The position numbers and the translations under genes were made by a program. Positions 1-64,000 of a DNA stretch of 64,000 bases are shown one piece after another. Source of the stretch: Planctomycetota bacterium (GTDB taxonomy: Bacteria; Planctomycetota; JAJSAM01; JAJVHW01); assembly GCA_965248445.1 (NCBI GenBank), contig CBDFJG010000003.1, positions 1,472,001 to 1,536,000 on the forward strand. The letters run 5' to 3'. Numbering within the stretch: the stretch's first letter is position 1; each line of letters begins with the position of its first letter. The notes beneath the pieces are model-generated. The model saw only the letters and a list, made by a program, of their open reading frames with translations, did no database searches and was not told where the DNA came from.

Positions 1-2780
1 CCCTCGGCCCCGAAGACGACCCCCAGGTTCCCCGTCGCGGCGGCCTCGCCGGCACGGTCCCCGATCTCGCGGCTGACCGCGAGCTGCCTCTCCAGGTGTT
101 TCCGCGCCTCGACCGGGCGGCCCTCGGACTGGAAGACGAGGCCGAGGCTTCCCATGGCGCGCGCCTCGGCCTGCCTGTCTCCCAGCTCGCGACTGAGCGC
201 GAGATGCCGCGCGTGGTACTCGCGCGCCTCTTGCGGGCTGCCCTGGGACCAGAAGACGAAGCACAGCCCCCCGGCGGCGCCGGACTCCGCCATTCGGTCG
301 CCACGAGCAAGTGCGAGGTCGAGCGCGCGGCGGAACGCCGCCTCCGCGTCCGACTGACGGGACGTGCGCCAGAAGACATGCCCCAACGCAGTGGCCGCCT
401 GTCCGCGTAGATCGTCGTCCCCCGCCTCCTCGGCCAGGACCTCCGCCTCGCGCGCACACTCCTCTTGCCGTGTGCGGCGGCCCAGACTGTTCAGCGAGCC
501 GGCAAGACGCAGCAACGTCTTCGCGCGCTCCGGGCCGGTCAAGAGGTCCGGGACAGCGAGCGCGCCCTCGGTCAGCGTCACGACTTGTGCGTGCCGGTAG
601 CACTCGGTGAGATGCGTCTGCGCGGGGAGGAGGTAGCGCAGTGCCGACTCGCCGCGCGCGCCCTTCAGATAGTGCTCGCAGAGATCGACGCAGAGTGAGC
701 CGTCGAGGGTCTCGAGGTCCGGCTCGGCGGCCTTCGTGCGGGCCTCGAGAGCGTCGGCGAGGGCCGCGTGGTACGGCTCCCGCAGGAGCTCCGACATCGC
801 CACGTACAGGGCCTCCTGCACTTGGTGGTGATCGAAGACGTATCGCCGCCCGGAGGCCCGGACCAATCGGTGTCTCTTCTCGATGTGTCCGAGCGCACGC
901 ATCAACGGGATCTGTGCCATCCCGAGTACGTCACCCACCAGCAGCGGGTCGAACTCGAAGCCCCAGCACGCGGCAACGTCGAGGAGGCTCCGTTCGTCCT
1001 CGGTCAAGTCCGCTACGCGCGCGCTCACCAGGTCCAGCACCGACGACGGAATCTTGATGTCGTCCACGACCTTGGTGCCGACCCAGGTGCCGTCGTCGGC
1101 CTGCGCGATGAACTGCCCTTCGCGCAAGCCGCGCAGGATCTCGAACACGAAGAACGGGTTGCCGTCGGACTTGGTCGCGATCTGGGCGGAGAGGTCATGC
1201 GCCAAGCGCTCGGACTTGAGCGTGTCCTTGAGCAGTCGCACGAGGTCCTTCGGGCCGAGACGGTTGAGCGCGAGTTGGCTCGTCTGGTCGAGTCGGGTCA
1301 GGCCGGACGTCCAGTCGCCGGAAACGCCTGGCCGGGTCGTGCCGATCAGCAGCACGCGGTGCCCCGGCACGGCCATCGCAAGTGACGTGAACAGCGCGCG
1401 GCCCTCTTCCGGCGCGAAGTGCAGGTCATCGATCAAGACGACCGTCGGGCGCTCTCGTCCCAGCGCGCGGGTGGCGTTGACGAAGCAGGTCTGGAGGGAG
1501 TCCTTGGTGAGCGCTTCCTCTCCCTTCGGAGTCGATTCGCCCCGGAGCAGCGCGTCGAAGGCCGGCACCAGCACGGGCGTCGCGGTCAGGTACTCCGCGC
1601 ACCCCGCCTCCCCGAACTGTTCGCGGTACGCCGTCGAGAAGCCGCCCGCCGCCGTTGCCGCGCCGCCCGGTGGATAGCTGCCGAACAGGAAGTTGATGTC
1701 CTCGCCGTCGCGGTGCATGCGGCCGATCAGTTCATCGACGAGACGGGACTTGCCGATTCCGGCCTCGCCCTCGATCAGGACGACGCTGCCTTCGCCTGAC
1801 TTCGCGGCGTCGTAGAGCGCACCCAGCTTGGTGAATTCGTCCTCGCGTCCGTAGACCGCCGTCTCCCGCGGGATGCGCACACGGCGGAGCGGACGCTTGG
1901 TGACCGTCCGGATCATCGACGCCCGGCGGCGCCACCACGCGGAGTCCTCGCCGTCGGCCAGCACCCTCGCGAGTTCGTCGGCGGTCTTGAACCGCTTCTC
2001 GCGGTCCTTCTCGAGGAGGCAGTGGACCACCTCCTCGAAGAACGGCGAGAGCTGCGGGTTCACGTCGCCGAGCTTGCGCGGCTCCTCCCGCAGCACCCTC
2101 TGGATCGTCTTCGGCACGTCGTCCGCGAGATACGGATTGCTGCCGCAGGCGAGTTCGTAGAGGACCAGACCGAGCGCATGCAGATCGACGCGCCCGTCCA
2201 TCTCCGCGCCGCCACTCTGGAAGCTCTCCGGTGCCGCGTAGTGCAGCGACCCGACGAACGCTCCCGTCTGCGACAGACGCAACGCCTCGTCCGCCATGCG
2301 CGCGACGCCGAGGTCCATCACTTTGACCACGTGGTCCTCGGTGATCAGCACGTTCTCTGGCTTCATGTCCCGATGGATCGCGCCCGCGGCGTGGATGGCG
2401 GCGAGACCACTCGCCACTTCGTGACCGATGTGGCGGCAGAGTTCCTCGGGGACGCGGTCCAGCTCGACCAGCAGCTCCCGCAGCGTCTGCCCCTCGACAT
2501 ACTCCATCGCCATGAAGTGCTGCCCGCCGGTCGCGTCGCAGTCGTAGGTGCGAACGACGTTGGGATGGCGGACCGTCTTCCCGATCTCCGCCTCGCGCAG
2601 AAAGCGCTTGAAGAAGCCCGGTGTCTCCAAGAGATGCGCGTGCACGACCCTGAGCGCGACGCGGGTGCCTTCGTCGAGTCCCGGCACGCGACCGTCGACG
2701 ACGGCCGCGTAGACCTTCCCCATCCCGCCGGAGCCGAGCTCCGACTCGATGCGGTACGGACCGAGGTTCTCGCCCATCAC
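1..2780 (-). CDS. Ser/Thr kinase - STAND/AAA ATPase - TPR protein, paralogue 1 (3' end runs off the window)
   Basis: Not in the ORF track. Manual translation from GTG at 2780 gives MMGENLGPYRIESELGSGGMGKVY, VALRVVH, HRDMKPEN, DLG, Walker A GEAGIGKS, Walker B LIDDLH, and TPR-like GEAAATGNLG in the same frame at the window edge. Colinear with 3598..7095. Confidence 0.9.
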   Translation of the reverse strand, partial: MMGENLGPYRIESELGSGGMGKVYAAVVDGRVPGLDEGTRVALRVVHAHLLETPGFFKRFLREAEIGKTVRHPNVVRTYDCDATGGQHFMAMEYVEGQTLRELLVELDRVPEELCRHIGHEVASGLAAIHAAGAIHRDMKPENVLITEDHVVKVMDLGVARMADEALRLSQTGAFVGSLHYAAPESFQSGGAEMDGRVDLHALGLVLYELACGSNPYLADDVPKTIQRVLREEPRKLGDVNPQLSPFFEEVVHCLLEKDREKRFKTADELARVLADGEDSAWWRRRASMIRTVTKRPLRRVRIPRETAVYGREDEFTKLGALYDAAKSGEGSVVLIEGEAGIGKSRLVDELIGRMHRDGEDINFLFGSYPPGGAATAAGGFSTAYREQFGEAGCAEYLTATPVLVPAFDALLRGESTPKGEEALTKDSLQTCFVNATRALGRERPTVVLIDDLHFAPEEGRALFTSLAMAVPGHRVLLIGTTRPGVSGDWTSGLTRLDQTSQLALNRLGPKDLVRLLKDTLKSERLAHDLSAQIATKSDGNPFFVFEILRGLREGQFIAQADDGTWVGTKVVDDIKIPSSVLDLVSARVADLTEDERSLLDVAACWGFEFDPLLVGDVLGMAQIPLMRALGHIEKRHRLVRASGRRYVFDHHQVQEALYVAMSELLREPYHAALADALEARTKAAEPDLETLDGSLCVDLCEHYLKGARGESALRYLLPAQTHLTECYRHAQVVTLTEGALAVPDLLTGPERAKTLLRLAGSLNSLGRRTRQEECAREAEVLAEEAGDDDLRGQAATALGHVFWRTSRQSDAEAAFRRALDLALARGDRMAESGAAGGLCFVFWSQGSPQEAREYHARHLALSRELGDRQAEARAMGSLGLVFQSEGRPVEARKHLERQLAVSREIGDRAGEAAATGNLGVVFGAE

Positions 2781-2837
2781 GGCGGTGACGGTAGCAGGGT
2801 GGCGCACGCTCCCGCGCACCCCGCGCCTCACGGACGT

Positions 2838-3600
2838 ATGTCCGTGTCTCGTGGTGCCCTGCGGTCCTTGATGAAGATCCGGTCCGACAGGCGGTGCAGA
2901 GAGGCACGGCGCGACCCCGCGGCGGAGCGGATGGTCCGTGACGGAGCTGCGGCACTGCGCGATGCCGAGATCCGGACCGCCCGCGGGCTGGCACGAGTGC
3001 ACCGCACGCGGACGTTCCTTCTGTCCGGCTGCGCGTCTGCCGTGGACTACGGCGTGCGCGCGGGTCTCTCGCGGCAGCGCTCGCTGACCCTGCTGCGGGA
3101 CGGGCATGGCGCTCGAAGCCGATCGCGACGGGCACGGCGAACGCGGGCTGCGCGAGGGACGGATCACGAGCGATGACGCCGCCGAGGTCGGCAAGCTCTA
3201 CGCAGCCGAAGAGCGCGCGACGAAAGCCAACGCCGCCGCCCCACCAAACCCAATCGTGCCCCGCCGACGTGTTCGCAACGGTGCTCGAGCGTTCGGGCGA
3301 TCGCTGCGAGATCGCCGGCTGCGGGCACCGCATCTTCCTCGACAACGCGCACGTGCTGGCCCATGCCGCGGGGGGCGGCCGCGAGGCGCAGAACATCACC
3401 CGGCTCTGCGATCCGCACCATGTGCTGCACGACGCCGGGCGGATCCGAGTGGTCGGCTGGGACCACGGCCGGCCCGAGTTCGCGACGCGCAGACCGGCGA
3501 GGTGTTCTCCGCGCGGGGTCGCGGCGCACCCGAGTACGCGGCGGTCCGATCGGACAATCAGCCGTCCGGCGTGCGCGAGCGCGCTCCGCCATGGGCGTCA
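2838..3600 (+). pseudogene. HNH endonuclease with a DUF222-like N-terminus, split by three frameshifts (pseudogene or assembly errors); 3' end approximate
   Basis: Three frames join into one protein. The HNH motif is RCEIAGC..AHVLAHAAGGG..NITRLCDPHH. Shifts lie near 3097-3104 (GGG), 3259-3262 (CCCC) and ~3481. Confidence 0.65.
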
Positions 3601-6600
3601 GGCGAGCCCGTGCTCCTGGCACGCTGCCGTGATCTCACAATTCCGGCTGAGATTCGCGAGCATCGCCGCCCGCGTCTCGCCGTCGACGTGTGCCAACTCC
3701 TCGTCGAGCAGCCGCTTCGCCTCGGCGAGATGGGCTCGGTCGCCGGTCGCCTTCCACAGCAACCAGCGCGCGTTGCGGCGTTGCGAGGCCTCGAGTCGCG
3801 GCTCGATCTCGACGAACGCGGCGAGGGCATCGTTCGCGTCGCCGCCGGGGAGACACGCGAGCTGACAGCGCGCCAACGTCTGCAGCCCCACCACGCCGAT
3901 CGTAGCCGCCCCGTCGCGCGCCGCCACGAGCGAGTCGCGCGCGCGTCCCTCGTCACCCGCGTCGGCGAACAGTGAGCCGAGCGAAAAGTGCGTCGCTGCC
4001 GCCAGGTGTGGCGCGTCGATGACGCCGCATGCGGCGAGGCACGCGGAGAGGCACTCCTCCGCACGCGCGAGCGCACCCTCCTCGCGATACGCGTTGCCCA
4101 TGTTGTGGAGCGCGATGGCCGCGCCCTCGCGGCCCCCCATGTCGCGGGAAAGTTCGAGGTTGCGCTCGTAGTGCTCGCGCGCCGCGGCGACCCGGCCCAT
4201 GGACTGCAGGACGACGCCGAGATTGGCGGTGGCCAGGCCCTCGCCGCGACGGTTCCCGATCTCGCGGTTGAGCGCGCGCTGCCGCTCGATGTACTCGCGG
4301 GCCTCGCGGAGGCGCCCCGTCGAGATGAAGAACGTCCCCAGGTTCCCGACGCAGATCGCCTCGACCTTTCGATCCCCGATCTCCGTGCTGATCTCGAGCG
4401 CCCGCTCGTAGTGCACGCGCGCCTCGCCCACGTGACCCTGGTCGTGCAGGACGCTCCCCAGGTTCCCCTCGGAGTTGGCCTCCCCGTGCCGGTCCCCGCT
4501 CTGACGGCTGAGCGCGACGGCACGCGCGTGGTGCTCGCGCGCGTCGTCCAGGCGTCCGCGTTGGCCGAGGATGAGACCCAGATTGCCGGTCACGCCGGAC
4601 TCGGCGCGCACGTCACTCGACCGTTGCGCGATCTCGAGCGCGCGCCTGACGGCCGCCTCGGCCTCGTCCAGGCGTGACGTGCGGTAGAACACTCCGCCGA
4701 GGCCCTTGAGCGCCAGACAGAGCAGCGCGTCGTCCCCCGCGTCCTCGGCCAGCTGCTCCGCCTCGCGGGCGACCTCTTCCTGGCGCGCGGGATCGCCGAT
4801 CGGATCGAGGGCGTCCCAGAGTCGCAACAGAACCCTCGCGCGCGCTGCGCCGGTGAGGAGTCCGGGCATCGCGAGCGCCCGTTCGGTCAGCGCGACCGCC
4901 CGCGCGTGCAGGTAACCCTTCGTCAAGTGCGCCTGTGCCGCGGCGAGGTAACGCAGCGCCTGATCGCCGCGCGCACCTTGCAGGTAGTGCTCGCAGAGAT
5001 CGACGCAGAGCGCGCCGTCCAGGCTGTCCGGGTCCGTGTCGGCTGCGCTCGCGCGCGTATCCATCGCCTCGGCCAGCGCGGCGTGGTACTCCTCGCGCAG
5101 CTGTTCGTTCAGGCCCTGGTAGAGCGCCTCCTGGACCTGGTGATGATCGAACACGTAGTTGCGTCCCACCGAGCGAACCAGCCGGTTGCTGCGCTCGATG
5201 TGACCGAAGCGCTTGAGGCACGGGATGCGGTCGAGTCCGCAGACGTCTCCGATCAGCGCCGGATCGAACTCGTATCCCCAGCAACTCGCCACATCCAGCA
5301 GGTCCCGCTCCCCTTCGCTGAGATCCGCCACGCGGGCGTTCACCAGGTCCAGCACCGACGACGGGATCTGGATGTCGTCGATCACCTTCGTCGAGACCCA
5401 ACTGCCGTCCGCGGTGCGCGTGATGAACTGGCCCTCGCGCAGGCCCTGCAGGATCTCGAACACGAAGAACGGATTGCCGTCGGACTTCGTCGCGATCTGG
5501 CCTGCCAGCACATGAGCGAGTTCCTCGGACTTGAGCGTGTCGCGCAGCAGCGCCATCAGGTCCTTGGGCCCCAGGCGGTGCAACGACATGTGCGTCGTCT
5601 GATCGAGGCGTGTGGCGCCGGAGAGCCAGTCCTCGGCGACACCTCTGCGCGTCGTGCCGATCAGAAGCACACGACTGCCGGGTACGGCCATCGCGAGAGA
5701 CGTGAAGAGCGCGCGCCCCTCGTCCGGTGCAAAGTGGAGATCATCGATCAACACCACCGTCGTGCGCTCCGCGCCCAGCACGCGCGTGGCGTTGACGAAG
5801 CAAGTCTGCAGGGACTCCTTGGTCAGCGGCTCACTGCCGGCCGGGGTCGGTTCTCCACGCAGCAGCGCGTCGAAGGCGGGCACGAGGACCGGCGTCGTCG
5901 TCAGGTAGGCCGCGCACCCCGCGTCTCCAAACTGCTCTCTGTATGCCGTCGAGAATCCGCCCGCCGCCGTGGCCGCACCACCCGGGGGATAGCTGCCGAA
6001 CAGGAAGTTCACGTCCTCGCCGTCGCGCTGCAGCCGCGCGATCAGCTCATCCACGAGTCGCGACTTCCCTATCCCCGCTTCGCCCTCGATCAGGACGTCA
6101 GTGCCCTCGCCCGACCTCGCGGCGTCGTAGTGCCCGCGCAGTCTGGCGAGTTCTTCCTCGCGGCCATAGACGGCCGTTTCTCGCGGGATACGCACGCGGC
6201 GGAGCGGCCGCTTGGTGATCGAGCGGATCGCGGACGCGCGCCAGTGCCACCACTCGGAGTCCTCGCCGTCTGTGAGCGCGGCCGCCAAGTCGCCGGCTGT
6301 CGCGAACCGCTTCTCGCGGTCCTTCTCGAGCAGACAGTGCACTGCCTCTTCGAAGAACGGCGAGATCTGAGGGTTGACGTCACCGAGCCTCCGCGGTGGC
6401 TCGCGCACCACTTTTTCGATGGTGCGCGCGACGCCGTCGGCCTCGTACGGGTTCGAGCCGCACGCGAGTTCGTAGAGCACGAGACCGAGAGCGTGCAGGT
6501 CCACGCGTCCGTCCACGTCGGCGCCGCCCTTCTGGAAGCTCTCCGGCGCCGCGTAACAGAGCGACCCGACGAACGCACCGGTCTGCGACAAGCGCTGCGC

Positions 6601-7095
6601 CTCGTCCACCAGTCGCGCCACGCCCAAGTCCATGACCTTGACGACGTGGTCCGCGGTGATGAGCACGTTCTCCGGCTTCATGTCGCGGTGAATGACGCCC
6701 GCATCGTGGATGGCGGCGAGTCCGTTGGCGACCTCCCGCCCGATGTGCCGACAAAGCTCCTCCGGCACGCGCTCCAACTCGTCGAGCAACTCCCGCAGCG
6801 TCTGCCCCTCGACGTACTCCATCGCCATGAAGTGCTGCTCGCCGGTTGCGTCGCAGTCGAACGTCCGCACGACATTGGGATGGCGGACAGTCCGTCCGAG
6901 CTCCGCTTCGCGCATGAAGCGCTTGAAGAAGCCGGGCACCTCGAGCAGGTGCGGATGCACGATCTTGAGCGCGACCCGCATGCCCTTGTCCAACCCCGGC
7001 ACGCGTCCGTCCACGACCGCGGCGTAGACCTTCCCCATCCCCCCGGAGCCAAGCTCGCGGTCGATGCGGTACGGGCCGAGGATGTCGCCGATCAC
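3598..7095 (-). CDS. Ser/Thr kinase - STAND/AAA ATPase - TPR protein, paralogue 2 (1165 aa)
   Basis: GSGGMG, VALK, HRDMKPEN, DLG and APE kinase motifs; GEAGIGKS and LIDDLH; GNLG-type TPR repeats. Confidence 0.93.
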   Translation of the reverse strand: MIGDILGPYRIDRELGSGGMGKVYAAVVDGRVPGLDKGMRVALKIVHPHLLEVPGFFKRFMREAELGRTVRHPNVVRTFDCDATGEQHFMAMEYVEGQTLRELLDELERVPEELCRHIGREVANGLAAIHDAGVIHRDMKPENVLITADHVVKVMDLGVARLVDEAQRLSQTGAFVGSLCYAAPESFQKGGADVDGRVDLHALGLVLYELACGSNPYEADGVARTIEKVVREPPRRLGDVNPQISPFFEEAVHCLLEKDREKRFATAGDLAAALTDGEDSEWWHWRASAIRSITKRPLRRVRIPRETAVYGREEELARLRGHYDAARSGEGTDVLIEGEAGIGKSRLVDELIARLQRDGEDVNFLFGSYPPGGAATAAGGFSTAYREQFGDAGCAAYLTTTPVLVPAFDALLRGEPTPAGSEPLTKESLQTCFVNATRVLGAERTTVVLIDDLHFAPDEGRALFTSLAMAVPGSRVLLIGTTRRGVAEDWLSGATRLDQTTHMSLHRLGPKDLMALLRDTLKSEELAHVLAGQIATKSDGNPFFVFEILQGLREGQFITRTADGSWVSTKVIDDIQIPSSVLDLVNARVADLSEGERDLLDVASCWGYEFDPALIGDVCGLDRIPCLKRFGHIERSNRLVRSVGRNYVFDHHQVQEALYQGLNEQLREEYHAALAEAMDTRASAADTDPDSLDGALCVDLCEHYLQGARGDQALRYLAAAQAHLTKGYLHARAVALTERALAMPGLLTGAARARVLLRLWDALDPIGDPARQEEVAREAEQLAEDAGDDALLCLALKGLGGVFYRTSRLDEAEAAVRRALEIAQRSSDVRAESGVTGNLGLILGQRGRLDDAREHHARAVALSRQSGDRHGEANSEGNLGSVLHDQGHVGEARVHYERALEISTEIGDRKVEAICVGNLGTFFISTGRLREAREYIERQRALNREIGNRRGEGLATANLGVVLQSMGRVAAAREHYERNLELSRDMGGREGAAIALHNMGNAYREEGALARAEECLSACLAACGVIDAPHLAAATHFSLGSLFADAGDEGRARDSLVAARDGAATIGVVGLQTLARCQLACLPGGDANDALAAFVEIEPRLEASQRRNARWLLWKATGDRAHLAEAKRLLDEELAHVDGETRAAMLANLSRNCEITAACQEHGLA

Positions 7096-7116
7096 GGCGA
7101 GGAGGCTAGCAGTACG

Positions 7117-9123
7117 TCAGACGGAGACTGGCTGCCGGAACATCCCCGGCTCGTACGCGGCGATGTACCCGCGCACCGCCGAGGCGGCGACCGTCAGCGG
7201 GCTCGCGAGATAGAGACGGCCGGGGCCGGAGCGGCCCTTGTAGTTACGATTGATCGCCGAGACGGTGACCTGGTCCGAGTCGGCAGAGACGCCAGGGCCG
7301 CAGCCGATGCACGCGCCGCAACCGGGCGAGATGACGCGGACGCCCGTCCGCTCAAAGACGTCGAGGTGACCGCGCTCGCGCGCGTAGGTCTCGACGTCGG
7401 CGGACCCGAACTGGATCAGGAACTGCACGTGGTCGGCGACGCGGACGCGGGCCTCGGCGGCCTCCGCCATCACCCGCGCGTAGAGATCCAGATCGGTCTC
7501 CTTGCCCGCGGTGCACGAGCCGCCGTAGGCGATGTCGATGCGCACCTCGCCGATCTCGGCGATGAGCGCTCCGTTCGTCGGGTCCGACGGGATGCCGCGG
7601 TCAGGATCACCCGGATGCGCCACCATCGGGCGGATCGCGGAGAGATCGATCGAGTGGACACCGCCGGCGTAGTGCGCGCCTGGATCGGCCGCGACAGCCT
7701 GCGCTCGCAGTTCCTCGACACCGACCGCGCCTCCGCGGCGGGCGGCGATCCACTGGAACGTCGCTTCGTCCGCCTCCACGATCCCCGTGCGCGCGGTGCA
7801 CTCAGTCGCCATATTCGCCAGTGTCGCCCGCTCGTCCATGTCGAGCGAAGCGAGGCCCGGCCCCGCGAACTCCATCACGCGCTTGAGCGTGTCCTCGCGC
7901 ACCGCGAAGGTCGCGAGGATGTGCAGCATCACGTCCTTGGCAGTGCAGTTGTCGGGGAGCTCGCCGGTCAGCTCGAAGCGGATGGACTCCGGGACCTCGA
8001 CGATCGTGAAGCCCGCCTTGACGAGGTTCGCGTACTCCGTGGTGCCAACGCCCCACGCCAGCGAGTTGTTGCCGCCGCCCATGCAGGTGTGGCTGTCCGT
8101 CGCCTGCACGAGCTCGCCCGGCTCGATGAACTTCTCCCGCGCGACCTGGTGGCAGATGCCCGGGCTCTTCCCGTCGGTCGCGGCGTAGGACAGACACCCG
8201 GTGTGCCGCTGGAACGTGTTCTGCAGGTCGCGGAGCGTCTGGATCTTCGGCATGAAGCGTCGCATGCGGTCCACCTCGTCCGCGTAGATGAGGTGGTCTT
8301 CGAACACGGCGAACTTGCTGGGATTCGCGATCGCGTAGTCGTCGCCGTACTCGGCTGCGAGGAACGTGTGCACCTGCGCGGTCGTGAACTCGTGTGAGTA
8401 GCCGGCGTCCACGCGCACGACGACCGGGTCGCCCGGCTTCACGTACTTCGGCTCGTCACCGGCCCCTTCCACAACAAGGTGGGCTGCGAGGATCTTCTCG
8501 GCCATCGTCATCGGCCGCTCGCCCGTGTTGTTCACGGGCAGCGTGGCCTCGCCCGCCGCGAGCGCCTTGGCGAACGGGAACAGGCCGCCGTGCTGCACGA
8601 CGAGCTGCGTCACCGGGTCGTAGTCCTCGTAGAACTCGCGGATACCGATGCCCTCGCCCCGCTGCAGACGAATCAGCATGTCGTGATCGCCCATCAGTGT
8701 GCCGAGGTTGATGTTGTTGCGCGCGTGGATCGGGGCGAACGACGCCGCGATCACGATCTTGATCCCGCTCCACTTCTCGCACTGGGCGGCCGTCTCGCGT
8801 GAGCTGCCGACGCCCTTGCGCAGGCCGCTCACGATGACCTCGAAGCCGCCGTCGAGGAGCGCCCGCTCCGGCACCAGCCGCTCGCCCTCGACGATCAGGC
8901 CTGCATAGGCGTTCTTCGCGATCTCCGCGGGGTCGTGATCGAAGCAGACCCAGGCGGGGGTCATCGCGTCGGTGTTGATGTCGTCGAGCAGGTCGTCGAC
9001 CGAGAGATCCTCCATGCGCAGGTCCAGCTCGCCCGCCAGCTGCCGTCGGATCAGGGACGGGTCCTTGGTCAGGAACAGGACCCGCTTGCCGGGCGTGAGC
9101 GAGAGGGACTCGGGTGGACGCAT
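7117..9123 (-). CDS. Aconitase/isopropylmalate dehydratase family enzyme with the swivel (LeuD-like) domain fused N-terminal to the LeuC-like domain
   Basis: N-terminal DINTDAMTP and GVGSSRETA, then MTMAEKIL, TDSHT, GGSCT and PGCGAC (4Fe-4S cysteines). GGAGG lies upstream of ATG 9123. Confidence 0.85.
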   Translation of the reverse strand: MRPPESLSLTPGKRVLFLTKDPSLIRRQLAGELDLRMEDLSVDDLLDDINTDAMTPAWVCFDHDPAEIAKNAYAGLIVEGERLVPERALLDGGFEVIVSGLRKGVGSSRETAAQCEKWSGIKIVIAASFAPIHARNNINLGTLMGDHDMLIRLQRGEGIGIREFYEDYDPVTQLVVQHGGLFPFAKALAAGEATLPVNNTGERPMTMAEKILAAHLVVEGAGDEPKYVKPGDPVVVRVDAGYSHEFTTAQVHTFLAAEYGDDYAIANPSKFAVFEDHLIYADEVDRMRRFMPKIQTLRDLQNTFQRHTGCLSYAATDGKSPGICHQVAREKFIEPGELVQATDSHTCMGGGNNSLAWGVGTTEYANLVKAGFTIVEVPESIRFELTGELPDNCTAKDVMLHILATFAVREDTLKRVMEFAGPGLASLDMDERATLANMATECTARTGIVEADEATFQWIAARRGGAVGVEELRAQAVAADPGAHYAGGVHSIDLSAIRPMVAHPGDPDRGIPSDPTNGALIAEIGEVRIDIAYGGSCTAGKETDLDLYARVMAEAAEARVRVADHVQFLIQFGSADVETYARERGHLDVFERTGVRVISPGCGACIGCGPGVSADSDQVTVSAINRNYKGRSGPGRLYLASPLTVAASAVRGYIAAYEPGMFRQPVSV

Positions 9124-9192
9124 GCAGACCTCCGGAGGGCGCTGGCCAGGGGTAAGACAGGCACTTTCGCCCACCGGCCGCGTCCAATCCGG

Positions 9193-10425
9193 TCAGCATA
9201 TCTGAGGCCCCGCTCGAGGCCGAGGGAATGCGCTACGAAGGCCCCCCCCAGGCTCGCCCGGGACGTCCTTCGCGCGCGCCAGCTCACGTGCCGCAAAGGC
9301 CCGGATCCTCTCGTCCCCGTGCTCCGCGGCGGCGGCCTCGAGGTGTGCCCTCGCCTCGCCGTCACGCCGGAACGATCGCGCAAGAAGAACGCCCACACGG
9401 AAGTGCGCCTCGGCCTGGTCCTCGCCGCGCGGCTCGGTCTCGAGGTAGCGCTGGTACGCCTCGTAGGCGTCGCGCGAGCGCCCCCGGCGGAAGAACTCGT
9501 GCGCGATCTCGATCTGCACAGCGCCGGGCAAGGGCTGCTCGCGCATCGCGCGCTCGTAGATTGGGTAGAGACGGACCGCATCGGACGTGCGGCCCTCGTG
9601 GACGGCGCGGACGAGGTCCTCCTCCACCGCGATCAGATCGGACTCGACCATGTCCACGGACTTGCGCTTGCGCCACCTGGGCACGAAGCGCGCGAGGTGG
9701 CGGTCTGCCGCGCGCCTCGCGAACCCGGTGTGCGCGTCCCACGCGTCACCCATCTTTCCTCCGCCGGCGTGCGGTTTGAGCCAGGTGCCCGCGGCGATCC
9801 CCATCAGCGCGCCACCGAGGTGCGCCGCGGTGGCGACACTGCCGTGGGACGGTCCGCGCGCCAGGACAGTCAACGCGAAGTCCTGCACGAACCACGCGCC
9901 GATGATCCACTTGGCTCGCACCCTGAACACGTGCGCCGGGATGAGCAGCAGGAGCCGGATGCGCGCCTCGGGGAAGAACACGAGGTAGACACCCATGACC
10001 GCGAAGATCGCGCCCGACGCGCCGATCAACGGGACGAGGTGGAAGTCACCGTCCGCCGGCGCGAAGGCCGACATGCCGACGAACGCCCAGGAGGCCAGCA
10101 CGCCGCCCACGAGGTAGAGCGCGCCGAAGCCCACCCGGCCCAGTTTGTCCTCAACGTTGTCGCCCACGATCCAGAGCACCCACATGTTGCCGAGCAGGTG
10201 CAGCGGGTCCGCGTGCAGGAACAGCGAAGAGAGCAGATGCCAGGAGAACGGCTCGGTCGAGAGGAAGCCGTACGCGGCGAACGCCTCCTCGAGCACCTCC
10301 AGGCCTCCCGTGAGCCCGAGGCGGAGGTTGATCAGGACGAAGACGACGACGTTGAGCGCGATCAGCGAATACGTGACGACCGCCGTACGGCGTGCCGGGT
10401 TCTCGTCGCCAATCGGGAACAACAC
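9193..10425 (-). CDS. Rhomboid intramembrane serine protease with a C-terminal TPR-like region
   Basis: FPIGD N-terminus, HLLGNM, GASG and AHLGG motifs. Start approximate. Confidence 0.88.
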   Translation of the reverse strand: MLFPIGDENPARRTAVVTYSLIALNVVVFVLINLRLGLTGGLEVLEEAFAAYGFLSTEPFSWHLLSSLFLHADPLHLLGNMWVLWIVGDNVEDKLGRVGFGALYLVGGVLASWAFVGMSAFAPADGDFHLVPLIGASGAIFAVMGVYLVFFPEARIRLLLLIPAHVFRVRAKWIIGAWFVQDFALTVLARGPSHGSVATAAHLGGALMGIAAGTWLKPHAGGGKMGDAWDAHTGFARRAADRHLARFVPRWRKRKSVDMVESDLIAVEEDLVRAVHEGRTSDAVRLYPIYERAMREQPLPGAVQIEIAHEFFRRGRSRDAYEAYQRYLETEPRGEDQAEAHFRVGVLLARSFRRDGEARAHLEAAAAEHGDERIRAFAARELARAKDVPGEPGGGLRSAFPRPRAGPQIC

Positions 10426-10488
10426 CCGCAGACGTTCCCCGGTGCCCGCACCCACTGCAATGTTTCGCTCGATGACTAGTCTGTCGGT

Positions 10489-11127
10489 GTGGGCAAGGCA
10501 GGCACCCCGACCTCAGACGAGCGGCTGGCGCGGACAATCCGCTCGTACGAAGACGGCGTGGACGTCTTCACAAAGCGGACCGCCGACAGATCGCGGATCA
10601 CGGAATGGGCGGCGCAGTTCGGAGACTGGGTGGGCGATGGCGGCATCGTGGCCGACGTGGGCTGCGGTCCGGGCCACGACTGCGAGCTCCTGAGTCGCAT
10701 GGGATTGCGTGTCGTCGGCCTGGACCTGACTCACGGCATGCTGCGGCGCGCGGCGTCCGACCGACCGGGACACTACGCTTGCGCGGACATGCGCCGGTTG
10801 CCGCTCCGGGACGACTCGGTCCAGGGCCTCTTCGCGAACGCATCGATGCTCCACATCGCGCTCGCGGACGTGAACGCAACGCTGATGGAGTTCCGGCGTG
10901 TGCTCGCTCCGTGCGGCACCCTCTTCCTGACTCTCAAGTGCGGAGACGGCGAGACGCTGGTGAAAAACCCGTACCCGGGCATGTCCGACCGCTGGTTCAC
11001 CTACTGGCAGGACGAGCCGCTGAACGAAGCGCTGGGAACGGCGGGCTTCGAGATCCTCGAGTCGCGGCGGACACCGAGTAACCGACCGGACAACCCGGAC
11101 TGGCTCATGCGGCTGTGCCGGAGCTGA
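10489..11127 (+). CDS. Class I SAM-dependent methyltransferase
   Basis: DVGCGPG, VVGLD, ADMRRLP and NASMLH motifs. Confidence 0.9.
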   Translation: MGKAGTPTSDERLARTIRSYEDGVDVFTKRTADRSRITEWAAQFGDWVGDGGIVADVGCGPGHDCELLSRMGLRVVGLDLTHGMLRRAASDRPGHYACADMRRLPLRDDSVQGLFANASMLHIALADVNATLMEFRRVLAPCGTLFLTLKCGDGETLVKNPYPGMSDRWFTYWQDEPLNEALGTAGFEILESRRTPSNRPDNPDWLMRLCRS

Positions 11128-11130
11128 CGC

Positions 11131-12078
11131 TTACCTCGTCAGCTTCCTGCGCAGCTCGGACTCGAACTTCACCGCCGCGTCGAACGTGGACGTGATCCGC
11201 AACTCGGACTTCGTGACGTCCCACAGTCGCTCGATCGCCTTCTTGTAGTCCTTGTCCTTCGCGAGAGTTCGCGCGGTCGAGAGCGCCTCGTCCTGGTCGG
11301 CCAGTCGCCGCTGCACAGTCTTCCAATACTCCGGGAACGCGTCCTCGGCGGTGCGCGCCAGGAACTTCGTGATCTCCTTGGACCTCCGCATCGGTCGGGT
11401 GGCCGCAACGACCTTCAGGTCCTGGCCGATGACCGTCAGGGCCGGCCCGTCGCCCGTCGAGAAGCGGCGCAACAGGTCCGCATCGCTCTCGCCCGCGTCG
11501 ACCATCACCAGCCGATACAGCTTGCTCCACCGCGCAACGGTCTCGTCGTCGAACGCGTCACACAGATCGTGCGACTTCTTGGCGTTGCCGGAGAGCGGCG
11601 CGTGGTGATCGTCCTCTTCGCCATCGTGCGCGTGGTCGTTCGCGTGGTCGACGTCGTGCGGGTGGTGGATGTAGAGCAGCGTCGGACGCGGACCGGAGCG
11701 GCGCATCCGGAGCACCTTCGCGAGGTGCGCGTCGAGATCCGCGGCAGCTTCCGCATCGTTCCCCGTCAGCGTCCGAGGCTGGGTCAGCACCACGCGCATC
11801 CACTGGATGTGCGTCATCACGTCGGCGTCGTCGCCCCGCGCTCCCGTCCGCGCGGAGTAGCCGCCCCCGCCGCCGGTCAGGTCCGTCGCACCGCCCGTGA
11901 TCGGTCCGGCAGCGCGGCCGGGCGCCGGCGGCGCCTCGGGGTTGCCGCCCGTCGAGCCAATCGTCTCGCCGACGACGACCACACGTCCGCCGCCCCCACC
12001 GCAGCTGGGCGCCACGAAGTGAAACGTGAACAGCGCTGTTGCCAGCGCGGGGACGAGCAGAGAGTGTGTCGTGAACAT
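11131..12078 (-). CDS. Secreted hypothetical protein with a Gly-rich linker, a His/Asp-rich loop and a possible thioredoxin-like fold
   Basis: Signal-like N-terminus, HHPHDVDHANDHAHDGEEDDHH segment, GGAGG upstream. Confidence 0.7.
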   Translation of the reverse strand: MFTTHSLLVPALATALFTFHFVAPSCGGGGGRVVVVGETIGSTGGNPEAPPAPGRAAGPITGGATDLTGGGGGYSARTGARGDDADVMTHIQWMRVVLTQPRTLTGNDAEAAADLDAHLAKVLRMRRSGPRPTLLYIHHPHDVDHANDHAHDGEEDDHHAPLSGNAKKSHDLCDAFDDETVARWSKLYRLVMVDAGESDADLLRRFSTGDGPALTVIGQDLKVVAATRPMRRSKEITKFLARTAEDAFPEYWKTVQRRLADQDEALSTARTLAKDKDYKKAIERLWDVTKSELRITSTFDAAVKFESELRRKLTR

Positions 12079-12103
12079 GGGAGCCTCCGTGTTGCGATCC
12101 GCC

Positions 12104-14053
12104 TTAGCGGATGGTCATGAGCTTGTAGAGGGACGGAGCGGCGCCGATCGCCCTGTAGTTGAAGCCGGCAACGAAGCCGCGCACGACGGACGGGCGCCCT
12201 TGCGCCGCGACGTCGCCGAGTGCTCGGACTGCCAGCAGTCGCGCCTCGACGTCGCTCGGGAGCACGGCGTCGGCCGTGACGATGGAGACGAGAGGAACGA
12301 TCGCGCGGCGATCGCCGAGGCGGCCGAGCGCCAGCGCGACGGTACCGCGCAGATGACGGCTCTCCGTGTCCGCGAACAGCGCCAGCAGTTCCTCCACCGC
12401 GCGAGCGTCATCTCCGAACGCAGCCGCTGTTGCCGCCTGCAATTGGACGGCACGGCTGCGATCGCCGACGAGCGCGTCCACGACCTCGGACCGCGCCTCG
12501 TTGCCGCCGAGCAAGCCGAGCGACATCACGACCTTGCCGCGCAAGTGCTCGGCGCCCGCGAGATCGTCCACGCGGTACTCGCAGGCGAGCAGGTCTCCGG
12601 TCGCCGCCGTGTCGCGGGCGAGGCCGAGTCCGATGGCACACGCCCCGCGGACGCGGGGGCGCACAGCCGAGACGGAGTCCCATGCCGCCCGTAGCGGCCG
12701 GCGCGCCGCTGCCGCGTGCTCGGCGCGTCCTTCGCTGCCTCCGAGCGCGGTCGCGAGACCGAGCGCCAGCGCAGCGTACGGACGCACGATCTCTGCAGGC
12801 TGTCCGCTCGACAGCTGCTTACGCAGCGTGACCCACAGCCTCTGTTCGTGCCGTTCCGCGAGTGCGTGCTCGGCGATCACGCGACCGATCGAGAGGAGCG
12901 CGAACCCCCGCACAGCTGCGTCCTCGTCATCTTCGGCCGCACTGCGCAGCGCATTCGCGGTGGCCTGCGGCGCGCGGTCGGACTCGACGGCCCCGAGGCG
13001 GCCGAGGGCCAACACCGCCGAACGGCGCACGTTGACGTCCGCGCGGAAGTGGAAGAGCTGCGCCGTGATGACGCGACGAACCGCGTCCGGCCCCGCCGTC
13101 GCACCTGCGCTCCCGATCCGGCCCAGGGCGTCGATCGCGAACGACCGGGCGCTGGCGGGAACGGACGGCGGCTCCGTCGTCGCCATGTCCGGGTGCACCA
13201 CGTGCAAGAGCGGATCGACGGCAGACTCGTGCCCCAGGTAGCCCAGTGTGAGCAGCGTCGCCGCCGCGGTGTCGTCGTCCATCACGTCGATCGTGAGGAG
13301 ATCGAGCAGGAAGGTGGTCGCGCGTTCCTCATCCCCCGTGCTGCGCCCCAAGAGACCGAGCGCGACGATCGCGAACGAGCGAGTGCGCCCGCCTTCCCGC
13401 CGCATGGCCGCTGCGTTCAACGCGTTCCACGCGATAGGCAAGTCGGCGCCCAGCACGCCGAGCGCCAGCGCTGCTGCTTCCTGGACGTCCTGTGCGACCG
13501 TGTCGTCGTCGTTCCTCAGGAGCCGGGCGAATCGCCCGGCCTGCGTCGTGTCGCCGGCTTTGGCGAGCGACAGCGCGGCCGCCGCGCGAACGCGCGCCCC
13601 CTCGTCGTCCGATGCGAGGATCGCGCGTAACTGCGGGAGGATCTCCTCGCGGATCGCGCCCCTGGTCGCGTGCTCGATACGCGCGCGCGGCGCCCGGCGC
13701 GAGAAGACGGATGCTGCACCACCACCGACCTCGGCAGGCGCCCCGGTCCGCAGGGCCACGAGCACCTCGTCGCGGTTGAAGTTCCACCAGTACGTCCAGT
13801 CCCACGCGGTATCGGCCATCGCCTCCGCGCCGGCGACCGCGTCGAGCGCTCCCGGCGTTCCGGCGATCGTGATGTCGAGGGCCTCCGCCGTCTGGGGAGC
13901 GGCCTGACCGGTCGGCTGCCCGGCGCCTCCGGGACCCGGTTTGGGCGTCGGTGCCGGACGGCTGGTCGCGGTCGCGACCGGCGCGAGGCAGGTCAGCGCG
14001 AAGAGGCTGAAGAAGAGGCCGCAGATGCTCCGAAGCGACGCCTGTCCGTGCAT
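12104..14053 (-). CDS. Secreted HEAT-repeat protein
   Basis: Signal peptide, WDWTYWWNFNRD motif and many xRxxAAxALG repeats. Start chosen at MHGQ. Confidence 0.82.
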   Translation of the reverse strand: MHGQASLRSICGLFFSLFALTCLAPVATATSRPAPTPKPGPGGAGQPTGQAAPQTAEALDITIAGTPGALDAVAGAEAMADTAWDWTYWWNFNRDEVLVALRTGAPAEVGGGAASVFSRRAPRARIEHATRGAIREEILPQLRAILASDDEGARVRAAAALSLAKAGDTTQAGRFARLLRNDDDTVAQDVQEAAALALGVLGADLPIAWNALNAAAMRREGGRTRSFAIVALGLLGRSTGDEERATTFLLDLLTIDVMDDDTAAATLLTLGYLGHESAVDPLLHVVHPDMATTEPPSVPASARSFAIDALGRIGSAGATAGPDAVRRVITAQLFHFRADVNVRRSAVLALGRLGAVESDRAPQATANALRSAAEDDEDAAVRGFALLSIGRVIAEHALAERHEQRLWVTLRKQLSSGQPAEIVRPYAALALGLATALGGSEGRAEHAAAARRPLRAAWDSVSAVRPRVRGACAIGLGLARDTAATGDLLACEYRVDDLAGAEHLRGKVVMSLGLLGGNEARSEVVDALVGDRSRAVQLQAATAAAFGDDARAVEELLALFADTESRHLRGTVALALGRLGDRRAIVPLVSIVTADAVLPSDVEARLLAVRALGDVAAQGRPSVVRGFVAGFNYRAIGAAPSLYKLMTIR

Positions 14054-14296
14054 CTCTGCTCCCTTCCAGCGGGAGCGCCGCGATCCGTTGGCGCTCACGG
14101 GGCGGGCAACGCAACCGCGATACCGCGAGCCGCGAGAGGGCGATGCGTCGTCTCAAGAGTCTGCGGAGCAACGATTTGCGCTCGATCCGCTGGACGGTGG
14201 GCAGCGTTACCGGCCCGTCACGGCCGGGGAGCGACAGACACGCACCCGCAGTGCGAAGCGGCGCGCCTTACGTGTTCGGACGCGAGATGAAACGTC

Positions 14297-14327
14297 GCTG
14301 TAGGGGCGGGGCGCTGCCCCGCCCGCG
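14297..14327 (+). repeat. GTAG-type REP-like hairpin
   Basis: gctGTAGgggcggggcgctgccccgcccgcg; 30 of 31 nt identical to 46376-46406. Confidence 0.7.
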
Positions 14328-14401
14328 CTCTCGTCGAGGACACTGCGCGGCCCATACGACGCCACGCCGGTGCGCTGCGCGCACGCGTCGCGGCTCCGCC
14401 G

Positions 14402-15457
14402 CTACTTCTGCAGCGCCTCGACGACCCAGTCGCCGATCTCGCTGGTGCCGTGGGTGCCGGCGCGGAGGCTCTTCACCTTGCCGGTGACGAGCAGTTCGCT
14501 GACTGCGCCATCGATCGCGGCCCCGGCCTCCCTCTCGCCGAGGTGATCCAGCATCATGGCCACGGCCACGACGGCTGCGATCGGGTTGGCCTTGTTTTGC
14601 CCGGCGTACTTGGGCGCGGAACCATGGATCGGCTCGAACATCGACACCCTGCCCGGGTGGATGTTGCCCGAGGCCGCGATGCCCATGCCGCCCTGAATCG
14701 CGGCGCCGAGGTCGGTGATGATGTCGCCGAACAGGTTCGGCGTGACGATCGTGTCGTAGTGCTCCGGGCTCTTCAGGAACCACATGCACGTCGCATCGAC
14801 GTAGCCGTGGTCCGTCTCGATGTCCGGATACTCCTTCGCGATCTCGGCGAAGACGCGTGTCCACAGATCCTGCGCTCGGATGGCGTTCGCCTTGTCCACG
14901 AGCGTCAGGCGCTTCTTCTTGTCGCGCCGACGGCAGAGATCGAACGAGTAGCGAATCACGCGCTCGACGCCGTCGCGCGTCCAGACCATCGTCTGCGTGG
15001 CGACCTCGCTCTTCGTGCCCTTGCGCAGGATGCCGCCGATGCCGGCGTACGCACCCTCGGTGTTCTCACGCACGACGGTGAAGTCGACGTCCTCCGGTTT
15101 CTTGCCCTTGATCGGGCAGAGTCGCTCGTCGTACAGCTTGATGGGCCGCAGGTTGACGTACAGGTCGAGACCGAACCGGACGCCCGCGATGATCGCGCGC
15201 TCCAGCATGCCGACCTCGACGCGCGGATCGCCGATGGCGCCGAGGAAGATGGCGTCGTGGCCGGACAGTTCCGCCAGCGCCCTCTCCGGCAGCATCTCGC
15301 CCGTCTCGAGGTAGTGGTCCGTGCCGTACGGGTAGTCCGTCGTCTCGACGTTGAAACCGAAGATCTCCGACGCCGTGTGCAGGGCCTTCAAGCCCTCGCG
15401 CACGACCTCGGGTCCGATTCCGTCGCCGCCCAGCACAGCGATCCGATGCGTCGCCAT
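14402..15457 (-). CDS. leuB: 3-isopropylmalate dehydrogenase (isocitrate/isopropylmalate dehydrogenase family)
   Basis: GDGIGPEV, NLRP, RENTEG, DKAN, NLFGDIITD and EPIHGSAP motifs. Confidence 0.85.
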   Translation of the reverse strand: MATHRIAVLGGDGIGPEVVREGLKALHTASEIFGFNVETTDYPYGTDHYLETGEMLPERALAELSGHDAIFLGAIGDPRVEVGMLERAIIAGVRFGLDLYVNLRPIKLYDERLCPIKGKKPEDVDFTVVRENTEGAYAGIGGILRKGTKSEVATQTMVWTRDGVERVIRYSFDLCRRRDKKKRLTLVDKANAIRAQDLWTRVFAEIAKEYPDIETDHGYVDATCMWFLKSPEHYDTIVTPNLFGDIITDLGAAIQGGMGIAASGNIHPGRVSMFEPIHGSAPKYAGQNKANPIAAVVAVAMMLDHLGEREAGAAIDGAVSELLVTGKVKSLRAGTHGTSEIGDWVVEALQK

Positions 15458-15524
15458 CCGTGTTCTCCGTCCGTGTGAGTTGAGTGAGTTCTGAGTCTCT
15501 GCCTGAGGTTCAGCTGTGAGCCGT

Positions 15525-16733
15525 CTAGGAGGCCGCTGGATTCTCGAGAAGGACCGCGATGCCCTGGCCGCCGCCGATGCACGCCGACGCGATGCCGTAG
15601 CGGCTGCCGCGATCCGACAACTCGCGCGCGATGGTGAGCAGGAGGCGCGTGCCCGTGGCTCCCAGCGGATGCCCCAGGGCGATCGCGCCCCCGTTGACGT
15701 TCACCTTCTCGCGGTCGAGCTCGAGCTCCTTCTCGCACGCCAGGTACTGCGCCGAGAAGGCCTCGTTGATCTCGAAGAGGTCGATCTGGTCCATCGAGAC
15801 GCCCGTCTTGTCGCAGACGCTGCGAATGGCCGGCACGGGGCCGATCCCCATGATCTTCGGATCGACGCCGGCGTACGCCCATCCGCGCACGATCGCGAGC
15901 GGCTTGCGGCCGGACGCGCGCGCGTTCTCGGCCGTGGTCGCGATCAGAGCTGCCGCGCCGTCCACGATGCCCGACGCGTTGCCGGCCGTGACGGTGCCTT
16001 CCTTGCCGAATGCCGCGCGCAGCTTGCTCAGCGCCTCGAGCGACGTGTCGGGCTTGATGTGGTCGTCGGAGTCCGCCACGAACTCCTTGCGGCCCTTCTT
16101 GACGGTGACCGGGACGATCTCCGCCGCGAACTTGCCGGCCTGCACTGCAGCCGTGCCGAGCTGGTGCGAGCGGAACGCGTACTCGTCCTGCTCCGCGCGC
16201 GAGATGTCGTGCTGCTTGGCGAGGTTCTCCGCGGTCTGCGCCATGAAGAACCCGCAGAACGGGTCCATCAGCGAGGCGAACAGCAGGTCCTCCATCTCGA
16301 CACCGGGTCCAAGACGCAGTCCCGAGCGCAGGCCGCGCACCACGTGCGGCGCCTGGCTCATGTTCTCCATGCCGCCGGCGACCATCGTCGTGCCCTCGCC
16401 GAGCATCAGCATCTGCGAGACGTTGACGAGGCTCTGCAGTCCGCTGCCGCAGAGACGGTTGACGGTCAGCGCGGGGACCTTCTGGTCCACGCCCGCCTTC
16501 AACGCGACATGCCGGGCGCCGTAGATGGCGTCCGACGACGTCTGCAGCGCGTTGCCGACGACCACGTGGTCGATCTCGTCGGCGGAGACACCCGTCTTGG
16601 CGAGCGCTCCCTCGAGCGCGCGGGCGCCGAGGTCGTTGGCGCTGACGGTGTTGAACTTGCCGAACCCCGGTGTACCGACGTACTCCGCCATCGCGGTACG
16701 CGCGCCCCCCAGGATCACGATCTCCTTCGACAT
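15525..16733 (-). CDS. Thiolase (acetyl-CoA C-acyltransferase)
   Basis: NRLCGSG, NEAF, GHPLGATG and CIGGGQG motifs. Confidence 0.93.
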   Translation of the reverse strand: MSKEIVILGGARTAMAEYVGTPGFGKFNTVSANDLGARALEGALAKTGVSADEIDHVVVGNALQTSSDAIYGARHVALKAGVDQKVPALTVNRLCGSGLQSLVNVSQMLMLGEGTTMVAGGMENMSQAPHVVRGLRSGLRLGPGVEMEDLLFASLMDPFCGFFMAQTAENLAKQHDISRAEQDEYAFRSHQLGTAAVQAGKFAAEIVPVTVKKGRKEFVADSDDHIKPDTSLEALSKLRAAFGKEGTVTAGNASGIVDGAAALIATTAENARASGRKPLAIVRGWAYAGVDPKIMGIGPVPAIRSVCDKTGVSMDQIDLFEINEAFSAQYLACEKELELDREKVNVNGGAIALGHPLGATGTRLLLTIARELSDRGSRYGIASACIGGGQGIAVLLENPAAS

Positions 16734-16811
16734 GTCCTCATCTCCTCTCGTCCCGGCGCGTCGGTCTCGCAGTGCGTCCCGGCCGGGGTGGACGCACCGC
16801 CGCGGCGCCGC

Positions 16812-17606
16812 TCAGGCGCCGCAGAAGTCGGGCTTCCGCTTCTCCAGGAATGCGCGAGTGCCCTCGCGCATGTCCGCCGTCGCGAAGACCAGCCCAAACA
16901 GGTCGCGCTCGGCGGCAAGTCCGTCTTCGAGCGAGCCCCCGATGCCGCGCAGCACCGCGTCGGTCGCGAAACGCACGGCCACAGGTCCACGCTTCGCGAT
17001 GCGGCCGGCCGTCTTCAGCGCCGTGGCCGTCAGGTCCTCCGGCGGGACGACCTGCGTGACGAGGCCGTACGAGAGCGCCGTCTGCGCATCGATCATGTCG
17101 CCGGTCTGGATCATGGCAAGCGCGCGGCCCACCCCGATCGTGCGCGCCAGCCGCTGCGTGCCGCCGTACCCGGGAATGACGCCGAGCGTGACCTCGGGAA
17201 GCCCCATGCGAGCGTTCTCCGAGGCGATCCTGACGTGGCAGGCCAGCGCCAGTTCGAGTCCGCCGCCGAGCGCGAACCCGTTGATCGCTCCGACGACCGG
17301 CTTGCCGCAGGCTTCGAGCGCGCCGAGTACCCGCTGGCCCTTGGCGGACGCCGCGCGGGCACCGGTGGGCGTGAGCGCGGCGAGTTCCTCGATGTCGGCA
17401 CCGGCCACGAAGGCCTTCGGTCCGTCGCCGGTCACGACGAGTGCGACCACCGCGTCGTCTTCAGTCAGCTCGGCGATCGCGGACTCGAACTCGTCGAGCG
17501 TGCGGTCGTTGAGGGCGTTCAGCGCCTCGGGACGGCAGATCGTGACGACGGCGATGCCGTCGTCGACGCGCGTCTGCACGAACTCCCGAGTACCCGAATC
17601 AGCCAT
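16812..17606 (-). CDS. Enoyl-CoA hydratase (crotonase)
   Basis: FVAGADI, GGGLELALAC and PEVTLGVIPGYGGTQR motifs. GGAG precedes ATG 17606. Confidence 0.92.
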   Translation of the reverse strand: MADSGTREFVQTRVDDGIAVVTICRPEALNALNDRTLDEFESAIAELTEDDAVVALVVTGDGPKAFVAGADIEELAALTPTGARAASAKGQRVLGALEACGKPVVGAINGFALGGGLELALACHVRIASENARMGLPEVTLGVIPGYGGTQRLARTIGVGRALAMIQTGDMIDAQTALSYGLVTQVVPPEDLTATALKTAGRIAKRGPVAVRFATDAVLRGIGGSLEDGLAAERDLFGLVFATADMREGTRAFLEKRKPDFCGA

Positions 17607-17625
17607 CAACGACTCCCTGCCTCTG

Positions 17626-17676
17626 TTCAAGAAGGCCCTGCCCGTATTCAAGAAGGCCGGCCCGTGTTCAAGAAGG
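17626..17676. repeat. Three direct repeats of TTCAAGAAGG spaced 21 and 20 bp
   Basis: Copies at 17626, 17647 and 17667, directly upstream of the crotonase RBS. Confidence 0.8.
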
Positions 17677-17862
17677 ACCGGCCCGTCGGGACGGCCGTCC
17701 GGAGGTCTCCCGACGCACTTTCCCGTCGCATGGCGCGAGGGAACGGGCGACGGTACCCGCGACCCTGGGGAGGGGCCAGAACTCCTGGCTCCGGACGGCT
17801 CTCTCAGGCTCCCGGTCGTCGACTTTCCCGCCCGGCGTGCGCGTGTGCCGCAACGCGGGTGG

Positions 17863-19293
17863 TCAGAGCGTCTCCAGGAAGGCCTGGAAGTCGTTCTCGA
17901 GCTTCTGCAGATCGGCCCCGAACGTCTCGTCGAACAGCTGCTGCGAGGGCTTGGCATCGCCGGCGTCCGGCTTGTCGAACACGGCCCCGAGCGCCTTGCC
18001 GCGGCACATGTCCTCCCACGTCTCGAAGCGCTCGCGGAGGTTGTCGCCCCCGCCCTTGCGGAGGAACGTCACGAGCGCCCACGATTCGGCGTAGAAGTTC
18101 CGCGCCTTCCCCTTGTCGGACTGCAAGAGCTTGAGCGCGTTGCCGGCGAACAGCGTCTTCAGCGGGATGTAGTTCTTCTCGTTCTTGAGCGCATCGGTCT
18201 TGTGCTTGGCGAGGTTCCCGTGCGTGGTCAGCTCGCCGTCCTTCCAGGTGTAGACACCCTGCCCGCCGTAGGTCTCCGCGAAGCCCTCGCTGTACCAGCT
18301 CGGCATCATCGAGCGCGTGACGCCGTACATGAACAGGTGCGACATCTCGTGCAGCGCGATGCCGAGCACGTTGTGACGGTCTTGTCCCTTGCCGTTGACG
18401 AGTGCCAGGTTGGCGCCGCCGATGGCGAGACCGGCCGCGACCCGGTGTGCCTTCATCTCCGCCGCTTCGAGATACGCCTCGTAGGTCTTGGTCTCGTTGA
18501 ACACGAAGATCGTCATGCGCTTGGTCGGCCGTCCGCCGGTGTCCTCGGTCAGGATCGGCAGCAGCGCCTCGCAACAGGCGAGCACGTCCGCCGCCTCCTC
18601 CTGACTCGTCTGACTGCGCACGCGGAGCCGCTCGGACTCGACCTCGTGGATCGCCGACACGTCCGGGATGCGCTCCAGGAACTTGTCCCGGACGTACAGC
18701 TTGTCGTTGATCGTGATCGCCTCGCCGACGATCTCGGTCGACAGGTCGGCGGGGAGCTTGCCCGCATCGATCTCGACCAGGCCCTTGTCGTTGACCTCGA
18801 GCGGCATGTCGCGCGCACGCAACAGCGCGAGGAACTCCTGCTTGCCCTGCTCGAGACCCTTGCCGTGCGCCCACTTGGCAAGTCTGAACCGGTCCTTCTC
18901 AGCCGACTTGGTGGCCTTCTGCGTCTTCTTCTCATACGCGGCGAGCAGTTTGGTGTGCGTCTTGCGGCGGCGCTTCTTCCAGAAGTCGTCGCCCAGCGAC
19001 CGCACCATGTTGAGCACCTTCTGCGCCCCCGGGTGGCGGTGCTCGGAGACCTCAACTGCGCGGATGAACTCGGCGGTCGCCTGGGACACGAGCCCCTGGT
19101 TGCGGCACCAGATTCCGAGTTCGAGGTGCCGGTGCCCCGACTCCACGAGCACCTTGCGCTTCTTCTTGTCGAAGTCCTGCCCGGCCTTGAGCGCCGCGCG
19201 GTCGAACTTGTCCTGCGCGACGGCGGGCGCGGCGACAGGGGTGAGAAGCAGCAGAAGAACAACAACAAGCGCAATCCCGAGCACGCGCTGCAT
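17863..19293 (-). CDS. Secreted DUF1570-like gluzincin metallopeptidase-domain protein
   Basis: Signal peptide; HEMSH, PSWYSEGFAE and FYAESWALV motifs. Confidence 0.82.
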   Translation of the reverse strand: MQRVLGIALVVVLLLLLTPVAAPAVAQDKFDRAALKAGQDFDKKKRKVLVESGHRHLELGIWCRNQGLVSQATAEFIRAVEVSEHRHPGAQKVLNMVRSLGDDFWKKRRRKTHTKLLAAYEKKTQKATKSAEKDRFRLAKWAHGKGLEQGKQEFLALLRARDMPLEVNDKGLVEIDAGKLPADLSTEIVGEAITINDKLYVRDKFLERIPDVSAIHEVESERLRVRSQTSQEEAADVLACCEALLPILTEDTGGRPTKRMTIFVFNETKTYEAYLEAAEMKAHRVAAGLAIGGANLALVNGKGQDRHNVLGIALHEMSHLFMYGVTRSMMPSWYSEGFAETYGGQGVYTWKDGELTTHGNLAKHKTDALKNEKNYIPLKTLFAGNALKLLQSDKGKARNFYAESWALVTFLRKGGGDNLRERFETWEDMCRGKALGAVFDKPDAGDAKPSQQLFDETFGADLQKLENDFQAFLETL

Positions 19294-19340
19294 GTGAGCC
19301 TCCCTATGCAGGAGGCGACTCTACGGGACCCTTGGCGCTT

Positions 19341-20432
19341 CTACCGCTGTTCGCCGAACAGGTCGTCGAGCGTACGGCGTACGTCGAAGGCGCGCAGTCC
19401 GAGGCCGGTCTCCAGTGCGCCCTCCGCGCCCTCCTGCGGGACGTCGAGGTAGCTGCTCCCGACCACCGTGGTGCGTCGGTCCCCGTGCGCGATGCGGATG
19501 CCGACGGCGTACAGCCCGGCCTCCCGCACTTCGATGGACACCGAGGGCGCTCCGGCAAGAAGCGGCGACATGAACTCGACGCGCCGCCGCCGGCGCGTAC
19601 GTGGCGGCGGACCGTCTGCGGTGCTCGTGCCGGCCACCGCGACCCACCGCAAGGCCACGGCCAGCTCGGCGCCCGCCGGCGCTGCGGGCAGGTCCGTGGG
19701 CAGCGTCACGTCGACGCGCAGCGGGTCCGCAAGCCGCACGGCTTCCGAATCCGCGAGGGCGATGCGCGGAAGGATCACGGACGGCGGCTGCACCATTGCC
19801 TCACGCTCCGCGGGGGGGGCGGCGACGGCCGCCCCAACATCGACAGCGCGTGGCTGGGTGCGTACGACAACGACCTCGAGGAAACGCTCGCCGGGTTCGA
19901 ACGGAACGGGCGGGTCGGCGGTCCACTCCCCCGTCGCGTCCAACTCGAGGCCCGCGTAGCCCTCCAGCTCGCACCGCACGACGAACCCGCCGTACGCGTC
20001 CGTCGTGGTCGACAGGTCCCGCTCGTCGAGGTACTGCACCGCGCCGTGCACGCGTACGACCAGAGGGACGCCGCGAGCGAGGCTCCCGTCATCGCTGATC
20101 GCCCGCCCCGCCACCAGGATCTCCGTCTCCCGGTCCGGCCATGCCTCGGCCGGCGGCGGGTCGAGCTCCGGTGCAGGGATCTCCACCGGCGGCCGGCCCC
20201 TGGTGGAAATCGGGTCGGCGGGTGGAGGCGTCCGCTCGGCGCGTATCGGGAGCGGCGCAGGAGGCGGCGGGGGCGCTGCCCGCGGCAACTCTGCAAGGCC
20301 GAGATCTGGCGGCGGCACGCTCATCGGGAGCTCGCCCGGGAACAGGGCGGGCACGGCCAAGAACAACACCCCAAGGCCGCCCGCAAGGAACGCGAGCACT
20401 ATCGGGGCGAGACGACGCACCTGCTGTGACAC
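19341..20432 (-). CDS. Pro-rich hypothetical protein with an N-terminal membrane anchor
   Basis: Hydrophobic N-terminal helix; fills the gap between two minus-strand genes. Confidence 0.65.
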   Translation of the reverse strand: MSQQVRRLAPIVLAFLAGGLGVLFLAVPALFPGELPMSVPPPDLGLAELPRAAPPPPPAPLPIRAERTPPPADPISTRGRPPVEIPAPELDPPPAEAWPDRETEILVAGRAISDDGSLARGVPLVVRVHGAVQYLDERDLSTTTDAYGGFVVRCELEGYAGLELDATGEWTADPPVPFEPGERFLEVVVVRTQPRAVDVGAAVAAPPAEREAMVQPPSVILPRIALADSEAVRLADPLRVDVTLPTDLPAAPAGAELAVALRWVAVAGTSTADGPPPRTRRRRRVEFMSPLLAGAPSVSIEVREAGLYAVGIRIAHGDRRTTVVGSSYLDVPQEGAEGALETGLGLRAFDVRRTLDDLFGEQR

Positions 20433-20525
20433 GGTAAGCCGTCTATCGGCGTGCGCGGACTCCGATCTCCAGTCCCCCCGCGTTCGGGATGAAGGAGTCT
20501 GGCCGGGGACGCCGCGTGGCGCGCC

Positions 20526-22110
20526 TTATCTGTCTAGTGGAGTTGACAGTCGGCCGTCGGAGCCGATCTCGCGGTAGGTGCCCTTGTTCTCGCGCGCCAG
20601 GGCCTTCATGAAACGGACGAGCGTGCCGCCGCCCACGCGCGGATCGATCGCGATCGTGTGGATCTGGATGCGCTTGAGCTGATTCCAGTCGCGCACCTGC
20701 GACAGGATCTTATTGGGCTCCATCGGCAGCGCCTTGTCGACGGAGTCGGTCGTCGGCGCGCCGTCGGAGAGCACGAACACCGTGTCCACACCCGGGTCGT
20801 AGTGCTTGTCCTTGATGCCGCGCCCGGCCATCTGGAACGTCTTGTCGAGCGCGCCGTACGTGAACGTCGCACCCTTCGGTTCGATGTCGTTCACCTCGAG
20901 GTAGACCTTGTTCTTGTTGCTCTGCGTGGCCTGCATGGCCGTCGGGCTGAGCGCCTTCACCTCGTGGTTGAACGTGATGACGTTGAAGAACGCCTCTTCC
21001 GGCAGGTTGCGCACGGCTTGCTTGAGGACCCGCTTGGCGATGTCGATCTTCATGCCGTTGAAGAAGTCCTCTTCGCCGCCCGTGACTTCGCCCTGGCTGC
21101 CGATGACCTCGTTCATGGAGCCGGAGATGTCGAGCAGGAAGACGATGCGCAGGCTGCGCGTCTCGATGCCGTAGTAGTCCACCGGCTCGATCTTGTTCTT
21201 CGGTTTGCGGACGCCGACGGCCTTGGCGCCCCGCGCCGAGAGTTCCTTCTTGTGCTCGTCGTACCACGACTTCCACGCCCCGGGGAACGGCCCGATATCC
21301 GCGGTCGTGAGCTTGCGGAGGGCCTCGGCCATCACTTCGATCAGGCGACCCTCTTCGAGAGTCATCGCCTGGACGAGCGGTCCGATCGCGTTCACGGTCC
21401 CGACCTCACCGAGCAGCAGCGTCGCGGCCTGCCGGTGCGGCCACCCGGTCTCCTTGAGCGCCTTGATGGCGAGCGGCTCGGTGACGGGGTCCTTGCGTTC
21501 GCGCAGCGCCTCGAGCACTGAGAGCCGCACGGTCGCGTCGGTGTCCTTGAGTCCCTTGCCGCCGACGGTGAGCGGCGGAACGAGTGCGTTCCGCAACAGC
21601 CCGGCGTAGAGAACCCGCCGTTCATGGGCGGTGCTCCCTGCGCGCGCGGCCTTCGTGAGCGTCGAGACGGCCTCTTGGTTCGTGAACTTCGTGACGCCCG
21701 TCCCGAACGCCAGCAGAACGACACCGTCCGCCGCGATCTCCTCGTCCAGTTGGTCAAGTTGACCGCGCAACCGCTTCTTGATCTCCCACGCCTTCGGGTC
21801 CTTGAACGTGTACCCGGTGTACGGCTCGTACGCCTCGCGGGTCTGCTCGCGCTCCTCCTCGAAACCCGCGAGACGCTCGGCCAGTCGCGCGAGCGCGTCG
21901 ACGGCCACGAGGGCGGCGCCGGGCGAGTTGAGCTCGCACACGCCGTGGATGGCCTTGCCGCGCTGCGCCATCAATCCGCGCTTCAGGATGATGGAGGTCC
22001 AACGCGACGCGACGCTGCTCGAGTTGCTCGTCGGCGCGTGACGTCCCGGCCGTCGCCAGCAACGCCAGTATGGCGAGGGAGACGATCAGTCGGCGCGGCG
22101 GTCTCTGCAT
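20526..22110 (-). CDS. Secreted HEAT-repeat plus von Willebrand A domain protein; one +1 frameshift near 22001 separates the signal peptide
   Basis: MIDAS motifs DISGSM, T and LSDG. Signal peptide MQRPPRRLIVSLAILALLATAGTSRA from ATG 22110 is in the adjacent frame. Confidence 0.82.
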
Positions 22111-22151
22111 CGGGGGAGGATACTCCCGGACGGCCGACCGGTGCTCTTCAG

Positions 22152-22458
22152 CGCCGCCATGAGCCAGGTTAACTTCGCCCGGCCCTGCCGGCCGGTCGTG
22201 GGAAGGGCTGAGTAGGAGCAGCACGAGTACCCCGAACACCGGGGAGCGCGACTTATGGCGGGTCGCCGCCCCGCACTGCTCCAGCCCTTCGGTCGCATCG
22301 GCCGTGCCACGGCCCGCAGCCCCCGATCCAAGCCTGGCTCAGCCTCGAATCCGGGATACTGGACACACACCAGTCTCTGTCCGAGGACGGATCGTGTCCC
22401 CGCTCAGATCCAGGAAACGGAGTCCTGACCGAGTGGTGGGCGCGAGATCGAGGCGGCG
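22152..22458 (+). ncRNA. Candidate structured non-coding RNA of unknown family
   Basis: About ten nested stems in a 426 bp intergenic gap. G-U pairs favour the + strand. Confidence 0.45.
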
Positions 22459-22536
22459 AGCCGAAGTCGGCCCCGAGCGGGCCGTTCGAGGCGCGCCAAC
22501 GCAGAGATCGCGTTCACCGCGAAGCGTCAGGGGCTG

Positions 22537-23475
22537 CTATGGATTCCAAGGGAGGTTGTCGAGTAGGTCGTCGCCGTCCTCGCCGCCGCCGTGGGGACCT
22601 CCGTCCGCGACCGATCCCTCCTGCCGTGCGCGGATGCGCCACGCGCCCGCGAGGTGGAAGAGCCGGCACGCCTCGCGCAGCGCGACGAGGACCTGCACGA
22701 GGATCAGGACGAAGATGCTCGTGACGATGTACCCGCCATCCGCCGCGGCGAGAACGTAGCCGAAGCCCCAGATCACGGACGCCTCGAACGCGAATGCGAG
22801 CGCAGAGAACCCGAGCGTCTCGAGCGGGTGTTGCAGCACGAAGATCATCGAGCGGAACATCTCGACGAGCACGCCCGGGCGGCGATGCATCCGGACACCG
22901 ACGCGCGCGTAGTCGAGGACGGTGCCCATGATCCAGAACGCACCGAACACGACGATCTCGGTGATCCGCCGGTAGCGCTCGGCCGGCCCCTCGGTCTCGA
23001 AGTTCGCCGCCTGGTCGTCGATGTACTCGAGCAGCGGACCGGCAGCGACCGAGAGCAGATAGGCGCAGAACATCGCCAGCAACGAGAGACGCAGGAACTT
23101 CCAGTAGACGCCCCCGCCCTCGCGCACGAACTCGTCGAAGCGCACACGCTCTCCGCCTCGCGCGGCGATCCCGACATAACCGCCCATGAACAGCGGGCGT
23201 GCGACCAGAAACAGCAGCAGCGAGCCGACGATGAGCACCGTGAGCGTCTCGTCGAACCCGGCCTGCGCGCGCACCTCGGCCATGAAGTCGAGGTCCAGTT
23301 CCTTCGCGAGTTGCGTGGCGTCGGTGCGGTGCCTGGCGGCGACGTGCATGCTCATGCCGACGTACAGCGCGGCTGGCAGACAGACCAGCATGTCCACGAG
23401 CGAGACGACCACCAGCAAGCGCTTCGAACGGCGTATCGCGGTCCACGCCGACTTCACCGCCCGCGTGCCTGCCAT
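22537..23475 (-). CDS. Multi-pass membrane protein translationally coupled to the M1 peptidase
   Basis: About six hydrophobic helices; TGATG overlap at 23475. Confidence 0.8.
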   Translation of the reverse strand: MAGTRAVKSAWTAIRRSKRLLVVVSLVDMLVCLPAALYVGMSMHVAARHRTDATQLAKELDLDFMAEVRAQAGFDETLTVLIVGSLLLFLVARPLFMGGYVGIAARGGERVRFDEFVREGGGVYWKFLRLSLLAMFCAYLLSVAAGPLLEYIDDQAANFETEGPAERYRRITEIVVFGAFWIMGTVLDYARVGVRMHRRPGVLVEMFRSMIFVLQHPLETLGFSALAFAFEASVIWGFGYVLAAADGGYIVTSIFVLILVQVLVALREACRLFHLAGAWRIRARQEGSVADGGPHGGGEDGDDLLDNLPWNP

Positions 23476-25784
23476 CAGAAGAACCGCCCGTAGGACAGCG
23501 CCGCGTTCTCGAGCCAGTTGAGGAAGCGAACACCCCACTTCACACCGGGACGGGCGTTCTCCTCCTTGGTGCGCGAGTCGTTGTGACGGTTCACGTCCTG
23601 GGGGTACTCGCGGAACGGGTGGAGCTGCGCGGACACGACCTTCCCCGGCACGAGGACCCGATGCCAGCGCTCGCGTCCGTCCCACGAGTGTTCGCTCGCG
23701 GTGCGTTTCCCGTCTTCGTCTTCCACCATCACGCGCAGCCGTACCGGTAGGACCACCTCACCGACCCGTCGGACCATCACTTCGGTCTCGACGGGCGGCT
23801 TCTCGGCGTTCTTCTCGCCGTCGTTCTCGTCAACCGGCGAGACCTCGATGATCCCGCCGTCGCGCTCGACGCGTCCGACGAGGTTCGGAGGCTTGACACG
23901 CTTGATGCTCTCGACGGCGTAGTCCATCACTCCCGACGAGTCCATCAGCGCCGCGACGAGCGGTGCCATGTCGAGGCCCGTCGCCTGGCCAAACGTCTCG
24001 ATGAAGTCAGCGCCGGTCGGGTGCCGAAACCGATGGACGCGCGCGTACTCGCGCATTCCGACGACGAACCTGCGTTCACCCTCTTCGCGGCCGTGCTCCG
24101 CGTGGAGCGTGCGGCGCAGAGTCGCGATGAAGAGTGCGGGTCGCGAGTAGGCGTTCACGCCGTACGAGCGACGGTCCACGTACATCCAGGAGGGCTTCGA
24201 GAGTTCGTCCCACCCGGCGCGCCTCAGATATCTGCGCCGTCGCACGATCAGGGGATCACTGATCCAGCGCCGCGCCGGGAGTTGCGTGAGGCGCGGCAGG
24301 TCGCGCCACTCCTCGAACGTCTCCATGCGCGGTGGACGCGCCCACTCCGGGAGACCGATCTTCTCGGGCCAGGCGGCCGACATGCCGTCGAAGTCGATCA
24401 TCCGCGCGAGCTTGAGTTCCCTCCCGAACGAGCGGTGCACCTCCCAAGCCGGTCCGTATCCGGCGTGCAGCGCGCGCGCGGTGAAGTACGTGTTCAGGCC
24501 CTCGTCGAGCCATGCCTCCTCGGCCTCGTTCGACGCGAGTAGGTTCATGAACCACTGATGCCCCGCCTCGTGCACGGTGACGCCCTCGGGTCGCAGCGAC
24601 TCGGGCAGCCGTCCGATGCGCGTCCCGGCGGTGAAGAGCATCGGGTACTCCATGCCGCCCGCGGCGCCGCCGCCGTGCGGCGGATCCAGGACCGTCAGGC
24701 GCGAGTACGGATACGGACCGAGCCACAGTCCGTAGAGCCCGAGTGCCACGCGCACGGCCTCGAAGTGCCGGTCGGTCTGCGCGACGTGCTCCGGTTGGAT
24801 CAGAAGCGTCACCTCGACCGGAGGCAAATCGAGCGTCTCCGCTTCCACGCCGAGAAGCTTGGCGATGCGACGCTGTTCGACGTTGATCGGGTCGTTCGAC
24901 GTCGTGCGTCCGCGCGACGGTTCTTCGGGGTCGACGGTGCGCGTGACCACGCTGAAATGACGCGACGCAGTCCACGCGAAGTCCACGACGCTCTCTGCCT
25001 TCCACGTCTCGACGCGGATGCCATCCTCCGACCCCTCCTCGGATGCGGCGAGCGTGCCGGTCGCGCCCGTGACCAGGTCGTCGGAGACGGAGAGCCGCAC
25101 TTCGTAGTCCGCGAAGTCCGCGTAGAACTCGGTGTTCCGGTGGAACTGGTGGCAGTACCAGCCCTCCTGATTCCGGGGCACGTCCGTACCGACGTAGCGA
25201 CCGAGCTTCGGGAACCACTGGGCTGCCATCACGAAGTCGCGATGCCGGCCCATGCGCGCGATGATCGTCGGAAGAGACGTCGTGAACTTGATACGCAGGC
25301 CGAGCGTGCCACCGGCCGGGACGGCCTCCGGGAGTGCGACGCGCACGACGGTGCGATCGTCCGGATTCCCGTCGTCCGGCTGCACGAACTCCGGAGTGAG
25401 GGTCTGCCCGGAGGCGAGGGCGAACTCCTGCAGCTCGATCCCGCCCCACTCCATGTCGTCGGGCACGGTCCAGCCGGTCAGCGCAGCCTCGCGCAGGAAG
25501 GACGAGCGCGTGTTGCTGAATGCGTTCGCGTAGAGGTGCAGATAGACCGAGCTGACCGCGTCCTGCGACGTGTTCCGCCACTCGACGCGCTGCGTGCCGA
25601 CGATGCGGAGGCGGTCGCGCTTGCCGGGTGCCTTGCGCAGTCGCGCGTCGATCTCGTAACGAACCACGGAGTCGCCCGACGATCGCCACTCCTCCTGCGC
25701 TCCGGCCGGGCCGGGGAGTGACGATCCCACCGCCGCGGCCGTGAGCGTCAGGATCGAGAGGACGCGGAACGTCTGTCGTCGCAC
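23475..25784 (-). CDS. Secreted M1 family aminopeptidase
   Basis: GGMEYP, HEAGHQWF and AWLDEG motifs; signal peptide after GTG 25784. Confidence 0.92.
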   Translation of the reverse strand: MRRQTFRVLSILTLTAAAVGSSLPGPAGAQEEWRSSGDSVVRYEIDARLRKAPGKRDRLRIVGTQRVEWRNTSQDAVSSVYLHLYANAFSNTRSSFLREAALTGWTVPDDMEWGGIELQEFALASGQTLTPEFVQPDDGNPDDRTVVRVALPEAVPAGGTLGLRIKFTTSLPTIIARMGRHRDFVMAAQWFPKLGRYVGTDVPRNQEGWYCHQFHRNTEFYADFADYEVRLSVSDDLVTGATGTLAASEEGSEDGIRVETWKAESVVDFAWTASRHFSVVTRTVDPEEPSRGRTTSNDPINVEQRRIAKLLGVEAETLDLPPVEVTLLIQPEHVAQTDRHFEAVRVALGLYGLWLGPYPYSRLTVLDPPHGGGAAGGMEYPMLFTAGTRIGRLPESLRPEGVTVHEAGHQWFMNLLASNEAEEAWLDEGLNTYFTARALHAGYGPAWEVHRSFGRELKLARMIDFDGMSAAWPEKIGLPEWARPPRMETFEEWRDLPRLTQLPARRWISDPLIVRRRRYLRRAGWDELSKPSWMYVDRRSYGVNAYSRPALFIATLRRTLHAEHGREEGERRFVVGMREYARVHRFRHPTGADFIETFGQATGLDMAPLVAALMDSSGVMDYAVESIKRVKPPNLVGRVERDGGIIEVSPVDENDGEKNAEKPPVETEVMVRRVGEVVLPVRLRVMVEDEDGKRTASEHSWDGRERWHRVLVPGKVVSAQLHPFREYPQDVNRHNDSRTKEENARPGVKWGVRFLNWLENAALSYGRFF

Positions 25785-25816
25785 GGAGAGAGTGTAGAAG
25801 CCGGTCGGCGCGGACC

Positions 25817-27997
25817 TCACTCCGCTTCCGGTACTGCGGGAGCGCGGCCCCGGTAGTGGAGGACCCCCGTCAGGATCAACCCCAGCAGCGTCGCGAGCGC
25901 TCCCACGAGCACGCTTCGCGGCCGGTAGTTGAACTTGACCGTCGAACGGCCCACTGGAATGGGCACCGCTCGGAACGCGACGTTGGCGCGTGAGATCGCG
26001 ACGGGCTGATCGTTGACCGAGCAATTCCAGCCCGGGTACCACTTCTCGCTGACGAAGAGCCAGCCGGCGGTCGGCACCTCGAGCTCACAGATCAGTTCCG
26101 TGCCGATCCCGCGCGTGCGCACCTCGACGTCCTTGCCGCGCGAGGCCGAGCCGCCCACCTCCGGTGTGGCGAGGAACAACGCCTCGTCACCGCGCGCGAG
26201 TATCTGCAGCACTTCCTCGTCCGGGACACCCGACTTCGCGCTGCGGAAGAACCGCCCGCGGCCGATGGCAGGAATCCCTTGGCGGAAGACGTCCACCCGC
26301 TGCGCGAGTCCGAGCGGCGGACCGCGACCGTGCATGTGGCGGCGAATCTCGGTCCCGACGTCCAACCACTTGGCGCCCGCCGGGCCGAGCTGCTCCAGAA
26401 GCGCTCCCATGTAGCGCGTGTCCACGTGGGCAGGGCGACGGAAGCCACGGAAACCGTCGAGCTCGACGTACGGCACTCGCAGGTCCGTCATGAGCACGCG
26501 GTTGTCGGCGAGGTCTACGGGAATGCGGTCGCGCCACGAGGTCTCGAAGAACGTCGTCCTCACTGGTTCGATGGGCGGCAGCCCGGCCATCCACACGCCG
26601 AGGAGCGCAGCGATGGCGACAACCGGCGCGAGCATTGGACGCCTGCGGACCAGCAACACCGCCGCCAGCACCAGGACTGCGCCGAGCAACGAGAGCAGCA
26701 GCGCCGGCATGACGACGCTCCAGAACGCATCGGTAAGCGTCATCTGAGCGCCGTCGATGGCTCGCGGCCACACCAGATTCGAGAGAGCTGATTTGACGAC
26801 GATTCCGCCCGTCAAGAGCGCCGCGAGCGTCACACCGCCCGCGACGGCGATGCGCTTCCACGGCGTAGCGCGCGCCGTCAAGAGATCGGACACCCCGTGG
26901 CCGGCCAGCATCGCTCCCGCCAGAACGGTGAGCACCTGCGATCTCGCGGCGACGCGCCCCCAACCGATGAGCGGCAACTCGTGGAGCCAGCCGATCGCGG
27001 GAACGCGCACGCCGACCGCGAGCACCAAACCGAGGAGTGCCGCCAGGGCCAGCAGTACCCGGCGGCGGTCGCGTGTGACCGCGATCAGCACCAGCAGGAG
27101 CACCGCCGCACCACCCAGTCCCGAGTGCTCGTTGTCGAACGCCTCGTCGCCCAGATAGCTGCCCGGGCGGAAACCGAGCATCCCGGGCGCCACCTTGCTG
27201 AAGAGCGCGTACATGGGGGCCGACCACAGCTCGAGGAAGCTCTGCTTCGTCTCCGGCCGCTCGGCGATGAGTGCGAACTCGATCGTCGGCAGCGACTGCA
27301 CTGCCGTGATGAGGATGATGAGGAGCGAGGCCAGGCCCAGCCGCGACATGGCGGCCCGTCGGGCCTCCACCGTGCTCACCTCGACGAGCGCGTACGCGAC
27401 GGCCAGCGGCGCGAGGAAGAACCAGATCTGGATGTGTCCGGCCAGCAGGCCCAGCGCACCAACCAGCGCGAGCAGAGAGACTCCGTGTCGTCTGTCATGC
27501 ACGGCGCCGTGCAGCGCCCAGAGCACCCACGGAGCCCACGTGAGCGCCCATAACTGGTTGACGTGACCGGTAGCCGCCTTGCCGATCGTGTACTCGCAGA
27601 CGGCAAACACGACTCCCGCCGTCAGCGCTCCGGCACGGTGTACGCCGCGGGCCCGCATCAGCGCATGGATGCCCGCAGCACCGAATGCCAGGTGCAGGAT
27701 CGCGCCCCACGAGTAGGCCGACTCGAGCGGGAGGAGCGCCCAGAACAACGACGTCGTCGAGAACGAGCCGTACATCCAGAGCGCATGGATCGGGTAGCCG
27801 GCACCGAACTGCTCCATCCAGAGAGGTGAGTTGCCGCTGAGGAGCCGCTCTCCGTACGCGCTGCAGATGACGGACAGGTGGTACGTGTCCATCATCTCGG
27901 TGTAGTCCGCCGGCAGGTGTCCGGGGAACGCAGCGCGCCCGAACAACAGCACGAGCACGACCACGACGCCGACGAACAGCGCGATCCGTTCCTTCAT
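25817..27997 (-). CDS. YfhO family membrane protein (GT-C glycosyltransferase-like)
   Basis: PLW..GAGYP, many TM helices and C-terminal SEKWYPGW..FRAVPIPVG..Y.P. Alternative start at 28015. Confidence 0.85.
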   Translation of the reverse strand: MKERIALFVGVVVVLVLLFGRAAFPGHLPADYTEMMDTYHLSVICSAYGERLLSGNSPLWMEQFGAGYPIHALWMYGSFSTTSLFWALLPLESAYSWGAILHLAFGAAGIHALMRARGVHRAGALTAGVVFAVCEYTIGKAATGHVNQLWALTWAPWVLWALHGAVHDRRHGVSLLALVGALGLLAGHIQIWFFLAPLAVAYALVEVSTVEARRAAMSRLGLASLLIILITAVQSLPTIEFALIAERPETKQSFLELWSAPMYALFSKVAPGMLGFRPGSYLGDEAFDNEHSGLGGAAVLLLVLIAVTRDRRRVLLALAALLGLVLAVGVRVPAIGWLHELPLIGWGRVAARSQVLTVLAGAMLAGHGVSDLLTARATPWKRIAVAGGVTLAALLTGGIVVKSALSNLVWPRAIDGAQMTLTDAFWSVVMPALLLSLLGAVLVLAAVLLVRRRPMLAPVVAIAALLGVWMAGLPPIEPVRTTFFETSWRDRIPVDLADNRVLMTDLRVPYVELDGFRGFRRPAHVDTRYMGALLEQLGPAGAKWLDVGTEIRRHMHGRGPPLGLAQRVDVFRQGIPAIGRGRFFRSAKSGVPDEEVLQILARGDEALFLATPEVGGSASRGKDVEVRTRGIGTELICELEVPTAGWLFVSEKWYPGWNCSVNDQPVAISRANVAFRAVPIPVGRSTVKFNYRPRSVLVGALATLLGLILTGVLHYRGRAPAVPEAE

Positions 27998-28022
27998 CCG
28001 ACCTGCATCTGGCATCTGGCCT

Positions 28023-30185
28023 TCATCTGGGTGTGGTTCTCATTTGCATCCGGGAGCGGAACCCTACGAAGAGCAGGCCGAGCAGTCCCGCTAGAGTCGT
28101 CCACGCGCCGGCGAGCAGGCCGGGAGCACGGTAGCTCATCGTGATCACGTGCGGTCCCGCGGGGACCCGGATCGCTGCGAATGCCATCTGGGCCGCGTGG
28201 ATCTCGACCGCCTCGCCGTCGAGCGCTGCTGTCCACCCCGGACTCCACTTGTCCGAGGTGACGACGAGGGCGGCCGCCGGCGCCTCCACGACGAAGCGCC
28301 GCTGGTTCGGCGACCCGGCCTCCTCGCGCGAGACCCTGCCTCTCGCCGGAACGGCGAGCGGGGGATGACGCCGCAACTCCCCGCCCGTGCGGACGTACGC
28401 GGAGCGATCGCCGTCTGCGAGCCTGTCGGCGACCTCCGAGTCGGTCAGGTCGGCCGCCTGCCCGGCGTCGGCGAAGAGCGCGCCGTCCCCGATCGCACCG
28501 AGCCGCTTCAGCAGCAGCAGGTCCGCGGGTCCGGCACCCTCGGGGACGTCGAACACGACGCTCTCCCAACCGCGGTGCGCTGCGACGCCGACGTCCAGCC
28601 AGTAACCGACGCCGGGTCCTCCCCGGCTGTGCGCGAGCGCGCGGTATCCGGCGACGTCCACGTGCGAGAGCTCGCGTGTGGAGCGCATGCCCCGGCGTTC
28701 GATCGGAGGGAACATGTTGCCGTCCAGGTGGATCCGGTGCGAGCGGAGGTCCTCGGGCACCGCGTCCTCCCAGGCCATCCGGTAGACCCGCGACGAGACG
28801 CTGTGGACCGGCGGAAGCGCAACCACGAACGCCGCCGCTGCGAGCACCGCGGCCGGGATGAGCCCGCGCCGTGGCCTGTCCGCGGAGAACACGAATACGC
28901 CCGCGACTGCCGCGGTGGTGAGGATCGCAACGAGCACCGCCGGCCGCACCTGTGCTGGGCCGACGCCCTCGACGCGCCCGGCGATGACAGCCGACGCGAC
29001 GATCAGCGCGCACACGACCACGGCACCGATGACAAGACGCATGCCGTCGCGGCGGGCCATCCACTGATCGATCCCGAGTCCGACGACGACGGGTCCACAG
29101 AGCACGATCAGGATCTGCGCCCGGGCCGGAGCGCGCGCTGTCTCGAATCCCGGCAGCTCGTGAAACAGACGCCCCACGACGTTGCCGTCGCCACCCGAGA
29201 TGAACGCCGCGACGACGACGATCGTGATCCACGGCACCGCCGACCGGAGCCGCGCGGCGAAGATCGCGGGGATCAGCAGCCACACACCCGACATCCCGAT
29301 CATCTCGTGATAGAGGTCTTCGCCGGCGCCGTAGTCGCCCCACGGGAACGTGTTCCCGAAGCGGCCGAGCACGCCGGGGACAAAGCGCTCGGCGCCCGCG
29401 TGCAGAGACAGCGACCCCTGCTGGCGCAGATCCAGGTCCGTGACACCGCCGTCGGAGACAGACAGGAGTAGCACCGACGGAATCCACTGGATCGCCGTCA
29501 GCGCCAAGACGATCAGCGCCGCGCAGCCCACGCGCAGCATGGCCGGCACGCACTCAGCGCGCGTCGTGCTGAACACCGCGACCACGGCAGCCCCCACCGA
29601 GAAGTAGAACCAGACCTGCACGTGCCCCGACAGCAGGCCGAGCGCGCCGGTGAGACAGAGCAGCGGGAGCGCGCGAGCGCGCCCCTGCACCGTCCCGATC
29701 AGGAAGTGCAGAACCCACGGGGCCCACGTGGCGGGAAGGGTGATGTTCAGGTGCCCCACGACCGATCGGACGACGACGAACTCAGCCAGCCCGAACAGGA
29801 GCCCGGCCGCCACTGCGCCAGAGTTCTTGCAGCCGGCCGTTCGGGCGAGCGCCACCATTCCCGCGGCGCCGAACGCAGTGTGCAGGATCGCCGTCCACGC
29901 CCACGCGGTCTCCGGCGAGAACACGAGGTACAGCGCCAGACCCGGATAGAGCAGTCCGTACATCCACGACGCGAACGCCGGATATCCGCAGGCGAACTCG
30001 GGCATCCACCACGCGATCTCGCCACCGCGCATGTGGTCGGCGAACAGCTCGTACAGGATCGAGAGGTGGACGACGTCCTCGCTCGCACCGCCGTCGGTCA
30101 GGAAGTGACCGCCGAACGCCGCCGGCCCGTAGAGCCAGAGCATGAGGAGTCCAACGGTGGCAGCGACAGCGATCCGGGCGCGCAC
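28023..30185 (-). CDS. YfhO family membrane protein, tandem paralogue
   Basis: WWMPEFACGYP, TM helices and SDKWSPGW..VPAGPH. Confidence 0.85.
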   Translation of the reverse strand: MRARIAVAATVGLLMLWLYGPAAFGGHFLTDGGASEDVVHLSILYELFADHMRGGEIAWWMPEFACGYPAFASWMYGLLYPGLALYLVFSPETAWAWTAILHTAFGAAGMVALARTAGCKNSGAVAAGLLFGLAEFVVVRSVVGHLNITLPATWAPWVLHFLIGTVQGRARALPLLCLTGALGLLSGHVQVWFYFSVGAAVVAVFSTTRAECVPAMLRVGCAALIVLALTAIQWIPSVLLLSVSDGGVTDLDLRQQGSLSLHAGAERFVPGVLGRFGNTFPWGDYGAGEDLYHEMIGMSGVWLLIPAIFAARLRSAVPWITIVVVAAFISGGDGNVVGRLFHELPGFETARAPARAQILIVLCGPVVVGLGIDQWMARRDGMRLVIGAVVVCALIVASAVIAGRVEGVGPAQVRPAVLVAILTTAAVAGVFVFSADRPRRGLIPAAVLAAAAFVVALPPVHSVSSRVYRMAWEDAVPEDLRSHRIHLDGNMFPPIERRGMRSTRELSHVDVAGYRALAHSRGGPGVGYWLDVGVAAHRGWESVVFDVPEGAGPADLLLLKRLGAIGDGALFADAGQAADLTDSEVADRLADGDRSAYVRTGGELRRHPPLAVPARGRVSREEAGSPNQRRFVVEAPAAALVVTSDKWSPGWTAALDGEAVEIHAAQMAFAAIRVPAGPHVITMSYRAPGLLAGAWTTLAGLLGLLFVGFRSRMQMRTTPR

Positions 30186-30210
30186 CGAGGGAGGGTATAC
30201 GGTGTTCCCG
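30186..30210. promoter_or_regulatory. Putative bidirectional leaderless promoter
   Basis: Back-to-back TACCCT (minus, 30192-30197) and TACGGT (plus, 30198-30203), 6 and 7 nt from the divergent start codons. Confidence 0.55.
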
Positions 30211-30780
30211 ATGCGTGCGCGCCCCCTGACGACCGACTTCTTCGCCCGGAATACTCTCGACGTGGCGCGGGAACTGATCGGCGCGGTCATCGAAGTCGGC
30301 GACGTGTCCGGCCGTATTGTCGAGACCGAGGCGTACCGGGGTGATCCGGCGTCGCACTTCGTCACCCGCCCCCGCACGGGACGGATGATGGGGACGACCC
30401 ACGGGCACCTGTACGTCTACAGCATCTACGGAATGCACCACTGCGTGAACGTCACGACGGAGCGCGACCACCCGGGCGCTGTGCTGCTCCGTGCGATCGA
30501 GCCGCTCACGGGTCTCGATGAAATGAGCGGCCGCCGCGGAGGACGGACCGGCCGCGACATCGGCAGTGGTCCCGCGAAGCTCGTGGTCGCCCTGGGGATC
30601 CGGCCGGATTGGACCGGACGCCCCGTCGACGACGAACTGACCATTCGCGCGCGAACAGCAAGCCCCGACATCGCGACCGGGCCGCGGATCGGGATCTCGC
30701 AGGCGGTCGAGCTGCCCTGGCGCTTCTACGAACGCGGCAATCTGCACGTCTCCCGCGCGCGGCGGGTCACGACGCCGTGA
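30211..30780 (+). CDS. mpg: DNA-3-methyladenine glycosylase (AAG/MPG type)
   Basis: IVETEAY, DPASH, YVYSIYGMH, AVLLRA, GPAKL and RIGIS motifs. Confidence 0.93.
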   Translation: MRARPLTTDFFARNTLDVARELIGAVIEVGDVSGRIVETEAYRGDPASHFVTRPRTGRMMGTTHGHLYVYSIYGMHHCVNVTTERDHPGAVLLRAIEPLTGLDEMSGRRGGRTGRDIGSGPAKLVVALGIRPDWTGRPVDDELTIRARTASPDIATGPRIGISQAVELPWRFYERGNLHVSRARRVTTP

Positions 30781-30998
30781 ACACCTGGTTCGTCTTCTGG
30801 CTGTGCCTCGGAGGCGTGTTCGGTGTGGCGAGCCTGATGACACGCAGCGTTCACGTGTTCACGTTCTCGCTGGCCGCCCTCGTCAGCGCGGGAGCGGCCT
30901 ACGCCGAAGCGGCGGTCCCGCTCCAGTGGGGTGCGTACGCGCTGCTCTCGGTCGCGCTGCTCTTCGCCGTCGAGCGGCTCCCGTTCGTGCGCGGCTAG
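30777..30998 (+). CDS. Small membrane protein resembling the hydrophobic N-terminal half of NfeD/YbbJ
   Basis: GTGA overlap with mpg; 73 aa, almost wholly hydrophobic, with a LQW motif. Confidence 0.6.
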   Translation: MNTWFVFWLCLGGVFGVASLMTRSVHVFTFSLAALVSAGAAYAEAAVPLQWGAYALLSVALLFAVERLPFVRG

Positions 30999-31007
30999 GT
31001 CGCGCGG

Positions 31008-31871
31008 CTAGTCCGCTCGGCGCGGATCGCCTGCGCGCTTGCGAGACAGTTGCTCGCCGTGCGCCACCGCGCGCACGATCCGCGCCAGCTGGTCCACGCC
31101 GTCGCTGAGCGCAGCCGGTCCCGGCTGCAGGATGTAGGTGCTCTTGATCTCGTAGATCTGGTCGTCGCGCACGGCGCGCACAGCGTCCCAGCCGGGTCGC
31201 GCGACGATCTTCTCCCGCAGCACCTTCTTCCCGCACCAGGAGGCGATGACGACCTCGGGATCTCGGCGGGCGATGTCCTCCGGATCGACGATGCGTCCGG
31301 AGGCGCCCTGTTCCTCGCGGACTTCGGGGCAGATGTCCTCGCCGCCCACGATCTCCACCAGCTCCGCCACCCACCGGATGCCGGAGATCAGCGGCTCGTG
31401 CCACTCTTCGAAGAACACCCGCGGGCAGCGCGGCAGATCGGCAGCGGCCGCTGCGTGCTCCCGCAGGTTGGCCTCCAGCCGTCCGGCCAGTTCATCGCCG
31501 CGCTCCGCGAGTCCGACGAGTCCCGCAACGACACGAACGGTCTGCAGACACTCCGCAACGGAGCGCTGGTTGAAAACGTACACCGGCACCCCCCGCTTGA
31601 TCAGGTCCTGCGCGATGTCCGCCTGCAGATCGCTGAACCCCAGCACCAGGTCGGGTTCGAGAGCCAGGATCTCGTCGATCTTGGCGGTGATGAACGCGCT
31701 GATCTTGGGCTTCTCGCGCGCTTCGGGCGGCCGCACCGTGTAGCCGGAGATGCCCACCACGCGGTCCCCCGCTCCGATCGTGTAGAGGATCTCGGTCGTC
31801 TCCTCGGTCATGCAGATCACGCGCTCTGGAAAGCGGGGCGCGGACGCGAGCAGATCGTCGAGCGATTCCAC
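31008..31871 (-). CDS. Cobalamin/Fe-siderophore binding protein family (BtuF-like), no signal peptide
   Basis: PERVICMTEETTE, VVGISG, EPDLV and ILQPGP motifs. Confidence 0.85.
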   Translation of the reverse strand: MESLDDLLASAPRFPERVICMTEETTEILYTIGAGDRVVGISGYTVRPPEAREKPKISAFITAKIDEILALEPDLVLGFSDLQADIAQDLIKRGVPVYVFNQRSVAECLQTVRVVAGLVGLAERGDELAGRLEANLREHAAAAADLPRCPRVFFEEWHEPLISGIRWVAELVEIVGGEDICPEVREEQGASGRIVDPEDIARRDPEVVIASWCGKKVLREKIVARPGWDAVRAVRDDQIYEIKSTYILQPGPAALSDGVDQLARIVRAVAHGEQLSRKRAGDPRRAD

Positions 31872-32192
31872 CTAAGTGCGTTCGGTTTTCACGGCCGTTC
31901 CGTAGGCGAGCATCTCGGCCGCGCCGGCCATCACAGCGCTGGTCGTGTACCGGATGTTCACGACGGCGTCCGCGCCGAGCGTTTCCGCTTCCTGCATCAG
32001 CCGGGACTCTGCCTGGCTGCGCGCCTCGGAGAGCATCTCGGTGTAGCCGCCGATCTCGCCTCCGACGATCGACTTCAACCCCGCCATGAAGTCACGGCCC
32101 ACGTGCTTTGCGCGCACCGTGCTGCCCTTGACGATGCCCAGGACCTCGGTGATGCGGTGTCCGGGGACACCCTCTGTCGTGCACACGATCAT
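31872..32192 (-). CDS. YbjQ/UPF0145 family protein
   Basis: GLKSIVGGEI, GADAVV and LAYGTAV motifs; GGAGG upstream. Confidence 0.9.
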   Translation of the reverse strand: MIVCTTEGVPGHRITEVLGIVKGSTVRAKHVGRDFMAGLKSIVGGEIGGYTEMLSEARSQAESRLMQEAETLGADAVVNIRYTTSAVMAGAAEMLAYGTAVKTERT

Positions 32193-32202
32193 CTCGTCCC
32201 TC

Positions 32203-32652
32203 CTAGCTGAACTGTTCGACGATGGACATGATGAACGCGGCGGCGAGGATCGAGTACGCGATCGCCACCGGGACCCACAGAATCTTGATCCCCAGGAGCA
32301 TGAAGCCGGTCGGGACGGTCGCCGCGTTCCTCCGCCCCGCCGCGATCTCCGTCGCCACGTTGGTCGCGTCCACGACGCCCCAGATCCACGGGACCACCAG
32401 AGCCGCCAGCAGGAAGATCGCGACACCCTTGACCCACTGGCCGTTGTAGACCTGGCCGGTCCCCGGGAGGACCAGAGAGAAGACCGCGGCGAGCCAGGGC
32501 TTCTGTGTGACCCGTCCCACACCGCAGCCGCTGCAGAACGAGCACGAGTTGACGGTCGTTGTGCAGATCGCGCAGACGTCCTTGCGGCACGCGATGCACC
32601 GCGCGGTGGCCGGCGTGGCGTGGTGGAAGGCGCAGTTCGCGCTCTCGCTCAC
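32203..32652 (-). CDS. B-box-like zinc finger plus membrane domain protein
   Basis: CAFH..CIAC..CAIC..CSGC, then KPWLAAVFSLVLPGTGQVYNG. Confidence 0.78.
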   Translation of the reverse strand: MSESANCAFHHATPATARCIACRKDVCAICTTTVNSCSFCSGCGVGRVTQKPWLAAVFSLVLPGTGQVYNGQWVKGVAIFLLAALVVPWIWGVVDATNVATEIAAGRRNAATVPTGFMLLGIKILWVPVAIAYSILAAAFIMSIVEQFS

Positions 32653-33098
32653 CGCGGCCGCACCTGGAAGCGCGCGCGGACGAGCGGGTCTTCGCGCCAG
32701 ACGCTGGCGCTCTGCGGCACGTACTCGAGATCGATCCGGTCCGCTCCGGGTGCAACGGTCTCTCCGCGCAGCATGGCCGTCAATCCAGCGGTTTCGGCGT
32801 CGTCCTCGCTCGGCGCGCTGTCGCAGGATGCGCGCACGACCGGTGTTGCCAGGCCCATCGCAGCGAACGTCGCCACGAGTCCCGCGAGATCCTTCGAGCG
32901 GCCCGCGAACGACTGGAGCGCGCGGACCGTCGAGCGTTCCACACCGCCGCCGGCCTGTGACGCGGCTTCGAGCACGCGGGGGAGCAACTCGGAGATGTCG
33001 GCGCCCCAAACGTCGACCCAGCACGCGCCGCCGTCGTCCTCGGGCGGCTCGATCCGGAAACCCCCTTTGAAGGGTGTCTCCCCGGCGTCGCCGCTCAC
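32649..33098 (-). CDS. Hypothetical protein with weak archease-like features
   Basis: GTGA coupling with the next gene; VDVWGADISELL segment. Confidence 0.55.
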   Translation of the reverse strand: MSGDAGETPFKGGFRIEPPEDDGGACWVDVWGADISELLPRVLEAASQAGGGVERSTVRALQSFAGRSKDLAGLVATFAAMGLATPVVRASCDSAPSEDDAETAGLTAMLRGETVAPGADRIDLEYVPQSASVWREDPLVRARFQVRPR

Positions 33099-33102
33099 GG
33101 AG

Positions 33103-34266
33103 TCAGAGTCCGGTGCCGCCGCTGAGGAGCGCGCGGCTGATGATCATTCGCTGGATCTCGCTCGTGCCCTCGCCGATCTCGTTCAGCTTGGCGTCGCGAT
33201 AGATGCGCTCGACCTCGTACTCGCGCACGTAGCCGTAGCCGCCCATGATCTGGATCGCGGCGTCGGCCGCGCGGGTGCCGGCTTCGCTGGCGAACAGCTT
33301 CGCTATCGACGCCTCTTTCCCGAACGGCAGACCGGCGTCCTTCAGCATCGCGGCGTGATAGACGAGGTGCCGCGCGGCCTCGACGTCTGCGGCGATGTTC
33401 GCGAGCTTGTGCCCGATCTCCTGGTGACCCGAGATCGGCTTGCCGAACGCCTCGCGCTCCTTGGAGTACGCGAGCGCACGCTCCAGGGCGCCGATCGCGC
33501 ATCCCAGTCCGAGTGCACCGATGCTGATGCGTCCGCCTTCGAGCGTTCTCATGAAGCTCGAGAAGCCGTCGCCGATCCGGTCCGGACCGCCGAGCACGGC
33601 GCTCTCCGGAATGCGCATGTCCTCGAAGTGCATCATGCGCGTGTCGGACGCTCGCATGCCGAGCTTCTTCTCGGCCTTCCCGACGACGAGGCCGGGCGTG
33701 CCCTGCTCGACGACGAACGCCGTGATCTCGTTGCGGCCGTTGTCCTGCTTCCCCGTGATCGCTGTGAACACGATCGTGGATGCGTACGAGCCGTTCGTGC
33801 AGTACATCTTCGAACCGTTGACGACGAAGTCCTCGCCATCGCGGTCGGCGACCGACTTGATGCCCTGCGCATCGCTCCCCGCATCCGGCTCCGTGAGGCC
33901 GAACGCGCCGATCGTCTCGCCCGTGGCGAGCGACGGGAGGTACTTCTGCTTCTGCTCCTCGGTGCCGAACGCCATGATCGGCGAGATCGCGAGGCCGACG
34001 TGCGCAGCAACGCCGAGCGCTGTGCTCGCGCAGTGCCGCGAGATCTCCTCCATCAGGATCGCGTTGCTGACGGTGTCGAGGGCGAGGCCGCCGTACTCCT
34101 CGGGAACCGTGATCCCGAGGAAGCCGAGTTCGCCCATCGCTTTCATGTTGTCGAGCGGGAACTCACCCGATGCGTCGATCTCGATCGCCCGCGGCTTGAT
34201 GCGCTCCTCGACGAACTCGCGGATTCCCTCTCGGAGCATCTGGTGGTCTTCGGTCAGGTAGAGCAT
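33103..34266 (-). CDS. Acyl-CoA dehydrogenase
   Basis: [24 protein letters not shown] and IGEGTSEIQ motifs. Confidence 0.94.
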
Positions 34267-34278
34267 GTCTTCGGTTCC

Positions 34279-35421
34279 CTACCCGAGCATGTGCCTGGAG
34301 ATGACGAGACGCTGGATCTCGGTGGTGCCCTCGTAGATCTCGGTGATGCGCGCATCGCGCATGTACCGCTCCACGGGGAAGTCCTCGAGATAGCCGGCGC
34401 CGCCGTGGATCTGTACCGCCTCGCGAGCGACCCAGTTCGAGCTCTGCGATGCGATCAGCTTCGCTTCGGACGCGGCCAGAGAGTGCTCCTCGCCCGCGTC
34501 CTTCAGAAAGGCCGCACGGAGCGTCATCAGTTCCGCGGCGTCGGTGCGCGCCTGCATCTCCGCGAGTTTCGCGCGGATCGCCCCGAAGTGGCCGATGGGC
34601 TTGCCGAACGCGTGGCGCTCCTTCGCGTACTTCACCGATGCCTCGATGGCCGCGCGCGAGATCCCCACCGCCTGCGACGCGATCCCGATCCGGCCGCCAT
34701 CCAGGATCTTCATGGCGATCGGGAACCCGCGCCCCACTTCGCCGAGCAGGTTGGCGCGGGGAACGCGAACGTCGTCGAACACGATTTCGCAGGTCGACGA
34801 CGCGCGGATGCCGAGCTTCTGCTCCTTCTTGGAGACGCGGAACCCGGGCATCCCCTTCTCGACGACGAGACACGAGATCCCGTGATGCTTCTTCGCCTCG
34901 CGCGACGTGCGGACGAATGCGATCAGGATGTCAGCGTGCGTCGCGCTCGTGACCCAGAGCTTCGTGCCGCTGATCACGAAGTCGTCGCCGTCTTCGCGCG
35001 CGGCGCAGGTGAGCGCCGCGGCGTCCGAACCCGAGCCCGCCTCGGACAGCGAGTACGCACCGAGGTGCTCACCGGACGCGAGTCGCGGCAGGAAGCGCTG
35101 CTTCTGCTCCTCGGTGCCCGCGATCATGATCGCGGCGCAACAGAGTGAGTTGTGCACCGACAGCGTCACGCCGGTCGATGCGCAGGCTCCGTTGACCTCG
35201 ATCAGCGCGAGTGACAGCTCGAGGTTGCCGAGTCCGGCGCCTCCGTACTGCTCCGGCACGACGACCCCGGTGAAGCCGTACTCGGCCGCCTTTTTGAACT
35301 GGTCGATCGGGAAGGTCTCGGTGCGATCCCGTTCGGCGGCGCCCGGCGCGACGTGCGTCTCCGCGAAGTCGCGGGCGGCGTCGCGCACCATCTGCTGCTC
35401 TTCGGTCAGGCGAAAGTCCAT
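34279..35421 (-). CDS. Acyl-CoA dehydrogenase
   Basis: LSEAGSGSDA, KLGIRAS, QIHGGAG and IYEGTTEIQ motifs. Confidence 0.94.
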   Translation of the reverse strand: MDFRLTEEQQMVRDAARDFAETHVAPGAAERDRTETFPIDQFKKAAEYGFTGVVVPEQYGGAGLGNLELSLALIEVNGACASTGVTLSVHNSLCCAAIMIAGTEEQKQRFLPRLASGEHLGAYSLSEAGSGSDAAALTCAAREDGDDFVISGTKLWVTSATHADILIAFVRTSREAKKHHGISCLVVEKGMPGFRVSKKEQKLGIRASSTCEIVFDDVRVPRANLLGEVGRGFPIAMKILDGGRIGIASQAVGISRAAIEASVKYAKERHAFGKPIGHFGAIRAKLAEMQARTDAAELMTLRAAFLKDAGEEHSLAASEAKLIASQSSNWVAREAVQIHGGAGYLEDFPVERYMRDARITEIYEGTTEIQRLVISRHMLG

Positions 35422-35436
35422 CGAGTCCCCGGCGCG

Positions 35437-36294
35437 TCAGCCGCTGTAATCGTAGAAACCGCGGCCGCTCTTGCGGCCCAGCAATCCCGCGGCCACCATA
35501 CGGCGCAGCAGCGGGCACGGGCGGTACTTCGGGTCGCCCAGCTCGCTGTGCAGCACGTTCAGGATCGACAGGCACACGTCGAGGCCGATGAAGTCCGCGA
35601 GCTGAAGCGGACCCATCGGGTGGTTGCAGCCGAGCTTCATCACGTCGTCGATGGCCCGCTCGTTCGCAACGCCCTCCATGAGCGTGAAGCACGCCTCGTT
35701 GATCATGGGCATCAGGATGCGGTTCGCCACGAAGCCCGGATAGTCGTTCGCCTCGACGGCCGTCTTGCCGAGCGAGTCGACTGCGTCCGTAATCGTCTTC
35801 ATCGTCGCGTCGTTGGTGAGGTGGCCGCGGATGACCTCGACGAGCCGCATGAGCGGGACCGGGTTCATGAAGTGCATGCCGATGACCTGGCCGGGCCGCA
35901 AGGTGGCAGCGCCGATGGTGGTGATCGAGATCGACGACGTGTTCGACGCGAGGATCGTCTCCGTCGCGCAGATCTGATCGAGCTGGCCGAACACGGCGCG
36001 CTTGACGTTCTCGCTCTCGACGATCGCCTCGACCACGAGGTCCATGTCGGCCACCGCATCGATCGAAGTGCTCGTGCTGAGCAGTCCCTTGGCCTGCGCG
36101 ACCGCCTCGTCGGCGTCGCCGCCCTTCTTCGTCGCGATCTTGTGAATCGACTTCTCGATGCGCGCCGTCGCCTTGCCGAGGATCGCGTCGTCCTGATCGA
36201 CGAGGACGACGCTCCGGCCCGTCATCGCGAACACCTGCGCGATGCCGTTGCCCATCGTCCCGGCGCCGATCACGCCCACCTTGTCGATGCTCAT
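35437..36294 (-). CDS. hbd: 3-hydroxybutyryl-CoA dehydrogenase
   Basis: GAGTMG, SNTSS, GMHFMNP and HPMGP motifs. Confidence 0.92.
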
Positions 36295-36361
36295 CTGTTC
36301 TCGTCTCCCCTGACTCGACAGCTGACGCTGTCGATGTGTTTGCTGCTCAGTCTTCCGCGTG

Positions 36362-37543
36362 TCAGGCCATCTCGACGGACAGCGCCACGGCGTTGCCGCC
36401 GCCGAGGCAGAGGCCGGCGACGCCGCTCTTGCCACCCGTATCCGAGAGTGCGGAGAGGAGCGTGCAGATGATGCGTGCTCCCGTCGCGCCGATCGGGTGG
36501 CCGAGCGCAACTGCCCCGCCCCAGATGTTCGTCTTCTCGGCAGGGATCGCCAGCTCGCGGCCGACGGCGATCGACGCGGCGGAGAACGGCTCGTTCAGTT
36601 CGTACAGGTCGTACGAGGACTCCTGCGTGCCGGTCTGCTGCCACAGCTTGTTGACCGCGACCACCGGGGCCATCATCACCCACTCCGGCGCCGTACCAGC
36701 CGTCGCGTAGCTCGTGATCCGCGCGATCGGGTCGATGCCGAGTTCCTTGGCCTTGTCGGCCGAGGCGACAACGACCGCGGCGGCGCCGTCGTTGATCGAC
36801 GAGGCGTTCGCAGCGGTGACCGTGCCTTCCTTGTCGAAGGCCGGGCGCAGCTTCGCGAGCCCGTCCGCGCTGGTGCCGGCGCGCGGGCCCTCGTCCCGGT
36901 CGACGACCGTGACGTTGCCCTTGCGGTCCTTCACCTCGACGGAGACGACTTCCTTGCCGAGTTTCCCGGCATCCCACGCGGCGAGTGCGCGGCGGTGGCT
37001 CTCGGCAGCGAACTCGTCCTGCGCGCGGCGGGTGATCTCGTACTTCTTCGCGACGAGTTCGCCGGTGTTGCCCATGTGGAAGTCGTTGTAGACGTCCCAC
37101 AGACCGTCATGGACCATCGCGTCGACGAGCTGCCCGTGGCCCAGACGCAGTCCGGTGCGCGCCTTGGGGATCATGTAGGGCGCGTTGCTCATCGACTCCA
37201 TGCCGCCCGCGACGATGAGGTCGGCGTCGCCCGCCTTGATGGCCTGCGCGGCGAGCATCACGGACTTCATGCCCGATCCACACACCTTGTTCACCGTGAA
37301 CGAGCCGACGGTCTCGGGGATGCCTGCGCCCATCGCGGACTGTCGCGCCGGGTTCTGACCGACACCTGCCTGCAGCACGTTGCCGAGGATGACCTCTTCG
37401 ACGAGCGCGGGATCGATCTCGCGGCGGCGCAGCGCCTCGGCCACGGCGAACGCGCCCAGCTCCGGTGCGCGGAACTTGGACAGGCCGCCCTGGAACTTGC
37501 CGATCGGCGTCCGGGCGTAGGACAGGATCACGACGTCGCGCAT
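36362..37543 (-). CDS. Acetyl-CoA C-acetyltransferase (thiolase)
   Basis: [15 protein letters not shown] and CLGGG motifs. Confidence 0.93.
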
Positions 37544-37690
37544 GGTGGTCTCCAAAGGGGTCGAACGGACACGTCCAGAGACGCTATCCGCGAACCCCTG
37601 ATCCTATTCCGCCCCAGGCTCGCCCGCGCACGAAACGGCGAGAGGAGGGGCGTGGTGGGCTCGGTCGGTGTCTCGCCGCGGACGCCAGCT

Positions 37691-37716
37691 GTAGGGGCGG
37701 GGTTCCACCCCCCTAC
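37691..37716 (+). repeat. Degenerate GTAG-type REP-like hairpin overlapping the hxlB stop codon
   Basis: Begins gtaggggcgggg like the other two copies and closes with cccctac. Confidence 0.5.
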
Positions 37717-38258
37717 TCGAGCTGCGTGTGTTGCTTCCGCATGTCCTTTTCGGAGACATCGAGCTTCTTCATCGCCAGGAGCGTGAGGGCGTCGCAGTAG
37801 AGCAAGAGGCTCTGCTCGAAGATCGTGCCCATGGGCTGGCGGCTCTTGCCGCCCTCCTCGACCGCGATCGTGAAGACGTGGTCCGCCTGCTTGGCCAGGG
37901 GCGTCTTGCCGCTCATCGTGATGAGCGCCGCCAGTGCGCCGTGCTCGTGCGCCTTCTCGATGTAGGTGCGCAGCGACCGGGACCGGCCGTAGCGGGAGCA
38001 GCAGATCAGGAGGTCGCCGCGTCCGATCGACGGCGTCGTCGTTTCCCCTACCACGAACACGTTCAGGTTCAGGTGCATCAGGCGCATCGTGAACGCGCGG
38101 GCCATCAGCCCGCTGCGGCCCATGCCGGCGACGAAGACGCGCTTCGCGCGGGCCATGAGCTCGACGAGTGCGTCCATCTCGTCGAGGTCCACCGCGGCCG
38201 CGACGACGGAGAGCTCGGCCAGGACGGCGTCTAGTGGATGGAGCGGATCAGATCCCAA
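37713..38258 (-). CDS. hxlB: SIS-domain 6-phospho-3-hexuloisomerase-like protein
   Basis: GMGRSG, MRLMHL, VGETTTP, QPMGTIFEQ and terminal H.QLE. Start approximate. Confidence 0.82.
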   Translation of the reverse strand: MGSDPLHPLDAVLAELSVVAAAVDLDEMDALVELMARAKRVFVAGMGRSGLMARAFTMRLMHLNLNVFVVGETTTPSIGRGDLLICCSRYGRSRSLRTYIEKAHEHGALAALITMSGKTPLAKQADHVFTIAVEEGGKSRQPMGTIFEQSLLLYCDALTLLAMKKLDVSEKDMRKQHTQLE

Positions 38259-39106
38259 CGGATCGCCTCGATCGGGAAGACCGGACCCTCCACACACGTC
38301 TTGCCGTAGCGGTACCCGTCCTCATGGCGGTCGGAGCGTAGCGGCACCACACAGCCTGCGCACGCGCCGTATCCGCAGGGCATGCTCTCCTCCGTCGAGA
38401 CCTGGCAGGGGAACTCGAGCCCGTCTTCGCGGGCGCTCTCGACGACCTTTGCCAGGCTCTTGAACATCGGGTTGGGGCCGCAGGCGAGGACCCGGACGCC
38501 CGGAGCGAGCAGCGGCTTCAACAGGTCGGTCACGTACCCGTGGTGCCCGCGACTCCCGTCATCGGTCGCCACCTGGACCTCGCACCCGAGCGCCTCGATG
38601 TCGTCGGCCAGGTAGACGTAGTCCGCGTTGCGGCCGCCGACCAGGTACGTCACCCGCTGCTCCGCGGACCGTTCGCGCAGTACCCGCGCCGTGATGAGAA
38701 AGGGGGCGGCCCCGACCCCGCCGGCAAGCATCACCATGTGCTCCGCGGGGGTGCCAAGGTCGTAGGGATGGCCGAGCGGTCCGAGCACCCCGATCGGCTC
38801 GCCGACCCGGCGCTCGGCCAGCGCCTGCGTGCCCACGCCGATCACGAGCTGTAGGATCACGATGCCGACGGGCTCTCCGCCCTCCCGCACGACGTCGCAG
38901 ACCGAGAAGGCGCGGGACAGCAACGGGTCGTCGGACTGACGGCAGCGCAGCATCACGAACTGACCGGCCTTGGTCCGCCGGGCGACCGCCGGAACGCGGA
39001 TTTCGAGCCTCCAGCAGTCGGGGGCGACGAGGTCGTTGCCCGTCACCACGCCGGTGTGGGCCAGGTCCCCCTCGTTCGGGTACTCGTGCGCGTCGCCGTG
39101 GCCCAT
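38231..39106 (-). CDS. pyrK: Dihydroorotate dehydrogenase electron transfer subunit-like flavo-Fe-S protein
   Basis: GQFVML, GPLG, GGVG, ACGP and MPCGYGACAGC..C motifs. Confidence 0.85.
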   Translation of the reverse strand: MGHGDAHEYPNEGDLAHTGVVTGNDLVAPDCWRLEIRVPAVARRTKAGQFVMLRCRQSDDPLLSRAFSVCDVVREGGEPVGIVILQLVIGVGTQALAERRVGEPIGVLGPLGHPYDLGTPAEHMVMLAGGVGAAPFLITARVLRERSAEQRVTYLVGGRNADYVYLADDIEALGCEVQVATDDGSRGHHGYVTDLLKPLLAPGVRVLACGPNPMFKSLAKVVESAREDGLEFPCQVSTEESMPCGYGACAGCVVPLRSDRHEDGYRYGKTCVEGPVFPIEAIRWDLIRSIH

Positions 39107-39120
39107 CGCGGCAATGTAAT

Positions 39121-40173
39121 ATGGACCCTGCGCAGCCGCCGCGGACTCCCCGTCCCGGGTCCCGGGAGGGGGGCGCGGCGGCCAGGGACGGGATCGTGTA
39201 CGAGCGAGCACGCTTCGACCAACAGATCGGTGAGTCCCTCCTGAAGGAGGTTCCCGAGGAGTGGTGCGCCGCCGTGCTCGTCCTGCGCATCGAGGAGGAC
39301 GGCACCGGCACGCTACGTTGCCGGCAAGCCGTGCGCGGTCCGGGCGGCAGCACCTTCCGCCCCGGCCCCGGTACACGCGCGGCCGTGGGTGAGCTGATCG
39401 AACACCTCGCTCTGCGTGACGACGTCTTTCGCGGCGCGAACTACGCGGTTGCTCAACAGGACGGCGAGTCGTCGCTGACGGCGGACTTCACTTACGACGA
39501 CAAGCCGCCGCGCGCATGGAGCCTTCCGTCGCTCGCAGAGAAGTACGCGCTCGTGTCCTGCGCCCGACAGCTCCGCCTCAAGCGGCGGGTGAAGCACGCA
39601 CATCGCGACCTCGACCTGCGCCTCGGCGAGCTGCGCTACCCCGAGATCCAACTCATGCTCCCTGTCCTGCTCATGGGGACGACGTTCGAGAAGGACGCGA
39701 CGTGGCACTGGGGCTGGGTGTCGCGCGACCACCCGCTCGAGCGCTGCATCGACAGCACGGGCGTGCACGAGACCGGTCTGCGCCACGGCGTTCCGGAGTT
39801 GATGTCCGACGTTGTCCCCCTCGACGCGTCGAAGGGTCACATCATGGCGGCCATCACCTCGTCGCTGACGAAGGCCGCCGCGTACGTGCGCGTGTCGGAA
39901 GGAGCGTGCGCGCAGTTCGTGGCGGTGTACGACGACGAACTCGCCGCGGAGCCGCTGTGCACGGCGGAGACCGTCGAGGACGTCCTCCGCGCCACCTTCG
40001 ACACCGGCTGGGTCACCAAGCCGCTGCGCGGCCTCAAGCACGGGATCGCCATGGTGGGCGGCAAGTTCGCGGGCAGTCAGGACGGCGCGTACGTCGGCGA
40101 ACTGGTCGACGGCACGCCGTTCCGCTGCGAGCTCGACGAGCACGGCAAGCTCGCCAAGGTCGTCACGACCTAG
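39121..40173 (+). CDS. Hypothetical two-domain protein (C-terminal part DUF6882-like)
   Basis: DLDLRLGEL..LMGT..TWHWGW motif; coding-like codon use. Start uncertain. Confidence 0.65.
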   Translation: MDPAQPPRTPRPGSREGGAAARDGIVYERARFDQQIGESLLKEVPEEWCAAVLVLRIEEDGTGTLRCRQAVRGPGGSTFRPGPGTRAAVGELIEHLALRDDVFRGANYAVAQQDGESSLTADFTYDDKPPRAWSLPSLAEKYALVSCARQLRLKRRVKHAHRDLDLRLGELRYPEIQLMLPVLLMGTTFEKDATWHWGWVSRDHPLERCIDSTGVHETGLRHGVPELMSDVVPLDASKGHIMAAITSSLTKAAAYVRVSEGACAQFVAVYDDELAAEPLCTAETVEDVLRATFDTGWVTKPLRGLKHGIAMVGGKFAGSQDGAYVGELVDGTPFRCELDEHGKLAKVVTT

Positions 40174-40379
40174 AGCGAGGCAGGCGCCGGCGAAGCGGAG
40201 CCCAGCCAGGCTCTAACGGTCCGCTCAGGAGGCGCGCCTGTACCATGGTCAGGGTCCGGCGTGGATCGCCGGGGCATAACGGCTCATCTCGCGCGTCCAA
40301 AGACCCGGGGAGCCGTGGGGCTCCGGTGCACCCGGGGCGAAGCGCGTCCCGGTCGTCGTCGCGACAGGGAGGGAACGCC

Positions 40380-42026
40380 ATGCAGCGCAGCCTGATCAGG
40401 CGCGGAAACTGGATTGGGACGGCCGCCGTGCTGGTGTTTGCGGGGGTTCTCCTCGCGACGCCGTCGACGGCGCGTGCCGAGAAGCACAAGGACGAGCGGC
40501 TCGGCTTCTCGCTCACGTACCCCAAGAAGTGGAAGAAGATGCCGGTCTCGCCGGACGCGAGGTGGCTCGTCGCCGAGTTCCAGTCGCCGCGACCCTACGA
40601 GTCGGTGAATCCCAAGACCGGCGGTTGGGGGGGGTACCACACCCCGAAGATCCAGGTCGTCATCATCCCGAAGTCGGCCGCGGAGAGCCGCGGCGCGACC
40701 GTCAAGGAGACCGATGACGGGGTCGAGGTCGAAAACGAGACGGCATACCGGGACCTCAAGGAGTACCTGGATGCCGCGCTGCGCAGGCAGCGCGGCGGCT
40801 TCCACTTCTCGGACGAGAGCGAGACCGAGATCGACGGTCGAAAGGTGATCAAGTACGAGGTCACGTTCGACAAGCTCGTTGAGGTGCCCCGCCGCGTGAT
40901 CGCCTGGGCGTACGACTACGACGACGCGATCTACGGCGTGATCGGCGACACACTCGTGCCGCACGAGAAGAAGCTGCGACCAAAACTCGAGAAGGCCTTC
41001 AAGTCACTCAAGCTCTTCACACGCACCGGCACGCTGCCGGGCGACGCCACCACGGGTGAAGACATCGCCATAGACGAGGGCCCCGACGACGACCTGACCG
41101 AAGAGGAGCTGAAGGAGCGCCGCGACCGCAAGTTCCTGCGGCAGCTCGACCGCATCACGTCAACCATGGAGGATGATTGGGACGTCAAGGAGATGAAGCA
41201 CTTCACGCTCATCTCCCATGCGGACAAGAAGTACACCAAGACCGTCGGCGAGCACTGCGAAGCGCTCCAGGCGTGGCTGGGGAAGACGTTCGGGTATGTC
41301 GGCAGCGGCTACGTCGGCCCCGTGATCATCCGGATCTGCGCGGATCGGGATGAACACTCCGCGTACATCACCAGCCGCAACTGGCGGACGGACTCGTACG
41401 AGGTGGTGACCTACAAGGACCGGGACGGCTGGTCGGACTGGGCAATGGAGTCGCTCAACCGCGGCGTGTTCGACATCTGGTTGCGCGACAAGAACCAGAG
41501 CTTCAGATTCGGCGCGCCGCGGTGGATCTCCTGGGGGCTCTCGAACTTCGTCGAGCAAGTCCGCACCAAGCGCAGGAAGATCGAATTCCGGGCGGACACG
41601 TGGGACTCCGTCAGGATGAAGAAGCTCCGCCGCGACGACGGACTTCTCACACCGATGTCGTTCTTCACAATGACCAGTGAAGACCTATGGTCGAACTTCG
41701 AGAACTACCAGCAGGCCGAGTTCTTCCTGAACTTCCTCGTGTTGGGACCGGGCTCGAAGGGCGCCTACAAGACGGTGTTCAGTGACTACATCAAGAACCT
41801 CATCGTCTACCTGGATGAAGCTGAAGACGACGAGGCGTTGACGGAGCTCCTCGGGACCGAGGCGAAAACGGAGGAGGAGGAGACCGATCTCTTCCGCAAG
41901 CGCTCCGAGTTCTTCGCCAACCGCGAGGCTGAAATGCTCCAGACGCTGCTGGAGCGCACGTTCCCAGGCTGGACGGACCGCAACTGGAACAAGATGAACT
42001 CCTCTTACGTGAAGAGCCTGAAGTGA
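40380..42026 (+). CDS. Secreted protein with a degenerate DUF1570-like domain lacking HExxH
   Basis: Signal peptide after a GGAGG RBS; HFTLIS, APRWISWGLSNF and YQQA motifs. Confidence 0.8.
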   Translation: MQRSLIRRGNWIGTAAVLVFAGVLLATPSTARAEKHKDERLGFSLTYPKKWKKMPVSPDARWLVAEFQSPRPYESVNPKTGGWGGYHTPKIQVVIIPKSAAESRGATVKETDDGVEVENETAYRDLKEYLDAALRRQRGGFHFSDESETEIDGRKVIKYEVTFDKLVEVPRRVIAWAYDYDDAIYGVIGDTLVPHEKKLRPKLEKAFKSLKLFTRTGTLPGDATTGEDIAIDEGPDDDLTEEELKERRDRKFLRQLDRITSTMEDDWDVKEMKHFTLISHADKKYTKTVGEHCEALQAWLGKTFGYVGSGYVGPVIIRICADRDEHSAYITSRNWRTDSYEVVTYKDRDGWSDWAMESLNRGVFDIWLRDKNQSFRFGAPRWISWGLSNFVEQVRTKRRKIEFRADTWDSVRMKKLRRDDGLLTPMSFFTMTSEDLWSNFENYQQAEFFLNFLVLGPGSKGAYKTVFSDYIKNLIVYLDEAEDDEALTELLGTEAKTEEEETDLFRKRSEFFANREAEMLQTLLERTFPGWTDRNWNKMNSSYVKSLK

Positions 42027-43556
42027 AGCGGGCGGCCGCCGTTGCAGCGACGCTCGTCGCACTCCTCGCTGCGCATGCCGGCGCAGCCGACATCGTCCAG
42101 CTGAAGGACGGTCGCATCATCGACACCGTGCCGATGCGCGTGGACGGCGACGACGTCATCCTCGAGTACGAGAACGGTGAAGTCCGCGTGGCAGCCGCCC
42201 GCATCGAGGACTACGTCATCGACGGCAAACCCCCGCCGGCGGTCGACGACTCGGAGGTCGCCCGCGCCAAGCGCGCGAAGGGCCTCGTTCCGTACAAGGG
42301 CAAGTGGATCACGCCCGCGCGCCGCCAGAAGTTCATCGAGAAGGACGTTGCCGAGAAGCGCAAGGAGATCGAGGACATCCGCGCGCACGCCGAGTGGCGC
42401 AATCGCTACCAGTTCGACACCAAGAACTTCGACTACGAGTCGACTCTCGCGCCCTCCCTCAACGACCTGCACGCGGAGATGCTCGAGGCGTACTTCGCGA
42501 CGTTCAAGAAGGAGTGGGGCATCAAGGTGCCGAAGGATTGGGGAAGCCTGAAGGTCTGTTTCTACTCCAGCCAGGACGAGTTCCATCGCACCGGAGGCGT
42601 CGGCGGAGGAACGCTGGCGTACTACCGCTTCGTCGCCCCGCGCGAACTCAATTGCTACTACGACCGCAACGACCCGGAGGCGTCGCTGTCGTACATGTTC
42701 CACGAGGCGAACCACTACCTGACCGATCTCATGCACGAGAAGTTCCAGTACCCGCACTGGGTCAACGAGGCGATGGCCGAGTACTGGGGCGCCAGCGTGT
42801 GGGACGCCAAGAAGAAGGTGTGGAAGATCGGAGAGATCCAGCAGGGTCGCCTGGTCGAGTTGCAGAACGATCTCGCTGCTGGCAAGCGGCTCGGTCTCGC
42901 CGACCTCATCGACAGTGAACGGGACTACCGCCACTACTACTGGGGCTGGTCGTTCGTGCACTTCATGCTCGAGACGCCGAAGTACGCGAAGGGCTTCAAG
43001 AAGTTCTTCGTGGATCTCGCCCGCGCGAAGGACGTCAAGCGCGTGCCGTACGGGAACGAGTTCAAGACGGTCACGGGAGAGGAGTGCCTGCGAGTCTTCG
43101 AGAAGCGGCTCAAGGTCAAGGATCTGCACGCGCTGCAGGAGGAGTGGTACGCGTACATCGAAGGCCCTCGAGACCACCGGAACGCGGGGTCTCGAGCGAG
43201 CCGGACTCGACTCGTACTACCGCGGCCGGCGCCTGCGCGCGACGCGCCTGCTGAAGGAGGCGATCGACGGCGGCAGTCAGAACGTGCTGGTGTACCTGCG
43301 TTACGCCGCCTTGCTGCGACTCGATCCCGAGACGCATGAAGACGCCGTCGCGATGAACCGCAAGGCCTGCGAACTCGATCCGCTCGATGCCAACACGTGG
43401 GCGGAATTGGGCTTCACGCTGTACGCACTCGGTCTCGTGGGGGACGGCAAGAAGAACATCGCCCTCGCCCGCGAGATGAATCCCGACGACCCGTACCTCT
43501 CGATCGAGATCGCAGAGGCGCTCAAGCGGCACGCGAAGAAGAAGCAGAAGCAGTGA
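42023..43556 (+). CDS. Secreted DUF1570-like metallopeptidase with C-terminal TPR; one +1 frameshift near 43160-43167
   Basis: HEANH and PHWVNEAMAE motifs. The TPR part continues in the 42915..43556 frame, whose stop overlaps the next ATG. Confidence 0.82.
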
Positions 43557-45109
43557 TGGCGCGATCCTCCGGGCTGTTTCTCGTCGCGGCCCTGGCGGTC
43601 GCGACGTTCGCGCACACGTCGGGCAGCCCGTTCTTGCCCGCCGCTTACGCAGCCGCTGATCCGGACGCCGCGAAGAAGGCGAAGGACCTCGCCGACGAGG
43701 CGGAGAAGTTCTTCAACACTGCCGGCGACACGGACCTCCCCCACAAGGAGCGTGCGCGAAATCGCAAGGAGGCGTACGTCCGGCTGAAGGAAGCGCGCAA
43801 GCTGCTCGACGATTGGCTCGACGAGAACCCGGAGGACACCGAGAAGTTCGACTCACTCTACGTGCGCATCGCCGCAATGATGTACTGGACCAAGAAGGAA
43901 GCCGCGATCGGCGAGTTGACCGGGACCAAGCCGCCCGTCGAGCAGGGTCCGGCCGACTCCGGCGGCGCGAAGGACAGCGGCGGCATCGGCGGGACGAGCG
44001 GCGGAGGGATCGGCGGCACGAGCAGTGGAGGCACGTCCAAGCCGCCTCCGTCCTCGGGCGGCGCTGGCGAGAACGGTGGCGACACGACCGCGCCTGCCAA
44101 ACCCCCGGAGCCCGTCGTCCCCGCGGGACCGACCGCCGCCGACGGTCTGGCGGAGGTGCAGGACTACGAGAGTGAGCATCCGAGCGACGTGCCCGGTCTG
44201 CACGAACGGTACACAGAGTTCCTCGCGACGCACTCCGACACCGGCGCGCCCGAGTACGCGACCGCTCTGGAGCGGCTGGAGGTGCTCGGTCGCAAGTTGA
44301 AGGACGTGTACCGGCAGGTACGCGACGACGACCCCGACGCTCTCGAGGACATGGACAACGCGCAGGTCCGCAAGTTGGTCGGCCAGCTGACGCAGGATCT
44401 CGACAGCGACGACGAGACCGTCCGGGTGCGCGCCGCCAAGTTCATGGGGAGCCTGGGCTCGTCACTGGCGGCCGATCCGCTGCTCGCGATCCTCAAGCAC
44501 GAACCGCCGAGCGACGTCCATGACGCGGCAGCCGACGCGCTCGAGCGAATTGGCGGGCGCCGCATCTGCAACCGCCTGACGCGCATGAAGGCCGACGATG
44601 AACTGGCGGACACGATCGCCAAGATCCTCGGCGGGATCGCGGGGCGCGGCGGGGCCGAGGGCCGGATCGCGGGGGAATCCCTCGCGACATACGTCGCCGA
44701 CGCCTCCGAGGATCTCCAGGCCACGGCGATCGCCAAGCTGGCCGAAGCCGGGAAGTCCGGCGCGCTGGGGCTCGCCATGCTCTTGCCGTACGCGCAGAGC
44801 GCCGACAAGCTAGACTACATCGAGCAGATCGGAGCCCACGGGGAGCCACGTGCAGCGAGCTACCTTGCCGACTTCCTCGTCGTCAATGTCCGCGGCGTGC
44901 GCAAGAAGCAAGCGAAGGCCGCGCGCGAGGCCATCGAGGCGATGGGCAAGCCGGCAGTGCGCTACCTGATCCCCGCGCTCGACAACGACGAAGTCAACGT
45001 GTGGACGGCCGAGCTGCTCCGCCGCATCACGGGTGCCAAGCTGAAGAACGACAAGCGAAAGACGTGGGAGAAGTGGTTCCGCAAGAACCGCCGGACTCTC
45101 GAAGAGTAG
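43556..45109 (+). CDS. Secreted HEAT-repeat protein with a Gly/Pro linker
   Basis: TGATG coupling, signal peptide, VRVRAAKFMG and LRRITG..WEKWF motifs. Confidence 0.82.
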   Translation: MARSSGLFLVAALAVATFAHTSGSPFLPAAYAAADPDAAKKAKDLADEAEKFFNTAGDTDLPHKERARNRKEAYVRLKEARKLLDDWLDENPEDTEKFDSLYVRIAAMMYWTKKEAAIGELTGTKPPVEQGPADSGGAKDSGGIGGTSGGGIGGTSSGGTSKPPPSSGGAGENGGDTTAPAKPPEPVVPAGPTAADGLAEVQDYESEHPSDVPGLHERYTEFLATHSDTGAPEYATALERLEVLGRKLKDVYRQVRDDDPDALEDMDNAQVRKLVGQLTQDLDSDDETVRVRAAKFMGSLGSSLAADPLLAILKHEPPSDVHDAAADALERIGGRRICNRLTRMKADDELADTIAKILGGIAGRGGAEGRIAGESLATYVADASEDLQATAIAKLAEAGKSGALGLAMLLPYAQSADKLDYIEQIGAHGEPRAASYLADFLVVNVRGVRKKQAKAAREAIEAMGKPAVRYLIPALDNDEVNVWTAELLRRITGAKLKNDKRKTWEKWFRKNRRTLEE

Positions 45110-45125
45110 CGAACAGAAACGCGCG

Positions 45126-45932
45126 TCAGCTGCCGAACGAGCGATAGAGGTCGTCCCGCCGGTCAGCCAGGAACGGGAAGCTCGCGCGCACGTCCGCTAC
45201 GACCGACGGATCGACGATCCCTGCGATCACACCCTCGCCCCCGGGGTCGGAGTCGGCCAGCACCTCGCCCAGCGGCGAGACCAAGAGCGAGTCGCCGCTG
45301 TACTCGAGCCCCCCGCCGCGGCCGACGCGGTTCACTCCGAGCAGGTACGCCTGCGTCTCGATAGCCCGCGCAACCAGGAGCGCCCGCCAGTGCTCGCGGC
45401 GCGGCGTCGGCCAGTTGGCGACGACCACGAACAGGTCGGTGCGCGGCGCGGCGGCGGTGAACAGTTCGGCGAAGCGGAGGTCGTAGCAGACGAGCGGCGT
45501 GATGCGGACGCCCGCGTGCTCGACGACGATCAGTTCGTCGCCGCCTTCGTAGTGCTGGCCTTCCTGCCCGTGATTGAACGGGTGGATCTTGGCGTAGTGG
45601 TGAACGGCGCCGTCCGGTTGCGCCAGGGTCAGCACGTTGCGGGGCCGGCTCCAGTCGGGATCGGTCCGTGGAATGCTCCCGCAGACCGCCGCGCCGGTCT
45701 CCGCGGCGAGTTCGGACAGCAGCCGCTCGGACGGCCCGCCCGGGCCTTCGGCCAGTTCATCGGGCCGCATCGTGAACCCCGTCGGCCACATCTCCGGCAG
45801 CGCGAGAAGGCATGGGCCGGGGTTGAAGTCGGACGCCTTCTTGGCTGCCTCGCGAACGCACGCTGCGACCTTCGCGCGGTTCGCCGCGGGGTCCTCCCAC
45901 GTGATGTCCATCTGCAGACCGACGACGTTCAT
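45126..45932 (-). CDS. Carbon-nitrogen hydrolase (nitrilase/omega-amidase family)
   Basis: LPEM, YAKIH and VCYDLRF supply the E-K-C triad. Confidence 0.92.
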   Translation of the reverse strand: MNVVGLQMDITWEDPAANRAKVAACVREAAKKASDFNPGPCLLALPEMWPTGFTMRPDELAEGPGGPSERLLSELAAETGAAVCGSIPRTDPDWSRPRNVLTLAQPDGAVHHYAKIHPFNHGQEGQHYEGGDELIVVEHAGVRITPLVCYDLRFAELFTAAAPRTDLFVVVANWPTPRREHWRALLVARAIETQAYLLGVNRVGRGGGLEYSGDSLLVSPLGEVLADSDPGGEGVIAGIVDPSVVADVRASFPFLADRRDDLYRSFGS

Positions 45933-45979
45933 GCTGTGCCCACCCGTTCCGAGACTATGCTCCCCCACCGGAGGCAGTG

Positions 45980-46273
45980 ATGAGTGGAAAGTCCAAAGAC
46001 TTCCTGGTCAGGCGACAGGAGAAGGAAGCACCCGCGGAGGAGGCGAAGTTCGCGTACTTCGGCCCACCTCACGCCGAGGACCGATTCCGCTTCGTCATCG
46101 CGAAGGAGGACGGCGACACGATCTCGATCGTCCCCGGCGAGGGCCGCTTCAAGCGCGGGCTGATCGCCTGGCGCTGGGAAGAGGCCGAGGGTGGAGAGTC
46201 CACGCCCTACGTCACCGAGAAGACGAACGCCCGCCGGATCGATCTGCGGCGCCTGACGCGCGGCGACGCGTGA
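45980..46273 (+). CDS. Small hypothetical protein
   Basis: GGAGG RBS, a TATGCT box upstream and typical codon use. Confidence 0.7.
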   Translation: MSGKSKDFLVRRQEKEAPAEEAKFAYFGPPHAEDRFRFVIAKEDGDTISIVPGEGRFKRGLIAWRWEEAEGGESTPYVTEKTNARRIDLRRLTRGDA

Positions 46274-46375
46274 CGCGCTTCCGCGCTCGTCACGCGGCTT
46301 GCTGAGCAACCCGCGCGCCGCACCCACCTCCGAGTGTCTCCCTCCTACGCACCCGCCGGGCGCTACGGAGGGGCT

Positions 46376-46406
46376 GCTGTAGGGGCGGGGCGCTGCCCGG
46401 CCCGCG
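46376..46406 (+). repeat. GTAG-type REP-like hairpin
   Basis: gctGTAGgggcggggcgctgcccggcccgcg between convergent genes. Confidence 0.7.
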
Positions 46407-46427
46407 AACTGACGCAAGGCGTCCCCG

Positions 46428-46976
46428 TCACTCCCAGTCGATCGTGAGCACCGTCCACTCTTCGTAGGACCCCATCGTCCCGGGCGGGTGCGTCAGGACG
46501 ACCGTCGCGCGCACAACGCCGTCGCCGGCGCGCACGCCGACCTCGCAGCGGGCGCGGGCGGCACCATCGCGCCCCATGTCGAGGGCGCTTCGGACAACGG
46601 TCGCTTCCACGGGCCCGGGATCCTCGACGAGACGTTCGCGGGCGCCGCTGATCCAACTCTCCAGCGTGGCGTCGTCGACATCCCTGCCGGCGAACGCCCG
46701 CGCCTCCTTGATCGCAACGGCGTCGCCGTCGTGCACACCCATCAGGAGGAACGAGACCGCGTCCGCCGCGACCTCGTCCGCCGCCGCGAGCGTGGACGGG
46801 TCGCCTCGCATCACTACACTGTCGTCGGGGGTCCCCGTGTCGACCAACGACCACTCGGCCAGCGGGCCGGAGCCGAAGAGCCAGAACGCCGCGAGGACCG
46901 CGATCGCAAGAACCATGATCACGCCGATGGCGCCGGCAATCAGCGCGCCGCGTGACACGCGGGCGGAGCGCGGCAC
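46428..46976 (-). CDS. Membrane-anchored hypothetical protein (appears fused to the upstream gene in the ORF track)
   Basis: GTG at 46976 overlaps TAG 46978-46976 and is followed by a TM helix. Confidence 0.65.
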   Translation of the reverse strand: MPRSARVSRGALIAGAIGVIMVLAIAVLAAFWLFGSGPLAEWSLVDTGTPDDSVVMRGDPSTLAAADEVAADAVSFLLMGVHDGDAVAIKEARAFAGRDVDDATLESWISGARERLVEDPGPVEATVVRSALDMGRDGAARARCEVGVRAGDGVVRATVVLTHPPGTMGSYEEWTVLTIDWE

Positions 46977-48446
46977 TAGTAGGCCCTGAGCGCGTAGGCC
47001 CGCCACTCGTCGTCGAGCTTCTCGACCCCCCATCTTGAAGATCTTCTGAAGCGCGGCTTCCTGGTCGAGCTCCCGGTCTTCCTTCACGAGCTTCAGGAAC
47101 GAGATGAACTCGTCACGGTGGTGGTCCATCAGCCAGCTCACGACCGCCCACGCCTTCACGCCGTCGGGGAGCTCGAGCGTCGCGAGCGGTGTCTTGATCA
47201 GCTTGCGCAGCGGTGTGTCCGCCTTGGACGAAACCATCTGCACCAGGTACTCGCGCCAGCGCTCGGAGACCGTCCACTCGATGGTGCCCCCCGCGTCCTC
47301 GATGCCGTACTCGTGTGTCGGGCGGGCGAGGCAGCTCGTGCGCGTCGTGTTCTGGACCTTCACGGTGTAGTAGTACGTCAGGCCCTCGTCGAGCCAGGCG
47401 TGCGGGCGGGCGTTCCACACGGCGTGCGACAGGAAGTGCCCCGCGTGGTGCAGCAGCGGGTCGCGTGTGTCGACGTCCTCAGCGGTCGCGACTCGGAAGA
47501 CGCCGCCGCGCATCAGGATGTACGACCGCGACGTGGTCGACCCCTTGGTCCACTCCGGATCGGACGAGTTCGAGAACTTGTCCACCCAGACGTCCCACGT
47601 TCCCTTCTTGCTGACGACGACGAGATCGACCTTCTTCCCGTCGAACACGTCGGTCGTCGGATCCGTCCCGACGTCGGCCAGGAAGTAGACGTACAGCGTC
47701 TCGAGCGCCTTCATGGACTCGCCGAGCGCCTCCTTGCGGGCGTCGTCGAACAGCCGGAAGTGCGGCGACTCCACGCCGTTGAGCGCGACGCCGATGCCCT
47801 TCTCGTACTCGCCCGTCTCGGTAATCGGCTCGCCGCCGATCGAGCGCTTGATCGCGTCGATCTGCTTCTCGGTGAGCCACCGCTTGCCGACCTTGCGGTG
47901 GCCGAGCCCCTTGCGCGCGGACTCCTGGTTCGGGTCGATCAAGATCGCCCGCTCGTACGCCTTCTGCGCCTGGTCGTCGTGGCCCTGGTCGCGGCAGGCG
48001 TTACCGAGCTGCGCGTAGCGCGCTGCGATGTACTCATTGACCTTCGCGAGCTTCTCGTTCCAGCGTTCGATCTTCTTGTTGAAGGACGTCTGGCCTTCCT
48101 TGCCACCCTTCGTGTTCTGGATGCCGAGGCGCTTGGCCTTGCCCTCGTCGAGCACCCACTCCTTGCGCTTCTTGACGAAGCCGAGCATGTCGCGCGCCTT
48201 CTTCTGGTCCGGATCGAACTGGAGGGCGCGGTTGGCTTCGCGGCGGGCGAACGCGAACAGGTTGCCCTTGCGAGCTTGCTCGGCGATGTCGAACAGCTTG
48301 TCCGCCACACCTTTGGACATCTTCTCGAGCTCGGCCTCGAAGAAGCGGACTCCGGCGTCCGACGCCAGCGCGGGGGCCGGACGAACAGTGGCCGCAGGCG
48401 CGGCCAGCAGGAGTGCGAGGGCCAGGGCAGTCGCGAGGCGCCGCAT
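46976..48446 (-). CDS. Secreted TPR plus DUF1570-like protein (HHAGH instead of HExxH); extra G in the run at 47026-47031
   Basis: Signal peptide and HAWLDEG motif. Removing one G gives MGVEKLDDEWRAYALRAY-stop, like the C-termini of its paralogues. Confidence 0.8.
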
Positions 48447-48537
48447 GTGTGCATCCTACCGCGCGGCCGGAGGCCTCCGCACGCAGTGGAATCGGAACCT
48501 CTCTCGGCCCAAGCCCCGAAGTGCCGATGTCAGGATC

Positions 48538-49875
48538 ATGGGGGTCCAGGATCCCGCTGCCCGATTCGACCTCGATCCGACCGATCCGGGGAACGAGCCG
48601 GCATTGGTCGCGCTGCTCACGTCGCCCCAGGCGATCACCCCGGCTGCACGGCCGCTCGCGGAGTCCGCGTCGAAGATCGGGTGCACCAAACGGATCCGCG
48701 CCCACGCCGACATCGTCCTCGGCTATCACCTCTACGCCGAGCGCAAGGTCGAGCAGGGCAGCACCGCGTATCGCCGCGGGCTGCAGGTGCTCTGGGACAC
48801 GGGCTCCCCCGCCGAGCGCAACGCATGCGTCAACCTCGCCTCCGCGTGCGCGTACCAGGGCCGGCTGCTCGAGTCGCTCGTCCTCGCGCGGCGCGGACGC
48901 CACCTCGCGGCGCTCGAGCAGCACCAGCCCGCGTACTTCGTCGCGTCGCAAGCGCTTCTGCGCGCGCTCGCCGGACTCGGCGACTGGGAGCGTTTCGATG
49001 CACTCCGCGACGCCACGGCGGCGTTCGTCGCGGAGTCGGACGACGCGAACAAGCGGTTCCAGTTCGACACCGTCTGCGTCGATGCCGCCGTCGAGCGCGA
49101 GCACGCGGACGAAGCGGCGCGCCACCTCGAGTCCGCGGCGACCGCTCCGCGAGCGATGGACGACACGCGCCTGTTCGTCGAGGCGTGGGCGCACGTGCAC
49201 CTCTTGCGCGGACAGTACGACCTGGCGCTTGACCGCGCGGCCACGGCGCGCAAGGAACATCCGCGTGAAGACGAGCTCGATCGCCGGCTTCGCTTCCTGG
49301 AGATCCTCGCGGCGGCCGCAAAGGGCAACCCCGGTGCGGCGCAGGCGGCGCGGACGTTCCTCGATTCGCTGGCCGACGACACCGCAGAGACCCTGCCGCC
49401 GGGGCGCCGCATGCGCATGGCGTCCCGCATCGCACGCGACGTCGGCGAGAGCATGGACGACCGCCTGCTCGCAGCGCGCGCATACGAGGTCGCGGGCGCC
49501 GCCGCGCTCGAGCGCATGGCGGAGCTCGAGGTGTTCCGCCTGGAGTTTCCGCAAGCCCAGTCGCTCTCCGACGAGGACGCGATGCTGCTGGACGAGTACC
49601 GCCAGCGGTTCCTCGGTGAGCACGGGAGCATCCTCGACGCCGTGCGGCGGCTCTTCCGCGGCGACGCCGAAGCAGTGCGCGTGTTCCGCGAGGCGGTTCC
49701 CGGCGAGGACCCCCTTCTGCGCGCCTGCGCCTGGTGCGGAATGGTGCGGGGTCCCGAGGGGCTATGGGTCGATCTCGGCGAGTCCTCGGTGCCGGAGGGC
49801 GGATCGATGCAGGTCTCGCACGGCGTCTGCCTGACCTGCCGGACGAGCCTCGTCGGCCCCGATTCAACGGCCTGA
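48538..49875 (+). CDS. Helical (TPR-like) protein with a C-terminal CAWC...SHGVCLTC putative zinc-binding module
   Basis: ATG at 48538 within the 48028..49875 frame; CxxC and HGxCxxC motifs. Confidence 0.72.
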
Positions 49876-49928
49876 CCGGGTCGTCCTCCCTCGCGCGCGC
49901 GAAAGGGATGGGGCAGACTCAGGCAGCC

Positions 49929-52900
49929 ATGACCACGGAAGTCCATCGTTCCGACACCGCTGAGCCGCATCCCCAGCTCCCAACCGAGCCGGGTCCGGCG
50001 GCCCCGGATTCGGAGCCCGAGCGCTTCTCGCTGACCCACAAGGTCCGGCTGGTCACGGCGACCTCGCTGTTCGACGGCCACGACGCCTCGATCAACATCA
50101 TGCGCCGGATCGCGCAGAGTTGCGGCGCCGAGGTCATTCACCTCGGCCACAACCGCTCGGTGCTCGAGATCGTGGACGCGGCGATCGACGAGGATGCGCA
50201 GGGCATCGCGGTGACCTCCTACCAGGGCGGTCACAACGAGTACTTCCGCTACCTCCACGACCTGCTCGCGGAACGCGGCGGCGGACACGTGCGGATCTTC
50301 GGCGGCGGCGGCGGCGTGATCCTGCCCGAGGAGATCGAGGAGCTGCAGGCGTACGGGATCGAACGCATCTACTCGCCGGACGACGGCCGTTCGCTGGGTC
50401 TCAAGGGCATGGTTCAGGACATGCTCTCGCGCTGTGACTTCGCGACCGGCGGTGACGTGGACCTCGACGCGCTCTCTGCGGAGAACGCGCGCGACGTCGC
50501 CGTCGCGATCACCGAGGCGGAGCGGGACCCGAGCGCCATGCGGCAGAAGCTCGACGCCAAGCTGGCGGACGCGACCCGCGCGCCCGTCGTCGGCATCACA
50601 GGAACAGGCGGCGCGGGCAAATCGTCACTCATCGACGAACTGGTCCGGCGGTTCCTGCGCGACTTCGACGACAAGTCGCTCGCGATCCTGTCGGTGGATC
50701 CCTCACGCCGCAAGACCGGCGGCGCGCTGCTCGGCGACCGCATCCGCATGAACTCGGTGAGCGGAAACCCGCGCATCTACATGCGCTCGCTCGCGACACG
50801 GCAGGCCAACCTCGCGCTTGCCGGCTGCATCCTCGAAGCGCTCGACGTGCTGCAGGTCGCGGGCTTCGACCTGATCATCCTCGAGACCTCGGGCATCGGG
50901 CAGTCCGACACCGAGATCGTCGACTTCAGCTCTGTCGCCCTGTACGTGATGACGCCCGAGTACGGCGCCGCGACACAGCTCGAGAAGATCGACATGCTCG
51001 ACTTCGCCGACGTCGTCGCGATCAACAAGTTCGACCGCCGCGGCGCGCTGGACGCCCTGCGCGACGTCAAGAAGCAGTGGAAGCGTAATCACGAGCAGTT
51101 CCACATGGACGACGACGACGTGCCGGTGTTCGGCACGATGGCGTCGCAGTTCAACGACGCCGGCGCCAATGCGCTCTACCTGGCGCTGATGGCGTGCATC
51201 GTCGAGAAGACGGGCGCCGCGCTCGCCTCGACCCTCGACATCCGCACCGGGCTGCCGGATCTGCACCACGTCATCCCGCCGAGGCGCAACCGGTACCTCG
51301 CCGAGATCGCGGAGAACAACCGCGAGTACGACGCGTGGGCGCGCGAGCAAGCATCCATCGCGAGGCGGCTGTTCCAGCTCGACGGCGCGATCCGAGAGCT
51401 GGCCGACGGCGACACGACAGCCCTCGTCAGCGCGCGTGACGCTCTCGAGAAGAAGCTCGATCCGGCGTGCCGCGCGGCGCTCGACGGCTGGGACGACCTG
51501 GTGGCCAGGTACTCCGCTGCGCACTTCGCGTTCAAGGTGCGCGGCCGCGACGTGAAGGTGAAGCAGCGCTACGAGACTCTCAGTCATCTGGAGATTCCGA
51601 AGGTCGCCCTGCCGCGCTTCGAAGACTGGGGCGAGCGCCTGCGCTGGCTGCTCACCGAGAATGTCCCCGGCGCGTTCCCGTTCGCCGCGGGCGTGTTCCC
51701 ATTCAAGCGCGAGGGCGAGGACCCGACACGCATGTTCGCGGGCGAGGGCGGGCCCGAACGCACCAACCGGCGCTTCCACTACGTGTCGCTCGGGCAGCCG
51801 GCCGCGCGCCTCTCGACGGCGTTCGACTCGGTGACGCTCTACGGCGAGGACCCGGCTCGGCGTCCCGACATCTACGGCAAGGTCGGTAACGCAGGTGTGT
51901 CGATCTGCTCCCTCGACGACGCGAAGAAGCTCTACAGCGGGTTCGACCTATGCAGCGCGAAGACGTCCGTCTCGATGACCATCAACGGCCCGGCGCCGAT
52001 GCTCCTCGCGTTCTTCCTGAACGCCGCGATCGACCAACAGTGCGAGGTGTACATCCGCGAGAAGGGCCTGGCGGAGGAGATCGACGGCAAGATCGACGCG
52101 CTCTACCGCGAAAAGGGCGTGCCCCGTCCGCACTACACCGGCGAACTGCCCGAGGGCAACGACGGCCTCGGCCTTCTGCTCCTCGGAGTCACCGGCGACC
52201 AGGTGCTGTCGGCCAAGAACTACGCGGCGTGCAAGGAGCGCGCGCTCCAGTCGGTGCGCGGCACGGTGCAGGCGGACATCCTGAAGGAAGACCAGGCCCA
52301 GAATACCTGCATCTTCTCGACCGAGTTCGCACTACGGATGATGGGCGACATCCAGCAGCACTTCGTCGACCACGGAGTGCGCAACTTCTACTCCGTGTCG
52401 ATCAGCGGCTACCACATCGCCGAAGCCGGCGCGAACCCGATCACGCAGCTCGCACTGACGCTCAGCAACGGGTTCACGTTCGTCGAGTACTACCTCGCAC
52501 GCGGGATGGAGGTCGACGCGTTCGCACGGAACCTGTCGTTCTTCTTCAGCAACGGACTCGACCCCGAGTACGCGGTCATCGGCCGCGTGGCCCGCCGCAT
52601 CTGGGCCAAGGCAATGAAGCTCAAGTACGGCGCGAACGAGCGCAGCCAGAAGCTCAAGTACCACATCCAGACGAGCGGCCGCTCCCTGCACGCGCAGGAG
52701 ATCTCGTTCAACGACATCCGCACGACGCTGCAGGCGCTCTACGCGATCTATGACAACTGCAACAGCCTGCACACGAACGCGTACGACGAGGCGATCACGA
52801 CGCCCACCGAGGAGTCCGTTCGCCGTGCCATCGCGATCCAGCTGATCATCAATCGCGAACTCGGACTGGCGAAGAACGAGAACCCGCTGCAGGGCAGCTT

Positions 52901-53357
52901 CATCGCCGAGGAACTGACCGACCTCGTCGAAGAGGCGGTCTACGCGGAGTTCGAGCGCATCAGCGAGCGCGGCGGCGTCCTCGGCGCAATGGAGACGATG
53001 TACCAGCGCGGCAAGATCCAGGAGGAGTCGCTCTATTACGAGCAGCAGAAGATGAGCGGCGAGCTCCCGATCATCGGCGTGAACACGTACATCGGTCCCG
53101 ACGGCTCCCCTATCGAGAAGCCGAAGGAGGTCATGCGTTCCACCGACGAAGAGAAGGAGCAGCAGATCGCGAGCCTTGCAGCGCTGCAGAAGCGCAACGA
53201 GGCCGACCGTCCCGCCGCCCTCACTCGCCTCCAGGAAGTCGCCGAAGCCGGCGGCAACGTGTTCGAGCAGTTGATGGAGACTGTCAAGGTCGCGAGCCTC
53301 GGCCAGATCAGCGCAGCCCTCTACGACGTCGGCGGCCAGTACCGCCGGAACATGTAG
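49929..53357 (+). CDS. icmF: Fused isobutyryl-CoA mutase (B12 domain - GTPase - mutase)
   Basis: [26 protein letters not shown] (Phe specificity position) and KEDQAQNT motifs. Alternative start at 49908. Confidence 0.93.
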
Positions 53358-53365
53358 GAGCCGCC

Positions 53366-55075
53366 TTGGCGGACTCCGCTCTGCCGGACTTCCCCACGCC
53401 GTCCTACGACGACTGGCGCCGCGCCGCCGAGAAGGCGCTGCGCGGCAAGCCGTTCGAATCGCTGACATGGAAGACCGACGATGGGTTCGAGATCGCCGCC
53501 TTCGAGGGACCCGTGGAGTCGGACGTCCCCACACCGGCCGGCGGCACACCGCTCACGTGCTACTCCGTGTACGCGCTCGGCGACACGAACGATGTCGCGG
53601 ACAGGATTGAACACACCCTCGGACACGGGTTCGACCTCGTGCTCCTGGGTGCGCACGGAGCATCGATCGAGATTCGCGATCGCGCTCAGACGAGTTCCGT
53701 GCTCATCGAAGCGCCCTACTCGGGGGAGAACGATGCTGCGTGGGCCGCGTCCGCCGTTCGAGGCGGGGTCGCAGGACTCGTCTTCGGTGGCGCCCTCGAC
53801 TGCAACAGTGCCGCCATCCAGCTTGCGGACACGTTCTGCCACGTAGTCTGGTTCCTCCGGGGGCGGGAGCGTGGCGCCCACGGCCTGTCACCCGACGACC
53901 TGGCGCGTGCACTGGTGCTCCCGGTTTCCCTTGGCCCCGACGTCGTCGCGGCGACGTCGAAGCTCCGTGCCGCGAGGGCGCTCTGGCCGCGTGTCGCGGC
54001 GTCCGCGGGCGTCTCCCCCGCGGCGGCGGCAGCCACGCGCCTGCTGGCGTGCCGATCCAGCTACTGCGACACACGGTTCGAGCCGGAGAACAACCTGATT
54101 CGCGCCACGCTCAGCCTGTTCACCGGCCTGTGCGCCGGGGCCGACATCGTCCTTCTCGATTCGTACGGCGGCGGAGACGACGACTGCGCCACCGCGCAAC
54201 TTGCCCTCCATCAGGCGCATCTGATGATCGAGGAATCGCTTCTTACGGCGGTGTCGGATCCGTTCGCCGGGGCACCCGCGATCGGCGCGCTGACGAATCG
54301 GCTCTTCGATCTCAGTGTCGCGCATCTCCGAACCCTCGAGGAAGGCGGCTGGAACCGGGAGCGGGACGACGGTCCTTCATTCCGCGACCTGCTTCCGGTG
54401 ATGCAGCAAGCGGAACGGCACTACGACGACATCGTCACTCGGCGCCGCGTGATCGTCGGAGTGAACCGCTTCGCCGCCCCCGGGCGTGACACCGAGATCG
54501 AGTCGATGCATCCCGAGGAGTTCGAGTGGCACTACGCGGAGGATGGTCAAGACGAGGCCGGTTGCCATCTCGGAGTCCTGCTCGTCGCATCGGACTGCTT
54601 CGACCTGCTGCGTGACCGCGTGCTCGGACACGTCGCCGCCGGCGAGCGGCGGCCCGTCGCGCTGGTCGTCGCGGCCGGCAACCCGAAGGCCGTGCGGCCA
54701 CAGGCGGCCTTCGCCGCCGACTTCCTCCGCTGCGGCGGATTCGACGTCGAGGTCCCGGACCCGGGGGCTACTCCGAGTGACGCCACGGCACTGCTGCGCG
54801 GCCGCGTGTTCGACGCGCTTGTGATCTGCGGCGACGACGACGTCACCACCGCGATCGAAGCGGCCACCGACATGCCGTTCTACCGCGTTGGCAAGAGCGG
54901 GTCCGACTCGGACCGCGTCATCACGCGCCTCCACGAGGGTGTTGACGCCGTGGCAATCCTCGCCGACGCCCTGGACCGGGCCTGCGTGCCGCGCGTCCCG
55001 CTTCCCGTCCACGAGGACGACGTGGACGGCGAGGAGTTCCTCGCCGACGTCGCGAACCTGGGGGAGTGGGACTGA
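53366..55075 (+). CDS. mutA: Methylmalonyl-CoA mutase small (non-catalytic) subunit, divergent
   Basis: F...[28 protein letters not shown] and IVGVNRF motifs; no DxHxxG. Confidence 0.8.
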
Positions 55076-57156
55076 TGCCGTCGGTCTGGCGCACCCCCGA
55101 GGGCATCGACGTCAAGCGGAGGTATACCGCGGACGACATCGCGGACGTCCCCCATCTCGGCGGCTACCCGGGCATCGCGCCGTTCGTGCGCGGACCGTAC
55201 GCCACGATGTACACGACGCGGCCGTGGACCATCCGGCAGTACGCGGGATTCTCGACAGCCGCTGAGTCGAACGCCTTCTACCGGCGCAACCTGGCGGCGG
55301 GTCAGAAGGGCCTCAGCGTCGCGTTCGACCTGCCGACGCACCGCGGATACGACAGCGATCACGAGCGCGTGAGCGGCGACGTCGGCATGGCGGGCGTCGC
55401 GATCGACTCGATCATCGACATGCGCGCGTTGTTCGACGGCATCCCGCTCGGGACGACCTCCGTGTCGATGACCATGAACGGCGCGGTGATTCCGATCATG
55501 GCGCTCTACGTCGTCGCCGCCGAGGAGCAGGGCGTCACGCCCGAACAGCTCGCGGGCACGATCCAGAACGACGTGCTCAAGGAGTTCATGGTCCGGAACA
55601 CGTACATCTACCCGCCCGGTCCGAGCATGCGGATCGTCGGAGACGTCTTCTCGTACTGCTCCGAGCACATGCCGAAGTTCAACGCGATCTCGGTGTCCGG
55701 CTACCACATGCAAGAGGCCGGCGCGACGGCCGACATCGAGCTCGCCTACACGCTGGCCGACGGCCTCGAGTACCTGCGCACCGGACTCGACGCAGGCCTC
55801 GCGATCGACGACTTCGCCCCGCGCGTGTCGTTCTTCTTCGGCATCGGCATGAACGTGTTCATGGAGGTCGCGAAGCTCCGTGCGGCGCGGCTGCTCTGGG
55901 CGCGGATCGTCAAGCAGTTCGAGCCCGAGAACCCGAAGTCGATGATGCTGCGGACGCACTGCCAAACGTCCGGCTGGTCGCTCACGGCGCAGCAGCCCTG
56001 GAACAACGTCACGCGCACGTGCCTCGAAGCGCTCGCAGCCGTGCTCGGCGGCACGCAATCGCTGCACACCAACGCGTTGGACGAAGCGATCGCACTGCCG
56101 ACCGATTTCACGGCGCGCATCGCCCGCAACACGCAACTCGTTCTGCAGCACGAGACCGACCTCTGCAAGACGATCGATCCGCTCGGCGGCTCGTACTTCA
56201 TCGAGAAGCTCACGCACGATCTGGCTGAGCGCGCGTGGAGCCACATCCAGGAGGTCGAGGAACTCGGCGGCATGCGCCGGGCCATCGAAGCCGGTCTCCC
56301 CCAGCGCCGCATCGAGGAGGCCGCCGCTCGCAAGCAGGCGCGCATCGACACCGGCAAGGACGTCATCGTGGGCGTCAATCGCTACGTGGAGGAGGACGAG
56401 GGCGAGCCCCTCGAGACCCTCGTGGTCGACAACACCGCCGTCCGCACCGCACAGATCGAGCAACTACAGTCATTGCGCGCCTCGCGGGACAGCGCGGCCT
56501 GCCGGGCCGCGGTCGCAGCCCTGACCGAGGGTGCCCGCGGCGGCGGCAACCTGCTCGCTCTGGCCATCGATTGCGCGCGCGCGGGCGCTACTGTCGGGGA
56601 GATGAGCGATGCGATGGAAGCCGTGTTCGGCCGCCATCGCGCGGAGCCCCGCACCATCGCCGGCGTGTATGCCGCGGAGGCCGAGGACATGAGCACGATG
56701 AAGGACGTGCAGGAGCGCGTCACCGACTTCGCCCGGCGCGAGGGCCGCCGGCCGCGGCTGCTCGTCGCCAAGATCGGGCAGGACGGACACGACCGTGGCG
56801 CCAAGGTCGTCGCCACCGCGTTCGCCGACATGGGATTCGACGTGGACATGGGACCGCTGTTCCAGACGCCGGCCGAGGTCGCCCGCCAGGCCGTCGAGAA
56901 CGACGTACACGTGGCGGGCGTGTCGTCGCTCGCGGGCGGACACCGCACGCTCGTTCCGGAGTTGATCGCGGAACTGGCTCAGCTCGGCCGAGCGGACATC
57001 CTGGTCGTTGCAGGCGGCGTGATCCCGGACCAGGACAAGGAACCACTGCTCGCGGCGGGAGCCGTCGCGATCTTCGGCCCCGGCACCGTGATCCCCGACG
57101 CCGCGAACAGCGTGCTGGACCTGCTGTTCGAACGCCTCGAGGCCCGGGGGCGATAG
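55075..57156 (+). CDS. mutB: Methylmalonyl-CoA mutase large subunit
   Basis: IRQYAGF, EFMVRNT, RIARNT and QDGHDRG motifs. Confidence 0.95.
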
Positions 57157-57167
57157 AACAGGGGACG

Positions 57168-58559
57168 ATGAAGAGCAGCGATCTCGACAGACTGGCAGAG
57201 GAGGTGCGCGCGGGTCAGCGCGCGTCGCTCGCCCGCGCCATCACGCTGGTCGAGAGTACACAGGCAGACGACGCGGAGGACGCGCTCGCCCTCCTCGAGC
57301 GTCTGCTCGACCACACCGGAAAGTCGATCCGCGTCGGCATCTCCGGCGTTCCGGGCGTCGGCAAGAGCACGTTCATCGAGGCACTCGGCATGAAGCTGGT
57401 CGAGCGCGGCCACTCGGTGTCGGTGCTCGCCGTCGATCCGTCGAGCGCCGTCTCCGGAGGCAGCTTGCTCGGCGACAAGACGCGAATGGCCGACCTGTCG
57501 CGCGCGGACACCGCGTACGTGCGGCCCAGTCCTGGCGGTCGCACACTCGGCGGCGTCGCGCGGCGCACCCGCGAAGCGATGCTGGTCTGCGAAGCGGCCG
57601 GCCACGACGTCATCCTGGTCGAGACGATCGGCGTCGGACAGTCCGAGATCGCGGTGGCCGGCATGGTCGACGTGTTCCTGCTGCTGTCGCTGGCGGGAGC
57701 GGGCGACGAACTGCAGGGCATCAAGCGCGGAATCACGGAGATGGCGGACGTCGTGGTCGTCAACAAGGCGGACGGCGACAACGAGGAGCGCGCCAAGCAA
57801 GCCGCCGCGGAGCTGAACGCCGCCGTCGCCATGCTGCGCCCCTCGCCGCTCGCAGAGGGCGAGACGCACCGGCCCGTGCTCACGTGCTCATCGCGCAGCG
57901 GCGACGGCATCGACGCAGTGTGGGACGCCGTCGCCGCGCTGCACGCGGGTGCGAAGAGCGACGGCCGCCTCGACGAGCGCCGCCGCCGCCAGCGTGTGCA
58001 CTGGCTCGACGACGCGGTCGACGACCTGCTTCGCACACGCCTCGACTCGGACCCGGACACGCGCGGGGCCCGAGAGTCGCTCGCCCGCGCCGTCCGCGAG
58101 GGCGCTCTCTCCCCGCTCGCCGCCGCGCACCAGATCGTCGACGTGTTCCAGGGCGAGGACGCCGTGGACACCACGTCACTCGGCGAGACCTTTCCCTTCC
58201 ACGACACCGACGCCGCCCGCGAGTGGCTGACGCGCGCGGTGGCCACCGGTGCGGGGAACGTGCTCGCGACGGCTCGCGCCATCGCGACCGGGCCGGGGGA
58301 TCCTGCTCCGACGAACGAGCAGCGCCTCACGCACCTGGCCGAGCTCTCGGAGATGTCGCCGCATGACGCCCTTGCAGGAGCCGTGGGCGTGCACCGTCAG
58401 TTCGTGACGGGCGACGTGCCTCCGGACGACGTCCGCTCCGCGCTCGACCGGCTGTCTGATGCCGCTCCCGAGCTGGCCAAGCGCGACCGCGCCGCACCGG
58501 ACTCGCTCGACGTTCTCGAGTCGCTCATGCAGCTGGAAGAGGATCTGCTCGACCGCTGA
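57168..58559 (+). CDS. meaB: Methylmalonyl-CoA mutase-associated GTPase with a ~131 aa C-terminal extension
   Basis: GVPGVGKS, VDPSS, GDKTRM, ETIGVGQSE and NKAD motifs. Confidence 0.9.
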   Translation: MKSSDLDRLAEEVRAGQRASLARAITLVESTQADDAEDALALLERLLDHTGKSIRVGISGVPGVGKSTFIEALGMKLVERGHSVSVLAVDPSSAVSGGSLLGDKTRMADLSRADTAYVRPSPGGRTLGGVARRTREAMLVCEAAGHDVILVETIGVGQSEIAVAGMVDVFLLLSLAGAGDELQGIKRGITEMADVVVVNKADGDNEERAKQAAAELNAAVAMLRPSPLAEGETHRPVLTCSSRSGDGIDAVWDAVAALHAGAKSDGRLDERRRRQRVHWLDDAVDDLLRTRLDSDPDTRGARESLARAVREGALSPLAAAHQIVDVFQGEDAVDTTSLGETFPFHDTDAAREWLTRAVATGAGNVLATARAIATGPGDPAPTNEQRLTHLAELSEMSPHDALAGAVGVHRQFVTGDVPPDDVRSALDRLSDAAPELAKRDRAAPDSLDVLESLMQLEEDLLDR

Positions 58560-58584
58560 CCCGTGGGCTCGTAGCGTGCGCTGC

Positions 58585-59061
58585 ATGACCCGCATCACGA
58601 CTCTGCTCGCTCTGACATGTGTCCTCGGCGCGCTCCTCGCGTGCTCCCCCGACGCTCCCGCGCCGGTCACACCCGCCCCGATCGCTCCAGCACCGGCACC
58701 GGCCCCGGATGAGGCGGCGCCGGAGCCCGACCCCGCGCCCGCCGCGCTGCCCGAGATCGTCTACTACCAGATCGGTCCGCAATGACCCTTCTGCCAGCGC
58801 ATTGCCACCGCCGTGAGCGAGTTGGCGACGGACTACGAGGGCAAGATCACGACGCGCATCGAGCCCGCCGGCAGCGAAGAGGGCCAGGCCGCGAAGGTGA
58901 CGTACGGCTGGGATCGGAAGCTGCACGGTCTCGTGGCGCTGCTGCCTGACGGCACCCTGGTCGCGAACCTGCCCGGCCACAGCTATGCGCAAGATGTCGC
59001 GAGCGCCAAGGTCGAGGTGAAGAAGGCGGTCGAGGAACTGCTCGCCGCGAACGCGCGCTGA
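58585..59061 (+). CDS. Thioredoxin-like lipoprotein, probable selenoprotein (U-P-F-C; TGA at 58783-58785)
   Basis: Two in-frame ORFs are separated only by TGA, which is followed by PFC. Lipobox LLAC and a hairpin just after the TGA. Confidence 0.78.
58792..58827 (+). promoter_or_regulatory. Putative bacterial SECIS hairpin
   Basis: tgccagc/gttggcg lower stem, gccac/gtgagc upper stem and a cgcc loop 24 nt after the TGA. Confidence 0.5.
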
Positions 59062-59139
59062 CGTCGCGGGTTCGACGGGCGGGGTGTGGAGCCCCCGACC
59101 GTTCCTGGGCATCGATCACCCTAGGCGTTCTACCCGCCC

Positions 59140-60390
59140 CTATCTGAAGACGCGGCAGTTCGGATGACGGCCGCGGAATGCCGCGACTGCGTCGGCGGTC
59201 GTCTTGGTCCCGCGCAGGTCGAGGCTGCGCAGCGCCGACAACTCGTCGAGCACCTCGAGCGAACGATCCGTCACCCCGGTGAACTGGAGCATCAGCACCT
59301 CCAGCTTCTGCAGGTTGCGCAGGTTCTCGACGCCCGTGTCCGTCACGTTCGGGCAGCTGTAGATTCCGAGCCGCTCGAGATTGACGAGATCGCGCAGGTG
59401 CACCATTCCGGCGTCCGTCATCGTGGTGCTCGCGTTCAGGTCGCGCAGCCCCTTCATCTCGGCGAGGAACTGCAGCCCGGACTCGGTCACCTTGACCCCA
59501 CGCAGCCCGAGCTTCTCGATCGACGTCTGCGTCCGCAGGTGCGCCATCCCGGCGTCGGTGATGTTCTTGTTGTGCAGCAGGCTCAGCTCTCGCAGTTCGA
59601 ACGACTCGAGCCGTGCCAGGCCGGCATCCGAGACCCCGCTGAAGCCGACGCCGATGCTCTCGATCGGCAGGCCCTCGAGGTGCTTCAGACCTTCGTCCGT
59701 GATCTTGGTGCCGTCGAGGCGGATGTCGCGCAGCGTCGCGAGGTCCGCAACGGCCTCGAGCCCCGTGTCGGTCACCTGCGTGTTCATCATGCCGAGGCTC
59801 TCGATCGTCTTCGACTGCGAGAGCGCCGCGAGTCCTGCGTCCCCCACGATGGTCCCCTGCAGTTCGAGGTTGCGTAGCGACGGGTGATCCGCGAGCAGCG
59901 CGAGAGAGGCGTCCGTCACACCCGTGCCGCGGAGATTCAGATACGTCAGCGACGGGAGCTGCGCGATGTGCTTCAGATCGTCGGATGAGACGTTCGTGCG
60001 CGAGAGGTCGAGCGCACGCAGGTGGCGCAGCTGTTCCGCCGTCATCCCCGCGAACTTCGCGGGCGCCAGATTGCTCAGCCAGGCGATCGCAGCGAGTTGG
60101 TCGGGGTTGCTCGGTGACGTCGCCGGCTCGAGCGGCAGCGCTGCACCGGGCGGAGGCGGTGCCGACATCAACCGGTTGATCTCGCCGCGCGCGGCGCTGA
60201 GCTCGACTTCGAGCCGCGTGATCCGCCGCCAGGTCGGCAGATCGTCTATGGGAGCACCCGCCGGAAGTTCGCCGCCGTCGTCCTCCGAATCGGTCCCGGC
60301 GACGCTCGCCGCGAACAGCCCGGCGACGAACCCAACGGCAGCCGCGATCAACACCACGAGAAAGAAGGGCGCCGCATTCGGTCTGGCCAT
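59140..60390 (-). CDS. Membrane-anchored leucine-rich repeat protein
   Basis: N-terminal TM helix and about eleven LxxLxLxxTxVTDxGL repeats. Confidence 0.9.
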   Translation of the reverse strand: MARPNAAPFFLVVLIAAAVGFVAGLFAASVAGTDSEDDGGELPAGAPIDDLPTWRRITRLEVELSAARGEINRLMSAPPPPGAALPLEPATSPSNPDQLAAIAWLSNLAPAKFAGMTAEQLRHLRALDLSRTNVSSDDLKHIAQLPSLTYLNLRGTGVTDASLALLADHPSLRNLELQGTIVGDAGLAALSQSKTIESLGMMNTQVTDTGLEAVADLATLRDIRLDGTKITDEGLKHLEGLPIESIGVGFSGVSDAGLARLESFELRELSLLHNKNITDAGMAHLRTQTSIEKLGLRGVKVTESGLQFLAEMKGLRDLNASTTMTDAGMVHLRDLVNLERLGIYSCPNVTDTGVENLRNLQKLEVLMLQFTGVTDRSLEVLDELSALRSLDLRGTKTTADAVAAFRGRHPNCRVFR

Positions 60391-60473
60391 TGCGATCGCA
60401 ATCGTAGACTCCCGGCCGCGGGCGCGGGCCTCCGGCCCCCTGTACCGTGCGTGCTGAGACAGGAGGGCCGGTC

Positions 60474-62519
60474 ATGACGAAAGCGATGCGTGGAGCGGTA
60501 TGGACGGCGGCGGCGATCCTGGTCGCGTCCGGGATCGGCAGAGGTCCGCACGGCCTCGCCGTCGGCGCCGAGGTCCTGAGCGAGCAGATCGACGCCCCCG
60601 ACGGCGAGGGCGGGGACATCTTCGGCCTGCACATCGATCTCGACTTCGACACGCTCGTGGTGGGCGCCCAGGGCGAGGACAACGGCAGCGGCGCGGTCTA
60701 CGTATTCGTCGAGTCCGGCGGGACGTGGAACTTCCAGCAGAAGCTCACTTCCGACGTCCGCTCGAACGACGAGGCATTCGGCTGGTCGGTGGACGTCCAC
60801 GGCGATCTGCTCGTCGTCGGCGCACCGGACAACACCGACAACGGGAACGACGCCGGCGCGATCTACATTTTCACCCGCATCGACGACACGTGGACCCTCA
60901 CCGAGAAGGTCTACGCGTCGAACGCGGGCATCAGCGACCGCTTCGGCCAGGCCGTCGGCGTGCGGGGCACGACCGTGGTCGCGGTCGCGCCGAACGAGGA
61001 CACGACGATCGGCAACAGCGGTGCTCTGTACGTGATCGGACCCGATGGGGTCGGCGGGTACGAGGAGAAGCAGATGGTGAAGGCGGCGACGCCCGAGCCG
61101 CTGGCCGGCTTCACAAGCGTGGAGATCACGGACGGCTACGTGGCCGTTGCGTCGATCCGCAGCGACGACGCCGGGACCGATACAGGATCGGTGCATGTGT
61201 TCACGGAGGACCTGGGCGTCTGGTCGCAGACCGATCTGCTCAGAACCGATGGCGACGACGAGACGACGCGGCTCGGCACGTTCATGTCCGCGGACGCCGA
61301 CACCGTCGTCGCCGCCGACGCAACGGGCAAGCTGCTGGTGTGGCGGGACGACGGCGGATGGTCGCTCGAAGCGTTCCTCGAGCCCGACCAACCAGACCGC
61401 TTCGACAGCGCGCCGCGTGTGGGTGTCTACGGGGACACGGTCGTGGCCGGCCCGACCGACACGGGCGGCAATGCACTCCTGTTCGCACGCGCGAACGGGA
61501 CGTGGTCGGCTGCCGGGCAGGTGCCGCTTCCGGATCCGGACATCAACATCGCGGACGTCGACATCTACGACGACAAGCTCGCGACCGGCGACAACGGGTT
61601 CGAGGGTGCGACCGTGAACTCGGGGGCCGCGTGGGTTCAGATTCCGATCATCGCCGCCGAACCGGTCGCCGGCGCGTTCATCCCGAAGAAGGTCACGTTC
61701 GTCGCGGACGCGGGCGGCGGCGGCGCGAAGAAGCGCACGGACCCCGGCGTATCGGCGAGCGGAACGCTCGATCTCGGTCCGAACGAGGTCGATCTCACGC
61801 TGCCCGCGATGCTCACGGTCGGTGGCGGGATGTACGACCTGCCGTCGGGCCTCACCGAGTCGAGCGACGGCAAGAAGTTCACCGCGGAACTGGATCTCGG
61901 TGGTGACGAGTCGCTGTTCTTCGAGATCAAGCCGGACAAGAAGGGCAAGTCGAGCGCGGACTTCGAGATCGAACTCGATGACGCGCTCCCGATCGCGGTC
62001 GGAGGCTTCCTCGACCTCGTGTTCGAGAACGACGACGTGACGGCGGTCGGCCGCGTGGTGATGACCGACTTCGAGTACAAGCGCGAGAAGATCCGCGGCA
62101 CCGTCGTCATGCCCGTGGCCAGCATCAAGAAGTTGAAGACGAAGATCAAGACAGAGAGTCAGAGCGACGATCCGAAGGACTCGGTCACCGTGACGTTCCG
62201 CTTCGCGACCGACGGCACGACGCCCGCAACGGCGCCCGATCTCAAGTTCCAGTACGGCGGCTTCGAGCAGATCCTGCCCGGCGGCGAGTTCACGCTGAAG
62301 AAGGACAAGTTCACGTGGAAGGGCGACGCGCCCGGCGTGACGAAGGCGACCATCGACTACAAGAAGGAGCAGATCAAGGTCACGGCGAAGGAGCTCTTCT
62401 TCGACCTCGAGGACGACTTGGACCAAAACGTCTCCGCGACGGTGACGATCTCACTCGACGACGACGGCCGCGCCGTGTCGGTCCGCGCCCACCAGAAGAA
62501 CAAGAACGTCAAGTACTGA
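60474..62519 (+). CDS. Secreted FG-GAP repeat protein with an unrecognised beta-rich C-terminal domain
   Basis: FG..vd.dgD.lvVGA..G.vYvF repeats; GGAGG RBS. Confidence 0.87.
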   Translation: MTKAMRGAVWTAAAILVASGIGRGPHGLAVGAEVLSEQIDAPDGEGGDIFGLHIDLDFDTLVVGAQGEDNGSGAVYVFVESGGTWNFQQKLTSDVRSNDEAFGWSVDVHGDLLVVGAPDNTDNGNDAGAIYIFTRIDDTWTLTEKVYASNAGISDRFGQAVGVRGTTVVAVAPNEDTTIGNSGALYVIGPDGVGGYEEKQMVKAATPEPLAGFTSVEITDGYVAVASIRSDDAGTDTGSVHVFTEDLGVWSQTDLLRTDGDDETTRLGTFMSADADTVVAADATGKLLVWRDDGGWSLEAFLEPDQPDRFDSAPRVGVYGDTVVAGPTDTGGNALLFARANGTWSAAGQVPLPDPDINIADVDIYDDKLATGDNGFEGATVNSGAAWVQIPIIAAEPVAGAFIPKKVTFVADAGGGGAKKRTDPGVSASGTLDLGPNEVDLTLPAMLTVGGGMYDLPSGLTESSDGKKFTAELDLGGDESLFFEIKPDKKGKSSADFEIELDDALPIAVGGFLDLVFENDDVTAVGRVVMTDFEYKREKIRGTVVMPVASIKKLKTKIKTESQSDDPKDSVTVTFRFATDGTTPATAPDLKFQYGGFEQILPGGEFTLKKDKFTWKGDAPGVTKATIDYKKEQIKVTAKELFFDLEDDLDQNVSATVTISLDDDGRAVSVRAHQKNKNVKY

Positions 62520-62550
62520 CCTCAGCCTGGCCGCGCCAGCCCGGTACTCG

Positions 62551-63846
62551 CTACCGCGGCGCCGACGCGGCGCGCCCGCCACTCGGTCGCCCGCGGAGTG
62601 CACGAACGGGCGCGCTGCCCGGACGCTTAGCGATCTGAAAACCGGCGTCGTAGAGGGCACGCTCGACGGCGTCGGCATTCCGCGGTCCGCGGGTCTCGAG
62701 AAACAGCTCGACTTCGACGATTCCGATGGGCAGCCCGGGGACATCGCGACGGTCCGTGATGTGAAGCACGTTGACCTCGTGCTGGCCCAGCAGCTCGAAG
62801 AGCCCGGCCATCTGCCGCGGCCGCGCGCCCCGCACGTCCGGAAGCCGGACTGCAATCCGCAGATGACGCCGGTCCTCCGCCAGCGCCCGTCGCACGTAGC
62901 GCGACTTCGCGAACGTGTCGATGTTGCCGCCCGAGACGATCGCGACCGCGGGTCCGAGCGGCAGACCGACCTCTGCTGCGAGAAGCGCGGCAATCGGGGC
63001 GGCCCCCGCCGGCTCGGCACAGACGTGAGCATGTTCGTCCATGTAGAGGACGGCACGGCACAGATCCACCTCGGACACCGTGACCATGTCGTCCACACAC
63101 TTCTGGATCACGTCGTAGGTCCGCTCGCCGACGAGTTGGACATTGATGCCGTCGGCGATCGTCGCCGACTGTTCGCACGGCAGACGCCGACCGGCATGAA
63201 ACGACCGAACGGCCGAGTCGGCACCGGCAGCCTGCACGCCGATCACGCGGACTTCCGGTCGCAGTGACTTGACCGCGACGGCGATACCTGAGATCAGACC
63301 GCCTCCGCCGACGGGCACGATGATCGAACGCACGTCCGGCAGCTGTCGCAGCACTTCGAGCGCGATCGTCCCCTGCCCGGCCATGACGCGATCGTCATCG
63401 AACGCGTGCACGAGCGTTCCACCCTCCTCCTCGTGCAACTCACGGGCGTACGCTGCGGCGTCGTCGTATGTCGCGCCGTGCAGCACGATCTCGGCGCCGT
63501 ATCCGGCGGTCGCCTCCTGCTTGGTGATCGGCGCGTACTCCGGCATCACGATGCGCGCGCGGACGCCGAGCGACCCAGCCGCGAGCGCGACGCCCTGAGC
63601 GTGATTACCTGCCGAGGCCGCGATGATCCCGCGTGCTCGCTCCTGTTCCGTCATCGCGAAGATGCGCGAGACCGCCCCGCGCACCTTGAAGCTGCCAGTG
63701 CGCTGCAGCATCTCGAGTTTGAGGTGCACCTTCGCGTGCGTCGGCAGCCGGGCGTTCAGACTGGACGGATAGTGGAGCGGCGTCTCCCGGAACCGCCCCA
63801 CGCCGCGCAGACGGTCAGCCTCGCGGATCTGCTCGAGCGTGACCAT
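62551..63846 (-). CDS. ilvA: Threonine ammonia-lyase (PLP-dependent) with a C-terminal ACT-like domain
   Basis: TGSFKVRG, SAGNHAQG, VGGGGL and SGGNID motifs. Confidence 0.9.
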   Translation of the reverse strand: MVTLEQIREADRLRGVGRFRETPLHYPSSLNARLPTHAKVHLKLEMLQRTGSFKVRGAVSRIFAMTEQERARGIIAASAGNHAQGVALAAGSLGVRARIVMPEYAPITKQEATAGYGAEIVLHGATYDDAAAYARELHEEEGGTLVHAFDDDRVMAGQGTIALEVLRQLPDVRSIIVPVGGGGLISGIAVAVKSLRPEVRVIGVQAAGADSAVRSFHAGRRLPCEQSATIADGINVQLVGERTYDVIQKCVDDMVTVSEVDLCRAVLYMDEHAHVCAEPAGAAPIAALLAAEVGLPLGPAVAIVSGGNIDTFAKSRYVRRALAEDRRHLRIAVRLPDVRGARPRQMAGLFELLGQHEVNVLHITDRRDVPGLPIGIVEVELFLETRGPRNADAVERALYDAGFQIAKRPGSAPVRALRGRPSGGRAASAPR

Positions 63847-63950
63847 CTACTGAACCCTCCATCAATGGATGGAGTCTGGGGCCTCCAGCTTTCGGCTCGT
63901 CCCGGTCCGCGAGCCTGACAGGCTGCGGCCGAAACGCTACGTAGGCGGCG

Positions 63951-64000
63951 TCACGGCTGCTCGAGACCCTGCACGAACTGCGTGATCACCGCGCGCTGAC
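63951..64000 (-). CDS. 3' end of a gene entering from beyond the window
   Basis: Reads ...QRAVITQFVQGLEQP-stop; too short to assign a product. Confidence 0.4.
   Translation of the reverse strand, partial: QRAVITQFVQGLEQP

Follow-up and report, generated by a model that had tools for sequence, protein, structure and literature searches.

A planctomycete gene split at an in-frame TGA very probably specifies a thioredoxin-like selenoprotein tethered to the membrane, with two histidines predicted to flank its active site

Thioredoxin-like proteins with a UxxC motif, where U is selenocysteine (Sec), are a well-known kind of selenoprotein. The Sec-containing thioredoxin, glutaredoxin and redoxin families (PF00085, PF00462 and PF08534) stand in Table 1 of a 2026 catalogue of 119 entries, which also includes Sec in metal-binding proteins (PMC13188914). 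According to that paper, the bacterial SECIS consensus is a loop of 3-9 nt with G at its first two positions, lying 16-37 nt after the UGA and folding at -7.5 kcal/mol or below. Most of the catalogue's named families are contained in NCBIfam release 20.

Here we describe a gene in a 64,000-nucleotide stretch of DNA from a Planctomycetota bacterium, the window, whose predicted product has in common with these families the fold, the placing of UxxC at the start of helix 1 and a SECIS element inside the open reading frame, read by SelB. The window family differs from the Sec thioredoxins in the absence of the cis-proline and in having two conserved histidines, a lipoprotein signal and a long variable linker, and its fold is minimal, without the first strand and helix of thioredoxin.

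Sco proteins (Sco1/SenC, PF02630) have an extracytoplasmic, membrane-tethered thioredoxin fold, as is predicted for the window family. In Sco a histidine occupies the cis-proline position, a site at which alignments of the window family differ by one residue. Sco proteins combine copper binding with thiol redox activity, as listed in Table 1 of PMC2757866. Sco carries CxxxC whereas the window family carries UxxC, lacks the peroxiredoxin-like insertion and has a second invariant histidine. Furthermore, the window family lies outside oxidase operons and occurs in genomes without a Sco or COX2 match, and its profile showed no similarity to the Sco protein of the same genome (hhalign probability 1.3%).

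The best NCBIfam match of the window protein is SaoT (NF040730), a small thioredoxin-like protein with UxxC forms, whose authors propose a handling of metal species (Haft and Gwadz, bioRxiv 10.1101/2022.07.06.499078). At 16.5 bits the match falls short of the cut-off of 65, and it is confined to the motif and helix. SaoT has a length of about 85 aa, usually carries CPCC and belongs to a nine-gene operon of anaerobes, whereas genes of the window family stand alone and bear a lipoprotein signal. TsoX (NF045809), HUIPC (NF047660), GOS_C (NF045500) and ArsF (NF040494) are thioredoxin-like as well, the first three being catalogued UxxC selenoproteins. Among 42 strong family members, weak matches were found to TsoX (4/42, best E 7e-4), HUIPC (1/42, E 0.04) and ArsF (2/42, E 6e-5); GOS_C was not among the 25 of 33 NCBIfam families listed for them.

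The window protein falls below all Pfam and NCBIfam cut-offs, with Pfam thioredoxin-type models at 12.7-15 bits against 22.9-23.5. The best E-values of the 42 members were 5.9e-5 among the 25 of 33 NCBIfam families listed and 1.1e-6 in Pfam (Glutaredoxin); the member with this best Pfam match, probably the Cys form P0044 (PF00462), may pass the cut-off. No model of NCBIfam release 20 or Pfam matches the family, so that it stays as unrecognised as it was in the first-pass annotation, and PHROGs gave no match. It could be matched to none of the 119 entries in the available part of PMC13188914, in whose text 'lipoprotein' and 'planctomycet' are absent. In the portions at hand, the deep-Sep paper presents nine new families, none called thioredoxin (PMC12013277), the SAO preprint and PMC4807772 describe other proteins, and PMC6295897 holds nothing on the family. 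Literature searches on families of selenoproteins, on the selenoproteomes of planctomycetes and on Sec-DsbD listed no description of it; outside this comparison, and possibly bearing on novelty, lie the supplements, Haft and Tolstoy 2025 and Deng et al. 2026, cited as giving candidates from 44,000 MAGs. The family is thus new within a well-known kind, and its active site is unusual.

The gene and its family

Two standard ORFs of the window, 58459..58785 and 58813..59061, share one frame on the forward strand. The first-pass annotation had joined them by reading through the TGA that ends the first, and its coordinates, frame, 158-aa translation, LLAC signal, linker and motifs all match the sequence. 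The full gene (58585..59061, +) starts at ATG 58585, has an in-frame TGA at 58783-58785 and ends at TGA 59059-59061; it encodes 158 aa if TGA 58783 specifies Sec, and homologues align across this codon. A predicted lipoprotein signal peptide (58585..58644) ends in the lipobox LLA-C20 (LLAC, residues 17-20; Cys codon 58642-58644), from which export and lipidation of the protein are predicted. It is followed by an unconserved Pro/Ala-rich linker (58645..58749) and a 103-aa domain (58750..59058). The U67-P-F-C70 motif lies at 58783..58794, with the Sec codon TGA at 58783-58785 and the Cys70 codon at 58792-58794, and the read-through protein contains the motifs IVYYQIGPQ-U-PFC, HGLV and LPGH.

A codon-usage score trained on the genome favours coding on either side of the TGA, with +4.1 over the 11 codons before it and +31.6 over the 91 codons after it; the signal plus linker scored about 0. 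The upstream ATG 58459 was rejected as the start, the score of 58459-58584 being negative (-10.8). Also rejected were the shifted frames, which scored -74 and -55, and an overlapping minus-strand ORF of 195 aa, which scored -26.

A single-sequence search of 61 genomes gave seven relatives with one TGA each. When the profile of these eight sequences was searched against 401 genomes from the phylum, 93 matches were obtained; no more than 12 candidates were scored per genome and members may be missed. The strong set comprised 42 matches in 41 genomes, all covering the domain at E <= 2.5e-9. In keeping with the proposed read-through these relatives align across the motif codon, which is TGA in 41 and TGC in one (33 and one without the eight seeds). 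The 51 weaker matches (E >= 6e-8) were left out of the family counts; one of them, on inspection, was a classical WCGPC thioredoxin. In metagenomes, a DNA pattern that allowed TGA, TGC or TGT found 78 loci, of which 71 were family members by HMM, with 70 TGA and one TGC (66 and one distinct). A pattern requiring TGA found 112 loci in species genomes; 76 were confirmed and the other 36 lacked the domain, having matched by chance.

A lipobox-like Cys behind a hydrophobic stretch was recognised, with a simple hydrophobicity rule, in 138 of 151 family members, seven being cut by a contig end and six lacking it; a stricter rule found the lipobox in 80 of 94. The linker ranges from 4 to 125 aa, with a median of 24. 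Named records with the family are almost all Planctomycetota MAGs. Two Myxococcales records are among the 80 loci listed with titles, and no match came from 250 other genomes sampled in the phylum to which the Myxococcales carrier G401 belongs. G401 itself has two copies of a divergent Myxococcales subgroup (L138, L181 and L192), which shows U-M-N-C, has RRDH where the others have PGH, and carries an RRRE-type N-terminus ahead of the lipobox.

A library of 1.84 billion proteins yielded 40 matches, mostly C-terminal fragments that start downstream of the TGA, and in addition five Cys forms of full length. Public collections store the family mostly as N- or C-terminal fragments, and since Sec stands in about 98% of the unbiased matches, finders based on Cys homologues would tend to miss it.

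The whole stretch was found identical in contigs of three runs of one sample, possibly the source of this very DNA. Four other studies contributed one run each with a single related contig across the TGA, and no other letter is listed at 58783-58785; where an ordinary TGC had to be considered, the contigs carry TGA.

Recoding of TGA 58783 and the SECIS element

The genome (5.4 Mb, 92% complete, 68-69% GC) holds selA, selB, selD and the tRNA-Sec gene selC, the four genes named in the first-pass annotation, all over curated cut-offs. The tRNA-Sec has the anticodon UCA, and the SelD gene has an in-frame TGA of its own. We found selA in 39 of the 40 TGA-carrying genomes, the sole exception being a genome 84% complete, and also in the Cys-form genome. 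Over the phylum as a whole the figure is about 285-290 of 401 genomes, by which Sec use is widespread in the sampled Planctomycetota.

The predicted SECIS element in its conserved register (58802..58828, +) has a stem of +24..+26 with +32..+34, counted from the TGA, and a loop CGUGA at 58812-58816 (+27..+31), within which an inner C27-G30 pair encloses GU. The GTG at 58813-58815, at which ORF callers begin the C-terminal fragment, is this conserved GU-containing loop. When +17..+43 is folded, the conserved register is the minimum-energy structure at -10.0 kcal/mol, which, with the loop 26 nt after the UGA, lies within the published consensus. The pairs +24/+34, +25/+33, +26/+32 and +27/+30 hold in 38-40 of 41 Sec homologues. 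Both partners of pair +27/+30 are third-codon positions, and they are complementary in 40 of 41 homologues, where 22 are expected (0/5000 shuffles); none of 18 other neighbouring third-position pairs behaves in this way. On the tree this pair switches type 10 times while its two positions undergo 11 and 12 changes, and the complementarity therefore goes beyond kinship alone. The four pairs together with G28 are present in 140 of 149 distinct Sec genes as against neither of two Cys genes.

The hairpin proposed at first (loop CGCC at +24) does exist. It is the minimum-energy fold of windows of 36-68 nt (z -2.25 at 36 nt, -0.37 at 68 nt), with pair probabilities of 0.98-0.99 in the window gene. 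It was rejected as the SECIS of the family, its 13 pairs holding in only 27-71% of the 41 Sec homologues; the claim of a SECIS-like hairpin after the TGA is hence retained, with the loop moved to 58812-58816. In a 50-nt window of this gene the conserved register is the less stable of the two, at -10.6 versus -18.2 kcal/mol, and it is the best fold when only +17..+43, or a 98-nt window, is folded. We infer that a paused ribosome covering the first bases after the UGA favours the conserved register. A scan of 49000-60000 against Rfam found nothing.

Collectively, the Sec machinery of the genome, the TGA kept in homologues and the TGA in the contigs uphold the recoding first claimed, and to judge from the sequence evidence TGA 58783 is almost certainly read as Sec. 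The gene, split by software at this apparent stop, thus very probably specifies a thioredoxin-like protein that contains selenium and is tethered to the membrane.

Fold, cis-proline column and conserved histidines

AlphaFold2, with 42 sequences, predicts a thioredoxin fold of beta-alpha-beta-alpha-beta-beta-alpha order for the domain at 58750..59058, with pLDDT 96.7 and the motif at the start of helix 1. Thioredoxins were on top of the 72 Foldseek matches at E<=0.001, were superposed by VIA-align with Z 12.1 at rmsd 1.9 over 88 and with Z 10.6 at rmsd 2.0 over 93, and were the proteins found in a profile search of solved structures (best E 3e-6). The ESM Atlas neighbours of a natural Cys homologue are thioredoxin-family clusters. 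The predicted fold and the structural matches thus agree with the thioredoxin active-site layout that had been read from the letters.

Among 147 aligned members, U/C67, C70, G115 and H132 are conserved in all 147, H114 in 145 and Y60 in 142. The DNA search patterns impose part of this conservation, including part of the UxxC/CxxC dithiol motif (147/147), though not that of H132, and the unbiased 42 sequences show the same picture (dithiol motif 42/42). His114-Gly115 is encoded at 58924..58929 and Gly131-His132, after the last strand, at 58975..58980. By MAFFT alignment residue 114 occupies the cis-proline column; it is His in 40 of the 42 unbiased members; the exceptions in the family are Lys in one Cys form and Ser in one Sec paralogue.

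In a MAFFT profile alignment His114 falls on the proline of 13 out of 13 thioredoxin-fold proteins of the same genome. A hairpin glycine follows nine residues after the histidine in 86 of 92 members, and nine after the proline in 6 of the 13 comparison proteins. The register differs by tool, HMMER placing Gly115 on the proline and hhalign leaving a gap; there is no proline either way, and none was found at or beside the site in any of the 92 members with HG.

The two conserved histidines are predicted to flank the active site, and from thioredoxin geometry we take His114 and His132 to line the groove beside Sec67. The site six residues before the first Cys is acidic in thioredoxin, and is Tyr or Phe in the window family. 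The UPFC motif resembles that of glutaredoxin. A 2007 study by Su and colleagues is said to have found that Pro75His raises copper binding by thioredoxin.

In PMC2757866 the cis-proline is described as better conserved than CxxC itself, as a likely binding element for the polypeptide substrate and as a possible safeguard against metal binding, and Arg is given as its replacement in peroxiredoxins. A histidine in place of this proline, together with the invariant His132, would suggest a metal or small-molecule site rather than protein disulfide exchange. The first-pass annotation had called the product an exported Sec oxidoreductase. Sec and lipoprotein export find support; an ordinary thiol-disulfide 'oxidoreductase' is doubtful because the cis-proline column, by MAFFT, holds an almost invariant histidine.

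Possible functions, genomic setting and other selenoproteins

Our preferred reading, held tentatively, is that the reduced Sec/Cys/His/His site binds a soft metal, most plausibly Cu(I), and is kept reduced by DsbD. SelB would read the SECIS hairpin and insert Sec at the UGA, and the LLAC signal would have the protein exported and lipidated, leaving the domain on a flexible periplasmic tether. Sec67 and Cys70, with His114 and His132, may then form a candidate soft-metal site in the cell envelope, whose Sec/Cys pair a DsbD-type membrane protein, itself apparently Sec-containing in this genome, would keep reduced. The selenolate, thiolate and imidazoles might bind, buffer or hand on the metal in a Sco-like manner not specific for CuA. 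On the side of this reading, DsbD/CcdA was matched in 40 of 41 other carrier genomes and in this one, a presence that does not discriminate because it is common (10 of 14 controls), and five natural Cys-form homologues keep both histidines, one of them with a His-rich C-terminal tail. Against it count the absence of a recurring metal-handling neighbour, the cis-Pro register on which the tools are not unanimous, the glutaredoxin-like UPFC, the lack of similarity to Sco, and the Lys and Ser that replace His114 in one Cys form and one Sec paralogue. A bolder form, in which the protein is a natural thioredoxin-fold selenium analogue of Sco of independent origin, holding copper or another soft metal by selenolate, thiolate and two imidazoles within a periplasmic reducing chain, DsbD included, that is rebuilt throughout with Sec, is speculative and rather unlikely.

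A dedicated role in CuA assembly was considered and found no support. Sco was matched in only 29 of 41 carriers, compared with 211 of 401 genomes overall, and among 10 tested carriers without Sco a COX2 match was missing from 7, so such a role is unlikely; here too the missing similarity to Sco was weighed.

The product could instead be an ordinary extracytoplasmic thiol-disulfide reductase or isomerase of the TlpA/ResA/DsbE kind, reduced by DsbD and repairing or reducing envelope proteins, in which Sec compensates for the missing cis-proline. The UxxC that opens the helix, with Cys70 present in all 147 members, the thioredoxins among the top structural matches and Atlas neighbours, the many exported UxxC proteins and the Sec-DsbD of this genome all argue in this direction, and a lone gene fits a housekeeping enzyme. 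We nevertheless consider it somewhat unlikely. The proline missing from all 92 members with HG is kept in all 13 comparison proteins of the same genome, and its loss abolishes turnover in DsbA (PMC13269488). Moreover, Sec is not the compensation for the missing proline, because the Cys forms lack the proline as well.

The protein might also use Sec to reduce some small oxidised compound (peroxide, sulfoxide, metalloid oxyanion or organohalide), His114 acting like the peroxiredoxin Arg and Cys70 resolving a selenenic intermediate, a reading that is in our judgement improbable. In its favour a polar catalytic residue replaces the cis-proline in peroxiredoxins (PMC2757866). Near-exclusive Sec use suits catalysis, and the Tyr/Phe six residues before the first Cys is in line with it. 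Sec is so widely used in this genome, however, that little about function follows from its presence; the peroxiredoxin insertion is absent from the fold, and no peroxiredoxin, GPx, Msr, ArsC or deiodinase match occurs among the families listed for the 42 members (25 of 33 in NCBIfam).

The gene starts 25 nt after a MeaB-like gene on the same strand, downstream of genes with mutase, MeaB and B12-binding domains. The stretch 49734-58559 (+) encodes a 1207-aa fused mutase with B12-binding and MeaB domains, which we take to be IcmF-like, as well as a pair of small and large mutase subunits and a MeaB protein extended by a further C-terminal region. A promoter and terminator scan found none, and no terminator-like site lies between the MeaB-like gene and the window gene. 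In G183 (L070, G183:C10:161000-175000) two family copies, one with Ser for His114, lie 3.2 kb apart, and a deiodinase-like gene split at a TGA stands about 1.2 kb beyond them.

The position close behind the MeaB-like gene, together with the three genes between the two G183 copies, read by eye as cobT, cobS and cobC, could mean that the protein serves specifically the adjacent B12-dependent mutases or has a part in cobalamin or cobalt handling. We regard this as very improbable: neither mutase nor MeaB was matched in the loci of 48 relatives, and mutases are cytoplasmic while the window protein bears an export signal. Around 151 genes of the family, 206 immediate neighbours were grouped into 159 clusters of at most six members, with no recurring neighbour and near-random orientation (57:46 upstream, 58:53 downstream). 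Representatives of 147 of the 159 clusters, compared with Pfam, showed no theme, B12 or other, and no recurrent metal-handling gene, with one heavy-metal-type ATPase among the 147. The gene is indeed placed after a B12 mutase cluster, as first noted, but it looks to stand alone, and the B12 link looks incidental because no mutase gene lies beside any relative checked.

Scarcely tenable is a true stop at TGA 58783, in a pseudogene or through a sequencing error: the window's own SECIS can take a competing, stabler register, but the same TGA recurs in 149 distinct genes, many with 22-56% protein identity to the window's domain, the SECIS pairs covary, the downstream frames are intact and the contigs show TGA.

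The genome has about 25-27 candidate selenoprotein genes, mostly for signal-bearing UxxC thioredoxin-like proteins. Further candidates are SelD, SelW-like, ArsC-like, DUF3179-like, deiodinase-like and three AhpD-like proteins, and of 20 candidates scanned 11 were without an NCBIfam match at E<=1e-4. The Sec-DsbD (C1:397668-399623, -; TGA at C1:397943) has signal, N-terminal, membrane and thioredoxin domains, the last with U-I-N-C, and falls below the TsoB and DsbD cut-offs. One in-frame TGA is present in it in 7 of 7 genomes of the same family and in many others of the phylum, and the position is TGA in 10 and TGC in one of 11 relatives; no entry by the name of DsbD was found in the available part of the 2026 catalogue (PMC13188914). 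The gene at C4:226645-226911 (-), which closes a cytochrome oxidase/Sco gene run, codes for a small protein that has a signal peptide, one membrane helix, U-P-N-C right at the N-terminus predicted for the mature form and no NCBIfam match; it is possibly a Sec copper-handling factor. A small membrane protein with GWYQSACGT-U-G (CxxU), encoded at C3:67948-68325 (+), also has no NCBIfam match.

An old idea holds that the cis-proline of thioredoxin keeps metal off the active site, and the window family is a natural test of it: evolution seems to have placed a histidine there, beside Sec, which 145 of 147 sequences retain. Together with the Sec-DsbD, about 25 other candidates and the frequency of selA in the phylum, the family suggests that uncultured planctomycetes possess a selenium-rich envelope redox system, hidden by annotation.
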